A stretch of 64,000 bases of DNA, taken from NCBI GenBank assembly GCA_047967505.1, contig CM106538.1; one strand, written 5' to 3'. This document shows, piece after piece, positions 1 through 64,000 of the stretch. Each line of letters begins with the position of its first letter. Position 1 is the stretch's first letter. A program made the translations under genes and the position numbers. Under the pieces are notes generated by a model. It did no database searches, was not told the DNA's origin, and worked only from the letters and a program-made list of their open reading frames with translations. This DNA comes from Dipteris shenzhenensis (Eukaryota).

Positions 1-1078
1 ATCCTTCATATCAAAGGCCTCATGCAACTTGGCCTTTAATGCATCTAGCTCATAAGTATTCTTGCTAGCCAATAGCATATCATCCACATATAGTGCCAAG
101 ATTATCAGGCTATTATCCTTAGCCCTTTAATTGTAGAGGCAGTGACCAATTTCACTCCTTCTAAAACTCTAGGACCAAATGAAAGCATCAAACTTATGAT
201 ACCATTCTCTAGGAACTTGCTTAAGACCATAGAGACTCTTCTTCAGCTTGCAAACTAAATGCTCTTTGCCCTTTTCTTCAAAGCCTTCCGGCTGCACCAT
301 GTAAATTTCCTCATGCAAATCCCCATGCAAGAAGGCTGTCTTAACATCCATCTACATAAGCTCCATATCCTCTATTGCCACTAGTCCAAGCATGCATCTA
401 AGTGTGGTCATCTTCACAACCGGAGAGAATATCTCATCAAAGTCCACACCCTTCTCTTGCTTGAACCCTTTAGCGACCAAAGGGCCTTGTACCTAGGCAT
501 ATCATCACCTGTGACCTTCATCTTGTAGACCCATTTACATGGCAATGCTTTCTTTCCATGTGGCAAAGAAACCAAGTCCCAAGTCTTATTGTTCATAAGT
601 GAACTCATCTCTGACTGCATAGCATACTCCCACTTGCATTGATCCTCATGCATCATAGCCTCTCTGTAGCAAGAAGGCTCCCCACAATCAATAAGCATCA
701 CATAGTCTACCCCTAGAACAAACCTATCAGGCAACCTAGACACTCTAGATGATTTTCTCAAGGGCATTTCAGCTTGCTGTCCCACTTGCATATCAGCCAC
801 ATTTGGCTCATCTTTTCCACCAATAGATGATCCATCATCTACCCTTGATTGTATACCTGTGGGAGTACTTGGTGGTACCATTTCTTGCACATTTGGTGCA
901 TGGACAGCTTGCTGTCTATTAACATATGTAGGTGGATTCACATCCTGGAAAGTGATTCTCCTCATTTCCACATCCTTCATGGGTGCCTTATGCATCTTCT
1001 TCTCATTGAAGACTACATCATGGCTGCATATGATCTTCTTTGCTTCTGGATCCCAGAGACGATAGCCCATCTCTCCAC
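1..1078 (-). pseudogene. Ty1/copia pol fragment (integrase C-terminus + reverse transcriptase), truncated, with stops and frameshifts
   Basis: Near-identical by eye to 18736-19814. ORF pieces show RT motifs ([34 protein letters not shown]). Homology ends abruptly at ...CTCTCCAC 1078. Confidence 0.95.
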
Positions 1079-1560
1079 AAATTGTATCTTGCAAAGCTAG
1101 CTCCCTCAAAATCAAAACCACCACCTCTTGAATGGTCCCCTAAGGGACTGGAAAGAGTATGCATAGCAAATGAACCCTTACTTGAGAACACCTTACCAGT
1201 GGAAAAGTTACCCCATAGTTCCCAACGTAAGAAGTTTTGGAAATATAAGCCACATGTACAGATGAAGCTCGATCAAGAGACTTCGAAAAAAAAAAGTCAA
1301 AAAAAGCCTAACAAATTGGTAAATGAAACTATGCCACCTAGTACACATGGCACATGTCAGGCTAGTTTAACACTATCAAGGGCCGATCTTCGAGTGGTTT
1401 TGCATCTTGGGCCGACACAGGTTCTTGCATTGCTACCTTCGGAACCTTCATGGTTTGTACAATCATCTTTGGCACCCAAGCAACTTGCTTGCCTCAGTCT
1501 CCCAAGTGCTTAGTGGGGACATAGCATTTTGGGGGATGTTGCGGTGGAGGAGGTGGATTG

Positions 1561-2112
1561 TGTTGGGGTAAAGGCACTGGCCACCCTATGTAACAGTTTT
1601 TAGTCTAGTACTGCTAAGTACACTAAGTATGCATTGTACTTAGTGCCTAGTGGTCCTAGCCTTATCCAAAGATCTATATACTACTGTGTGTACTTGGGGA
1701 GGTACCACTCATTGTTTATCCCCACCTATTGGTGTCTACTGTGGGTGTGTCTCCTCTCCTCACTCCCAAACTCCTACTCTCTCCCTCTTCTACGTCAACT
1801 GGTATCAGAGCCACTACTCTGATACCAGTTGACGTAGAAGAGGGAGAGAGTAGGAGTAGTGGCTCTGATACCGGTTGACGTAGAAGAGGGAGAGAGTAGG
1901 AGTTTGGGAGTGAGGAGAGGAGACACACCCACAGTAGACACCAATAGGTGGGGATAAACAATGAGTGGTACCTCCCCAAGTACACACAGTAGTATATAGA
2001 TCTTTGGATAAGGCTAGGACCACTAGGCACTAAGTACAATGCATACTTAGTGTACTTAGCAGTACTAGACTAAAAACTGTTACATAGGGTGGCCAGTGCC
2101 TTTACCCCAACA
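1561..2112. repeat. Palindrome of two inverted 237-bp copia-type LTRs (1561-1797 +, 1876-2112 -), each followed by a tRNA-iMet PBS
   Basis: Arms 1561-1819 and 1854-2112 are reverse complements, with one mismatch seen (1800/1873). LTRs run TGTTGG...GTCA. The ORF track gives the same peptides on both strands. Confidence 0.95.
1800..1813 (+). promoter_or_regulatory. Primer-binding site (initiator tRNA-Met)
   Basis: TGGTATCAGAGCCA lies 2 nt after the LTR-terminal CA and is the canonical plant iMet PBS. Confidence 0.92.
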
Positions 2113-2123
2113 ACCTCCCACTT
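2113..2123 (-). promoter_or_regulatory. Polypurine tract abutting the minus-strand 237-bp LTR
   Basis: Minus strand reads AAGTGGGAGGT|TGTTGG, closely matching the PPT AAGGGGAGGT of the copia element at 17814-17823. Confidence 0.85.
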
Positions 2124-3198
2124 AAAGGCAATGTGCCCTCAAGAGAAAGAAAAGAAAGAGCAGCAGAACATCACGAAAGTACAATTGTACCTGTTTCCAC
2201 ATACTTTTGGAGCAGCTACAGCAGCTTCAACTGTACTTTTCCTTGGAAAACGTGCAACAGGCACATTACGCAGGTACAGGCGCAGCGTGCACGCAAATCG
2301 TGCAAGTATAGCGCCACAACTTCAACATTGAGTGCCCATAGGCACCTATTCCTTTGTTTTCCAGCGGGCACACTGTTGTGCTTCTACAACAGCAATTTCC
2401 TGTTTATTTCAGCACTTGGCACGCTTTCTTGTGCAGAAAATTCTACGACGCAGCAAGGTACGCAGGTACAACTGTACTTGCTGTACTTTTCCTATTTTAC
2501 ACAGGTTTTGTTAAGCTGAAAATTGCAAGTTATCTTCACTACTCTTGAAAAGAGGGACGCACTACTGTGCAAGCCCTATTTTGTAACTGCCAGGTACTTT
2601 GCTTTCTTATGCACTGTATCCTGTGATTTTCTATCATTTCAATACGCATCTTGTACTGCAAAGGCATGTACAGGTGTTCTACAATGGCAAGGCATCACTC
2701 AACTCTGAGGCTTAGCTTATGCCGCAAACAGAGTTGAGACAGGTTATTCACTTGGCCAGTGAAGGGTTACACAGCGTATGCATTGACAGATTTGCAGTGT
2801 GTATGCCTATTACCTGAGCAGAAGTCTATGCCATCTTGATGTGGGCATTTAGACCTTGTCAATTGAAGAAGCTTTGGCAATCATGATGGTTTAGCCACAC
2901 GGTCAAAACTCCTCCATTTTATGTGTGCACATATCCATCAAAGTTTCTGCCACAAGGTAGAAACTTGGCATTCCCACACTTTGGAAACAAGATGTGACAA
3001 AATTCTAATGAATGTACTTCCCTCATAAGTTTATGCCACAAGGCCAAAACTTTGTCACATTTGCTTTCCAAGGATGGGGATGCAAATCTTATGACTTGTG
3101 GCAAAAACTTCAATGGAACCTAGAGAAGGTTTGCCCATGTTGCCAAATCTTCATGAAGCCAAAGCTTCTTGAACTATTAGGATTTTGATGAGGTCTAA

Positions 3199-3660
3199 AT
3201 GTCCACAATGGCCAGAAGACAACCTAAAGAAGTTGAATTTGCATCGGTTTATGCCCCCCAGTCTTCTCGTGATAGAGCTTTGATCTGGGCTGCCATGCAT
3301 ACTTATCCATGGCGACAACATGCCTTCATTTGTGGTGACTCTAATAATGCCCCTCAATCGGGTGACAACACCTCAGGCCACACTCATATGTTGGCTTCTG
3401 AAACACAGGCATGGTCTGATTTTTTGCTTCAGTTGCGCCTGGTTGATCTCTGGAAGGAATTACAGCCCATGCTTCTGTGTTATACCTTTCAGCACAATGC
3501 TCAATCTTCTTATCGGGCACGCTTGGACAGATGGTATCAGATTGATCCACAGCATTGTGATGCCTTTACTTGTCAAATTTGGGTTGATCATGCTTTCACA
3601 CATTCGGATCATGCTCCTCTTTGGTTGAGGCTTTCCTTACATGAATTTCCCAGCCAAGTA
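3199..3660 (+). pseudogene. LINE (L1-like) ORF2 apurinic endonuclease fragment
   Basis: APE motifs in order: SVYAP, ICGDSN (GDFN-like), LVDLW, YTF, ARLDRWY, HSDHAPL. No RT follows. Confidence 0.85.
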
Positions 3661-3719
3661 ATAAGTTGCTGCATTTTTGTGCCAAATCCCAATGCCTGCA
3701 TGGTCGATAAGCTTTTGGA

Positions 3720-4369
3720 CTAAAACCCCCGAAATTTAAGTTGACTCAATTTGCACTGATAAAGAGACCATTAAAGGGCTTCTTATGGAGAATGAAAGGT
3801 CTTATACCAAAGAAGAGCCACCAGAGAGGGATTGCACAATGTTGTGCCAAGTCACTTGGAAGAGCTGTGGCAAGTTTAATTAGTATTTTGCTCATTTCTC
3901 CTCATCCCCTAAAGCATTTAAGCTCAAAATTAATTAGAAGATTCGTCATAGTGTTTCCTAACTTCAACTGGGAGGGCTGGTCAAAATTCTACATCTACAA
4001 CCTGAATTTTGAAAAAGTGCACAAGATAGAGAATGCATTGGTATCAATAGTAGAAGGACAAATCCACACCAAGCTTGGAGTTGGAGGTGTGCCCTAATGA
4101 GAAGGTTCGTTAGCCCAAAGGTCATGTAGAATGGTTATCTAGGTGACGAGAACAAGCTCTCACAAGAATTTTCAGAAAGAGGCAAAACGGAGAGAAGGAG
4201 GTGGAGGTGAGGAAGAAGATGATGATGTGGCAAACTAGGAGGCTTTTTAGAACCTATAGCTCTGATGCCACATGTTGGGAAGTTGTGGGAGAGAAGAGAT
4301 GCATCATGACAAAATTTGAAACCACGTGTGTGATGGTCCTAGACACCTGATAGCACTAAGTGTGCTATA

Positions 4370-4414
<45 letters not shown>

Positions 4415-4471
4415 GCTGCTAGATGCACACATGCACCTTAGAGCAAGCCCTTGATCACAAATATCCTAATA
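3720..4471 (-). mobile_element. Truncated LTR element (LTR ~4273-4471, PBS 4259-4270), relative of the 30067-32287 element
   Basis: Minus strand reads ...TCCCAACA-TG-TGGCATCAGAGC. The leader (TCATCATCTTCTTCCTCAC) matches ~30405-30422. The LTR contains a (CA)n tract. Boundaries approximate. Confidence 0.65.
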
Positions 4472-5199
4472 GCTATTCTCCCTCCTTGACTATGCCTTGA
4501 GCTTATGGACATATTCTAGGTGTGGATGGCCATGACAATTGAGGTTTTTGAGGTTGTCACAATGGGTGCCCCTCCTATGCCTGACTTGGGGTCCTTTTCT
4601 CTTTTAGGCTTCTGTCTAGAGGGCTATGTGGGTTTTGTCAATTGTAGAAAGCTCCTCTATTTCAGCTTGCAATTTATCCCTTTGTGATGATGCTTTCAAA
4701 TATTGTCAACGCTTTGCTTGAGAAATTGGCTTGGACATTAGTGAGGTTAGCTCTTAACATTATAATTTTTCTTTAGCTTTGTCAACTTGGGCTTCCAAAC
4801 TTTGGACTCAAGCTTGAGGTTGAAATTTTGTCTTTCTACCCTGGTCATATTTATTGTTGTAGATTTTTCACTGTGCTTGCTCATGGTTGAGCTTCTTTAT
4901 TTCTTATTTAAGTGCCTTGACTTTGTTCTTTTCTTCTAATTGGTGCACTTCTTGGGTGTTGCCCTTGCTCCTTCTAGTTGCTATCATGCATTTTAGTCTA
5001 GATTGCCACACACCAAACTTGGAGTTATTAATTTTCTTTGTTGGCTTGGTGTGCTCAAAAATCTACCATGCCAATAAGATTGAAATTATCTTGAATGTCG
5101 CACAAGACATTGTTGTACTATCGTACAAATGTCATTTTCATAAGAACAGACGGCATCGATTAGTAGGCAAGGGTTCTATGTATGGCTTGCATTAGTCAA

Positions 5200-6330
5200 T
5201 CTAGAAGTGTTGTGATGGGGAGACACTTCCTTCACCCTAATTTTGTTTCTCTTCTTGGGAGGATTGTTGTGGTGGTTGTGGCTCTGGGTACAGTGATTGT
5301 GGCTATGGATGTGTAGCTTAAGTACCCTCCAATGATCTTTATGCATATGTCCTTTAGCATACCCTTCAGTATCAGGAATGTTTGATCTTACATGCGAATT
5401 TTGAAGGTGATGGCTCTAGGTTTTTGGACTTGAACCAATTCTAGACTTCCTCAAAGAGAATGTTCTCTGGAGTCTTCATCAATGAGAACTCTCTTTACCA
5501 CGTGGTTTTGAAATTTGATGTAAAGGCATTTCTTGGTCCTAAATCACTATTTCAATCACTTCCATTCTTGTGGTCAATGGATCTACTATTGTAGGTCTTC
5601 ATTGACTAAGGGATTTTGCATAGAGGGGAGCAAGTTCCAATAGGTGTATGATGGAAATTGTCACATTCAATTACCAAAATTTATCCAATTTGTGTTGATT
5701 TGATTCTAAATCATTGCAATGTCTTTTGCTTCATCTTCACTCCTTGATTTGTTTTCGCTTTCATTCATTGTCAAACTGCACTTTGCCTCCTCCATGCTTC
5801 CATTCATTGCATGAGAGCTTGGTGGTACCCTTATCTTGATGAGGAGTTCTTTTTTGCTTGAGGGCATGTTTGATCTCCTTCATCATCTTCTTCTCTTCCT
5901 TTTAGGAAATCCCTAGCTCATTTCACTTCTTTGGATACGTCTGGTCCTTTACATGTGATCTTATGCCCACTTTCATTTTCACTTATGCCAGTGGCTTGCA
6001 TGGCCATCATCTTAGTTGCATGCTTTTGTAGCATGTCTAGTTGCCTCTTCCACAATTAGCATTTTCTTTTATTGTGGCCTTCATTACTGTAAAATTAACA
6101 TGCCATGTTGGTGTTCTTTGGTCTATCACCTTTGATAGGGCCATTTGGCCTCCCTTCCACTTCATGAATCTATGTGTGGTCTGCCTTTGCTTGTTGAACT
6201 AGCACTCTCGTGTGGCCCAAATGATTCCAAATGTTATGGTATATACCCAGTTGATACTCATGCAAATAAAAGTACTACTTCCCATGCAAGTGGCCGTCAA
6301 TAGTCATGTATATCCCATACAATTGTGTTT
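5200..6330 (-). pseudogene. Highly degenerate gypsy-like gag/protease relic
   Basis: Manual translation gives a zinc-knuckle-like C-x-FYSNEGHNKRKC near 6060-6105 and a protease-like KRVLIDEDSRENIL near 5460-5500. Many stops. Confidence 0.4.
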
Positions 6331-6418
6331 AGAGTTTGAACAAGTAGCCTAGTGAAGAACATGAAGAATCAATTGACCATAATATGCTTAATTAGTTTAC
6401 ATTTTCTACATTTATTTA

Positions 6419-6612
6419 AAGCATGTGCTATACCTTCCCTATTGGCCCTCACAAATAACCCCACCACATTTATAACATTGCTAAAGCCATAAGGTAAGTA
6501 ATTTAAAAACTGCTAAGCATGTGCTATATCTTCCCTATTGGCCCTCACAAATAATCCCACCACATTTATAACATTGCTAAAGCCATAAGGTAAGTAATTT
6601 AAAAACTGCTAA
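6419..6612. repeat. Tandem duplication, 2 x 96 bp
   Basis: AAGCATGTGCTATA...AAAAACTGCT begins at 6419 and again at 6515, with two substitutions seen. Confidence 0.95.
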
Positions 6613-7304
6613 AATCACAAGGTAACTAATTGAAAAATATCCAAAGATAAAATCAAAATTCTTAAAAAGTACCTTATTTCTTGTGAAAAGTTGAGAGTGA
6701 TTACATGCCTTGTCGAATGTGCAATGTAGAGAAGGAATGTGTAATTGTACAAACATAAATCAACACCATTGTTTTCATAATGTCTTCTCCTCCATCCTGC
6801 AATTGCTTTTCATTGGTCAAAAGCAACTACAATTATAGGGCAATGTGAGAAAGGGAAGCCTGTGCTCTCTGTTACTTTTTTAAAAAAAAATTTTAAAATG
6901 AATGAATGAAAGAAGCATCTGAACTACTTACTTGAACAAGAAAAAAATAACTATTGTGTCGACAATGGAGGTTAGGGGAAGTAAGAAGTGTAAACCTTAT
7001 CTTGGACCAATAAAGTTAAATTGAATATGTGAAAAAAAAATGTTAAGAGAGTAGAGGGACATCAAAGAATGATCTGATCTGACCTTCTCTCATATTGAGT
7101 TTTAAAGCAACAACATTGGGGATAATAAAAGCATGGCATGTGAACGTCCATGCATGCACGTGTGTGCATGTGGACGCATGTTTATGTGTGTGTGCATGTA
7201 CTACCCTAAACAAAAAGCATTAATGAATAATGCCAAATTTCACTATAGACACAGTAACATAAGTGCACTGAATGCAAGTCTTATAGTGTGAGATAAGAGG
7301 GCAA

Positions 7305-8774
7305 TCAAGAAGTTATTGGCAAATCGTTGAGAGGTTCAGGCTTGGGAACTCTCGCTTCTTCGTGATCGGGCATATACCAAAACCCATCCTCATGTTGCAT
7401 CAGCCCTTTGTACGGGATTTGCCACCAAGAAGCGGGAACCAAATACTTCTCATTGAGAAAATCATATGATTTATTGACAAATGCCACATCACGATCAACC
7501 ACGAGATGGAAGTCCTCTTTAAGGCCATGGGTGCCAGCCACCAAATGGAGATGGGCATTGAGGTTGTGCCAGTTGCTAGGATTCGTGTTTGTCTTTAGGT
7601 ATGGAGACTTGTTTGAGTTGAAGAGGAGCTCCTTACCGAGCTGCTCATAACCGAATAGCCAGTCGGGGTACGAAGGTATAAGGTCGAGTTTGTTCCTGAC
7701 CTTGAGAACCCTTGCAACCAAATGCTATAGCGGTTACGAGAATGGGTTGTGTATCTCCATCCCTCAAGTTGACCTTGTTCAATGCAAGTTGACCTTGTTC
7801 AATGCAATGTCAAAGGCGTTCAAAACCCCCACAGATGCACCCAAGCTATGCCCAACTATGGTCAACTATGGCTGGTGCTTCTTTATCAAAACTTCAACTC
7901 GTTCATCACCTGCTCTCTTGCAGCATACTCTGATCTCTCGTCCTTGGACGTGTAGATCGTCAGCCACCCCCTCTCCACCTTCGGCAACACATCCTCCTCC
8001 CTTCCTCCCTCCCCTTGATCCGTTATTTCAGCCATCCCAAACTCGAAGTCGTCGATCCATTCCATCGTACTCTGCGTTCCCCTCCACACCACCACTATGT
8101 CCCTCCGGCCCAGGAACTTTGTGGCACTCTCTGTCGAAATCGCTACATAGCCAATCCAATTGCTTTCCTTGGACCACGCTTCCTTCGAGAGAGATTTTAG
8201 AAACACTCGTGCGGGCATGGGTATCTCAGATGTGGAGTAGAGGTACCTTACGACTTCGTACTTGACGAGTCGCCCTTTTGTGAGGCCTACGCATTCGAAG
8301 AATTCCTCCTTGCCGAATCGGCCGCTACCGGTGTACTTGGAATGTTCGTCGGAGTCGAAAGCATCGTAGACCGCTTGGTTGAAATCTCCATACCAGAGGA
8401 TGTTCTTCCTTAGATCGAGATCACGAGGTTCGAGAAGACCCTCCCAATGGTCCTCTCCTTGAAGCTCTCTCCATTTTTCGGTGACTGTACCCTTCTCTGT
8501 ATGCGGTTCCTCTTCGACCTCTTCCGTGGATTAGCAAGAAAGCCTTGAGCTCTATCTCTGCGATGCCCTCTGCAGTACCTTGCGCATTAACTGCGGACGC
8601 TTGGACACAAAATGTTTGAACGACAATCTTTCCGTGAGTTAGAAACGGAGTCAGGGACGGAGAAACGTTCAATGAGGCACCAAAATGTGGAAGCCCATGA
8701 CATGAGGGGTCTAGGTGGCGGTCTAACAAAGCCGGAGAAGCCTGCAGGAAGCTGAGGGAAATAAGAGGAGCCAT
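7305..8774 (-). pseudogene. Intronless phospholipase A1 (class 3 lipase, DAD1/PLA1-like) pseudogene
   Basis: Motifs KWRELQGEDHWEGLL, ESNWIGYVA, LGRRDIVVVWRGT, GHSLG (~7843-7857), VRNKLDLIP, HNLNAHLHLV, RDVAFVNKSYDFL, VPASWW. Disrupted by frameshifts (~8535, ~7890), a 20-bp tandem duplication (7765-7804) and a deletion removing the PRVGN region (~7718). Confidence 0.9.
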
Positions 8775-8899
8775 TGTGCAGGCTTCAAGGAGTATTACTG
8801 TTCTAATTTAAGGACTCGCTCTGGATGGACTTCTTACACCAAGGAGCAGCAAAGTTGTTGCAGAAGTGTATGTGTTGGGAAAGCTGTTGCGGAAGTCGT

Positions 8900-10510
8900 A
8901 TGGGGAAGCTGTGCCCAATTCGCCCTCCACCCCCTATTTTCATTTTCTTTTCGTATGAATTTCAGGCTTTGACATAGCTTGTCATTCGCTCAAAATTGCT
9001 ATATAATCTCTAAGAATATAAATCGCAGTGGGATGGATTTCGTAAGTCGCCGACCAGCAAAGTTGCAGAAGTTGTATGGGGAAGGTGTGCCCAATTCGCC
9101 CTCCACCCCCTATTGTCATTTTCTTTTCCTATGAATTTCAGCTTTTCATTCGCCCAAAATTGCTATATAAACTCTAAGAGTATGGATATAATCTCTAAGT
9201 CAATGTTCGCTCTGGTATGGACTTCGTATAGTTGCAGACCGGGAAGGTGTGCCCAATTTGCCCTCCACCTACGAGTAGGTCCCCCCATGAGGAAAAATCT
9301 AGTAGTAGTATTTAAGGATGGTGAGTCGGAGGAAGGGGGATGTCGAATTAAGCTAAGCTTCCTGAAATAATTAATTAAAGGAGCGATTAACCCAAGCTAC
9401 ATGCGTAGAATTCGAGCTCCCTCTGGAAGCTTCTCACCTTCCCTCGATAGATGCGTCACCCCCCTCTCACTCCATCTCAGTCCCTCCCTCTCCCTCTCAC
9501 TCTCCCTTCATATCTCTTGCACTTGCATCACACTCCTAGGCAATTTCCCGAACTGCTCCACTATGGATGAGTTAGGGCTTGACAGACTGCGCGGTTGTGT
9601 CGCCAGCCATGGATTTGCGATAGAGAAAAGCCTCTGCCATGCACCTTGGGTGAAAGAAATGGGGGAGGGTAAGGGGGAGAGGGAGAGAGGGGGGGTCGAG
9701 ATGGAGTGGAAGGGGGGGGAGTGGACGAAGACAGAGTGAGGGGGAGTCGAGGAAGGGGTAAGGGAGAGCCAGAATTGACTAACTTAGATTAATTTAGATT
9801 AATTGATACACTGGCATGCAAGCAACCAATTGAATAGGCGTTGCTTCTGCTATGGGTGAAGATTCAGCAGGGACTTACAGGCATAGTGTGAATTTTGTTC
9901 TAAATTAGGTGTTATTTACAAGTGCTTCGGGTTCAATTGGATTTGTTGTTAAAGAAATACAAATTTGTGAAGTAAGGAGAGCAGTAAGAAATATGAATCT
10001 CTAAGTATATGTCTAAGTCAATGACTTACGCTTGGAGAAGTTGAATAGAGGCGTGTCTACCCCAATTTTCATTTTCATGGATAGGGCTAGCATGGATTTA
10101 AGATGGGAATCTTTTTGTCATAATTGCTCCCATCCTAAACCAAGTTTAGGATCGGTTTAGAATCGACATAGCCACTTTTTCTCCCATCTTGGACCACAAG
10201 ACCGTGGCAACCAGAATGGCCCTTTTTTAGGGATTTGAAAGCATGGAATGATGACATGTGTCCTTGGCATCCCCACATCTTAAACACATGAAATGATGCC
10301 ATGTGTCACCTCCCACCTAGAAATACATTTGATCATGGTTGGGACCGTATTTCCTCCCATCTACTAAGACCCTAAGTCTTGGACATCTCGCCCAAAATTT
10401 GTATGTAATAAGTAACAAGTTAATGACATGCTTCAGGTGGACTTCTTCTTGTAGAGGGTATGTGTGCCCAATTTGCCCTCCACCCCTATTTTCATTTTCT
10501 TTTCCCTATC
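8900..10510. repeat. Dispersed copies of a GTGCCCAATT(C/T)GCCCTCCACC...TTTTCATTTTC module upstream of the PLA1 pseudogene
   Basis: Copies near 8911, 9087, 9249 (truncated) and 10464. Confidence 0.8.
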
Positions 10511-10677
10511 AATATCAAGCCCGGATTTCACCTTGTCTTTCGCCCAAACTTCCTATATAGTCTCTAGTACACACACGCACAAACACATGCATGCATGCAC
10601 GCATGTGCACACCACACATATATGTATGTGTGTATGTATATATTGAGATTATACAGGAATGTTTATCCATCCATACA

Positions 10678-10741
<64 letters not shown>

Positions 10742-12105
10742 AAAAAATACATTCAAATTTTCGAATTGACAAAATTCTTTTATCAACCTTTGTTTAAGTT
10801 TCCCGTAAGTCGTGAAAAAAGGGAAAAGTACTTTGCCCATGCCTTCCATGCTCTTTGGTAAGGGGACAAAATTGCTAGGGTTCTACACGATGACGTTGAA
10901 AGACATTTGCCCACACTTTCCACACTCTTCTTGAAGAGGGCATAATGGCTCTTTGGGACAAATTACCTATGATGTAAGACATGGGAACACTTGAAGAAAC
11001 ACACTTTAAATCAAAATTGCTCATATGCAAAACATATCCAATGAATAAGTACATAATTACTAATGCCCTAGATGTAAAAGTAGATTACAAATATAGGGTA
11101 ATGATCTTAATAGAGGTCGAGATGGATATGAGTTGGAGATGAGGAGAATAATAAAAAAGAAGATGGCAACCAATTCAAAAGAAAAAAACAGCCCGATCAT
11201 GTGAATAAGAAAACGAAAAAGGTGAACTAGTTTGGTTGAAGATGTGAAAAAGAATAGCAATGAAGCATACTTATCTCCAATTTGGTTTCTTTTCAATCAT
11301 GCACCTCTTTATCTATGCCTTCTTCCTTCTCTTATTCTCCATGTCAATTCATAAAGACATTTATGGAAAAGAGGATAGCAAGTGGTTGCATTGAAAATAT
11401 TAGGAACAAAATTACTAACAAACACATAGGCTAGCTCCCTTTCATATCTTTTTCCTTGTTTTTAGTCATGGGCCTCATCAACACCTTCTTTATTCTCTTA
11501 TGCATGATGATTCTACATTTTATTCCAATTTAGTCACCGTCTTCTTCTTTATTCTTTCTATCTCCATCTTTGTTATTAGATTATCATTGGGATTATCATA
11601 CCTATATTCTTTTTCATCAATATACTTTTACACCCATGGTGTTGGCTACTTAAACACTTTGTTCATGGAGGCAAGGTTGATTTATTGTTGTGACATACTC
11701 AAAATGTGAGAGTTTTTTGTCATGTACTCCTCTTGGGAAGCATCAGCATCCTCACTTTAGATTCAAGTCCATTCACACCTTCTTTGTATTAGGTTTATCA
11801 TTACCTTCATCTCCACCCTTAATTTTTATTTTCACACTTTGTATTTGTCTTTTTCTAAAGAAGAATCAGACGAAAGTGAAGCTAAGGATAATGTAGTGCA
11901 AATGAGGTATGGATGGAGTTGGTGGACATGAAGATAAGGATGATAATGCTTTCAAGGAGAAGTACATGATAAAAGTAGCTCATAGTCTTGAGTATTTAAC
12001 AACAATAAAGGAACCCTCATTCAACAATAAGGAAGGTTCACAGAATAATATGTGAATATTGCACGTGTGCCTTTAAATTAAACTACCAAATTTTCAAATT
12101 ATGTG

Positions 12106-15100
12106 AATAGAAGGGGTTTTCAAATTAAACTACCAAATTTTTAGCATATTACAAAAGTATACTTATAGAAGGGTTCCTAAATGGGATTTAAAACAAAACC
12201 CATACATTTGTATAGAGAAAAGGGGTTGCTTTAAAGGCCTTAAATTTATAGATACTGGGGGTTTAAATAATACGCCTTGAATGCACATGCTATGTAGGTG
12301 AGCTTGGGGTAGTGTTTTTATCATAGAGTTAGTTATCTCTGGGGATTGATGCTTTCTAGGAGTGGGAGCCCAACAAACACCATGAATAAGTGTGTGTGTG
12401 TGTGTGTGTGTGTCTGTACGTACGTACATGCATACATATGTACATACACTACAACCATTGGCTTCATTTTCGACACTTTTCTCGACACAATGTACATTAA
12501 ATTTTTTTTCCAAAAACTCCTAAGTCGATATTAGCCTCAATATAAATGCTGATATTACAGTCGAAAAAAGTGCTACTATATCCATCAATAAATCAATTTT
12601 TGATGCTAATATGGATGGAAATATTGACTCTGGGAACCAGATTTCAATGCTTATATGGACAAAAATATTGACGTTGTCGGATGTTGTCAGGGAATTTGAA
12701 GCTATATTGACAAATATATTGATGCTTTAGATTTGGGGCAAAATTTTTTAAGGGCAGATTAGGGCTTATTAAGGCCCTAATCTGCCCTTCTATAAAAGGT
12801 ATGTATTACAGTGTACTAGCCAATTTATATGTTTACATTCATTTTGAGTATAAAAGTTTCTATATTCTCTTTCATAATTCAGTACAAAATCTCATGTTTC
12901 CGTGAGTACTCTCTAGCCCTTTCTATATCCGACTACTCTAGCCTAGTCACTACTATTGTCCTGATCGTTTCTCCTACCCTCCTCATCACTCCCACCCCGC
13001 TCGTCATCCTCCCCTCCTCCTCTTTCCTCTCCAACTTTGGCATCCCCTTGGTGAGCTTGTTGCAAGAACTCATCTCCATCATCCTATTCTAGAAGCACAC
13101 GTGTCAGAGGTTAGTATATCCTAGTTGTTCAATTTGAGCATTTGAACAAAATGGGTATAGTAAGTTCTTACATTCAACAAGGGAACAAATTCCCCACTCA
13201 CCTCAAGTAAGTCGAACAAGGCTTGCGTATAATTGTCATATGCATACAAGTACTCCTTCGTGCACTATCTGCCCATTTTCATTTCTTGACATTATAAGCA
13301 TGCATGTTAATTTCATGATTTACCCCAAGCATTCCCAAATTACATGCAAAAATAAGTGAAAGAATAGGTACTTACAAAAAAATGATAAAATCTACCCTTC
13401 CTGCCTCAGCCTAGGTGGGATTGTCCCACTTTACTCTTCCTTGCAGCAGTTGCCTTCTTTTGCTGATCGTACTTCTGTGGAGTCTTGAGTTCTTTCTTTA
13501 CAATCTTTGAATCATAGTCATGGACCCATGCAAGCTTTGACTCCCTTGCCTTTGATTTTTTGTGGATTTGGTCTTTCCACGATTTCAGTAAGGCATGCAT
13601 CTTGTTCAACATCGACCTGGAGTCAAACTCTAGGTTCTCACTAGGCACTAGGAACTGCTTCCTCAGTGACTTCAAAATATAATCTTTTTTTTTTTTTGGG
13701 CTACTTTCAAAAATCCATGACGACCCTCTTGAATTCAAAATGGCAAAGGCCATGCATGCGATTAACTAACCGCTTACATCTATCATCCATAATTATTTGA
13801 TACTCCTTACTAACTGAATAGGGGAGGTTGGTGGATGTTTGGGAGTCTACTTGAGAACCCTCTGTGGCACTCGTTGTACTAGAGACTGAGTGTCTGCATT
13901 GATGCCTCTTGCTCTCTTTCCCACGAGGTCCTCCTTGAGTGTTTCCTTGGGAGATCTCAAAAGAGGTCGGTGGCATTGCCTCTCCTCTTCAAACTCACGA
14001 AGGACTCTTCCTCTCGTTCGGATCAAGATGCGTGAGTAGTTTATGCGCCTTCTCCATACTACTACTAGTGGTAGTATCATTAGAGACTCTTTCTACCTCC
14101 TCCACTAGATCCTTCACTTGCCATCCTTCACGGAGGTAGAAGAGAGTTTATTTAGAAGAAGGATAAGGAAAACGAGAAAAGAGGAGAGATTTTATTTAAA
14201 TTTTAGAATGCATGAAGATTTCAATAGGCATGTTTTCTAGCAAGATGGGGGTTCAAGGGATCCATCCACTTCAACATTGTGTTCCCTAGAAAACCTCACC
14301 CCTAGAAAATATGTAATGAAAACAATGGAGAAGAGAGGAAGGGTGTAAAGCTTATACTTGTGCATAAATCTTGTGCATGAGTGTAAGCTTTATGCATATG
14401 CAAGAAGCTTTTGCTTATGCATGAAGAGCATGAGCTTAACGTATATAGAAATTGAAGGGAAAATAGAAGAGGGGGGAGGGGAGAAAGGGTCATATGCCCA
14501 CTCACTTGCTAAACATAAGGCATTGCAAGTGGCCAATTTGAAAGATCAAATTCATGCAAGAGAGAGGAGAGATAGACAGACTTACCTCAAAATGTAAAGT
14601 GATGGCTATGAGGTGGTTCTCTCTTGTAACAAAAGCAAGCCTAAACACACAATTCAACATAAGAGGTAAGGGAGGAAAGGGGAGAGAGAAGGAAGAGGGG
14701 GGCGGAGGGAAGGGAGGGAAGAGAATGGAGAAGGAAAGGGGAGACGTAGAGAAAGAGTGGAAAGGGAGGAAAGGGAGGAAAGGGGAGAGAGAAGAAAGGG
14801 AAGAGAGGAAGGGGAAAGAGGGAGGAAAGGGGAGAGAGGGAAATAAAAGGGAGTGAGGGGAGGAAAAGGGAGAGAGGAAGGGGAAAAAGGGAGGAAAGAG
14901 GAGAGATCAAAAGAGAGAGGAAGAGAGGAAGGGGAAAAGGGAGGAAAGAGGAGAGATCAAAAGGGAGTGAGGGAGAGAAAAGCTCGGGGGGGTCACTATG
15001 TATAAACCCTCTATACCACGTGCGTTCAAGGCATATTTCTAAAATCCCTTATCTGTAAATTTTTCATTAATAAAATGTACCCCTTTTCTATACAAATCTG

Positions 15101-15185
15101 TAAATTTTTTCCAAAACTATTTGAAATAGTCCCTTATGTATATTTATTTCTGTAAATTTTAGAAATAAAAAATATCCTTCTGTTG
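12106..15185. mobile_element. Degenerate non-autonomous DNA transposon (CACTA-superfamily-like) with ~180-bp imperfect inverted ends
   Basis: 12106-12293 is an imperfect reverse complement of ~15010-15185 (shared ATTTGTATAGA(GA)AAAGGGG, AAATTTAYAGATA, GCCTTGAAYGCAC). It encloses a TnpA-like relic. Exact termini and TSD not resolved. Confidence 0.55.
13200..14140 (-). pseudogene. TnpA/Ptta-like (CACTA ORF2) relic
   Basis: ORF 13406-13753 ends in AARKSKVGQSHLG*GR, followed by a GTAAGT donor at the same codon distance from the His as in the TnpA-like gene at 60948-60990. Confidence 0.6.
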
Positions 15186-15364
15186 AACTCACGTGATAGG
15201 GTTACATATGATGAGTGACCCCCCCGAGGAGAAAAGAGCTTGGAAGGGGAGAGGGGGGGAATTTTGTTTTCTATTCCAAACCCATCTCTTCCCTATGCCT
15301 CTACCCCTCCCTGTCTTCCCTATTGCATGTAGAAAATAGGGGGAAAAACCACAGAACAAGCCCT

Positions 15365-17468
15365 TAAGAAGGATAGAGCCCACAAACTCATTAAGGACGC
15401 AATGCCATATCAGCTGATAGCAGGCCAACTATACCGCAAGGGCAAGGATGGCATCCTGCAAAGACGTGTGCAAGCATGAATACATTGATGTGCTTGAGGA
15501 AGCCCACTCAGGAATCACAGGTTGTCATTCTGCTACTGATGTTACAGCATGTAAGGTGCTCCAAGCAGGCCTTTGGTGGCTGAATCTCTTCAGAGACGTG
15601 ACCAAATTCATCAAATGGTGCAACCTTTGCTAACATATCCAAATCCCACACAAGGTGGACATGATGCTCGTGACCGGAATCTTGACTGATCAACCCTTCA
15701 AGAAATGGGGCATTGATTTTATGGGACCCATAAGCCCAACAGCTAAGGGAACTAGCACCAGATACATCATCTTGGCCACTGATTACTTCACCAAGTGGGT
15801 AGAAGGGAGAGCCACCCTGAAGGCCGATGTGCGATCCACGGCCAAATTCTTATATGAACATGTCATCACGCAGTTTGGATGTCCCTTGGAGTTAGTCAAC
15901 GACCGAGGAACTCATTTCCTCAATGAAACGATAACAATCTTGACTAGTGAGTTTATGATCATACATAGGAAGTCAATGCCATACTACCCTAGGGCAAATG
16001 GCTTGGTTGAGAGCTCCAATAAAACTTGTTGTAATATCATCACTTGTACGGTAGAGGCCAGTCATACCGACTGGGAGCATAAGCTCATAGCAATGTTATG
16101 GGCCTACAAAACATCGTACAAAGTGGCCACACACTGTAGCCCCTTTAGCCTAGACTTTAGGTGGACGCGATGATGCCAATGGAGTATGTAGTGCCTAGCC
16201 TCTACCTTACTATTAAGGAAAGACATAGAGAATGCATGAGTAGAACGGCTAGTTGACCTCGAAAGGTTAGAAGAGACAAGGTTACAATGCAGCCTACTCT
16301 CTATGGGTAGAAAAGGCCTGGTGCAAAAAGTGGTTTGGCTACAACCTCAAGAACAAGGACCTGGCACAGGGAGAGTTGGCACTCCTCTACAGTGTCCGTA
16401 ATACCAAGCACAAGCTAAAGTACCGAGGTATAGGTCCCTATCATGTGGTCGAGATCATGCCACAAGGGTCGTGCCGAATAGCCACCCTTGATGGGAGAGA
16501 AATGGATGGCTACCTTAATGGGAGAAAATTAAAAAGATATTATGGGCCGCTCACACTCTCTACCCTCAAGCCATGCATAGAGAAAAAGAACTCAAGGTCG
16601 AGGTGGCCAGGATGAAACACCAGGCCATCAAGGAAGCCAAAGCCCATAACGCTAAGCTCCCACAACGTAAGAAAATGACACTACTTAAGGCAATGACTGA
16701 ACAGGTGGAACTAACGGATAAGCTAATAGTAGAACCAACTAGGTTGCTTGTTCAACTGTAGGTTCCATGCATGTGCATCAAAGCACTTGTAGATCTAGGA
16801 GCGAGCCACAACTTCATATCCCATGAGGTATGGGAAAAGCTATAGCTACCCCTAACCCTCACTATCGCTTCAGTAAGAGCTATCAATAGCCAACTCATAC
16901 AAACCTTGGGTTTTCTAAATTTAAGTCTAATGATTGTTTGCCAGGCAATAGAATTACGCTTTTATGTTCTCCCCACGGAAGCAACTCATGAACAGACCAT
17001 ATTGGGAAGAACCTAATGCTATGCCGTGAACTATCGAATTGACTGGCACACCCAAACTACTTCGTTCACAAGTGGTCGTAGAACGGTAGTAGTCCCGATG
17101 AGTGGACTAAGTCCTACTCCTTCAGGCCCACCCTCGCCGGTCCATGGAAACGAAGTTACACAAGAGGGTCGACCGGAAGCCCCATCTACTCCCAACCCCC
17201 GAGTCCAACCCCGAAGGGAGAAGAAAGCCATCCAGAGTGGCAAACCGGTGCCATTGCCCATTTTGCTGCCATTACCGTCCTCCACTCAGGATACTTGTGA
17301 AGAACAAGTACAAGCGGCTATCCTTAGTGCTCAACTGGACCCAACACCTAGAGGAGGTCCAAGTAGCACAGAAGGTCACAATCACTCCAGAAACATCTCT
17401 TCCAAAAGCATCCGTTCCAACAAGAAGAACTCACTGTCATCCTGCGCTTCGCACTCCAAGCTCCAATC
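15365..17468 (+). pseudogene. Ty3/gypsy (non-chromovirus-like) integrase relic followed by a retropepsin-like domain
   Basis: HHCC zinc finger (EAHSG...CHS...WCNLC), WGIDFMGP, NDRGTHF, RANGLVE and GPY motifs, then ALVDLGASHNF (D at 16792) and ILGRT*. Cut at 17469 by the copia LTR. Confidence 0.88.
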
Positions 17469-17813
17469 TGACGTAGAAGAGGGAGAGAGTAGGAGTTTGG
17501 GAGTGAGGAGAGGAGACACACCCACAGTAGACACCAATAGGTGGGGATAAACAATGGGTGGTACCTCCCCAAGTACACACAGTAGTATATATATCTTTGG
17601 ATAAGGCTAGGACCACTAGGCACTAAGTACAATGCATACTTAGTGAGAGTACTCTCAACGGAAGCAAGAACGGAAGAAGGAGAGAGAGAGACAGAGAGCC
17701 ACACAAGTTTGGTGGGTGCAGAACCACCCTAATCTTCTTTTTCATTCATTTATATATGTGTTTGAGTATTGTACATAACTGGGGTTAAGGCACAGTAACC
17801 TTTAACCCCCACA
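17469..17813 (-). repeat. 3' LTR (345 bp) of the copia element
   Basis: Minus strand reads TGTGGGGG...TACGTCA directly after PPT AAGGGGAGGT. Its last ~177 bp are nearly identical to the 237-bp LTRs at 1561-2112. Confidence 0.92.
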
Positions 17814-17865
17814 ACCTCCCCTTAAAGGACAATGTGCCTTTAAGGGAGAACAACCAGTGAGCATA

Positions 17866-20800
17866 CTATCCAATGCCCATCAATACACGACAATACTCAA
17901 ACCGCTGACTAGGTAGACTCTTCGTCAGCATATCTGTAGGGTTATCATCTGTATAAACCTTGACAAGCTCTATGCGCTTGTCCTCAAGTACCTCCCTGAT
18001 GAAATGGTACCTGACTTCAATGTGTTTGGTCTTTGCATGAAAGACCGGATTCCGTGCTAGCTGAATAGCACTCATGGAATCACTATGCAATGTCGGTACA
18101 CCTGTATGAATCCCCAAGTCTCCCACTAGCCGATCAAGCCATATAGCCTCCTTGCAACCCTCTGTGGCTGCAACATACTCAGCCTCTGTGGTAGACAAAG
18201 CAACGCACTTCTGTGTGCGAGACATCCACGACACTACACCACCTGCAAAGATGAACACATAACTAGAAGTGGATCTCCTACTATCCACATGCCCTGCATA
18301 GTCTGAATCTGTGTACCCAAGTACACGCCTGTCTCCTTTACCAAAGCAAATGCACATCTCCTTGGTACCCTTCATGTACCTCATGATGCACTTAACTGCC
18401 TCCCAATGCCTCTTTCCTGGATTAGCCATATACCGGCTAACAACTCCCACTGCAAATGCAATGTCTGGTCTAGTAGCTATCATAGCATACATAAGACTCC
18501 CAACTGCTGATGCATAAGGAACCTTGGCCATCATGGCCCTCTCCTCATCTGATTTGGGACTATCTGTATGACTCAGTTTCACATATGGAGGCAATGGAGT
18601 ACTCACTGCCTTCCCCCCCTCCATATTGAAACGCTGTAATACTTTTGTAACATACTCTTTTTGTGAAAGCCAAAGGAGTTTCCTACTCCGATCACGCGTG
18701 ATGCGCATACCAAGAATATGACCTGCAAGTCCCAAGTCCTTCATATCAAAGGCCTCATGCAACTTGGCCTTTAATGCATCTAGCTCATAAGTATTCTTGC
18801 TAGCCAATAGCATATCATCCACATATAGTGCCAGGATTATCAGGCTATTATCCTTAGCCCTTTTAGTGTAGAGGCAGTGATCAATTTCACTCCTTCTAAA
18901 ACCTTGGGATTGAATGAAAGCATCAAACTTCTGATACCATTCTCTAGGTGCTTGCTTAAGACCATAGAGACTCTTCTTCAGTTTGCAAACTAAATGCTCT
19001 TTGCCCTTTTCTTCAAAGCCTTCCGGCTGCACCATGTAAATTTCCTCATGCAAATCCCCATGTAAGAAAGCTGTCTTGACATCCATCTGCATAAGCTCCA
19101 TATCCTCTGATGCCACTAGTCCAAGCATGCATCTAAGTGCGGTCATCTTCACAACCGGAGAGAATATCTCATCAAAGTCCACACCCTTCTCTTGCTTGAA
19201 CCCTTTAGCAACCAAACGGGCCTTGTATCTAGGCACATCATCACCTGTGACCTTCATTTTGTAGACCCATTTACATGGCAATGCTTTCTTTCCATGTGGC
19301 AAAGAAACTAAGTCCCAAGTCTTATTCTTCATAAGTGAACTCATCTCTGATTGCATAGCATACTCCCACTTGCGTTGATCCTCACGCATCATAGCCTCTC
19401 TGTAGCAAGAAGGCTCCTTGCAATCAGTAAGCATCACATAGTCTACCCCTAGAACAAACCTATCAGGCGGTCTAGACACTCTAGATGATCTTCTCAAGGG
19501 CATTTCAGCTTGCTGTCCCACTTGCATATCAGCCACATTTGGCTCATCATTTCCACCAATAGATGATCCATCATCTACCCTTGATTGTATACCTGTGGGA
19601 GTACTTGGTTGTACCATTTCTTGCACATTTGGTGCATGGACAGCTTGCTGCCTATCAACATATGTAGGTGGATTCACATCCTGGAAAGTGATTCTCCTCA
19701 TTTCCACATCCCTCATGGGTGCCTTATGCATCTTCTTCTCATTGAAGACCACATCATGGCTGCGTATGATCTTCTTTGCTTCTGGATCCCAGAGACGATA
19801 GCCCATCTCTCCACTTTCACCATAACCCAGAAAAATGCATTTCCTAGACTTAGGATCTAGCTTCTTTCGAAGCTCTTTTGGCACATGTGCATATGCCTCA
19901 CACCCAAATATACGCAAATGAGAGTAAGAGGGCTTCTTGCCACTCCATGCCTCTTCAGGAATACCACCATCCAAACTCTTACTAGGTGATCTATTGATCA
20001 CATGCACTGCAGTCTTCATTGCCTCAGCCCAAAAACCACCAGAAAGACTTGCATTGGAAAGCATGCATTGCAACCTTTCTTGAATGGTACGGTTCATCTT
20101 TTCTGCAACTGGATTTTGCTCTGGAGTACGAGGGGATGTAAGCTCCCTCTTAATCCCACGAGTATCACAGAAATGCTGAAAGTCATGAGAGAGATACTCT
20201 CCACCATTGTCAGTCCGTAGGCATTTAAGCGTTCTACCTGACTGATTCTCAACCAAGGCTAGCCATTTCTGAAATACCTGGAATACATCACTCTTCCGAG
20301 CTATAGCATAAGCCCACACTTTCCTAGTTGCATCATCAATGAATGTCACATAGTATTCAGCCCCGCCTAATGACCGTGTAGGCATGGGACCACATACGTC
20401 TGAATGCACCAAATCAAGCATTTCAAACTCTTTCTTTCCCCTTCTTTTATGGGCTGATTTAGTCTGCTTCCCATAGAGACAATGCTCACAAAATTCAAAA
20501 TCAGAGAAACTCAAATGCGGTACATAACCCAAACGGCATAAGAGTTTCATTCCATTCTGGCTCATGTGCCCCAACCTGCAATGCCACAAAGAAGTGCTTG
20601 GCTGCTCGGTTATTGCAACAACATGATCAAATACCCCTGATACATGTAAGGGATACAAAGTCCCACACTTGGCACCCCTGGCCAAAAGCATAGAGCCCTT
20701 TTGAATTTTCCAACTCTGAAAGCCAAAAGTGGTGTGAAAACCAGCATCATCTAGCTGACCCACTGAAATAAGACTCTTGGTCAGCTTAGGCACATGTCTC

Positions 20801-21093
20801 ACATGTTTCAAAACAAATGCAGACCCATTTGCAAAAGAAAACTTTATGTCACCTGCTCCCACTATGTCACATGCATAGTCATTTCCAAGATGCACACAAC
20901 CTGTCTTTCCACTGTCATAAGTGGAGAACCATTCCCTATGGGGAGTAACATGGAATGAAGCACCAGAATCCAAAATCCAATTCTGGGAATATGCATCATC
21001 TGAAGTGGTAAGCAACTCTGCAGATAAACTAGACATGAAGAGAACATCATTGTCACTATCACGTGCGACTGCATTGATCTCCTCGATCTTCAC
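17866..21093 (-). CDS. Copia Pol polyprotein (PR-INT-RT-RNase H), uninterrupted 1075-codon frame
   Basis: [80 protein letters not shown]. Confidence 0.95.
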   Translation of the reverse strand: MKIEEINAVARDSDNDVLFMSSLSAELLTTSDDAYSQNWILDSGASFHVTPHREWFSTYDSGKTGCVHLGNDYACDIVGAGDIKFSFANGSAFVLKHVRHVPKLTKSLISVGQLDDAGFHTTFGFQSWKIQKGSMLLARGAKCGTLYPLHVSGVFDHVVAITEQPSTSLWHCRLGHMSQNGMKLLCRLGYVPHLSFSDFEFCEHCLYGKQTKSAHKRRGKKEFEMLDLVHSDVCGPMPTRSLGGAEYYVTFIDDATRKVWAYAIARKSDVFQVFQKWLALVENQSGRTLKCLRTDNGGEYLSHDFQHFCDTRGIKRELTSPRTPEQNPVAEKMNRTIQERLQCMLSNASLSGGFWAEAMKTAVHVINRSPSKSLDGGIPEEAWSGKKPSYSHLRIFGCEAYAHVPKELRKKLDPKSRKCIFLGYGESGEMGYRLWDPEAKKIIRSHDVVFNEKKMHKAPMRDVEMRRITFQDVNPPTYVDRQQAVHAPNVQEMVQPSTPTGIQSRVDDGSSIGGNDEPNVADMQVGQQAEMPLRRSSRVSRPPDRFVLGVDYVMLTDCKEPSCYREAMMREDQRKWEYAMQSEMSSLMKNKTWDLVSLPHGKKALPCKWVYKMKVTGDDVPRYKARLVAKGFKQEKGVDFDEIFSPVVKMTALRCMLGLVASEDMELMQMDVKTAFLHGDLHEEIYMVQPEGFEEKGKEHLVCKLKKSLYGLKQAPREWYQKFDAFIQSQGFRRSEIDHCLYTKRAKDNSLIILALYVDDMLLASKNTYELDALKAKLHEAFDMKDLGLAGHILGMRITRDRSRKLLWLSQKEYVTKVLQRFNMEGGKAVSTPLPPYVKLSHTDSPKSDEERAMMAKVPYASAVGSLMYAMIATRPDIAFAVGVVSRYMANPGKRHWEAVKCIMRYMKGTKEMCICFGKGDRRVLGYTDSDYAGHVDSRRSTSSYVFIFAGGVVSWMSRTQKCVALSTTEAEYVAATEGCKEAIWLDRLVGDLGIHTGVPTLHSDSMSAIQLARNPVFHAKTKHIEVRYHFIREVLEDKRIELVKVYTDDNPTDMLTKSLPSQRFEYCRVLMGIG

Positions 21094-21794
21094 TTTTCCT
21101 TTGTCCTCCCTTGGACTCTCTTCCTTTTGATTTGCACCCCAATGTGGGTGGCATCATCTATAAATGACAAAATGTACTTTGCTCCTCCTAAAGATACAGT
21201 AGGCATCTCACATACATCGGTATGGACAAGCTCCAAGAGCTGTAATTTCTGATTTGATGCCCTCTTATGAGGAATCTCTACTTGACGACCGTAGAGACAA
21301 AATTCACATTTCTTTAAATCTGAAAATTTTAGACTCGGCAAGTAACCAAAATGAGCCAGTTGCTCCATTCCCTTAACACTCATATGGCCAAGCCGGCTAT
21401 GCCACAATGAAATCTTTGGCAGCTCGGCAGCATTTACATCAGAATGCGGACAATGTCCTGCATGAAGTGAATACAAAGTATTAAGTTTAGGACCTCTGGC
21501 TATAGCCATTGCCCCTTTGCTGATTTTCCACTTCTGATTACCAAAGGTGGTATGATAACCATCGTCATCCAACAACCCTGTGGAAATCAAGTTCTTCTTC
21601 ACCTCAGGAACATGCCTGACCCCTTTGAGCATTAACTGCTGGCCATTTTCAAGAACAAGCCTGACATCACCTATGCCAGTGATGGAACATGCATGGTTAT
21701 CACCAAGAAAAACAACTCCCTTTTGCCCACCTGCATATCTGACAAACAGATCTCTGTAGGGTGTCACATGAAAGGAAGCACCTGAATCTATAAT
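21090..21794 (-). pseudogene. Additional copia protease + GAG-pre-integrase + truncated integrase core, in frame with gag across a TAG
   Basis: *IIDSGASFHVTP, LWHSRLGH..CEFC, LVHTDVCEMP..FIDDAT, then the sequence breaks into a different frame near 21145-21152. Confidence 0.9.
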
Positions 21795-22709
21795 CTAGGA
21801 AAGCATATCTGAACCATCTCCAGCATGAAGTGTATGAGCCTTCAGTGATGAAGTGAAGCATACCTCACGTCCACTGTCACTGTCACTAACATAAGTAGCA
21901 TGCAGCTCCTCTTTTTCTTTGCCCTTTGACTTGCCTTGAGCCTTGCCTTCTTTGGCTCTTTCGTCGTTCTTTTTCTGAAAACATTTTTTCTCTACATGTC
22001 CCTTCTTGCCACAATAATTGCAGACAAGATCTTTCTTCGAGCGGGACTTGCTCCTTTCTCTTTCTTTGTCTTTTCCACGTGTTTTGGACCTGCTGCATGC
22101 ATTCAAAGCATTTGACTTCCCAACAGCATTGTTCTTTCTGTTCATCTCTTCCTGTAGAAGAGCGCTCTCCACATCAGCAAATAACAGAATAGCATTCGAG
22201 TTGCTAGTAGAAGTCCTGAATGTATCCCATGACTCAGGTAGAGAACATAGGATGAGTGTAGCTTTCAGCTCATCATCGAGCTTCAACCCTTGGTTGATCA
22301 CCTGGCTGAATATGCTGTTGAACTCAATAATATGAGTGGACATAGGTGTCCCCTCCTTCATCTGAAGCCCAACAAGCTTCTTCAACCAGTAAGCTTTGCC
22401 CGTGGCACTTTTCTTGGCATATGTATCCTCAAGACGTTGCCACATTCTCCACGCAGTAGGTTCATCTCTGATGCCTACAACCAGTGAATCAACAACTGTA
22501 AGCATTATGGTTGACATGGCCAAGTTGTCCATCTTCTCCCACTGCTCATCAGTAATGTTGGAGGGCTTAACACCCTTCTCCTTTATAGGTTTGTACTGGT
22601 TCTTCTGCATCAACACATTGTAGCACTGTGTCCTCCATATGTCGTAGTTTTTAGCTCCTTCGAGCTTCTTTATCTGAAACAAGGACGACACGTCGCTGCT
22701 GGAACTCAT
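21795..22709 (-). CDS. Copia Gag (capsid-type domain + CCHC zinc knuckle)
   Basis: IKKLEGAKNYDIW, AWRMWQRLEDTY, LCSLPESW, CNYCGKKGHVEKKC. Confidence 0.92.
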   Translation of the reverse strand: MSSSSDVSSLFQIKKLEGAKNYDIWRTQCYNVLMQKNQYKPIKEKGVKPSNITDEQWEKMDNLAMSTIMLTVVDSLVVGIRDEPTAWRMWQRLEDTYAKKSATGKAYWLKKLVGLQMKEGTPMSTHIIEFNSIFSQVINQGLKLDDELKATLILCSLPESWDTFRTSTSNSNAILLFADVESALLQEEMNRKNNAVGKSNALNACSRSKTRGKDKERERSKSRSKKDLVCNYCGKKGHVEKKCFQKKNDERAKEGKAQGKSKGKEKEELHATYVSDSDSGREVCFTSSLKAHTLHAGDGSDMLS

Positions 22710-23544
22710 GGTAAAGAAAGAAGAGTTTGTTCCTCAATGGAACTGCCTGGCTCCCTGAATGTATGTGCAGTGAAGCACAAATAAAAGATCTCTCCCGCAA
22801 GCGGAAGCTTCAATGAAAAGAACTCTGTTTTTGTGGCATAAACCACTCTTCCCCCGTGCTGCAGAAACAGTACAGCAGCCTGTTTTTGTCATCCAGAGCG
22901 TACAAAAAATAGTACAGTTGTAATAAAACAGTCTTCGAACAGTCCAACAACTTTATGGATTATTTTGGAGGCAAATGACACTGTTATAACAGTGATTACA
23001 GAACTGATTTGACTGTCATAACAGTCCCAAAACTGTCATTTAATATTCAGACCTGCATTATGGCACGGTTGCCCAAAAAAAACTGATGTAAAGTGACCCG
23101 TATTGACTTGGAACAGTCCTTCTATTGCAATTATACAGTATGGGACTGGAAGCCAACAAAAGCCCCTTGTTTGAACAGGGATTTTGAGGGATTTTGTCAC
23201 AATTTTAGAAATGCACGGGTTCCAATGTAGAATGAGAAGAGCATTAGCTTCCCCCCAAACAGTAATACACTGGAGCAGGTGCAAAGCCCCAAATTTTAGA
23301 GTGCTGCTGTGCTCTAGAATGGCATTTTTTACTACATAGTGGAATGCACCTTTTGCTTGGGTTGATATACATATGTTTGGATGAAACACCTTCATCATGT
23401 TGCTCTTCCAATGCTTCATATGTGAAAGCAAAAGAGAAGAAGAAAGATGCATCTAGATATGTCAATAGGAAAGTGACAAAGCTTGTGAAGAAAAAACCAT
23501 ATTATTATTCTTCTACAAAAAGTTTAGGCTTCTTTGGTTTCATT

Positions 23545-24400
23545 GCTTGCAATATGCACTTGTATGGCTGAGATTTATAGCCATTTGTAAGAGAGCAGAC
23601 ACTGCCTGAATCATAAAGGCAAGACCCTCTCATGGCTACCTTTAAGATAGAAAAATTGGCTTCCATACTTGGAAAATGTGCTTATGAAGGAGAATTTGTG
23701 GGATTTAGTCAAGCCAGGGAATCATTCATCATAAGAGGGTGAACCCACTACTACCAAAGGTAAGGAGAAGGAGGAGAGAAGGCAAGTGACTCTACTTCAA
23801 CAACACCAAGAGATGCTAAAAGTCTAGAGGAGAAAGCCTATGCGATTAATTCATTAGGTTTGGGAGATGGTTATGTGCATCATATTTCAGATTTGAAATC
23901 TCCTCCTAAGGCTTGGCATAAGTTGGATGTACTATTTGGTGCTAGCTATCATAAATCTAAATTAACTTTGAAGATTAAGTTCTTTGAACTTAAGATGGTG
24001 GGATGGAGACTCTGTTGCAGCTCATGTCAACACTATGAGGAGTCTTATGACACAATTGGCCTCAGTCAACTCTCCAGTCATTGAAGATGATGCACTGGAT
24101 GTACTCTTGAAGTGTATGCCTCAGGAATTTTGCTATGTTGTGACTACTTTGAAGAATGTTCCACAACCAACAATAGAGAGCATCATTAGCGCTCTACAAG
24201 AAGAAGAGAGAGAATAATTCAAGGAAGGTGGAAGATCAAACTCAAGCACTTACAATGAATTTCTCATCAAAGGGCAAGTACAAACAAGCATTGTGGAAAG
24301 ACCAATCATCTTGACAAAGATTGCTATAGGATCAATCCTTGCACTTATTGTGGGCAAAACAATCACTCTGAGAAGTTTTCCAATGAGAAGAAGAAATATA
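23545..24400 (+). pseudogene. Degenerate copia gag of a different family
   Basis: KAYAINSLGLGDGYVHHI..KAWHKLDVLF..FFELKM..DSVAAHVN..LLKCMPQEF, plus a CTYCGQNNH knuckle near 24340. Frameshifted. Confidence 0.75.
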
Positions 24401-25479
24401 TTTGAAGAAATAACTCCATCACTCAATGAAGTAACAAATTTTGTGATGAAGAAACAAAATCTATAGAGGAAGATATAGATTGGACCTTCTAAAGTCCAAC
24501 ATCTTTTTGTCATCACTTGGTCCTGTAGTCAATTTTGAGGTATTACTCCAAAAGGAATGTTATGTGTTAGTCCTTATAGTCTTTGTAAATCACCTCTGGC
24601 CACCATATGATATAGGCCATGTGATATGTGTTTTTCTCTATGGTACCTCTTGCAGATATGAGAAACTAGGTCCACACAAAGGCCTAAGATTAATCCACAT
24701 GCAAAAGTATTGCTTTCCCTTTTCATGTCTGCTTGCAAAAGCTTCTCTTAAAAAAATTGCATTTTTTGTTGAGAGAATGTCCCACTATGAATTCCTTTAG
24801 ATTTATCCAAAAAACACCTCACATGGAACCAAGATTAGTGTGACATTGCTAATCTCCATGCTCCTACATTCATCACGTGCACAAAAAATTTCTTTCCCTT
24901 TTTCATGCCTACTTGTAAGAGTAGTTCTTTAGACATTTGTATTTGTGCAGAGAGAATGTCCCACTATGAATTCCTTCCCATTTAGTGAAGACAAAACGTC
25001 ACATGTAATTAGGAATCAAGAATGGTGTCAAATTGCTACACTTACACAATGGTGAAGCATCAGCCAACCCATCTCCAAATCAAACAATGGATCTAAAGTG
25101 CCTCCTACACAGTCATGGAAGACGTGTCACTAACCTCAATTAAAAGTTTTTTTTCTCCACCTAACCATTGGCCACACTTAAAAAATTTCTTCTTAGCTAC
25201 CAAATTCACTTTGTGCTTCTTGCAGGCTTGAACTAGCTATGTGCTCTCCGTTTGGGATTCATCCAGCTACTCCAACACATCTAGATGATATTCCAAGAAT
25301 CTTATCAAAATGCATCCATAATTGCAATGCAAAAGCTAGGCACCATGTACTTCAATGGGGTAATGACCTCCATAAATGCCAGCTTGAATGGTATCAATCT
25401 GCTAGCCATTTTGAATTATGTGGTGATATGCCCAAAGTGATGCCAACAACTTCTCATTCCAATCCATTTGTTGAACATT

Positions 25480-26530
25480 GACCAACAGCATCATGATCCA
25501 TTTGAATGTTTGTTCATGGACTCCGCTTGTCCATTGACTTGTGGGTAGTATGGAGATTACTTCTTGTGGATCACCATATACGATGATGTCATCCGCTTGA
25601 TTACTTTGTTCATGAAATGTTTGCCCTAGTTCACTAACCAGTCAATTAGACAACCAAATCTATAGAACATATCCTTGTTCAAACACTTGGTTGTTGAATT
25701 TGTAGTGTTGTCCTGTAACACCTAGGCCTCTACCCACTTGGTATAGTAATTTGTTATAGCTAGCACATAGCGATTCTCGGTCTTTACTGTTGCTGGATTG
25801 AATGGCCTCGTAAAGTCCATATTCTATTTCTAAAAGGGCTCTAAAGGCAAGACCAGTGGCATGGGCATCTGATCCTATTCTTACAGTTGTCCCAGTTGTT
25901 GCTAGCAGACATCACATCTTTGCATGAATCTCCCCTCCAAGGGAGCCATTGTAAAAACCTCATATAGCATGTGCGATCAATGGGTATTAAAAAACCCCCT
26001 ACTTATGGATATTTATAATCTGTATACATCCCTTCTGTAAATTTTGATAGGATTAAAGTATCCCTTTGGAATGTCAAAGGAGCATTTCTCAGTCCAAACC
26101 ACATGACAGTATAAACATAGATACTCGATGCTATGATGATGAAGGCCTCTTTGGTTGATCCTTCGGTGTTCGTCCAGGAAAGAGTAGACGTCATGTCACG
26201 TGATCTCATCTAGCATTGAATCCATATAGTGCAATGCAAATAGATTCGAAACATTTGCTGCATTTAGCTTGTGGTATTCCACACAGATCCTCAGCTTTTT
26301 TTTCTTCTTTGGCACAATCAAGATGGGTGAGATCCAATATACATTTTGAAGGGGAGCTATGAATCCCACTCATAGAAGGTGCTCAAGCTCCACCTTCACT
26401 TGCTTTGACACATGCAGATTCATGTGGTACCTCTAGATCTTGGAAGCTATAGCATCTTTCTTTAGGTTTATGTGATGCTGATAAAGTTCTGGATCATGTC
26501 CCTGCATGTCAAAGTAGTCGCATGGGGAGC
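25480..26530 (-). pseudogene. Gypsy RT N-terminus joined by deletion to an integrase core fragment
   Basis: QHHINLKKDA, WISPILIVPKK, LRICVEYHKLN and VMWFGLRNAPLTFQR, followed by integrase-like DFTRPF..TNYYTKWVEA sequence at 25930-25480. Confidence 0.8.
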
Positions 26531-26799
26531 AAACAATATGGCAACAAGGAAGGCTTAAGCAACGTAGACAAGCTGGTAATTGAAGATGAAAATGAGCTAG
26601 AGGAGTGCATGCTCACTTCTAGTTGAGGGAATTTGTATGGACACTAGGACAAGACCCGAGGGATACACACCATTAAATAGTCCATCATCCCACAAACACC
26701 CAAGACCTGTTAATTGAGGCATTGCACAAATTTGGATTAAGGAGATTAACACCTCCTTCGTCTCACTGCTAGAAATGGACACTGAATGCATCCCTCATG

Positions 26800-28050
26800 A
26801 TGGTAATGATGTAGCTAGAATCCATTGATTGGTTTGTGGGCAACACATGTCCCTATACGTCTACAAAATAAAAGGACGTGGAGTGACAATCGTCAAAGGC
26901 CTAGAATGGCCAGACCATCTCATCTTCAGTTTGCCTGGCATCCTTTCCATCCAATTGTTGAGTGATTAATACTAGCTAACCATGCTTGAAAATTTTCTTC
27001 TTAGGTGCCAAATCCACCCTGTAGCTCTAGCATTTGTGAACCACCTACATTAGATAATAGCTCTCCAATCATGCTTCATCCACCGGTTCCAACACCTCCA
27101 GATGATATGCCATGGAATCCTCTAAAATAAGCCAATCCGCAACCACAATCCCAAAGCTAGGTACTACATATTCTAGTGGGGTGATGGCCTCCATGTCGAA
27201 TGCCAGCTTAAATAGTGTCAATCTGGTAGGCATCTTGAACGACATGTGGTATGCCCAAAAATGCCACCAAAAACTTCTTGTCCCCATTTGTCCAATGAAC
27301 AGTAGTGTCATGATCCTCTTGAATGTTTTGTTCGTTGACTTAGCTTGTCGATTGGCTTGTACATAGGAGGGAGATGAATTCTTATGGATCACCATGTAGA
27401 ACTATGTCATCCTCCTAATTACCTTATTCACAAAGTGTTTACCACAATCATTAAACATCTCAATTGGATATATCCAAACCAGCAAAACACATCCTCATAT
27501 AAGCACTTGGTGGTCGAATTTGCAGTATTGTCTCAAAATGCTCAGGCCTCAACCCATTTAGTACAGTAGTTGGTTGTGGCTAGCACATCGCAATTCCTAG
27601 TCTTGCCTATGCTTGAATAGCCGCATAAAATCCAGAAACCATTTGGTACAATAGTTGATTACAAGTAGCACATAGCAATTCCTGGTCTTGGTTATGGTTG
27701 GCTTGAATGGCCCCATAAAATCTAGACCCCATAAATTCTTGGCCTTGGTTGCATGTGGGTGTTGTCCCACAACACCTAGGCCTCATCCCATTTGGTACAA
27801 TAGTCGGTTGAGGCTAGCACATAGCAATTCTTGGTCTTGGCTACAAGATTGGCTTTGGCCCCATAAAATCCAGACCCCATTTGGGAATGTATCCAAAGGC
27901 AAGACTAATTGCATGGGCACCTGATATCACTCTAAGGGTTGACCCAATCTTTTGCACACATCACATCTTTGTGTGGATCTCCTGGCATCTTGCTATAGCA
28001 TCGACTATCATAATCCTACTTGTAGCATTTTCTTTGGGACCGATCTCTCG
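26800..28050 (-). pseudogene. Gypsy integrase relic with internal tandem duplications
   Basis: QANRQAKSTNKT, WAYHMSFK..TLFKLAFDMEAITPLEY. The WGLDFMGP-coding segment occurs three times at ~27560-27890. Confidence 0.8.
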
Positions 28051-28059
28051 CCGATCCAT

Positions 28060-28980
28060 TATGCAAGCCAAACTTTACACTAATAGAAAGGAATTACATA
28101 GTTACAAAAGAGAAGGATTGGAAATGGTTAATGCATTGCAAAAATTTCAGCACTACTTTTTGGGTAAGCAGTTTGTAGTCCATGTGGATCATCAAGCCTA
28201 ACTATACCTAATGAAACATCCCTATCCATGAAGAAGATTGGCCTATTGGATATTATTACTACAACAATTTCAATATAGAGTCATGCACACTTCAAAAAGG
28301 TAGCATCCTGTGATAGATTACTTGAGTAGATTACTTGAGTAGACTGGAGTTAAGAGAAAGTCTAATAGGAGGAGCTTTGGATGATTTGCCAGATGCTTCA
28401 CTATTTTTTGTATAGGCTATGTGCACGATAGGATATTCCCTTGAATGTGTTGGCTCATGTGGAACCAAAGGCTTTTGTATGAGAAGTCTGACCAAATGTA
28501 TTGCCAACTCAAGATTTTGTTGTCAAGGGCACCAGTGTTACTCCCTCCAAATTGGGAAATGGCCTTTCATGTGCTTGTGGATGCCTTTCATTGGGTGATT
28601 GGAAATGTCGTAATGCAGGAGGGTATAGCCAAATGGAATTAACCAATGTACTATGCATATGCAAACTATCCACCACAGCCAAAAAGGACTACTTAGTCAT
28701 GGGAACAAGAGTGTCAGAGAATGATTTACTTGGTGAAGAAATTCTGCAACTACTGGATCGCCCATTAGTATTTCATGTGGATGATTCTGTATTATTGTAT
28801 TTGGTGTGGCAACAGTAAATGCTAGCATGTTGGATGCTGTTACTCTAGGAGTTTGACTTTGAGATAGTGCATCAGCCAGGTTTGTAACATGCAGCCAAAA
28901 ACTACTTGTCCATCTAGAGTGTGGAGAACCATCCATGGGGGTGTCAAAGATCAATTTGCAGATGCAGACCTATGTGTAGT
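28060..28980 (+). pseudogene. Gypsy RNase H / RT-RH linker fragments (two partial copies)
   Basis: YKREGLEMVNALQKFQHYFLGKQFVVHVDHQA; APVLLPPNWEMAFHVLVDA; LVFHVDDSVLLYLV. Confidence 0.75.
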
Positions 28981-29479
28981 ACTTTTGGCTAATCGGGCTA
29001 TGCACTGCTTGATGGAGATACTCCCAAGTCTCTTCTCATCCCAGTAAGATGAAATGTTTGACCTTTTTCCTATAAGTACCATGCTAAAGAACCTATTCAA
29101 AGATCAATGCAAGCGATTGGCATTGTGGAGTTAGGGATTCGAAGTGGTCATGGGCTAGCTATATTACCACAATCTCTTAAAAGTATTGACTTCTCCTTCA
29201 CTCGACCATTGGACCTGGTCACACAGCTAGAACATCAACTTTTTCCAAACACTATAGGATGTCCTCAATGAGCATGCATCCAGAACAACCACACAATTCA
29301 TGCAGGTGATGATGCTAATTTCTCTGGGTATGAATGGTTTCATTCCATGGGACTTGCCAATTCTTGTATGATCACCACATGAGCTTGTGTGGTGGCGGTT
29401 GTGACTATTGTGGATTTTTACTGATAATTTTGATGTGGATATAGTGTGATTTTCAAACCCCTCCAATCAGTGCTTCACC

Positions 29480-32400
29480 CATAGTGGGATATTCTATTCG
29501 GGTCGATGTTCGTATGTCCCCATGCAGTGGCCATAGTCTTTCACATCCGAACCCCATCCACTTCTATTTTTGTTCCAGTTTCTTTGTTGGTTCCGATTTC
29601 TCTATTCATTCCAATTTATTTTTTGCCCCCATTTCCTTGCTACTATTTTTGTTACTATGATTGAGTAGCCTTTAGTACATTGGTGCCAATGGTGACCCAA
29701 TTTGCTCAAGTTGCCAGAGTTTGTGGTAGTGCTTGACCTTGATTTGCATGTGCATTTGGGTTATACTAGCACACCTCAGTTGGGGGGTTCTTCTTCCAAA
29801 TGCTAAACTGAAACCATGGGCAATTTTTCATCATTCCTAAGCTTTGAAGTTTTTCCTTGACCAAATTTTTGACTTCATATGATGTTGAGGCCTTCTTTGA
29901 CTTTCATTTTTCTTTCTTTGTCTGATCCTTCTTTTCTTTCTTTGTAGCCTTCTTTTTTTCTTTCATTTTTTTTCTTGTTATCATCATCCAAATCAGTATT
30001 AAACTCTCCACTAGAATTAGAATCTATATAAGACCCACTTTTTGTGTCATCTAGACTAGTGTCACTTGAAGGACAAATTGATGTAATGGAATCTAGAGTC
30101 CTAAGGCTAAGGTTGTGAGTGTGTGAACACATGGTGTGCCTGGATAGGTGTCAGTAGGTGTGATTGAGTGAATCTAGGTGTGTGGTGTGTGATTGAGAGA
30201 ATCATCAAACTAATCGAGAGATTTGTGGATCTAGATGCTCTACTGAGCTCACAAGTGATGTCACTACTAGATGTAACTGGAGCCTATATATTGGGCCTGT
30301 CTCTCTTGAATAAACTCTCTCTTGCTTCACTTGCTCAATCCTTCTTGCAACTCCAACATGTGGTATCAGAGCCTTGGTTCACTCTCCTTGAGTGCCACAT
30401 GTGTCATCATCTTCTTCCTCACACTCTCTTCTCCATTTTCTCCTCTTTTGAGCAGAATTTCCAAGCACTTGTCCTCCCAATGTAGGCAACCATTGTCCAA
30501 ACCCTTTCAGCCATATATTCCCCTCATATAGGCACACTTCCACTTTATAGGGTTTCTGGAAATTGTCTTTCTACAACCCGTGCTTACACTCGCCCTATCT
30601 TGCACCATTTTTTATGATATAACTTGCTAGAGCCACCATTTCAAAAATGGTCTGAGATGAACTTACCGACCCTATGGGCTATGTGTTGGTGAATTTTGAG
30701 AGCAAATGGTCAAGGGAATGAGGAGAAACTAAGGAAAAACCAGTCGGGTTTTGAAGAAGACATGTTTTTGGAGGTGGAGAAGATGCTACTACCCCTGGAG
30801 GTGTGAAGCTTCATTTGGTTTGAGACTTGCACTGAGTCTTCTACTTCTAAGTGCCTTTGATTGCACAGCCAATTCCCTCTAATTTATGCTTTGTGGAGTG
30901 AGGTAGCAACCCTCCAAGGTTCCTCTATTTTCTGCAAGCATTTCTAGACTATTTTTGAAGGTTGATGCTATACTTAATGCTAAGGTGATGCTTGAGGAGT
31001 TAAAGTACACATCAGAGATTCAGAGATAGCTTTTTCAGTTGTGAGAATACTATTTGAAGTTCATTTGAATGCATTTTTCATCTTTTATATTGAGGTTATG
31101 ATACTTTGAAGTGGATTTCAAGTCATACTATCTTGTTGACTAGTTGACTAGTTGACTAGTGGGGGTTGATTATGACAAGAGCTTTCATGAAGGAAGAATA
31201 TATCATGACTTGCATGATGATTTCCAATGGATATGATTGGAACAAAGGTTTCAACTACAACCATTATGATTCTTATTTTAAAGATGCCTTAGTTATGGTT
31301 TCAGTATCTTTCATGATGTATGAAATGTACTTGCATTTGACTGACTATACCTTGCCATACAATCATGACCACCTCTTGTACAAAAGTAGACACTGCCCTT
31401 GCATGACAATCGCTAAGACCCTCTTCAGTCCATATGACTCACAAAATGTTTTTAAGTCTTGGACACTCAAAGAAGTTGAAGGACTACAAGGATCTTGTAT
31501 TGCAGAATATTGGCAAGATACATTAAAGAGTGTAGAGAAGGACAAAGAGCAAAGGAGTTACAAGATTGACTACACCAAGAACCTCTCCAATGACAATGAA
31601 CCTCACACTCTGATAGCTTGGAAGAGAAGAAGGAAAAGGACAAGATATGCCATCAAAGGGGGGTCTTTCCCCACATCTTCCACTTAGAATGTTTTTGTGT
31701 GTGTGGTCAATAGGGGTTCTCTGACTTGGGATGTCCCCCTCAAATGATTGTTAGTCTTATGTGTTACCTTGTTGGATCTAAGGGTATTCCCATGCATAGT
31801 CATTGTCTATCTCCCAATTGTAAACCAACAAACCAAAGTCAGAGTGAGATCATGTTGGGATGAGGATGCCCAAATGAGTCTACTACTGATGCAACTAGAG
31901 TGAGTACCAGGTTGTGGATCATGTGTGTTGCCACTAGAGGTGGGCAAGCCATGAAGTTTCCCATGGACTACTTCCAAGGTTGAGGTCATCAATTTGTGGG
32001 GGGGAATGAAGGACCAATTGATGTAATGGGATCTAGAGTCCTAAGGTCTAAGGTTCTGAGTGTGTGAACACATGGTGTGCTTGGATTGAGTGAATCTAGA
32101 TGTGTGGTGTGTGATTGAGAGAATCATGGAACTGATTGAGAGATTTGTGGATCTAGATGCTAGACTACTGAGCTCACATGTGATGTCACTACTGGATGTA
32201 GCTGGAGCCTATATATTGGGCCTATCTCTCTTGAATAAAATCTCTCTCTTTTGCTTCACTTTCTTAATCCTTCTTGCAATTCCAACATCACTATCATCTT
32301 TGGAGTCCATATCCACCTTCTTCTTCTTTTTCTTTGTTGTTCCAGTGTGCCTTTATACCTGCTTGGCTAATTCTATTAAGGAATTGAATCCATTTCCCCC

Positions 32401-32870
32401 TTTGAAAGGGCTATTCCTCCCATGACATTATGAATTTCTAGCTGCACTCCTTTGCAAAAGTACTCTGCCATTGCCTTCAGTGTGAGTCTTTCTGCTTGAG
32501 CCAACCTCGGTTTTAAATTCAAAAATTGTTGAGCATAATCTTCAAGAGACAATTTCTTTTGCTTCAACCCTCTTACCTTTTTCTAGATGTCGCTGTGGGC
32601 TTTCTCCTTTTGGAATCTTTCTGAAAAGGTTGTCTTTAGCTCATCGTATATGCAAAAATGTCCCACTCCATATGGAGTGAACCATCGCACTACCTTTCCC
32701 ACAAGCATCCTTGTAAACTACTATAGATTATCTACATCTCCAAATATGGTATCAAAGCTATTAGCTTGCTATCATGTTTCAAAGCGAGCGATTCTCCTAT
32801 TATCTCACCATCACAACTGCTCATGGTTCACCCAAATGTCTAAAATCCCCAAAATTGATTGAACCGACAG
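29480..32870 (-). pseudogene. Gypsy-type gag relic interrupted by the 30067-32287 LTR element
   Basis: LKQKKLSLEDYAQQF..AEYFCKGV upstream of the insertion. The acidic/lysine-rich frame resumes across the TCACT TSD. Confidence 0.6.
30067..32287 (+). mobile_element. Structurally complete 2.2-kb non-autonomous LTR retrotransposon (TRIM/LARD-like)
   Basis: 5' LTR 30067-30358 and 3' LTR 32007-32287 (both TGAAGG...CCAACA), PBS TGGTATCAGAGCC 30361-30373, PPT GGGGGGGAA 31998-32006, TSD TCACT at 30062-30066 and 32288-32292. No recognisable intact gag/pol. Confidence 0.95.
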
Positions 32871-33449
32871 GATTGCCAGTGTTAACGGGCTTCAAGACCT
32901 CACAATGAAACTGGAGTTTGGGCATGTAACTGATCGAGAGTGAGAGCTTGCAATCGGATGTATGCCATATGTAAGGTTTTGACCTTTCTGCTTAATTTGG
33001 GTATTTATGATCACACTTGCTACAAAATGCATCCTCATTGTTTTAATCATGTTCTTTTGTAGTACAAAAAGTATAGTGCATTGTGGTCACATGGATGGCA
33101 TTTTCATGTGGAACGCATCGATTCAAGGAGAGTTACATATGATTGTGGAGTCATGCCTAACTTTGTACAATATAGCCGAGCAAGTGCTTCTGATACCAAT
33201 CTTCTCTCCTTGTAGTTAGATTATTGTGGGACCATACGTGACATCTATGAAGTTGATTTTAAACAATTTAGTAATTTTATTCTTGATATCAAATGGTTTA
33301 GAGCTATCTACAATGGTCCCAATGCTATATTCAGGAGAGACAGATGTGGTTTCTTTGCCATTGACCGATGAAAGTGATACCTTTGTTCTTCCAGGTAGGT
33401 ACACAATAATCTTAGGTAGGGGGACTGGTATTTTCAGTCTTCTCAAGGG

Positions 33450-34800
33450 ACATCAATCTTTGAGCAAATGCTTGATTCCACACCCCACACACAAGGGTGT
33501 AGGGCTATTCATGGGAGGCACAGCTAGGGTAAGATCCCTATAGGGGCAGTCCTTTAAGGAATGTAGCCCTTGACACTTGAAGCATGACACCAGAGGGTTC
33601 AAAGTACCTTTGTAGGGGCACTTGCTTACCCTATGTAGGCCCTGGTAGGTAAGTGGCCTGGAACATGGGGACTTGCTAATCCTCTTGCAAGAGGTAGTCA
33701 CTTATGGTGCCACTTCCATCCTCATAGGGGCAGTAGTCAAGGGGTCTGTGATCTAGATCCATCTCCTCCCAATCATTGGGCACTTCCTCTACCAAGACTT
33801 GATTGACAGGAGCTATATGGGGTAGGGAGGTTGAGAACCTAGTATGGGCGGAGATGACGGAGCCTGTTGTGCTCTATACTAGCTTGGACTAGCCAGAGGG
33901 GCACCTTGTGTGTTTATAGGATTAGGCGGAGCCGTCAGGGACCTTGTTTGATACATAGGTTGGGGCAAGGACCTCAAAAATCAGCATTGGGAGGTATTGT
34001 TGTTCCCCCATCTATGATAGTGTGCACAGAAGAGGGATGGCCTTGCCCTAAGGTGCAGACACTCATTGGAGGGATGGTTGCCATTACATATCCCGCACCA
34101 GATGTTGTCTCTCTGTGGAAACAAGTGGGGGTTGCTTGGTGCCTCCTTGGAGGTCCCTGATCTCCACTGCTGGCCCAACTAATTTAGCAAATTTGAGGCT
34201 AGCTCACTCATATCTAAGCCCTTGGGCTCGTTGATCTCCTTCTTGGTCGTCTCCACACTAGAAGATTGATCAATAGTGATACTTCTGACAGGGTCGGCAT
34301 CCGAGTTAGCCTTGTCCATCATATTATCACTTATATGGATAGCCACCTTGCTGCATAGTTTGAAGGAGGTATGATTCATAACCATCAGGTGGTCATGCAG
34401 CTTTGGGTATGCCAATCCGATGAGGAAGCAGGGCAGCAATCGTTCGTCGCTCATTCACCCATATGGTTCACAATAGGAATTGAGGTGCTTGATTCTGGCT
34501 ATGTAATCTCAAAGGGATTCCTTGTCATTCTGCTTCACCTCATATAATTGATTAATCGGGCTCCATTTATGTCCACTGGAAGCAAAACCTACAATGAAGG
34601 CTTTTTTCAATGTCTCCTAGTTGACTTTTTCTTTCGGGGTGAGAGCCTAATACCATTAGCTTGCTTTGCCATCCAAAAATGCATTGGCCATTTCTAGATC
34701 TCTGAGAGCTCCAAGGCTTCACATATCTATTCAAATTGCTCCACGTGGGAGATCGGGTCTCCTTCCCCAAGGAATTTGGTCATTAACTTGGAGATGGCTA
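33450..34800 (-). pseudogene. Gypsy gag relic with multiple zinc knuckles
   Basis: Retrotrans_gag-like LDGKAS.WY..KKAFI..VKQNDKESL*DYIARI, plus knuckles CGICNGNHPSNEC, CFKCQGLHSLKDC and CVGCGIKHLLKDC. Confidence 0.7.
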
Positions 34801-35879
34801 TGGGTGCCGCAGCTCCTTGAGGGATTCATGATCCCTGCAGGAAACACTAGGGCAGGCGAAGGTGGTGTGGCCCCCCTTCCTAAGGCATTCACTAGGATGT
34901 GCATCACCTCATATGATAGCATTGTTTGGGTAGTTGGTGGAGGTGGCACCATTGTGGGCCTAACGGGACGTAGGGGTGGCCTTAAGCCTGGAATAGTGGT
35001 GGAATCCATTGAGTTGCTGGTACTGGCATTGGATTGGATGCGCCAAGGCCTATATTCATTGGAGCAATAGATGCAGGTGGAAATGGTCATACTCTAGGTG
35101 GGAATGAGTCATGGGGCATTGACCCAGAGGTTCCATGCATTGGGCGATAGGGTGGAACTTGGGAGGCCACATATTTGGCGAAGGTCAGTGGCACTGGGAA
35201 GGTTGGGGGTTCATAAAATGCCCCTGCTTGGGAGCCTCTCACATCTCCTCAACTAGGGCCTAGTCCCCAGAAGTCCCTCATCCATGGATCTTCATCCTCC
35301 ATGAGATCCCACTGAGGGTGCCTTGTGAAGGAGGTGGCACCTGGGTCCACAAAGGTAGTTTTAGTCCCTGTCTACGTTTCATGAGCTGGTTGTTGCTGAC
35401 CTTCCCTTCCCACTAACATGCTAGTGAAGGGATTCTCCATGTCCGTCAAATCTATTCGGCCTAAACATCCAAACATGTTGGAGAATGTACCTCTTAATCT
35501 GGACACTACAGAAGGAGCATGAGAGTTGGGAGAGACCACACTACTGAACGGGGCTTTGAAAGCCCTTAGACCCGTGGGGTCTTACATCTCCTTGACTAAG
35601 CTCTCCATCTCGTCGGAGCTAGATGGATCCTCCTGCTAGGGTCCTATTATGGAGTGGGAGCTAGGAATAGAGCTTCCAATTTGGACCCCGATCCCCAGCT
35701 AGGGTGAAAGGTGGGTTGAGCATAGCTTGAAGCACTATCTTCAGGCGTAGGCTCCTTGGACAAAATTCTTCCAAATCGCAAGTGCATGTATAAGACCTCT
35801 AATAAGGCACACTTAGGCTAAAACTTTAATTTTGTATTTCTTTCTAGACTACCCCAGAGGTATCTAGACGGGTGTAGGG

Positions 35880-36480
35880 ATAGTGCTATGGCAACAGGCA
35901 GCGAGATAGCTTAATGCATTGGTCGTACGATACCAATATGGCAACGGACGGCAGGATAGTTCTTAAGGCACCGGTCAATGGGATAGTGCTTAACGTGCTA
36001 GTCAGTGGGATGGGTAGTGCCAGGTGTCGGTGGGATGGGACGCAGGTGGTATCCTCACAATCGTAGGGATGAGCTAAGACTACAAGAAAAGGGGTAACGA
36101 GGTCAGCAGGATAATGGTATGGCCACGGGCATGGGGCTAGCAAGATGGCAACAATCGCAGGGATGAGCTTAATGTGCCAGTCGGTGGAATATCTCGATCG
36201 AAAGGATATGAATATGGTGATGGGCATGGGGATAATTAAAGGCACCGATCGGTGGGATACCGGTATAGCGATGGTCGTGGGGGTAGCACTAAGGCCATGG
36301 GTCAACAGAGTTAATTAATTAGGGCAGTATGTTAGACCGTGGTCACAAGTTAGGTCGTTGCGATAGGCGCTATGGCCACAGGTCAACAGAGTTTGATTGG
36401 CGAGATAGGGCTATGGCGACGATCGGGTGGGATAGCGCTAAGCCACCGACCCATGGGGATAGGAATCTGCTATGTCACCG
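35880..36480. repeat. Degenerate short-period repeat array (GGGAT..GCTAAGGCACCGGTCGGT-like), probably the leader of the adjacent gypsy relic
   Basis: Recurrent GGTCGGTGGGAT / GGATAG(T/C)GCT(T)AAG motifs. The Pro/Thr-rich ORF over it appears to be a by-product. Confidence 0.55.
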
Positions 36481-38183
36481 ACTGATTTTTTATAATAGAT
36501 TTGGAGTTTTTGTTCAGTACATTTGAGTGCAAAAATGAGAGATTTCTTGAGAGGTGACTGCTAACACACAAAACAACTTTGATTTTCAGCTCTATTCTTC
36601 ATTCTTGTTTGTCTTTTGTGAGATTTGACAACATACATACCTTAGTAATTTGAGAAACTACCTTCCTATCATTACAAAACTCTAACAAACCTCAAAAACA
36701 AGCTTCCTAGACTCAAAAATGCTCTTCAACATAAAATTACAGTTTTCCTTCTCTTTTCCGTCCAACTCACACTTCCTTCCTCATACCTCTACTAAAACTC
36801 CATAACAAAGCTCCAAGCTAAGCTTGAATCCTTGTGCAATGGGTGGATTATGAAAGAAAGCAAGTGCAAATGCAAATGCAAAGCATACCTTGAACTCCCT
36901 GGCAGCAATGCCAAAAATGTGTAGTCTCGACGGTGACTCACGTGTCATGGGGATCTTGAAGGAATGCCATTGGAGCCTCCACTCCAAGCTACCCTTGTGA
37001 GAGAAATGCAAGCACGAGCCATCCACTTGTGTCACACAAGCAGCTTTGTAATTGTTGTAGTGTGTTGCCACAAGAGAAAGAGGGAAGGGGGAGAGGGGAG
37101 AAGACAGGGGAGAAGGAGAAGGGAAGAGGATAGTGAAGGGGGATGGAGTGGCAAACACAAAGGCACTACAAAGGAGACAAGAGAACACCCAAAGACACTC
37201 TTGAAGAGAAGAGGGAGCTTGGATTCCAAACTTATGCATACAACAATGAAGACCAAAGTCAACCATTTGGTCCTTTATACATGTCACCTTTTCAAGGGAG
37301 GGCCAACCCTTTTCCTTTTAGCACTCTCTCTTTCTTAACATTTAAAAGGCTCTTGGGCTCGTAGGGTGCCAAGGCATCTTTGTTATCCTTTCCATCTCTC
37401 CCCTACTGTTCCACTCTTGTGTGTCAGAAATACCACTTGTGTTAACCATATAAGAGCACTAAATAGCGCTTGTGTTAGCCTCGAGCCTCCGAGGCCGAAG
37501 CTATTTGGGGCTCAAACCCCATGTATGAGGCTCAAAACCTAGAGTGGCGAGGTCAATCTTGAGCTACTTGTGGCTTGACCCCCATGAGGCAAATAACCAC
37601 ATGATGTGTTTGTGGCAATTTGCAGCTTGAGTCTGTGACCGCTTGGGATATTTGTGGCTCAAACATGCTTTTGATGCAAATGAATCAATGGAGTAATGGT
37701 GCAAGGATTGATTGACTCATTTAGGAGGAAAGTGTATGTATTGCTCTTCTTGTTCTTGCCTATTGTAAATTTTTTTAGAGCATTACACCATCCTAGATGA
37801 ATATTAAAAAGGATGTTTCGAACATTGTGTGGAAACATTGAAGAAGGTCCACAACCAATGTGCAAGATGTTGTTGAATTAAGTGATGAATTTTGAATGTT
37901 TTCATTGGTCAACCCAACCTTTTTTTGAATTTAAGAGAACATGTGCTATGGTTTTTTTGATATTTTCCCCTTGGACATAATGTTTTCAAACATGGTTTGA
38001 AGAAGTTGCTCATAGGTAAGGTTGGGGAAGAAATATAGGAGGCACATGAGAATGTTTGTATTAATTGGGGGAAGGGCAAGAAGCGAGTTTTTGAGCGAGT
38101 TTAGGAGAGACTTTCTTTTGGCAACTAACATGTTTTGTTCAACCTATTCCACTTAGGACATCTCTCTCTATTCTCTCTCTTTG

Positions 38184-38221
<38 letters not shown>

Positions 38222-38306
38222 CTAATACTGATACTCATCAAGTCTACAGGGTGTGTAGTTTGTAAACACAAAAGAGCTTCATTTTGTTTTTACAGCTTCT
38301 CAATTA

Positions 38307-38352
<46 letters not shown>

Positions 38353-38479
38353 ATTTGTGTTCTACGTGTAGACCCTCTATCTCTGTCTATGTCTTCTATC
38401 CCACCAATTTGGGCAAAATTTTTTGGCCTAAAAGGGCTTCCAAAGAAGAGCTAGCATGCACAGAATCACCTTAGAGGTG

Positions 38480-38672
38480 AAATTTCATGAAACTGATAAG
38501 AGGAATGAGCTCATTTGATGTATTCCCATCATTTTGATACCAAACATGACTATATTTGGATATTTCTAGCAAAAGTTATGAATTTTTAAAGGCCGAAATT
38601 GGCATCCAAAGGAGGGCGATGTTGATGCCCTCCTCTGGATGCCAATTTGGTCTTAAAATTTTTCCGGTAAAT

Positions 38673-38713
<41 letters not shown>

Positions 38714-38920
38714 GCTCTCTCTCTCTCTCTCCCCTTGGATAATTTGTCTTTTTTTCCCACCGTTTTAGGCAAATTTTTTATCTAGTGAAGAGATGGAATT
38801 TCATGAAACTAACAAGAGAAATGACCTCATTCAATGTGTTCCAATCGTTTTGATACCAAACATAACTAAGTCTGAACATTCCTAGCAAAAGTTATGAAAC
38901 TTTTATTAGCCCAAACTGGC
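38480..38920. repeat. Diverged direct duplication (~120 bp) interleaved with (CT)n tracts
   Basis: AATTTCATGAAACT...TTTGATACCAAACAT...CTAGCAAAAGTTATGAA at ~38481 and ~38797. Confidence 0.8.
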
Positions 38921-39903
38921 AGAGAGAGAAAGAGAGAGATAGACAGAGAGACTAAAATTGGATTCAAAAGAGTAACGCTTGGATTTATTGCTAATTGTTT
39001 CTATTGGAGGAGTTCTGTCACATTCATGTTTGAGATATTTTTAAAGTACTTCAATATAATGGAAGTTGCAATTTGTTGGAAGTAAAACTATAGTAAAGTG
39101 AGCATGTGTGAAAAAGTAACAAACATCTGATAAGTACTGTTTTCACTTCAATGCAATGTACATCATGCATTCGGCTCAAATGCAATTACAAATCCGGAGC
39201 TATTAATGGTAAAGTTTCCACTAGACTTAGTAGTTTTGAGTTTGCTTCGAGCCATCATCAAGCCTTGCTCGTACAATTGGATGAAGGTAAAATACAAGCC
39301 AAGAATAATGTGGACATATGGCCCTCTAATGTGGACGGGCACTTGCTCACCTCCACACTGTACGATGTCTCTAGTGAGGGCAGGAACTTGCTCAATGTTT
39401 TGAGGGCCTTGGCAAGAATAGCAAAGAGGCTAAAGTAGATCTCTACTGACTCGAATGCCTCCACATGCCTCGCAAACGTGCTCGATCAAGTCAACATTCA
39501 CATTTATAAAGTGCAAAATACCAAACACTTGCAATTGGACAAGGGCTTTTTGTGAGGTTCAATGGTGAAAAAATAGTATAAATCATGCAGTTGATGTTAA
39601 TCACCTTTCTTCTGTATCCTAGGCATGTAACCTAGCACACGAAAGCAACCTTCAAGTCATCCTTTGTTGGACCATCGAGAACTTCAGCTAAAATGGTGAA
39701 GTCAAAAACACAAGTGGTTCTCTTTGCCTTCAAAAATGATAAGAACGTCGTAGACTCTTTTTTATTGGTGAATGCTTGCAAATTTTCCTTTGGGGGTTTG
39801 CTTAGAGAAGCATAAATTGAAGGCGTTGACTTTGCTGTAGGTGGGGATGCACTCCTATCCATATAACAGCATGCTGAAGGTGTAGGACGGCCTAAACAAA
39901 ATC

Positions 39904-40059
39904 AAATTACTTTTTCAAGTGCAGCAATTGAGTTTTCTAAATGCTAATTTTCACATATCAGAATTATGTTTTGACAAATAAAATTTACTTTTTCAAGTGC
40001 AGAAATTGAGTTTTCTAAATGCTAATTTTCACATATCAGAATTATGTTTTGACAAATAA
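39904..40059. repeat. Tandem duplication, 2 x ~78 bp
   Basis: TTACTTTTTCAAGTGCAG...TTTTGACAAATAA occurs twice. Confidence 0.92.
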
Positions 40060-42358
40060 TTCAAAACTGTGGGCAGAAATCGAAAAGCAAGCACAAATAA
40101 ATTACAACTGTCCGGAAAATTTCATAAACACCAACAATAAACTGAAAAGCCTATACTGTATGCAAGTTCATGCATAAAGAATTTCTTGAATCGTTCCTGT
40201 AGTGCAACGCTTAGTCTCGCAAATAGCAAGGTCGTAGAAACGAATGAAAAATTCGTATAAGGCTATGAAAAGCTATCGCGAACATGCGAGAACCCCTACT
40301 TCAGGCAAAGCGATAGAGATTTGAGATAGAGGACAGGCATGCAGAGTTCTCTACTACAGAACGCGAATACGGGAGGAGCACGCAGGACAGAAGTTTAAGA
40401 AATAGAGACGAAAAGCAATCACAGACGAGGAGGCCCCACGAAAAGGAGGGATATCCAAAAAGTTCACGACCCAGTGGGTCTTCGTTGTGTAGAGACTTTG
40501 CGTTAGAGGCATCCCATGCCACTCATCTGGAGGAGGACGTTCGTAGTAATGGAAACAAAGCGGACGCATCTCAAAAGTTTGTTCTTCCCGAACGTCACTT
40601 GGGTGCCCTTACCATGGAACAGCCACTCTATGCCCCGAAACCTTTCGGTTGTAACTTCAGTGCATTGGAAAATCGGGAGGCCATGCTTGATGAGATATTA
40701 AAAGATAGAAAGAGATCGCTTTCGTCTCTGCAAGAGGATGTTAGTAGAGCTCCAGAACTGGAGGAAGCAAGTCGAGGCTCTCAAAAAGAACAAGGCAAGC
40801 AAACAGGTAAAGAAAAATGCACGGGAAAGCAAAGAGTACAGGCGTAGCGACCTTCAGTAGTAGCAAACGCTGGAAAAACGCACATGCACCCCACGTGAAT
40901 GAAAGCCAGTATTCGCAATGAACTAAATCAACAAAAACAAATGACTGGAAAGGTTATACCGTCGGCAGCATGATTGAGTTTGTTAGAATCACCATTGCCA
41001 CGCATCGACACAATAACCTGACGAAAGCTCCACTGTCGGTCTCCATGAAGTCAGTCGAGGCCTCCACTCTTGCCAGTTTCGTTTCCTCCCAAAGTATGGC
41101 AATACAAGGGATACCGGCAAACTTACCTCTTGCGCGTTTATAGACCAAAACTAAACTCCACAAGAATAGACCACGACAACCGGAGAAATCTATTTCAGCT
41201 AAGGAACTCCTTCTACGAGAAATCTATGGATTGCCAACAACTCTTTGGAGTAGTACTTGTGGAATGTTTGCACTAGCCGTAACGAAATGCTCTTTCAAGG
41301 TACTCATAAAGATACACTGCATCCTCTAATCAATGACATTTGTAAGGAGATTGAAGACTCTTTCAAAGACGTGAGGAAGAAGATGTAGGCCCTGGAGCAG
41401 AAGATGGAAGGCCACACGTACAAAGAACAAGATCCCAAGCTGGCTCATATGGAGGAGAACTTGGTCAAACAAGAAGAAATCCTCGTAGCCCTGTCACTAC
41501 TCAAAAATCAGATCTTAAGCTTGCTGTAGACTGTGCTAGCAAAATCCTCTTTAGATGAGAGACACTAGCACCTCCCTTTTGAATAGGACTTCCCTTTGGT
41601 AATCCCCCCAGCATGTTGGGGTTGTTGACTCTGTCTCCAGGCAGCGCTGTAATCTTTTTCTTTTCTTTCAATTTAATATAATCGTAGCTTTTCGAAAAAA
41701 AAAAAGAATAGACCATGACAAACGAAATTAATCAGAAGATATCCCTCCAAAATTCGCTGCAGCTCTCCATTACATGGAGGGAGCCGAAAGTCGTTGAAGT
41801 GCCAATACCCTTCTTAATCAGCAATAATCAACAATTATAACAAGTAGAGCATGACGATGCAAATCAGCCGCCTCCAATCTGTATCAAATCGAAAAGAAGG
41901 TGCGAGTGATGACCGCACAGAGTCTCCAGACTTCATGCCACTGCATATACCCTCCTTAATCACCAGTATTCTCTAACAATCAAAACATGCAGAGCATCAG
42001 CCACCTCCAATCATCGAAAACAAGGCACGACTGACGATCGAAGCAGAAGCAAGGCATGAGTGATGGCCGAGCGAAGAAAAGCAAAGGTGAGAGAATGCAA
42101 CACCAACCACCCCAAAACCCCAAAAAATCCATGCAATGAAGTGCACGAGTAACATGACCTGTCTACAACGAGTTAGACACCCGCTCCATTGGGTCTCCAA
42201 GTGGGATCTTAAAATTCTTTAATTCCAAGAAATGAAATTCCAAGTTTCAAGTTAGAATGTTTTTTATCTCCCTCACGTCCATACACATACTGATACTCAA
42301 ACATGGAACAACCCGCCCTGCCCTTTTCCATGTATAGATGCACACATCCTTATTAGAC

Positions 42359-42391
<33 letters not shown>

Positions 42392-42419
42392 TACACACAC
42401 ACACCACTCCACTCCACTG

Positions 42420-42760
42420 CAGGCTTGTTGAAGCTCTGATGGAGTGTTGATGAAGCTTCGAGAGAAAAAGGTGGTGCCTTCCTCTACCCAAATAACATAG
42501 TAGCATGTAACAATCAATTCTCAAAATTGGGTTATCTCCTTTTGCAATCGAGGGTCCTTGTTCTCTTTCATGCCCTTTCTCACCCACATCATGCCCTTCC
42601 TCCTTTTGACCCATTGAAGGCTTTTGAAGCTCTAATCGGGTGTTGATGAAGCTCTGAGAGAAAAAGGTAGTGCCTCCTTCTACCCAAATAACATAGTAGC
42701 ATGTAGCAATCAATTCTCAAAATTGGGTTGTTATCTCCTTGTGCAATCGAGGGTCCTTTA
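42420..42760. repeat. Diverged tandem duplication (~200-bp period), with a third partial copy near 42975-43027
   Basis: GAAGCTCT...GAGAAAAAGGT..TGCC...CAATCAATTCTCAAAATTGGG...GCAATCGAGGGTCC is repeated. Confidence 0.85.
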
Positions 42761-43763
42761 TACTCTAGTAGGCTCACTTAAATGCCATGCATCTTTGCAT
42801 ACATTCTCTCCTCCCCTTATCAAAGTGAAATGCATGAAATGCCCACACATTTGTGCTTTATTTGATTGCAAGAGGAATTCCCTATTGTGCTCTGGTTTCT
42901 TTCGCCAAGCTTCACCACCAAATGTCAAATGTTTTGCTCGACATCTCTCTCCAAACAAACATTACTTTACTTTAATGGGGTGTTAATCTCAAAGAAAAAG
43001 GTGTTTCCTTTTGCAATCGAGGGTCCTCTCTCTCTCTCTCTCTCTCTCTCACCCTTACCCACCCACCCCTATATATATATTGTGCGCATGCCAACTTTCT
43101 AGTCCCCCTCACAAACGTGTGCATGTGTGTATTTCTCTATGTGAACACGTGCATATTAGCTAAAAAACAATGGTTCTAATAGGCAGTGTCTACACACACA
43201 CACACACATAGCCCCACACATGTATGTATGTATTGTGTGCACTCCCCCCCACACCCCCTTACCCACTCTCTTCTCAATCTTGCCCTTCCCTCCCTCCTAT
43301 ACCCCTCCTGCATACCCCCCGACCCAAAAAAAAAATCATAACCAAAGAACCCTCTCTCGTCCCTTTGAGGTAATTGTCCCCTTGCCCCTAGGGTTGTGTA
43401 TGTGTGTGTGTGTTTTCACTAAAAACAAATTGTGCATACATGTTAATGCATGCGTGCATGCATACGTGTGTGTGTGTGTGCGTGTGTGTGTTTAGATTAA
43501 AAAGTCCCATCAATAATTGAGCCATACAATTAATTCCATCAATTAAATAGAAAGTTAAAAAAAAAGGAAAACATATAAGAAAAAATGTTTAAGACATCTA
43601 AGTTGAAAAATGCAACAACTAGAGTTTGCAAAAATTTCGATAAAAATTAAGAATTTTTAATAATATTGAGTTTGATAAACATAATATTTAAAAAAGATGT
43701 CAAATCCTCAGGCAGTCCAGGTTCCAAGGTCAAGGTCCACTTACCTGCCACCATCCAAACAAA

Positions 43764-44058
43764 CTAGGTGTTAGAACACCATAGTTACATTTGGGTAGAC
43801 GGGTAATGCCTATTTTTCCCGGCTTGTTATCAGGAATATAGAGACAACCATATGGATTCTTAGATAATTTTTTTAAAAAAAAAACCACAAGTGAAGTTTA
43901 ACTCACAAGTGGAGGAGTGAATGAGTGCATGGGTTGAGACAGGATCAGAGGAGGTATGGGACGATTAGTGGACTTGGTGTGTGGGGTGGTTAAAAAGAGA
44001 GTGTAAAAAGGAATTTCACGGGGATAAAATGAAAGAATAATTCATAGTTGGGGAAGTA

Positions 44059-44089
<31 letters not shown>

Positions 44090-44710
44090 ATTCACAATAT
44101 TAGAACATCAATTATAAGAAGATAAAATAGTGTGTCATGGAGCCCCCTCATCCTTAAGGTACCTTGCCACCCACCCAACTCTCTCCTCCCTCGAGCAGTG
44201 TGAGCCTCCCACCCCCCCACCCCTCTCTTCTACAAGACCTCTATTCCCCCTCCTATAGGTAGAGTGCCTGTGTGTGTCTTTTTTGTCTCATATATTTGTG
44301 CGTGTGGACTCCTCTCTCTACCTATACATGTGCTTTCCTGCCTCCTAGATCCTCTTCCCCTCAAGTAGTATGTGCATGTGTCTATTTGTGCATGTGCCCT
44401 GTGGTCAATGTGTGCCCCCCCCCCCTCTCCCTCCCCCATTTTGCCAAGACGACTCTCATCCTCCTCTTATGGAGTGTGTGGGCCTTCCATCTCTCTAATA
44501 TACCCCCCCCTCCCTTAGTGTGTTGCGGGGCCCTCTCTATTCCTACACATGTGCTTCCTCCCTCCTAGATCCCCCACCCCCAAAAAAGTAGCTTTTCCCC
44601 CTCACGTGCACTTATGCTTACTTGTGTGCCCCTAGGGTTGTGTGTGTGTGTGTGTATGTGTGTGTGTATGTGTGTGTTTGGATAAGATACACAACTCACT
44701 CTCCCCCCCC

Positions 44711-44752
<42 letters not shown>

Positions 44753-44866
44753 TCCTTTCCTTTGTCTCCTCTCTCTACTCTCTTTGTTCTCTCTTTATAT
44801 TATATACATACATATATATTACTTATATGTATGTATATATATACAATATAATATTATCTACATACA

Positions 44867-44912
<46 letters not shown>

Positions 44913-45791
44913 AACACACACACACACACACTCCTCTCTCTTTCCTCTCTCGCTTTTCTCTCTACTCTTTGTTCTCGCTCTCTCTCTCTTCTTCTCTCTC
45001 TCTCTCTCTTCTTCTCTCTCTCTTCTTCTCTCTCTCGCTCTTCTCTCTCATCGCTCTCCTCTCTCTCCTCCTTGTCTCTCTATTTACTCCACAGTTACAA
45101 TCTGTCTCAACAAGTCTGTAGTCTCGCAGTCTCGGACTATCTGAGGTGCACAATAGTGCACCACCACGTGGCACGATACGCAAGTCACAGCTGCTACTGA
45201 CGTGTTACACAAGTCAAGCTGCATGGCACCGTCTTCGCGAGGGCAGTCATTTAAATGCATTATATAGATATATATGGCCCGGTGCAATCTGTCGCAAGAC
45301 TCCGCAGACCATTGGATCAAATATTGATCCAAAGGCTCAAAACCCACCGCATAGTCTGTCCGCATGACAGTCACTATGGATGCCCATGTGGACTATGCAC
45401 CCACCGCCACGTGTTGTTGCCGTCAGATTTCACGGTGGCTGTTTGTCCACTGCCTTCTGCCACGTGCTCGTGCGGAGCTCCCCCGAAGCTCCCAAACCTC
45501 CACCCACCTTCCCCAAGGCTCTCGAACCTCAGATTGTGCCCACGTGGCATACTTAGCTTCTTCCATCTCTCTAATATATCCCCCCCTCCCTTAGTGTGTT
45601 GTGGGGCCCTCTCTATTCCTACACATGTGCTTCCTCCCTCCTAGATGCCCCACTCCCAAAAAAGTAGCTTTTTCCCTTCACGTGCACTTGTGCTTACTTG
45701 TGTGTCTGTGCCCCTTGCCCCTAGGGTTGTGTGTGTGTGTGCATGTGTGTTTGGGTAAGATACACAACACACTCTCCCCCCCTTCCCCCCC

Positions 45792-45845
<54 letters not shown>

Positions 45846-45979
45846 TCCTCTCCTCTGTCTCCTCTCTCTACTCTCTTTGTTCTCTCTTTATATTATATAC
45901 ACACATATATATTACTTATATGTATGTATATATATATTTATATATTATATATATATATATAATATAATATTATCTACAT

Positions 45980-46018
<39 letters not shown>

Positions 46019-46309
46019 CTCCTTTCTCTCACCTCTCTGGCTTTTCTCTCTACTCTTTGTTTTCTCTCGCTCTCTTCTTCTCTCTCTTGCTCCGCTCTCT
46101 CATCACTCTCCACTCTCTCCTCCCTGTCTCTCTGTTTACTCCACAGTTACAATCTGTCTCAATAAGTCTGTAGTCTCGCAGTCTCGGACTGTCCCTGGTC
46201 AGTCTCGGGTGTACAACAATGCATCGCCATGTGGCATACTTAGCTTCTTCCATTCGAAACCTCTCCTTAAAGAAAAGTATTAGTATAGATATAGAAGTAT
46301 ACATATAGA
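43764..46309 (-). mobile_element. Probable non-autonomous Helitron containing a ~700-bp internal duplication rich in microsatellites
   Basis: Minus strand starts A|TCTATATG..TCTATATCTATACTAAT (Helitron-like 5' end) and can end ...CACCTAG|T at 43764 after a weak hairpin. 44484-45150 matches 45560-46190. The 3' end is uncertain. Confidence 0.45.
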
Positions 46310-46552
46310 TGTGGAATTGGAAGTAGAAATCTCCACATTATAAAAGCCCAAAATTATCACAATTTCTGCTTTGCAACACTTCAACCATTTCTAAGGCTAC
46401 CCCAAGGGGTAGGCCAAAAAGTAGATGAAGTGGAGAAGGTGAGAGAGGATTGATGGAGAGGTGAGAGCCCATGGTGGAAAGCCAGAGCCAAGAGAGAGAG
46501 AGAGAGAAACATACAGAGAGACAAGAGACAAAGAGAGAATGCATGGTTGATG

Positions 46553-46586
<34 letters not shown>

Positions 46587-47076
46587 ATGCATGGTTGCTG
46601 GAGAGGCTGACGTGCAGAGCATGAACATGAATTAAGGAGGGTGGCGACTCGCGAATTGAGAGGATGGGCGGTGTGACTGTTGGCGGGTGGAATCTTGTGT
46701 CTGAGTATCGCAACGGCACATTCATTCGCCACCAACGGCTCATTATGCCTGTCGACCGACACTCTTGGCAGCTGCGCGCGTATCCAGGCGCGGCGTTTGC
46801 CTCGTTTCCCTTACATTTTTAATCAACCCACATCGCCAACGTGCTGGCACAGTTGTAGAGGAGTAAGTTTGCGCCATGTTCTTCATGGCGGGACGGTCCC
46901 AGGAGCATCCGAGGCCGGGGAATGATGGCGATTCGGCGGCCATTATAGTAGCGGGCTGGTAAAGTCAACAAGAAAGAGATCTCAGATTCTCGTGGATAGA
47001 TAGATGACGAGGAAAACATTAGTGGAAGCAATATGCGAAGTAAATGTGTAGAAGGGACGCAATGAAGCAATAGAAC

Positions 47077-47600
47077 GAGCTTGAAGCAAGGTAGTAGTAG
47101 AGATAGAGATACCACAGGAGGAAGGAGAAACGATCATCTTGAGTGCAGCAGAGATGGAGGTACCACAGGAGGGAGGAGAAACGATCATCTTGAGTGCGTG
47201 CGAGGAAAGCAGATGAGCTTGAAGCAACAGAGCAGAGATCACAACAGACAGGAGGGAGGAAAATCGTGTGTGTGAGGGTGAGGGAGGCAGATGAGCTTCG
47301 AGCAACAGAACGAGCTTCAAGCATCCAAGCAGAGATCACAGCAAGCAGGAGGGGAGGAGAAACGAATTTCTTGTGGATATATGAGGGGAGCTCAGGCAAA
47401 TTCGAGCAGATTGAGCTTCTAGCAATCGAGCAGGTGAGCTTCTAGCAATCGAGCAGGTGAGCTTCAAGCAACAGAGCAGAGGAATGAGGTTCAAGCAATC
47501 GAGCAGATGGGCTTCAAGCAACAGAGCAGAATCGAGCAGATAAGCTTCAAGCAACAGAGAAAAGCTGTAAGGGAAGCAAGCAATTGAGCTTCACGCAACC
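47077..47600. repeat. Irregular minisatellite with core GAGCTT(C/G)(A/T/G)AGCAA upstream of the GST gene
   Basis: About 11 core copies (47077, 47215, 47293, 47312, 47413, 47436, 47459, 47485, 47509, 47541, 47586) plus a 51-bp-period duplication at 47110-47195. Confidence 0.85.
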
Positions 47601-47798
47601 GCGCAAACCTCACAGGAGAAATCAAAATCGTCTCTGTTTTTCCTATCTGAGCTCGCCACCATCGCGAGGAAGATGAAATTCTCGCATCTGTAGCGAGTCC
47701 TCCTCGCAACAGCAGTCAGGAGGACGAAATCTTCTCTCCGTCTTCTATCTACAGCTCGCATCCGACGCTCGGAGCCTTATCCTCCCCGGCTCTCTGCA

Positions 47799-49657
47799 AT
47801 GGGATCGTGCTTGGTCAAGCCCGACACTTCTCGAGGTTCCTCTGTCGCCCCTTACTCCTCTCCGCAGGCCAAACGTCCTCGCCTGCGCTTGTATGGCTCG
47901 GAATTATGCCCGTTCACTGCCAGGATACGCATCGCTCTCGAGCACAAAGGCGTACCGGTGCAGAGCGTGTGGTTGAATTCGGATGAGGTGAAAGGGAAGA
48001 AGCTGCAGCTGGTCGCGTTCATGGTGCCGGAGGGAAAACTCCCCATCTTACAACACGAGGAGGAGAATGTGTGTGGATCATCAGATGAGATTTTGGAGTA
48101 CATCGAAGCGACGTTTCCTAAACCGAGCTTGCTTCTGGGAGGGTCTCTCGCGAAGGAAGTGCAAGAATGGGTTGCATACGTTCGAGACACTTTCAGTCCT
48201 CTCATAGCTCAACTGTTGTACGATGCAGACCCGTTTTCTCGCAAAGAACGAGAAGCAAGATTGCACGCCTCTTTCACAAAGCTCGACGGTGCAATCTCGA
48301 CGCACATCTCCAAAGGTCACTTCTTCTTCGGTGACAGATTCAGTCTCGTAGATGTTTACCTCATACCCTTCCTTTTGTTGGCTCGCCCTCTCGCATACTT
48401 TCGCGGTATAGAGATGAATCCTTCTCTTTCGCACCTGCTCAATTATAACAGGCGCATGACTTCCTTTCCCAGCTATGCGCCTGTTAGTATGGACCTCGAT
48501 TTGTTGCAAATGTCGGTGGATAAGGCCCTTGCCGAAGCTGCATCGCCTCCATTGATAGAAATGACTCTGTTACAGCATGAGAGTATGCTGGGTCACTTGG
48601 AGAACCTTGTTCATTCAGCAGAGGAGCTGACAGTGGCTATGAAGCAGGCTGCAAGAACCATCGATCCCGTAAAAGGAAGCATTGGTATGCAGATCAGGAA
48701 GCTGTCGACTCGGTATGGTCACTTGTTGGAGTTCATGCTAGAACATGCTCAAATGGAAGAACGAATTATATTTCCTACACTGGAGAAGGCCGACAGAGGT
48801 TCGTGGAACGTAAGGCATACCTTGCTAGTTTAAGCTGTTTATCACATTCATGTCAGCTTCTTCGTTTTCGTTGGCTTAGCGTTGCTAAAAAATGCCAGAT
48901 TTCTCGGTCAGGGAGACGGAAGCTGATGGTATTTTGAGCTTCCCTTGTGTTTTTCATGATCGCTTTATGCATATCTATGCAGGCTTAACGAAATCTGCCA
49001 ATCAAAGCCATGCGAGGGATTTACCTCTTATGAACGGCATCAAAGAAGACTTAAAAGCAGTGTTGGCTCTTGAGCAAGGGAGTCCTGGTAGAAGCGAAGC
49101 TTTGCATGGTGTAGCAACGCGCTTAAGAGCGCTTCAGGTATGAACCTCGTAAGGGATGAGTGATGAACATCACTATTTTTAATGCCCTGGGAATTGGTTT
49201 TACTGCATTTGCACCCATGGGAATCTCAAGCACTAGACTTTCTCTTCTGCAGAGATTCGTGAATTTTACTCTCTTTCTCGGGCTGTCGATTCTTCAGCAT
49301 TTGTATTGAATGATTGATACTGTGATTTGTACTATGCAGGATCACACAGTCGAACACTTTCAAGAGGAGGAAACCGAGCTTCTTCCTTTATTAAACCCAG
49401 CAGGTGTGGGGAGCAAACAGCAAACGGCATTGGTGGGGAAATGCCTGAACGTTATGGATTCGCTGCATGCTCGGTTATTCCCTTTTCTTCTATCAGGACT
49501 CCGGCCTCATCAAATCCACCAGTACTTGATTCTAGCGCACAAGTGCGTAGAACACGGCAAGGCAATCTCCATGATGGGCGCACTCCAGAATTCAGATGAG
49601 GAATATGAATATATATGGAATCTGGTGAAAGACAGGCTTCCTTTCCTTGCATCTTAG
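47799..49657 (+). CDS. GSTH: Hemerythrin-class glutathione S-transferase (GST-N, GST-C, C-terminal hemerythrin/HHE domain); exons 47799-48798, 48983-49137, 49340-49657; 490 aa
   Basis: Cys-type GST motif LCPFTARIRIAL, GKLPIL, SDEILEYIE, FSLVDVYLIPF. Hemerythrin ligands QHES, EHAQMEERIIFP, SHARD, EHFQEEE. GT-AG introns join in frame (1000+155+318 nt). Confidence 0.92.
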
Positions 49658-50730
49658 AGTAGTGGAGCTTCTGAATGATTTGAATGTTTGTGCTCGTTCT
49701 TTTGGTTGAAGGATCAAAGTGTGAAGGACGTCCTGCAAATAAAGCCAGTTATGAAGAAAGGTTGCAAAGTCAGCCTTGGCGCAGAATTGTAGGTATGCAA
49801 GATATGCAGTCCTTCTCTATAGAATGCAACAATGCTAAGTATTGCATGCATTACTATCAATACTGATCACTCTCGTCAGTAGGTATGTAGAAAGGCTGAT
49901 GATGAATGTGAAAAAATGATACAGATTTGTGTGGAATGGGTCCTCTTGTAAGATACATGAAAATGGGTGGTAGGACAGTGCACTCTTTTTCTGAAGCTAC
50001 AAAAGTTTGGGCCAGACGGCTTTTTAACACTGCCTTTTATGCTAAACTGTTTTCCTTAAGAACAATATTAATGTGTTCAGGACTTGTAAGCATCATCCCT
50101 TGCTCAATGAGAGAGAGATAAGGGATTATGTGTTCTCTGCCCGTAAGACATACCTTGTCGGACTTTTAAGGGTACTGGTATCGGTGTATACAAACCTTGG
50201 GTCTCTGCAATCGTTTTTATAAAAACTTGAGAATTCTATGCGTTAAAAGATCTTCAAGTTCAATTTCTTTGCTATACTTCTTGCGGTTCTATGCCTTCAA
50301 GATGTCAATTGTTGCGTCACAACTTAAAGAATGCATCGTCTTTGGAAAGGGTGGTGTAAGTGGAGACTCAGCATTTTCTTATAAAAGCTAAGCATTCTAC
50401 CCCCCCGTCCCCCCCTCTCTCTCTCTCTCTCTCTCACTCTCTCTCTCTTTTCTTGTCATCCAAACTGTTCCACATTTCCTTGTAGATTAATATAAGTTGG
50501 CATTAATTTTTTAAAACATTTTTTCCCCATTCTAGAGCATGGCAAGAGACAGCTGGAGGAACAAGGAAGAAAAAGAAAGGCATACATACACAAGATGGAC
50601 ATGTAATTTTGTAATTAGAATTTGGGGGGTGGTAAATATTTGCCTACTTTTTAAAAACTAGGGGCATGATCTGGTGAATTGTGAGCTAGTGCCTTAGAAC
50701 AAATTTCAAGTAAATCTCTCCTTAATTCCA

Positions 50731-50810
50731 CGTTGGATACCTTCTATTCTATTTAGTATGTGCCCCCTTACGTTGGATACCTTCTATTCTATTTAGTATG
50801 TGCCCCCTTA
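50731..50810. repeat. Perfect tandem duplication, 2 x 40 bp
   Basis: CGTTGGATACCTTCTATTCTATTTAGTATGTGCCCCCTTA occurs twice. Confidence 0.95.
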
Positions 50811-52480
50811 CATTGAAAAATGGGAAATTCCCATTAATTAGTGGTAGAGAAGAGAAGAGGGGTGAAAAAGAAGAGGGAAAGGGCATGATTAATCTAAGGG
50901 GTTAAAGGGGGAGGGAGGATTAGAAGGGACCATTTAAATAGGAGCCCCCAAGTTGGTGAAAATTACCATTAATTTGTATAGGAGAAAGAAGAGGGGTGAA
51001 AAGGAAAGGCTCATAAGCTAAGGTATAATCAAAAAAATTAGAGATGTTTCTAGATCGAGGTCTAGAGTTCTTTTAAAACCTCCTCTCCTACCGATCTTCC
51101 CACCCTCCTACCATCTGTCTTCATCTTCAATGTGATTGGTGGTATCCTCCGAGGGCTTCCACTAAGATTGATCATGAGCTTGCCTTTGATGTCAATGCCA
51201 TTCTTACCAGGTTCACGCCGGTTTCATTCAAGGGAATGGAGCTGAGTTTGTTGTCTTCAAGGTGGCACTTCCAATCCCTGAAGGCTATAGGAACGATATT
51301 TATAGATGCAATATTGGAGGCAAAAGAGGGAGGTGCAAGCGTAAGTGGGATGAGCGGCGAGGCGGAGGAGTTGTGATGCTGGAGAACCACATGGATGCCA
51401 CTGCAAGATTGCGTGAGGAAGGGGCAATCCAAGGAGGTGCTATTGCTGCAAGACTGCGTAGTGGAAAGGTTGTTCCAAGGAGGGACTATCGTAGAGCTAC
51501 AGAGAATCGATTGCATAGAATGGTCGATGCATATAGCACGGAGGTGCTGTTTCTGCAAGATTGTGTGGTGGAAAGGTTGTTCCAAGGAGGGACTATCGCA
51601 GAGCTACAGAGAATCAGAATGGTCGATGCATATAGAACAGAGTCAAAGATGGGAGTCAGAGGCAGAGGGGGAGGGTTAGTTTAGATTAATTTACATTAAG
51701 GGGTTTTAGCTTAGGCTAATGACTTAATTAGATCATCCATTAATTTTTCCCATGAATCCAACAGAATTTTAAGTCTTGCTAATGCAATGCAAGGAGGTGC
51801 TATTGCTGCAAGACTATGTGGTGGAAAGGTTGCTCCAAGGAGGGACTACGATGGAGGGTTAGTTAAGATTAATTTACATTAAGGGGTTTTAGCTTAGGCT
51901 AATGACTTAATTAGATCATCAATTAATTTTTTCCATGAATCCTACAAATTTTTAAGTCTTGCTAATGCAATGCAAGGAGGTGCTATTGCTGCAAGACTGT
52001 GTGATGGAAAGGTTGCTCCAAGGAGGGACTATCGTCGAGCTGCAGAGAATCAATTGCATAGAATGGTCGATGCATACAAAAGGGAGTTAGAGATGGGAGT
52101 CAGAGGCAGAGGGGGAGGGGCACGGTGGAGGGTTAGTTTAGATTAATTTACATTAAGGGGTTTTAGCTTAGGCTAATGACTTAATTAGATCATCAATTAA
52201 TTTTTCCAATGAATCCTGCAAATTTTTAAGTCTTGCTAATGCAATGCAATTTTCGAATACCAAGACAATTGGAACAGAAAATGTCAAGCCTGATGCAAGA
52301 AATTTGTTGCAAATCCGATGCTAGAGCACAAAGTTATTGAATGTTGTGAATTAGTAGACCCATTATTGAATGTGCCTGGGGATACATTGAAAAATGGGGA
52401 ATTAGTGGTGGAGAAGAGAAGAGGGGTGAAAAGAAAAGGGAAAGGGCATGATCAAATGAAGGGATAAAAGGGGGAGGGAG
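50810..52480. repeat. Composite repeat of unknown TE origin with purine-rich direct repeats at both ends and three internal modules
   Basis: ACATTGAAAAATGGG..GAAGAGAAGAGGGGTGAAAA..GGGCATGAT at 50810 and 52384. The GATTAATTTACATTAAGGGGTTTTAGC module occurs at ~51684, 51867 and 52141. The TGCAAGA..GTGGAAAGGTTG module occurs four times. Confidence 0.75.
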
Positions 52481-52589
52481 GAGACCACTTAAGAAAGGGG
52501 CTTTCAAAAAAAACACATGCTAAAGGGGGAAGGGAATAGGGCTTTAAAGAAGAATAGAAGTCTAACTCGCTTACATCGAGTTAGAGACC

Positions 52590-53010
52590 CATTCCATTGG
52601 GTTTCAAGGTTGGGATCCTAGGCTCCCATTTATTTCAATACAATTTAAGACTTTATTTATAAATATCAACATGAGCTTAAGATGGTATCTTTCAATTGGA
52701 ATCTACATTTAAGAAAATGAATGCTTGAGAGCCGTCCAATAGGGTCTCAAGGTTGGGATCCTAGGCTCCCTTTCATTTCAATACAATTTAAAACTTTATT
52801 TATAAACATCAACATGAGCTTAATTAAGATGGTAACTTTCAATTGGAATCTACATTTAAAAAAATAAATGCTTGAGAGCCATCCAATAGGGTCTCAAGGT
52901 TGTAATCGTAGGCTCCCTTTCATTTCAATACAATTTAAGACTTTATTTACAAATATCAACTTGAGCTTAAGATGGTACCTTTAAATTGGAATCTACATCA
53001 AAAAATGGAA
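52590..53010. repeat. Tandem array, 3 x ~145 bp
   Basis: GGGT(T/C)TCAAGGTTG...TTTCAATACAATTTAA...ATTGGAATCTACAT occurs three times. A related sequence lies at ~42170-42210. Confidence 0.9.
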
Positions 53011-53620
53011 TGCGTGAACAAATTGTATTTTAATACATAGTTACATACACACATACCTATGTATATATTTTGCACGTAAAGATTGGCAAGGTGAGGATCA
53101 AAGAGCATGCATGGATAGAGGATATGCATGCACTTTGATGTTGAAGAGTGGGCATAATTTTGAAGGATGGATTACTTTTGATTATGATTAGATTTTTGGA
53201 TTACTTAGGATTATAATTGGCTATCTCTCTTAGTGCTAATAATCAATGGGGTTATAAAAAGTTATCCATTACCCTATACGTTAAATAAGCCATCTTTAAT
53301 AGTTGTATTCAATTTAATTTATTGCAATTGATAGTGTTAGTGGCATACTCTCTCTGCTAGAATATATGGTTGCCTTTGATTCTTCTCAAAGATTTTGTCT
53401 TATGACATTGAGCTATGTTCCTAATTATTATCTTCCACTTTGTAGTATCTCTGACTTTGCGAGTGTAGTAGTGCCTACACATATTGTTGTTATTGTTTGT
53501 TGCTCCACTACAAGATTCTATTTCAGTATAGTATTAGAGAATCAATTGGTGTATCGAGCTCTTGGCTCTTCTTTGTGGCAAGCATTGTGGATTATGTAAT
53601 AGATATCTTAGTGAAGCATG

Positions 53621-53654
<34 letters not shown>

Positions 53655-55112
53655 CAAATTTAATACTCCCATTAATATAGAACTATATAGTTAATCCCAT
53701 CATTAGGATTAAGTGATGAAAAATCCATAAAATGGATAAAATAGAGGTTAACCTTCACATAAAGAGAATCGAATGAAATCTTGTTATACCAGTAAATTAT
53801 TTCATACAACACCTGAAATGTGTCTCTCGATACCAAATATGGAATACAAAGTTAAAATGCTGAATCTTTCAAGTAATCCGAGATCTAATGTCAGGGTCAA
53901 CTTACCTACCACCATCCCAGAGAAACTAAGTGTGAGAACACAAAAGCTTCTAATGGTGGGTAGACAAGTAATGCCTGTCTACCTTGGCTTATTATTGCTC
54001 TTACCAAAGATCCAAATATCCATCTAGATTCAAGAGTTAAAAGTGACATATATGCTAAGTAATAGGTAAGCATACGTAGTCAATAATAAGAATGTACACC
54101 TTTACCATTGGGGGATCAATCACAATTTATTGCTGTCCCACTTAAATATACTTAAATTTATTTAAGTATATTGCTGTCCCACTTAAATTTATTACTCAGG
54201 TAGCATCTCTAGGTCAGAAAAAGACATACCATTAACCTACTAATAAAGTTAGACTATACTAATGACATTGTATAATTATGCTTTAACAACCTACAGTAAG
54301 AATTCCAAAGAAATCAGTAAAGGATAACTTTAATATAGAAGGAATGCATTTCCTAAGATCATAAAGAGAACACATTCCAATAGGGCAGGACTAATCAAGG
54401 TAAACAATTGGTTAATAGAAAATAATTCTTTAATTCAATTTTAAACAAAAGCATGAAGTGTGCGGGGTACGCCTCCAATTTAACAACTATAAGAAGTATA
54501 AGACATTATTTTTAGAGAAGATAAATTCCATAAATGCCTCCCCAAAAGTATCACAACAACACAAAGTAACTATAGACGTGCTTGGTAGACGTGCAAAATA
54601 GCGAGCACGTCTATAGGCGTTGCTTGAGTAGAGGAAGTACGGGCACATCTAAAAGTGCGTCTAACAACTCGTCTATTTGCGCATTTAAATAACGCATCTA
54701 TTTGCGCATTTAAGTTGAGAAAATACGGGCCCATCTAACATCGTGTTTATCAGCGCATCTATTTGCACATGTATTAACACATCTATTTGCGCGTCTAAAT
54801 TGAGAAAATATTGGCCCGTCTAACGTAGCGTTTATCAACGCGTCTATTAGCGCATGTATTAGCATGTTTATATGCACGGTTATATGCACGTTTACACTGA
54901 GAATCAGACGCTTATATAGACACAAACTAGAGAATACAGAAAGTGAGACTTTGGTATACATCATTGCTTTCCAAACATTGCCCATGATTACCAAAGCACA
55001 TAATTTTAACAAAAACATCAATGCTTTTTTGCAAGCCCACATATACAAGAATTAAGTGAGGTGAGGAGAATGAGACAATATGTAAAATAGTTTTGCCAAT
55101 ATCAATGAGGGG

Positions 55113-58100
55113 CTATGGTTCAATCTCAACCTCAATGAGATCAACCCTTGCCAAACTATCTACTTCAAAATCCAAACAAGTGTTTAGATTTACAAGTACA
55201 TTCAATCCACTACTACTTGTGTTACTCATGTGCTCATTGAAATCAGCATCACTAATGGTAGGCTCATCTTCATGGGTAATGGCCTCAATATCTGTATCTC
55301 CTATCTCATGATCATCCTCCTCTCTCGTATCACGGTCATCATCACGTCCATGGCCATGATCATCCTCCATACGCCCCATGTTAGTAAATGTACTATACAT
55401 CACTTTGAAATGTGGCATAATAGGTATGACATGCCACCATCGGGTATTATCCACCATTGGTTGATAGACAACCTAATTCAAACACAAATACAATCATGTT
55501 ATTTTTCTTGCATCAAATATTTAAAAGTGAAGATTTTTATATGTGTGCACAGTACCTGTTCACATTGTTGCAGTAGTACTAGTGTGTCCTTCTTACTTTG
55601 CGAAAACTTTGTGGAGTCAATAGTTACAAAGCCACTTACATGGCATTTGATTGTTGCATTAGGGCCTCTTTCCACCATGTCCTTAAACCACTTTACATCC
55701 AAAACATACACAAAGAAGCGTCGAAAGTCAAGCTTAATAATATCTTGGATTATGCCACAATAATCATCCATGGCTCCATTGGCTCCCTCAAAGCTAGCAA
55801 TGACGCCACAATCTTGTGTGTTTCTCTTATCATCAATCCGTTGGGTTCGAAAATGCTTGCCCTCACACCATATAGCATTGAACATAGTGCACTACACCAA
55901 GAAAAAATCAATTAAATAAGTAATCTAAATTATTGAAAGCTCTTAACTTATGCATAACATTCTATATACCAACCTTGCTCATGCATCCCCAAGCATACTC
56001 CCATTCTTCCATTGTGATATGCATCCCCTTGTCTTTCTCTGCTTTCTCCATTTCATCAAGTAGCCAATCCACATGAATATCCTTTGGAAGTGCTCTTAGA
56101 TACTGAGGGTATGGCACAAGAGATCTGTGGTGTGTACGAAAGAGGGCCCTTTCTTCTTGTCTTCTTGCCTTTGCATCCTCGTATCTTGTCACCCATCTTT
56201 TCATCACGTCACTATTAAGCACGCAAAAGAGGTTGATACTATTATGCAACTCCGTGTCTATTACTTTGTTGCGTCCTTTCCCTTGAGGCACAATAGAGGT
56301 CATCCTTAGGTCTTCATCATCTCTCCATAATCGTGGGAGAGAGCTATCCACATAGACAAGAAACTCAAAAATATATACAAGTGACTCTTGTACCAACCAA
56401 CCCTTGGCCATGCTACCTTCAGGTCTTGCATCTTATCTCATGAAGCCCTTCAAGGTCTTCATGAAGCGCTCGAGGAAGAACAACCACCGTGCATGTATAG
56501 TACCACATATAGCAATCTCATCCACCAAATGCACTATAAGATGTAGTTGGCTTGTGAGAATAGAACGTGGAAATGTCTCCTCCACTAAACAAACCGCCTC
56601 CACTGACATAACTCGAGCATTCAAGCGTGGTGGGATCTATTTCCTTTGAGCTCACATACCTAGGAATGAAAAAGTATAGCATATCAGCAATATGCATTCA
56701 AACTTGCATGGAGCATTGATACACATCATATTTGGTATCATGTAAAGTACCTCACAAGCTCACCCATCTTGTAAATACAATCTTTCACGTCCTTCGATGC
56801 ACTACGTGAAATGCTAGTAGGTAGTATGAACTGAACCTGTGAGGAGGTGGTTGATTAGTTGCTTATAATTATTCACTCACAAATTTGGAAGGAAAAAGAT
56901 TTTATGCACACAAAATACTTACTTGGAGCATCTTGTGCCAATCATGAGATTTCAAGACATATAATTGCTCTACACCTCTTTTCTTGCTCTTTGTAAAGGC
57001 TCCCTTCAAACACCTCATGCATCCAGTGGGAGTACGAATTATAGTAATAGCACACTTCACTGTTGCCATCTCTAGCTTTGATAACATCCACGGTGTATGA
57101 CGTAAAAAAACATGCCCATTTGGTCTCTCTTGTCGCCAAGCTTCATGCATCCTCCCTGTGGTACATAGATCCTCCCTTATGCCTGCGGAATCTCGTGTCC
57201 CATTCAAATGTTCCCAAATGGTAGATGCCACATTCTTGAAGATATGCATGGGATCAAGCAGGTGATTGATCTTGAGGTGGGACCAATATGGTAAACGATA
57301 AAAGATGGAGTATCTAAACAAAATAAAGTGTTAGCGGGTAATCTTTATTTCCAGCCAATATAGCACACAATAGTTACAAACCCTTACCGGCTCATGCCAA
57401 GTGGTGGAGGAGTCGTGGAACCATCCCAAATTCTCATCCAATCTCTTGCGGTGAGTGATTGTGGGAGGACTTCGTTCCAAGGGGCAACATATCTAGGATG
57501 ATCACGTGGGAGAAATCAATGGTGATTCTCATAGATGACCTTATTCAATGCATCTGCCCATGAGGCAACTAGCAAAGGACCACAAACAGGACATGCATGG
57601 TAACCCGATGTAGTGAGACCTGAATAATAGACGCAATTAAGAGTTGAAGGTGGGTTTAGGATGCCACATCCTTTGCCTATTCATAATTAGAAGTGCAATG
57701 CTTACCTAAATACTCACCATAGCCTGGGAAGTCATGCATTGTCCACATCAAGATTACTTTGCAGTTGAAGTCTCGTGATGAGGGAGGCCTACTCACATCA
57801 TGCACCTCGATACCTCTCCAAAGTATATCTAGCTCGTCAATCAAAGGCTCCAAATAAACATCAGGGTTTTTGACTTTATGTTTCCCTGGAATTAGAAGGG
57901 ACAGCATAACATGTCCTTGCTTAATAGCCATAGAGGGTGGAAGATTATAATTCACCAATATCACTGGCCATACATTGTAAGACGTGCTTTTGAGACCAAA
58001 TGGGTTCACACCGTCCATACCCAATCCAAGTCTCAAGTTCCTAGGTTCTTCCTTGAAGCTTGGCCATGTGTCTTCAATATGCTTCCACGCAGGAGAATAT

Positions 58101-59076
58101 GTTGGATGCGAGGAATTATGGGAAAATGTCGCAGAACCTTATGAGGCACGTCCAAAGTTTTGAGATCTGCTCAATATCTTGCCTCTCCACAAGTAGGACA
58201 CTCTCTTGCATCCTTATGTAGTCCACGAAACAAAACGCAATCATTGACACATGCATGGATGCACTTGTAATCTAATCCTCCAAGAGAGGTCACATGTTGC
58301 CTTGCCATATCTCTTGAGGTCGGTAATTTATTCTCCCTTAGAAGCATTTTACACAATCGCCTACACGTGAAGACCATAAATGAGGAAAAGCATTCGAGTA
58401 ATTGACCCACTAGCATAATTCACCATGTTTGCAAAATAGACTTTAAAGCTTACTTGAGTAATGCATTCAAACTTGCATTGCTCCATCCATAGATGGTTTG
58501 CAAGTTTAGTAACTCAAGGGAGGCATGTAGAACAGAGAATGTGCACCCCTCTAACAGTGGAGTCGATGCTGTAGTAAAAAGATCATCCTGCTCCATGCTA
58601 TCATCCCTCCCTTGATGAACATATAAATCCCGCACCATATCATCAAACACCTCCTCCATGGCTTCATGAGATAATGGGGGAGGGCTACTATCACCATCAC
58701 TCCATGCATCCGTAACGGCCCTCTTGAAGATCCCACCTCATATCGCCGATGCTTCAGCGCCTCACGGTGAGCATAGGGCAACATATGTGGGTGTGGCATT
58801 GCATCCTGTATCAAATTAAAACGGGATCATAACTCAAACATATGAACACCCATACGTATCTCAATCAACCTTAACTTACAAACCCTTACCCTGTTTACGG
58901 TCGCATCCCATTCTCCATACTTTGAGATGTGATTGAGTGTAATCCTGCATGCACGATACATATTTCCTCAACATCGATCACACATACATTTGATTTTTTG
59001 CTCCAACCACATTTCGCGATGGTGGATAAGAGGTATTCATCCTCACTAGAGCTACTTGTTGAAGATGAAGAAATCC
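55113..59076 (-). pseudogene. CACTA transposase (TnpD/Tnp2-type), intron-rich, disrupted
   Basis: IHACVNDCVLF..CPTCGEARY, RLGLGMDGVNPF, WPVILVNYNLPP, DVYLEPLIDEL, WTMHDFPGY, HLLDPMHIFKNV, LKSHDWH, QLHLIVHL..RWLFFLERFM, DYCGIIQDI..KWF. In-frame stops and a deletion near 58100. Confidence 0.93.
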
Positions 59077-59940
59077 TACAAACAAACAACCCAAAAAAAT
59101 TTGCTCTTCTTCAAATGTTTAATTTTAAACTCTGTGGCGCATCTAAAGGTGTGTCTAAAAGCGCGTCTGCTTGATCTATGGTACACATCTAAAAGCGCAT
59201 CTATAGACACGTCTAAAACCACGTCTACTCTATGTCTTTACACGCGCAAATAGACGCACTTTTAGACGTGCTTATAGATGCGGCTTTAAACCTGCTTTTA
59301 GCGCGCTCGCTTTGCTTTTCTTGACATTACTTATACTTCGCATGGCTTGCTTGTTTCCTTATTAGTAGATCCATAGTTTCGATGCTTAAGAGGAAGGCAC
59401 CCACACTTACTTCCGAGCTTACACTTAAGAGGAAGGCACCCACACTTACTTCTAAGCTTAAAGGAAGGAGAGGAGGGTGAACAAGGAGGAGAAGCAACTT
59501 TGAAAAAGGAGAAGAACCTTCCATACCTCTATCCAAGGTAAGTCTTTTTGTAGTTGGTATTTTTTGGAAGTTTGCTCTCTTTGGATTTGTACTTTCTCGT
59601 ATCTAAAAAATGCATGATCTGGGTATCAATGCATGATCTGAGTATCAGTGTCACGTTTGTGTGTCGGGCGCAATGTCCTTTTCTACTTTTTAGAAAAGTC
59701 TGTCTGTCGGAGCGCGTCTATAGGTGCATCCTAGAGCACGTCTAAACGCGCGTCTACAAGTGCGTCTAAATGCGCGTCTAGTCTGTTTACAGACACAGGC
59801 AGCTACGTTTATAAATGCATCGTTACACGCAAAAATAGATGCGTTGATCAGGCACATCTATAGACGTGCTCCGACAGTAATCCTTCCCCTTTGTTCTCAG
59901 CTCATCAGTAATAGATTTTTTTTCTTTTTTTCAGTTCATC

Positions 59941-61407
59941 ATGAGGCCAGGAAGCGCTTCCAACTCACCTGATCCCCGAGAGTCTATTTTTAGGGACTTA
60001 TATAATCTTTTAGGGCACCCTCCTAGTCCTACGGAGTTATACGGGTATATGACGGGTACCATAAACACCCCCCAGGAGTCGGCACTACAAACTCCAAACG
60101 GTGCACCCCACACTAGCTGAGATCACCCCAGTGGAGTCAGCACAGCCCAGCCGGCTACACAGTACAGGCCCATCTCCCATGTCGTCTCATGCCCCTTTCC
60201 CCATGTCGTCTTATGTCCCTTCTACCATTCCATCTTACGCCCTTCCCCCATGCCGTCTGGAGGTCCTTCTGTCTCGCAGAGCCGTCGACGTACTCCTGTG
60301 CAATCGAGACTCAGTTCTCCAGCTACGACTGGTCAGCGTAGTCCCGTGCAGTCTCCAACTACGAGTGGCCAGCGTATGAGCTCAACACGACATGGTAGTA
60401 GGCGTAGTAGCAAGGAGAGCAGTGGGGGATGCATGGCATAGTGCTTTGGGAGGGGTGGCGGTGGGGACGATGATGATTCAAATGATTTAGACGTGCCTTC
60501 GGGTGATGGTACGATATTCTATGACATCACTCAGACAGGAGGCATCTTAATGGATGCACGGGGGAAGGACATCATGGCCTTCATGCACTCTATAATTGCT
60601 AACAATTACAGAGATTGCTTTATCCACTTCAAAGACCAGCCAAAGAGGTTGGCTAATGAGACCCTCGCTGCTCTTCGCTCTAGGTATCCTAACCCCCCCA
60701 ATCGCCAGTTCACAGATAAATGGGCCAAAAGTCAAAGATTGTTACGATACTTGGTAATAAAAGATCTTCGCTTAAGAGGCAGGCATTAGTGAAGCTTGCC
60801 AGGATCGAGGGAGGTCAACCACCAAGGGGCCCACCCCACATCGCTCACAAGCGTGAGTGGAAGAAAGCAATGAAGTCAGCGAGGGAGGACCCCAGTCTGC
60901 AGCACGTGGAGGCACGAAGGATCCAAATGGAGGAATATGGAAGCGTGCATTTTGGAGCAGAGGGTGTTGAATCATTGGAGGCCCAATCTGTAGGTATCGA
61001 TCTCAAATTATATTGCTTATGTAGTTTATTAGGAGGTTGTTTCTTTGTACTAATCCCTCTGCAAATTGTGTCGTCTTGCAGCTTGAGATCGTAGGCAGAT
61101 ACCCTACTCCTGTGGAGATAGCCTACCACCGCCACCATCGCAGAGGAGATACATGGAGGCACTTCTATGATGACGGGTTGATTACTGAGGAGCAGTATAT
61201 CCGGGCTACTAGAGCGGCCCTCGAGGTATTTGAAAGTAATTAAATCATGCCAATATTATAAGTAAAGATTTGATTTTTCATACATTGACATATGTTATCC
61301 CTTGTTTACAGGCCCGTGCACAAGACGACGAGGAAGACGAGGAAGGAGGCACAGAAGGGAGCGCAGAAGGAAGCATGGAAGGGAGCCTAGAAGGAAGCGA
61401 GGATTAG
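59941..61407 (+). pseudogene. TnpA/Ptta-like second CACTA gene, divergent from the transposase
   Basis: Ser/Pro-rich N-terminus, helical core, HFGAEG...|LEIVGRYPTPVE motif across a GT-AG intron (60990-61081), and an acidic last exon. Two stops and one frameshift. Confidence 0.7.
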
Positions 61408-62148
61408 TCGTAGAAGTAGTGCTAGCTACTCTTTTTTGTACTTAAAGCCACTAGCTTGGCTTCGTGCCTGTTATATATACACTCCTCTTATTTTTTGTAC
61501 TTGAAGCCACATGACGTGGCTTAGCTTCCTTATTTTTTGTACTTGAAGCCACATGATGTGGCTTAGCTTCATGCTATATGTACGTACAAGCACTTTTTGA
61601 GCTTTCAATTTTATTGCATTTTGGACTTGTAATGTTTTATTTGGAATTGTAATTAAAATGCGGTTGGCTGTAAGAATTGAATTAGCCAATGTGGAAATGG
61701 GATTCTTGTAACTATATAGCATACACAACATACACAGCATTCTGTAAATTTAAAAAAAAATATTATAAAGCGCGTCTATCAATGCATTTATAAATGCGTC
61801 TGTCTATTGACAAGCGTCTATTTTTGCATCTACAAATGCGTTTATATAAGCATCTATTTTGGCATTTATATGCGCATCTATACGCGCGTGTGTGTCCTAT
61901 ATAGATGCGCTATTAGACGCAGGTCTCCAGATGTGCAAATAGACGTGTCCGTAATTTTTTTATTTAGTTCAGCAAATGTGTTTGTGTGCGCATCTATGGA
62001 TGCTTTGTCTTGTTGTGTATGTTTTCATGTGCCATGTGTGTCAAAGACCATTAAACATTTATTTAAAGAAATATAACCATCCATTGGTAGCACATAGATG
62101 ACAAAAGCTTAAGGGATAAGTTCATATAGTTAAAGAATCCATACAAAC

Positions 62149-62260
62149 ATAGACCTAGAGAACATTAATTAGAAGCAAGAACACCATAGAAAAATGACAA
62201 TTTCATAGACCTAGAGAACATTAATTAGAAGCAAGAACATCATAGAAAATTGATAATTTT
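62149..62260. repeat. Tandem duplication, 2 x 56 bp
   Basis: ATAGACCTAGAGAACATTAATTAGAAGCAAGAACA(C/T)CATAGAAAA occurs twice. Confidence 0.9.
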
Positions 62261-64000
62261 TCACTAAGGGAACATTACTAGTTAATTACTCGGTAATAGA
62301 TTTGAGCTAGTCATTTAACATAGACCTAAGGTACAGATTACACTAGGTTATAAGCATGGAGCATGCACTTACAACCAAGTCCTCATAAATATAAGAGTTA
62401 AAGTAGGGACAAATGAACGTACCCCAGACAAGCAACCAAGAATACTAACCCGGCAACCAAGAATACTAACCCTGCTAGAAGGTGGCTATAGTCTCCCACA
62501 GAGAAAACCAAAGAACACTAAGACACAAAAGGTGAAAACTTCCAAAGAACACAGACAACATACGGGTACCCACTTCACTACAACCACGTCACTCTACAAA
62601 TATAACAAGCTACGTACACCTGCCCGAAACTATGTTAGAGCTAACTAGGAAGGCCACAATACTAGAATCCTAACCAAACAAGCGGAAAGCAACAAAAAAC
62701 CGAGAAGCGGCTGGTAGTACGTAACCAGTGTGCCGAACACCAGCAGACCGTTGAAGTCCACTAACTCGTAACACCCAAGTACCACCGAACAAGCACACGA
62801 ACTCCACTAAGAGCAAGCCACAGCGACAGACTAACTATAAGGTATCCACCCGCAATCAAAACCGTGATAGAGGAAAAGAGAAGCACGAAAAGCTACAAGG
62901 TACTCAGGTAGGAGGAAGAGGCGTAGGTAAACAAGGCAACAGGATTTAGCTAACTATCCCACCCTGACTTGGATACAGAGACAATGATGACTCAGAACTA
63001 CTACCGTAACTGCAAGCAACGGACTTGTAACACGACGAATACAAGTGTAAGGGTGACCCAGTTATCGTGTACAAGGGTAGTTGCGAGCGAGAACGGGGAT
63101 CATCCGTGAAACAAAGGCAGATAAGGGCTGGTCAAGAAGTAAAGTACGTAACGCAGACCGTGCGCGGATGATGGCCTCCCCAGGTAATAAGCCCAACCAT
63201 GCAGTCAATAAGCATATACGTAAATTATCATACAAGCTAGCAGTGTTAGTGGTCGTGAGCCCGGTTAACCACTGTTGAAAAGCATCAAAGGAGCAAGAGC
63301 CACACCGCGAAGGATCATTACGCTGTGGACGGAACACACGTAATAAGTAACCACACACCTATTTTCCAAGACGGAGACATGTGGTATATTAACGCAGGAC
63401 AAGAGAGACTAACTACAGAACAACGCAAAACCTGCAGGAATAGGCAAGAGCGCAGCGAAGCTTGGGGTAGGGAAACCATTGCAAAAAAACACGTAACCAC
63501 ATTGACAGTGCGCCTTGCACACTAATTAGCCATCATCCACAATAGCCTAACAAGAGACCACGGCAAATCACCAACGGAGAACGACCAGGGGAGCAAGTGT
63601 CCTCAGCTCACGAGAAGAACCAGGAGCCATGCAATACGGTGATTCGGACGGGAGGGTGCACACATAGAAAGAACGTAAATTCTAGAAAGGTCATACTATC
63701 GAAATCCTCCAATTGCTTAGCGCAGTGTAACGCACTATCAAACGTTCTCTCCACAACATAAACGAATATAGCACTAACCAAAGAGAACACCATATTCAGG
63801 GTCGAAGTAGATCCAAGATATCCAGCGAAGAGTTATCCATAAGTGACTTACCTCTAACCCTGCCATGACGTTGTGTTGCGTGGAGGAGGAGGAAGTCGTT
63901 ATGCCAACACCACCAAGATACTAAGCAGCAGCAACCGCGAGCGAGAAGAGGAAGTAAGTCAAGTGAACTAGGCAAGGTCGGTTAGCATAGAGAAGAAGGA

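Follow-up and report, generated by a model that had tools for sequence, protein, structure and literature searches.

The window, the whole 64-kb stretch of DNA that was analysed, contains a 7,466-bp element (54552–62017) in which one pair of terminal inverted repeats (TIR) and target site duplications (TSD) encloses two genes, a transposase on the minus strand and a second gene, ORF2, on the plus strand. The coding starts, 59075 and 59941, lie on different strands, and about 865 bp separate the 5' ends of the two genes. ORF, Pfam and TIR/TSD data confirm the proposal of the initial annotation that opposed genes lie within a single TIR/TSD pair. Both genes belong to real gene families and are oriented as it stated, but both are pseudogenes here, with in-frame stops and frameshifts. 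The present copy can express neither protein. The features are as follows, with the strand given where there is one (a slash within sequence marks a splice site):

54549–54551: left TSD, TAT, identical to 62018–62020
54552–54566, plus: left TIR, CACAACAACACAAAG
54567–54920: left subterminal array, made up of GCRCRTCTA-type motifs and containing a tandem duplication of 85 bp (54690–54859)
about 59075 to 55113, minus: CACTA-type transposase, a pseudogene with many short introns (Pfam, tblastn)
59077/59075, minus: acceptor of a transposase 5'-UTR intron, predicted from sequence, ..TTTGTTTGTAG/G
59130–59300: internal-left palindromic motif cluster, within the predicted transposase 5'-UTR intron
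59321–59700: motif-free centre, putative divergent promoter and putative non-coding first exons
59538–59934, plus: ORF2 5'-UTR intron, predicted from sequence, donor AAG/GTAAGT, acceptor TTTTTTTCAG/TTCATCATG
59700–59880: internal-right palindromic motif cluster, whose arms of 23 nt each occupy 59704–59726 and 59855–59877
59941–61407, plus: ORF2, spliced and broken here, ATG at 59941, stop at 61405–61407
about 60500–60989, plus: conserved helical domain of ORF2
60990–61081 and 61227–61311, plus: GT..AG introns of ORF2
61082–61226 and 61312–61407, plus: later exons of ORF2
61740–62002: right subterminal motif array, from the motif scan
62003–62017, minus: right TIR, CACAACAAGACAAAG, reading CTTTGTCTTGTTGTG on the plus strand
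62018–62020: right TSD, TAT

The TIR is 15 nt long (CACAACAA[C/G]ACAAAG) and its arms agree at 14/15 positions. Agreement is 24/30 when the arms are extended, and the left-arm similarity reaches about 54581. Allowing up to 3 mismatches, the TIR sequence was matched just twice around the element, at 54552–54566 (+) and 62003–62017 (−), and no internal copy was found. Inverted pairs with at least 14/15 agreement and a spacing of 1–15 kb were sought across the whole window; five had matching 3-bp flanks, including three TA simple repeats. At the left border an X14 contig, from another organism, departs from the element exactly before 54552, and at the right border X3 depth is 0 past 62043. Because the real termini are CACAA...TTGTG and not CACTA, a TIR search anchored on CACT/AGTG gave no convincing pair. 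As the two outer ends share a single matching TSD, the whole unit was inserted in one piece.

The minus-strand ORF pieces start at about 59075 and end with a stop codon at 55113–55115. Among 15 ORF pieces (9 minus, 6 plus), the only Pfam matches were Transposase_21 (PF02992) at 57677–58138 (E 2.1e-46) and DUF4218 (PF13960) at 56433–56636 (E 1.7e-13). Full-length CACTA transposases align across 58737–55550 by tblastn, and introns at 55471–55553 and 55892–55973 appear as CT..AC joints in X13. The best named relatives are from the fern Adiantum nelumboides (60–65% identity); others without a name reach 77%. In-frame stops fall within homologous stretches (e.g. 56435, 57518 and 58173), and at 56620 the gene differs by 2 nt from most copies.

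Transposase_21 with DUF4218, a 3-bp TSD (TAT) and subterminal motif arrays are features of the CACTA/En-Spm (CMC) superfamily, and the element has all three. The termini depart from 5'-CACTA...TAGTG-3', as CACAA...TTGTG keeps CAC/GTG only. Nor is expression of the En/Spm type, in which one strand and one promoter give rise to both products. The two genes are coded on opposite strands, also as judged by the splice ends in X13, which are CT..AC for the transposase and GT..AG for ORF2 intron 60990–61081. Because the termini are non-canonical, the element was assigned to the superfamily by its transposase.

The 3' introns are spliced. In ORF2 the first intron, which is conserved, was observed as a joint, 60987>61082, in a spliced X13 contig from another organism, and the homolog P0126 picks up again at 61085–61138. 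Among the aligned relatives, 5/10 (P0124, P0127, P0128, P0130 and P0131) enter unrelated residues right after ..AEF, which is the intron site in the window. P0126 is spliced at ..AEF, P0122 and P0123 extend beyond it (FVSIV.. and FVSIA..), and P0121 and P0125 stop short of it. The lesions in ORF2 are stops at 60118 and 60439, two extra bases at 60727–60728 and, relative to one X2 contig, one base lost after 60239. The two bases at 60727 are absent from most copies (201.9/255.1 of the depth in X2, 127,164/131,036 in X3). A candidate intron at 60684–60778, which would join two frames, was dropped because most copies lack these bases. It is also contradicted by an X13 contig that is colinear across 60462–60779 and by the homologs, 8/10 of which align as two stretches meeting at 60726–60735/60729 while the other 2/10 align with the downstream part only.

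Relatives of ORF2 are few. Only 7 were found among 1,835,955,588 representatives (E 7e-19 to 1.5e-4), and all are from ENA/Logan contigs; none came from the annotated plant proteomes that were the source of the transposase matches. A search with alignment A3 gave three matches, one of them new (P0132). A homologous-protein search with 60442–60789 scored 0/173 candidates, and a JGI metagenome scan with alignment A2 gave 38 pattern matches and 0 relatives. The best score in the ESM Atlas was 0.85, to fungal clusters without a name. No homology to the relatives was detected in the N-terminal 59 codons from 59941 (BLASTP of 59941–60117 against P0128, E 8.3). The AF2 model of P0126 has a mean pLDDT of 59.5, and Foldseek found 0 matches to it in the PDB at E≤1e-3. 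VIA wide gave a best Z of 6.0, within the tool's common range for helical models, and its matches, a mixture of helical proteins with no relationship to one another, do not discriminate, although some bind DNA. No recognisable DNA-binding domain emerged from the AF2 model, Foldseek or VIA. ORF2 is a real gene, borne by a transposon, that encodes a member of a tiny unnamed protein family.

The initial annotation had labelled the plus-strand gene TnpA-like, and the HMM comparison speaks against the label. PF03004 had no match on the 6 plus-strand window pieces at E≤0.01, on 5 window pieces at E≤10 or on 7 ORF2 homologs at E≤1. When A3 was compared by hhalign with an alignment of only three Brassicaceae PF03004 domains, both profiles being shallow, the probability was 0.2% (E 0.27). 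By these comparisons ORF2 is not detectably TnpA-like.

The window shares words with 20 sequencing runs, each holding at most 0.17 of them, and no RNA run is among those listed. X3 depth is 131,755–142,334 over ORF2 (60441–60974) and 36,289–181,539 over the transposase. ORF2 is as repeated as the transposase in X3. The plus-strand gene, for which unrelated captured sequence had been raised as an alternative, is part of the repeat family, which speaks for more than a single chance capture. The centre bin (59373–59639) has a depth of 31,274, so the centre itself is repeated; the two internal clusters reach depths of just 62 and 444. Bins 59106–59372 and 59640–59906 are almost uncovered in X13 and X14. 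This low cover was rejected as evidence of introns, since no joint spanning them is among those listed.

The motif GCRYRTYTA occurs 31 times in the 64 kb, 26 of them inside the element. All but one of the 26 fall in four clusters, which together make up 1,068 bp and two of which are terminal. All four clusters have hairpin potential. The left end (54552–54730) folds with z −3.75 and the right array (61760–61950) with z −5.79. The internal-left cluster forms a long hairpin on the minus strand (−68.7 kcal/mol, z −7.57) and the internal-right cluster folds with −78 kcal/mol (z −6.98); for each, 0/200 shuffles folded as well. What is new is that GCRCRTCTA, the motif of the subterminal arrays, also makes two strong palindromic clusters flanking the centre.

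The centre has no special fold (z −0.37) and contains a 39-bp tandem duplication at 59385–59460. It holds predicted splice donors on both strands, AAG/GTAAGT at 59537/59538 on the plus strand and GTAAGT at 59410 and 59449 on the minus strand, where the context GAA/GTAAGT is below consensus strength. The window has only 3 occurrences of AAGGTAAGT, where 0.48 would be expected. The predicted splice signals bracket both internal clusters, and each palindrome would sit in a predicted 5'-UTR intron.

These features suggest how the family may be expressed. We infer that the head-to-head orientation is family-wide. Transcription would start in the motif-free centre of about 380 bp and run outward through both genes, each beginning with a short first exon that is non-coding, followed by an intron in the 5' UTR. 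Both of these introns would hold a palindromic cluster of the same ~9–12-nt GCRCRTCTA motif that makes up the subterminal arrays. The ORF2 protein would be the factor that binds the motif and brings both ends together for the transposase. By analogy with TnpA at the En/Spm promoter, it might also bind beside both promoters and feed back on expression.

Could the head-to-head layout be peculiar to the present copy? An internal inversion in a co-oriented element might have produced it, or two elements of one family, one with the transposase and the other with ORF2, might have fused 5' to 5' and lost their inner termini. Four motif clusters are what two abutting elements with two subterminal regions each would leave. 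The left terminal array recurs in inverted form in the internal-left cluster: 54646–54689 and 59237–59280 are 80% complementary, and 54643–54663 and 59251–59271 are 95% complementary. Arabidopsis has TnpA-only EN/SPM families, according to the accessible part of PMC13547354, and no contig bridging 59106–59906 is among the matches listed. However, a search allowing up to 3 mismatches found nothing TIR-like around 59300 or 59700, and the single matching TSD at the outer ends indicates that the unit was inserted whole. In X3 the centre, too, has a high copy number, and the splice signals are symmetric about it. A layout confined to this copy is rather unlikely.

We consider it improbable that 59130–59880 is a nested element, a short non-autonomous relative consisting of two subterminal arrays and filler that was inserted between the genes. 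If it were, the internal motif clusters would be uninformative about promoters. The segment does resemble a miniature element, with motif arrays at its ends and a motif-free middle, and X3 depth in that middle stands at 31,274 against 76,238 and 7,198 in the neighbouring 5' gene bins. It has neither a TIR at up to 3 mismatches nor a 3-bp duplication at its borders, however, and the predicted donor/acceptor pairs involve both the centre and the gene starts. Equally improbable is an outside origin of the plus-strand gene, either captured from the host or carried along as an unrelated passenger, as in Pack-CACTA elements, with no accessory role in transposition. Comparisons of ORF2 with TnpA/Transposase_24 and with the Pfam families brought out no similarity, and grapevine CACTAs capture host fragments, also in opposite orientation (PMC2528002, as far as its accessible text goes). 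Against this, the 1.84 billion representatives hold so few relatives, none of them from annotated plant proteomes. Its repetition in X3 equals that of the transposase, and ORF2 is no fragment but a complete gene that has several exons and upstream signals of its own. The reading that we favour, with somewhat better than even confidence, is that the element is a decayed copy from a high-copy CACTA/En-Spm (CMC) family in a fern-like genome, with CACAA termini and two separate genes that diverge from each other, the transposase and a lineage-specific accessory gene, ORF2, unrelated in sequence to TnpA.

Like maize En/Spm, the element has a tnp2/Transposase_21 transposase, duplicates 3 bp of its target and bears subterminal arrays of a ~12-nt motif in both orientations. 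In maize En/Spm, copies of its own motif also adjoin the promoter. The element differs from En/Spm in that its genes occupy opposite strands, PF03004 is absent from the second of them and the termini are CACAA rather than CACTA. Maize MuDR, a cut-and-paste element of the Mutator superfamily, carries mudrA and mudrB on opposite strands. The two converge, and their expression is driven from the terminal repeats; the present element shares the opposite strands but belongs to another superfamily and its genes are divergent. It also resembles host genes that are paired around a bidirectional promoter, with transcription starts diverging less than 1 kb apart, a likeness that is known here from the coding starts, which ~865 bp separate and which lie on different strands. 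Its intergenic region differs from that of such pairs in having two palindromic arrays of the transposon's terminal motif.

En/Spm is a single transcription unit read from the 5' end, and alternative splicing yields TnpA and TnpD (10.1101/2024.04.02.587720, PMC8195511, in their accessible parts). EN/SPM families of Arabidopsis are single-gene or head-to-tail, as far as the accessible part of PMC13547354 describes them. In EN/SPM2, 5, 6 and 9 the transposase and the accessory protein come from separate non-overlapping genes of one element, as here, whereas the genes of the fern element are head to head. In 3/4 Brassicaceae proteins scanned, Transposase_21 and Transposase_24 lie on one predicted polypeptide. 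Together with the Arabidopsis families, these proteins are consistent with the statement in the initial annotation that the genes of typical angiosperm CACTAs are co-oriented. TnpA-like domains are restricted to flowering plants according to the accessible part of PMC13547354, and an accessory gene of another kind in a fern-like genome agrees with this. The literature searched contained no report of head-to-head genes in a CACTA element, nor of CACTA structure in ferns.

Work on CACTA elements has been done almost wholly on flowering plants, where TnpA serves as the accessory protein and the two products share one reading direction. Annotation pipelines that require CACTA and Transposase_24 will miss CACAA termini and an ORF2 without a Pfam family. 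We tentatively propose that a fern CACTA lineage swapped TnpA for an unrelated helical accessory protein and is expressed outward from a centre flanked by intronic palindromes of the terminal motif. One protein could then assemble the ends and also control how much of each transcript is made, or else the intronic hairpins might feed small-RNA silencing of the family. If this is true, the two-protein logic of a transposase and an end-binding factor was kept while the gene and the control layout were both replaced. The family would then be a compact natural test case for transposon self-regulation from the centre.

The initial annotation placed two opposed genes of a CACTA-type transposon within a single TIR/TSD pair. 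A search for CACT...AGTG termini found no convincing pair because the actual termini are CACAACAACACAAAG and CACAACAAGACAAAG, each read at the end of a motif array:

54552-54566, plus strand, left TIR, CACAACAACACAAAG
62003-62017, minus strand, right TIR, inverted, CACAACAAGACAAAG

The arms are identical at 14/15 and 24/30 positions, TAT lies on either flank, and no further match to the TIR pattern (≤3 mismatches) was found inside or near the element besides the two termini. Across the window, only five inverted 15-mers (at least 14/15, 1-15 kb apart) have equal 3-bp flanks, and 3/5 are TA repeats. Contigs assembled from public sequencing runs are independent support for the borders. Similarity of an X14 contig to the window begins at exactly 54552, with dissimilar sequence upstream, and X3 has very high repeat depth, with 0 past 62043. 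The TIR match, the TAT flanks and the contigs therefore define a single element of 7,466 bp and a single TSD. The opposed genes within it, a transposase on the minus strand and a second gene, ORF2, on the plus strand, were likewise confirmed.

The left subterminal array contains an 85-bp tandem duplication (54690-54859, 84% identity); an X14 contig departs after 54776, which is suggestive of a copy that has lost or never had one of the units. Outside the element are a (GT)n microsatellite (53620-53655, ~900 bp to the left) and a 56-bp tandem duplication (62148-62259, 95% identity, ~130 bp beyond the right end). A second inverted 15-nt pair at 13490 and 22722 (TTCTTTCTTTAC[A/C]AT, 14/15, GAG on both flanks, 9.2 kb apart) may mark a further TIR element. 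The DNA of the window is plant-like.

Minus-strand stop-to-stop ORFs lie between 59110 and 55113. Pfam matches were limited to two of the 15 ORF pieces scanned:

57677-58138, minus strand, Transposase_21 (tnp2), E 2.1e-46
56433-56636, minus strand, DUF4218, E 1.7e-13

Full-length CACTA transposases aligned piecewise along 58737-55550, and the cysteine-rich N-terminus matched weakly at 59000-58896. Among named relatives, hypothetical proteins from the fern Adiantum nelumboides come closest, with 60-65% identity across the query; identity rises to 77% for ENA/Logan proteins and is ~45-56% for those of flowering plants. On this basis, the host is probably fern-like. The gene has many short introns, and 55471-55553 and 55892-55973 appear as CT..AC joints in run X13. 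Depth in X13, whose contigs were guessed to be RNA, was 140-407 over the 3' third of the gene (55101-56702) versus 10-33 over 56703-59105. A truncated or derived transcript may be far commoner than the full transposase gene, given this 5- to 40-fold excess. X3 contigs join distant transposase points (55189>57168, 55361>57168, 57171>58729, 57255>58729 and 57255>58825), the pattern that internal-deletion, non-autonomous family derivatives would give. Another CACTA remnant lies far from the element at 33063-33365 (plus strand); it resembles the C-terminal portion of a fern-type CACTA transposase (residues 906-1002 of the transposase homolog P0023, 45% identity, E 1e-19).

ORF2 runs on the plus strand from an ATG at 59941 to a stop at 61405-61407, with a cleanly spliced gene structure in its 3' half:

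60989, plus strand, exon end
60990-61081, plus strand, first intron, GT..AG (X13 joint; homolog P0126)
61082-61226, plus strand, exon
61227-61311, plus strand, second intron
61312-61407, plus strand, last exon

The first intron is the X13 joint 60987>61082, with two letters between, and is spanned by the P0126 alignment, which passes from 60998 to 61085-61138. HMMER with the 87-residue piece 60729-60989 found seven relatives among 1,835,955,588 representatives (E 7e-19 to 1.5e-4), all derived from ENA or Logan contigs. Annotated proteomes gave none, whereas such proteomes gave transposase relatives. In the longer cluster members (P0128, 330 aa; P0131, 384 aa), a short N-terminal stretch is followed by a linker rich in Ser, Pro and Arg and then by a conserved ~170-residue helical domain that terminates ..HFGSGG..S..AEF. 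Unrelated residues directly follow ..AEF in P0124, P0127, P0128, P0130 and P0131, at the window's intron position. P0122 and P0123 extend beyond it (FVSIV.., FVSIA..), P0121 and P0125 stop short of it, and P0126 has a splice at that point. The pattern suggests that an intron position after ..AEF is common to ORF2 relatives. X3 depth was 131,755-142,334 over ORF2 (60441-60974) and 36,289-181,539 over the transposase bins (55101-59105). ORF2 is part of the transposon.

ORF2 had been described as TnpA-like, a label without support from Pfam, hhalign, ESM Atlas, Foldseek or VIA-align. In the HMM check of the family, neither the plus-strand window pieces (six of the 15 scanned) nor seven homologs matched any Pfam family, the TnpA domain family PF03004 (Transposase_24) included. 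The best score among the homologs was sub-threshold (P0124, HTH_70, E 9.7e-4, 19.7 bits versus a cutoff of 27). When the family alignment was compared by hhalign with three PF03004 domains, the probability was 0.2%, both profiles being shallow. ESM Atlas returned no ORF2 match at ≥0.9. An AF2 model of an ORF2 homolog was all-helical (mean pLDDT 59.5); Foldseek found zero matches at E≤1e-3, and the best VIA-align Z, 6.0, is within the range common for helical models. PMC13547354 describes TnpA-like domains as restricted to flowering plants, which fits an ORF2 without TnpA similarity. The label is valid by position and presumed role only and should be dropped.

The copy in the window is dead. 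The ORF2 lesions include:

60118, plus strand, in-frame stop TGA
60439, plus strand, in-frame stop TAG
60727-60728, plus strand, two extra bases versus most copies (X2, X3 and X13 depth)

The two bases are omitted at 201.9/255.1 of the depth in X2, 127,164/131,036 in X3 and 3.85/7.8 in X13. Homolog alignments split there in 8/10 cases, and the other 2/10 begin downstream. Compared with one X2 contig, ORF2 also lacks a C after 60239 (84.8/84.8 depth). Transposase stops fall within homologous stretches, for example 56435 (in both P0006 and P0023), 57518 and 58173; further stops at 58452, 58422, 56740, 56728 and 56904 may be located in introns. TC after 56620, present in most copies (X3 32,096/50,862, X13 365/373, X14 4.61/4.61), is missing from the window copy.

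GCRYRTYTA occurs 31 times in 64 kb, 26 of them inside the element, a descriptive contrast rather than an independent test since the motif was derived from the same data. Four clusters, 1,068 bp combined, hold 25/26 of the element copies:

54552-54920, left subterminal array, as expected
59100-59320, internal-left cluster
59701-59900, internal-right cluster
61740-62017, right subterminal array, as expected

The internal clusters flank a motif-free 380 bp, the centre. The clusters have 12-27-nt matches in common, in both orientations; none was found between the centre and the clusters. The internal clusters are strong palindromes (fold z -7.57 and -6.98; 0/200 shuffles equally stable), and the terminal arrays fold more weakly (z -3.75 and -5.79). 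A palindromic fold is absent from the centre (z -0.37).

A plus-strand consensus donor, AAG/GTAAGT, stands at 59537/59538 (3 such words in the window versus 0.48 expected). With the pyrimidine-rich acceptor ...TTTTTCAG/TTCATCATG at 59934/59935, it would splice out the right cluster within a predicted 397-nt 5'-UTR intron. The left cluster would be spliced out in the same predicted manner on the minus strand, from GTAAGT at 59410 and 59449, within a 39-bp duplication, to the acceptor TTTGTTTGTAG/G at 59077/59075. No joint among those listed spans these donors and acceptors. The other two exact AAGGTAAGT words in the window (6491-6499 and 6587-6595, plus strand), 96 bp apart, suggest that a segment with a splice donor was duplicated locally.

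TnpA binds 12-bp subterminal motifs, which also cover the En/Spm promoter. By analogy, the terminal arrays are putative binding sites of an accessory protein. With palindromic motif copies on both sides of a putative internal control region, the accessory protein or the transposase could act on both promoters, and antisense RNA would also be possible if the first exons overlap. We infer this whole scheme, from array binding to action on both promoters and antisense RNA.

According to the cited papers, maize En/Spm is one unit with alternative splicing (10.1101/2024.04.02.587720), Arabidopsis EN/SPM families have a single gene or two genes head to tail (PMC13547354), and lettuce tnpD-tnpA is contiguously transcribed (PMC8195511). 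Transposase_21 and Transposase_24 lie on one polypeptide, and therefore on one strand, in 3/4 Brassicaceae proteins scanned. Searches of full-text articles yielded no head-to-head CACTA genes and no fern CACTA structure, though such an element may have been drawn before. Based on the sequence of one decayed copy, an undescribed expression architecture is a reasonable hypothesis.
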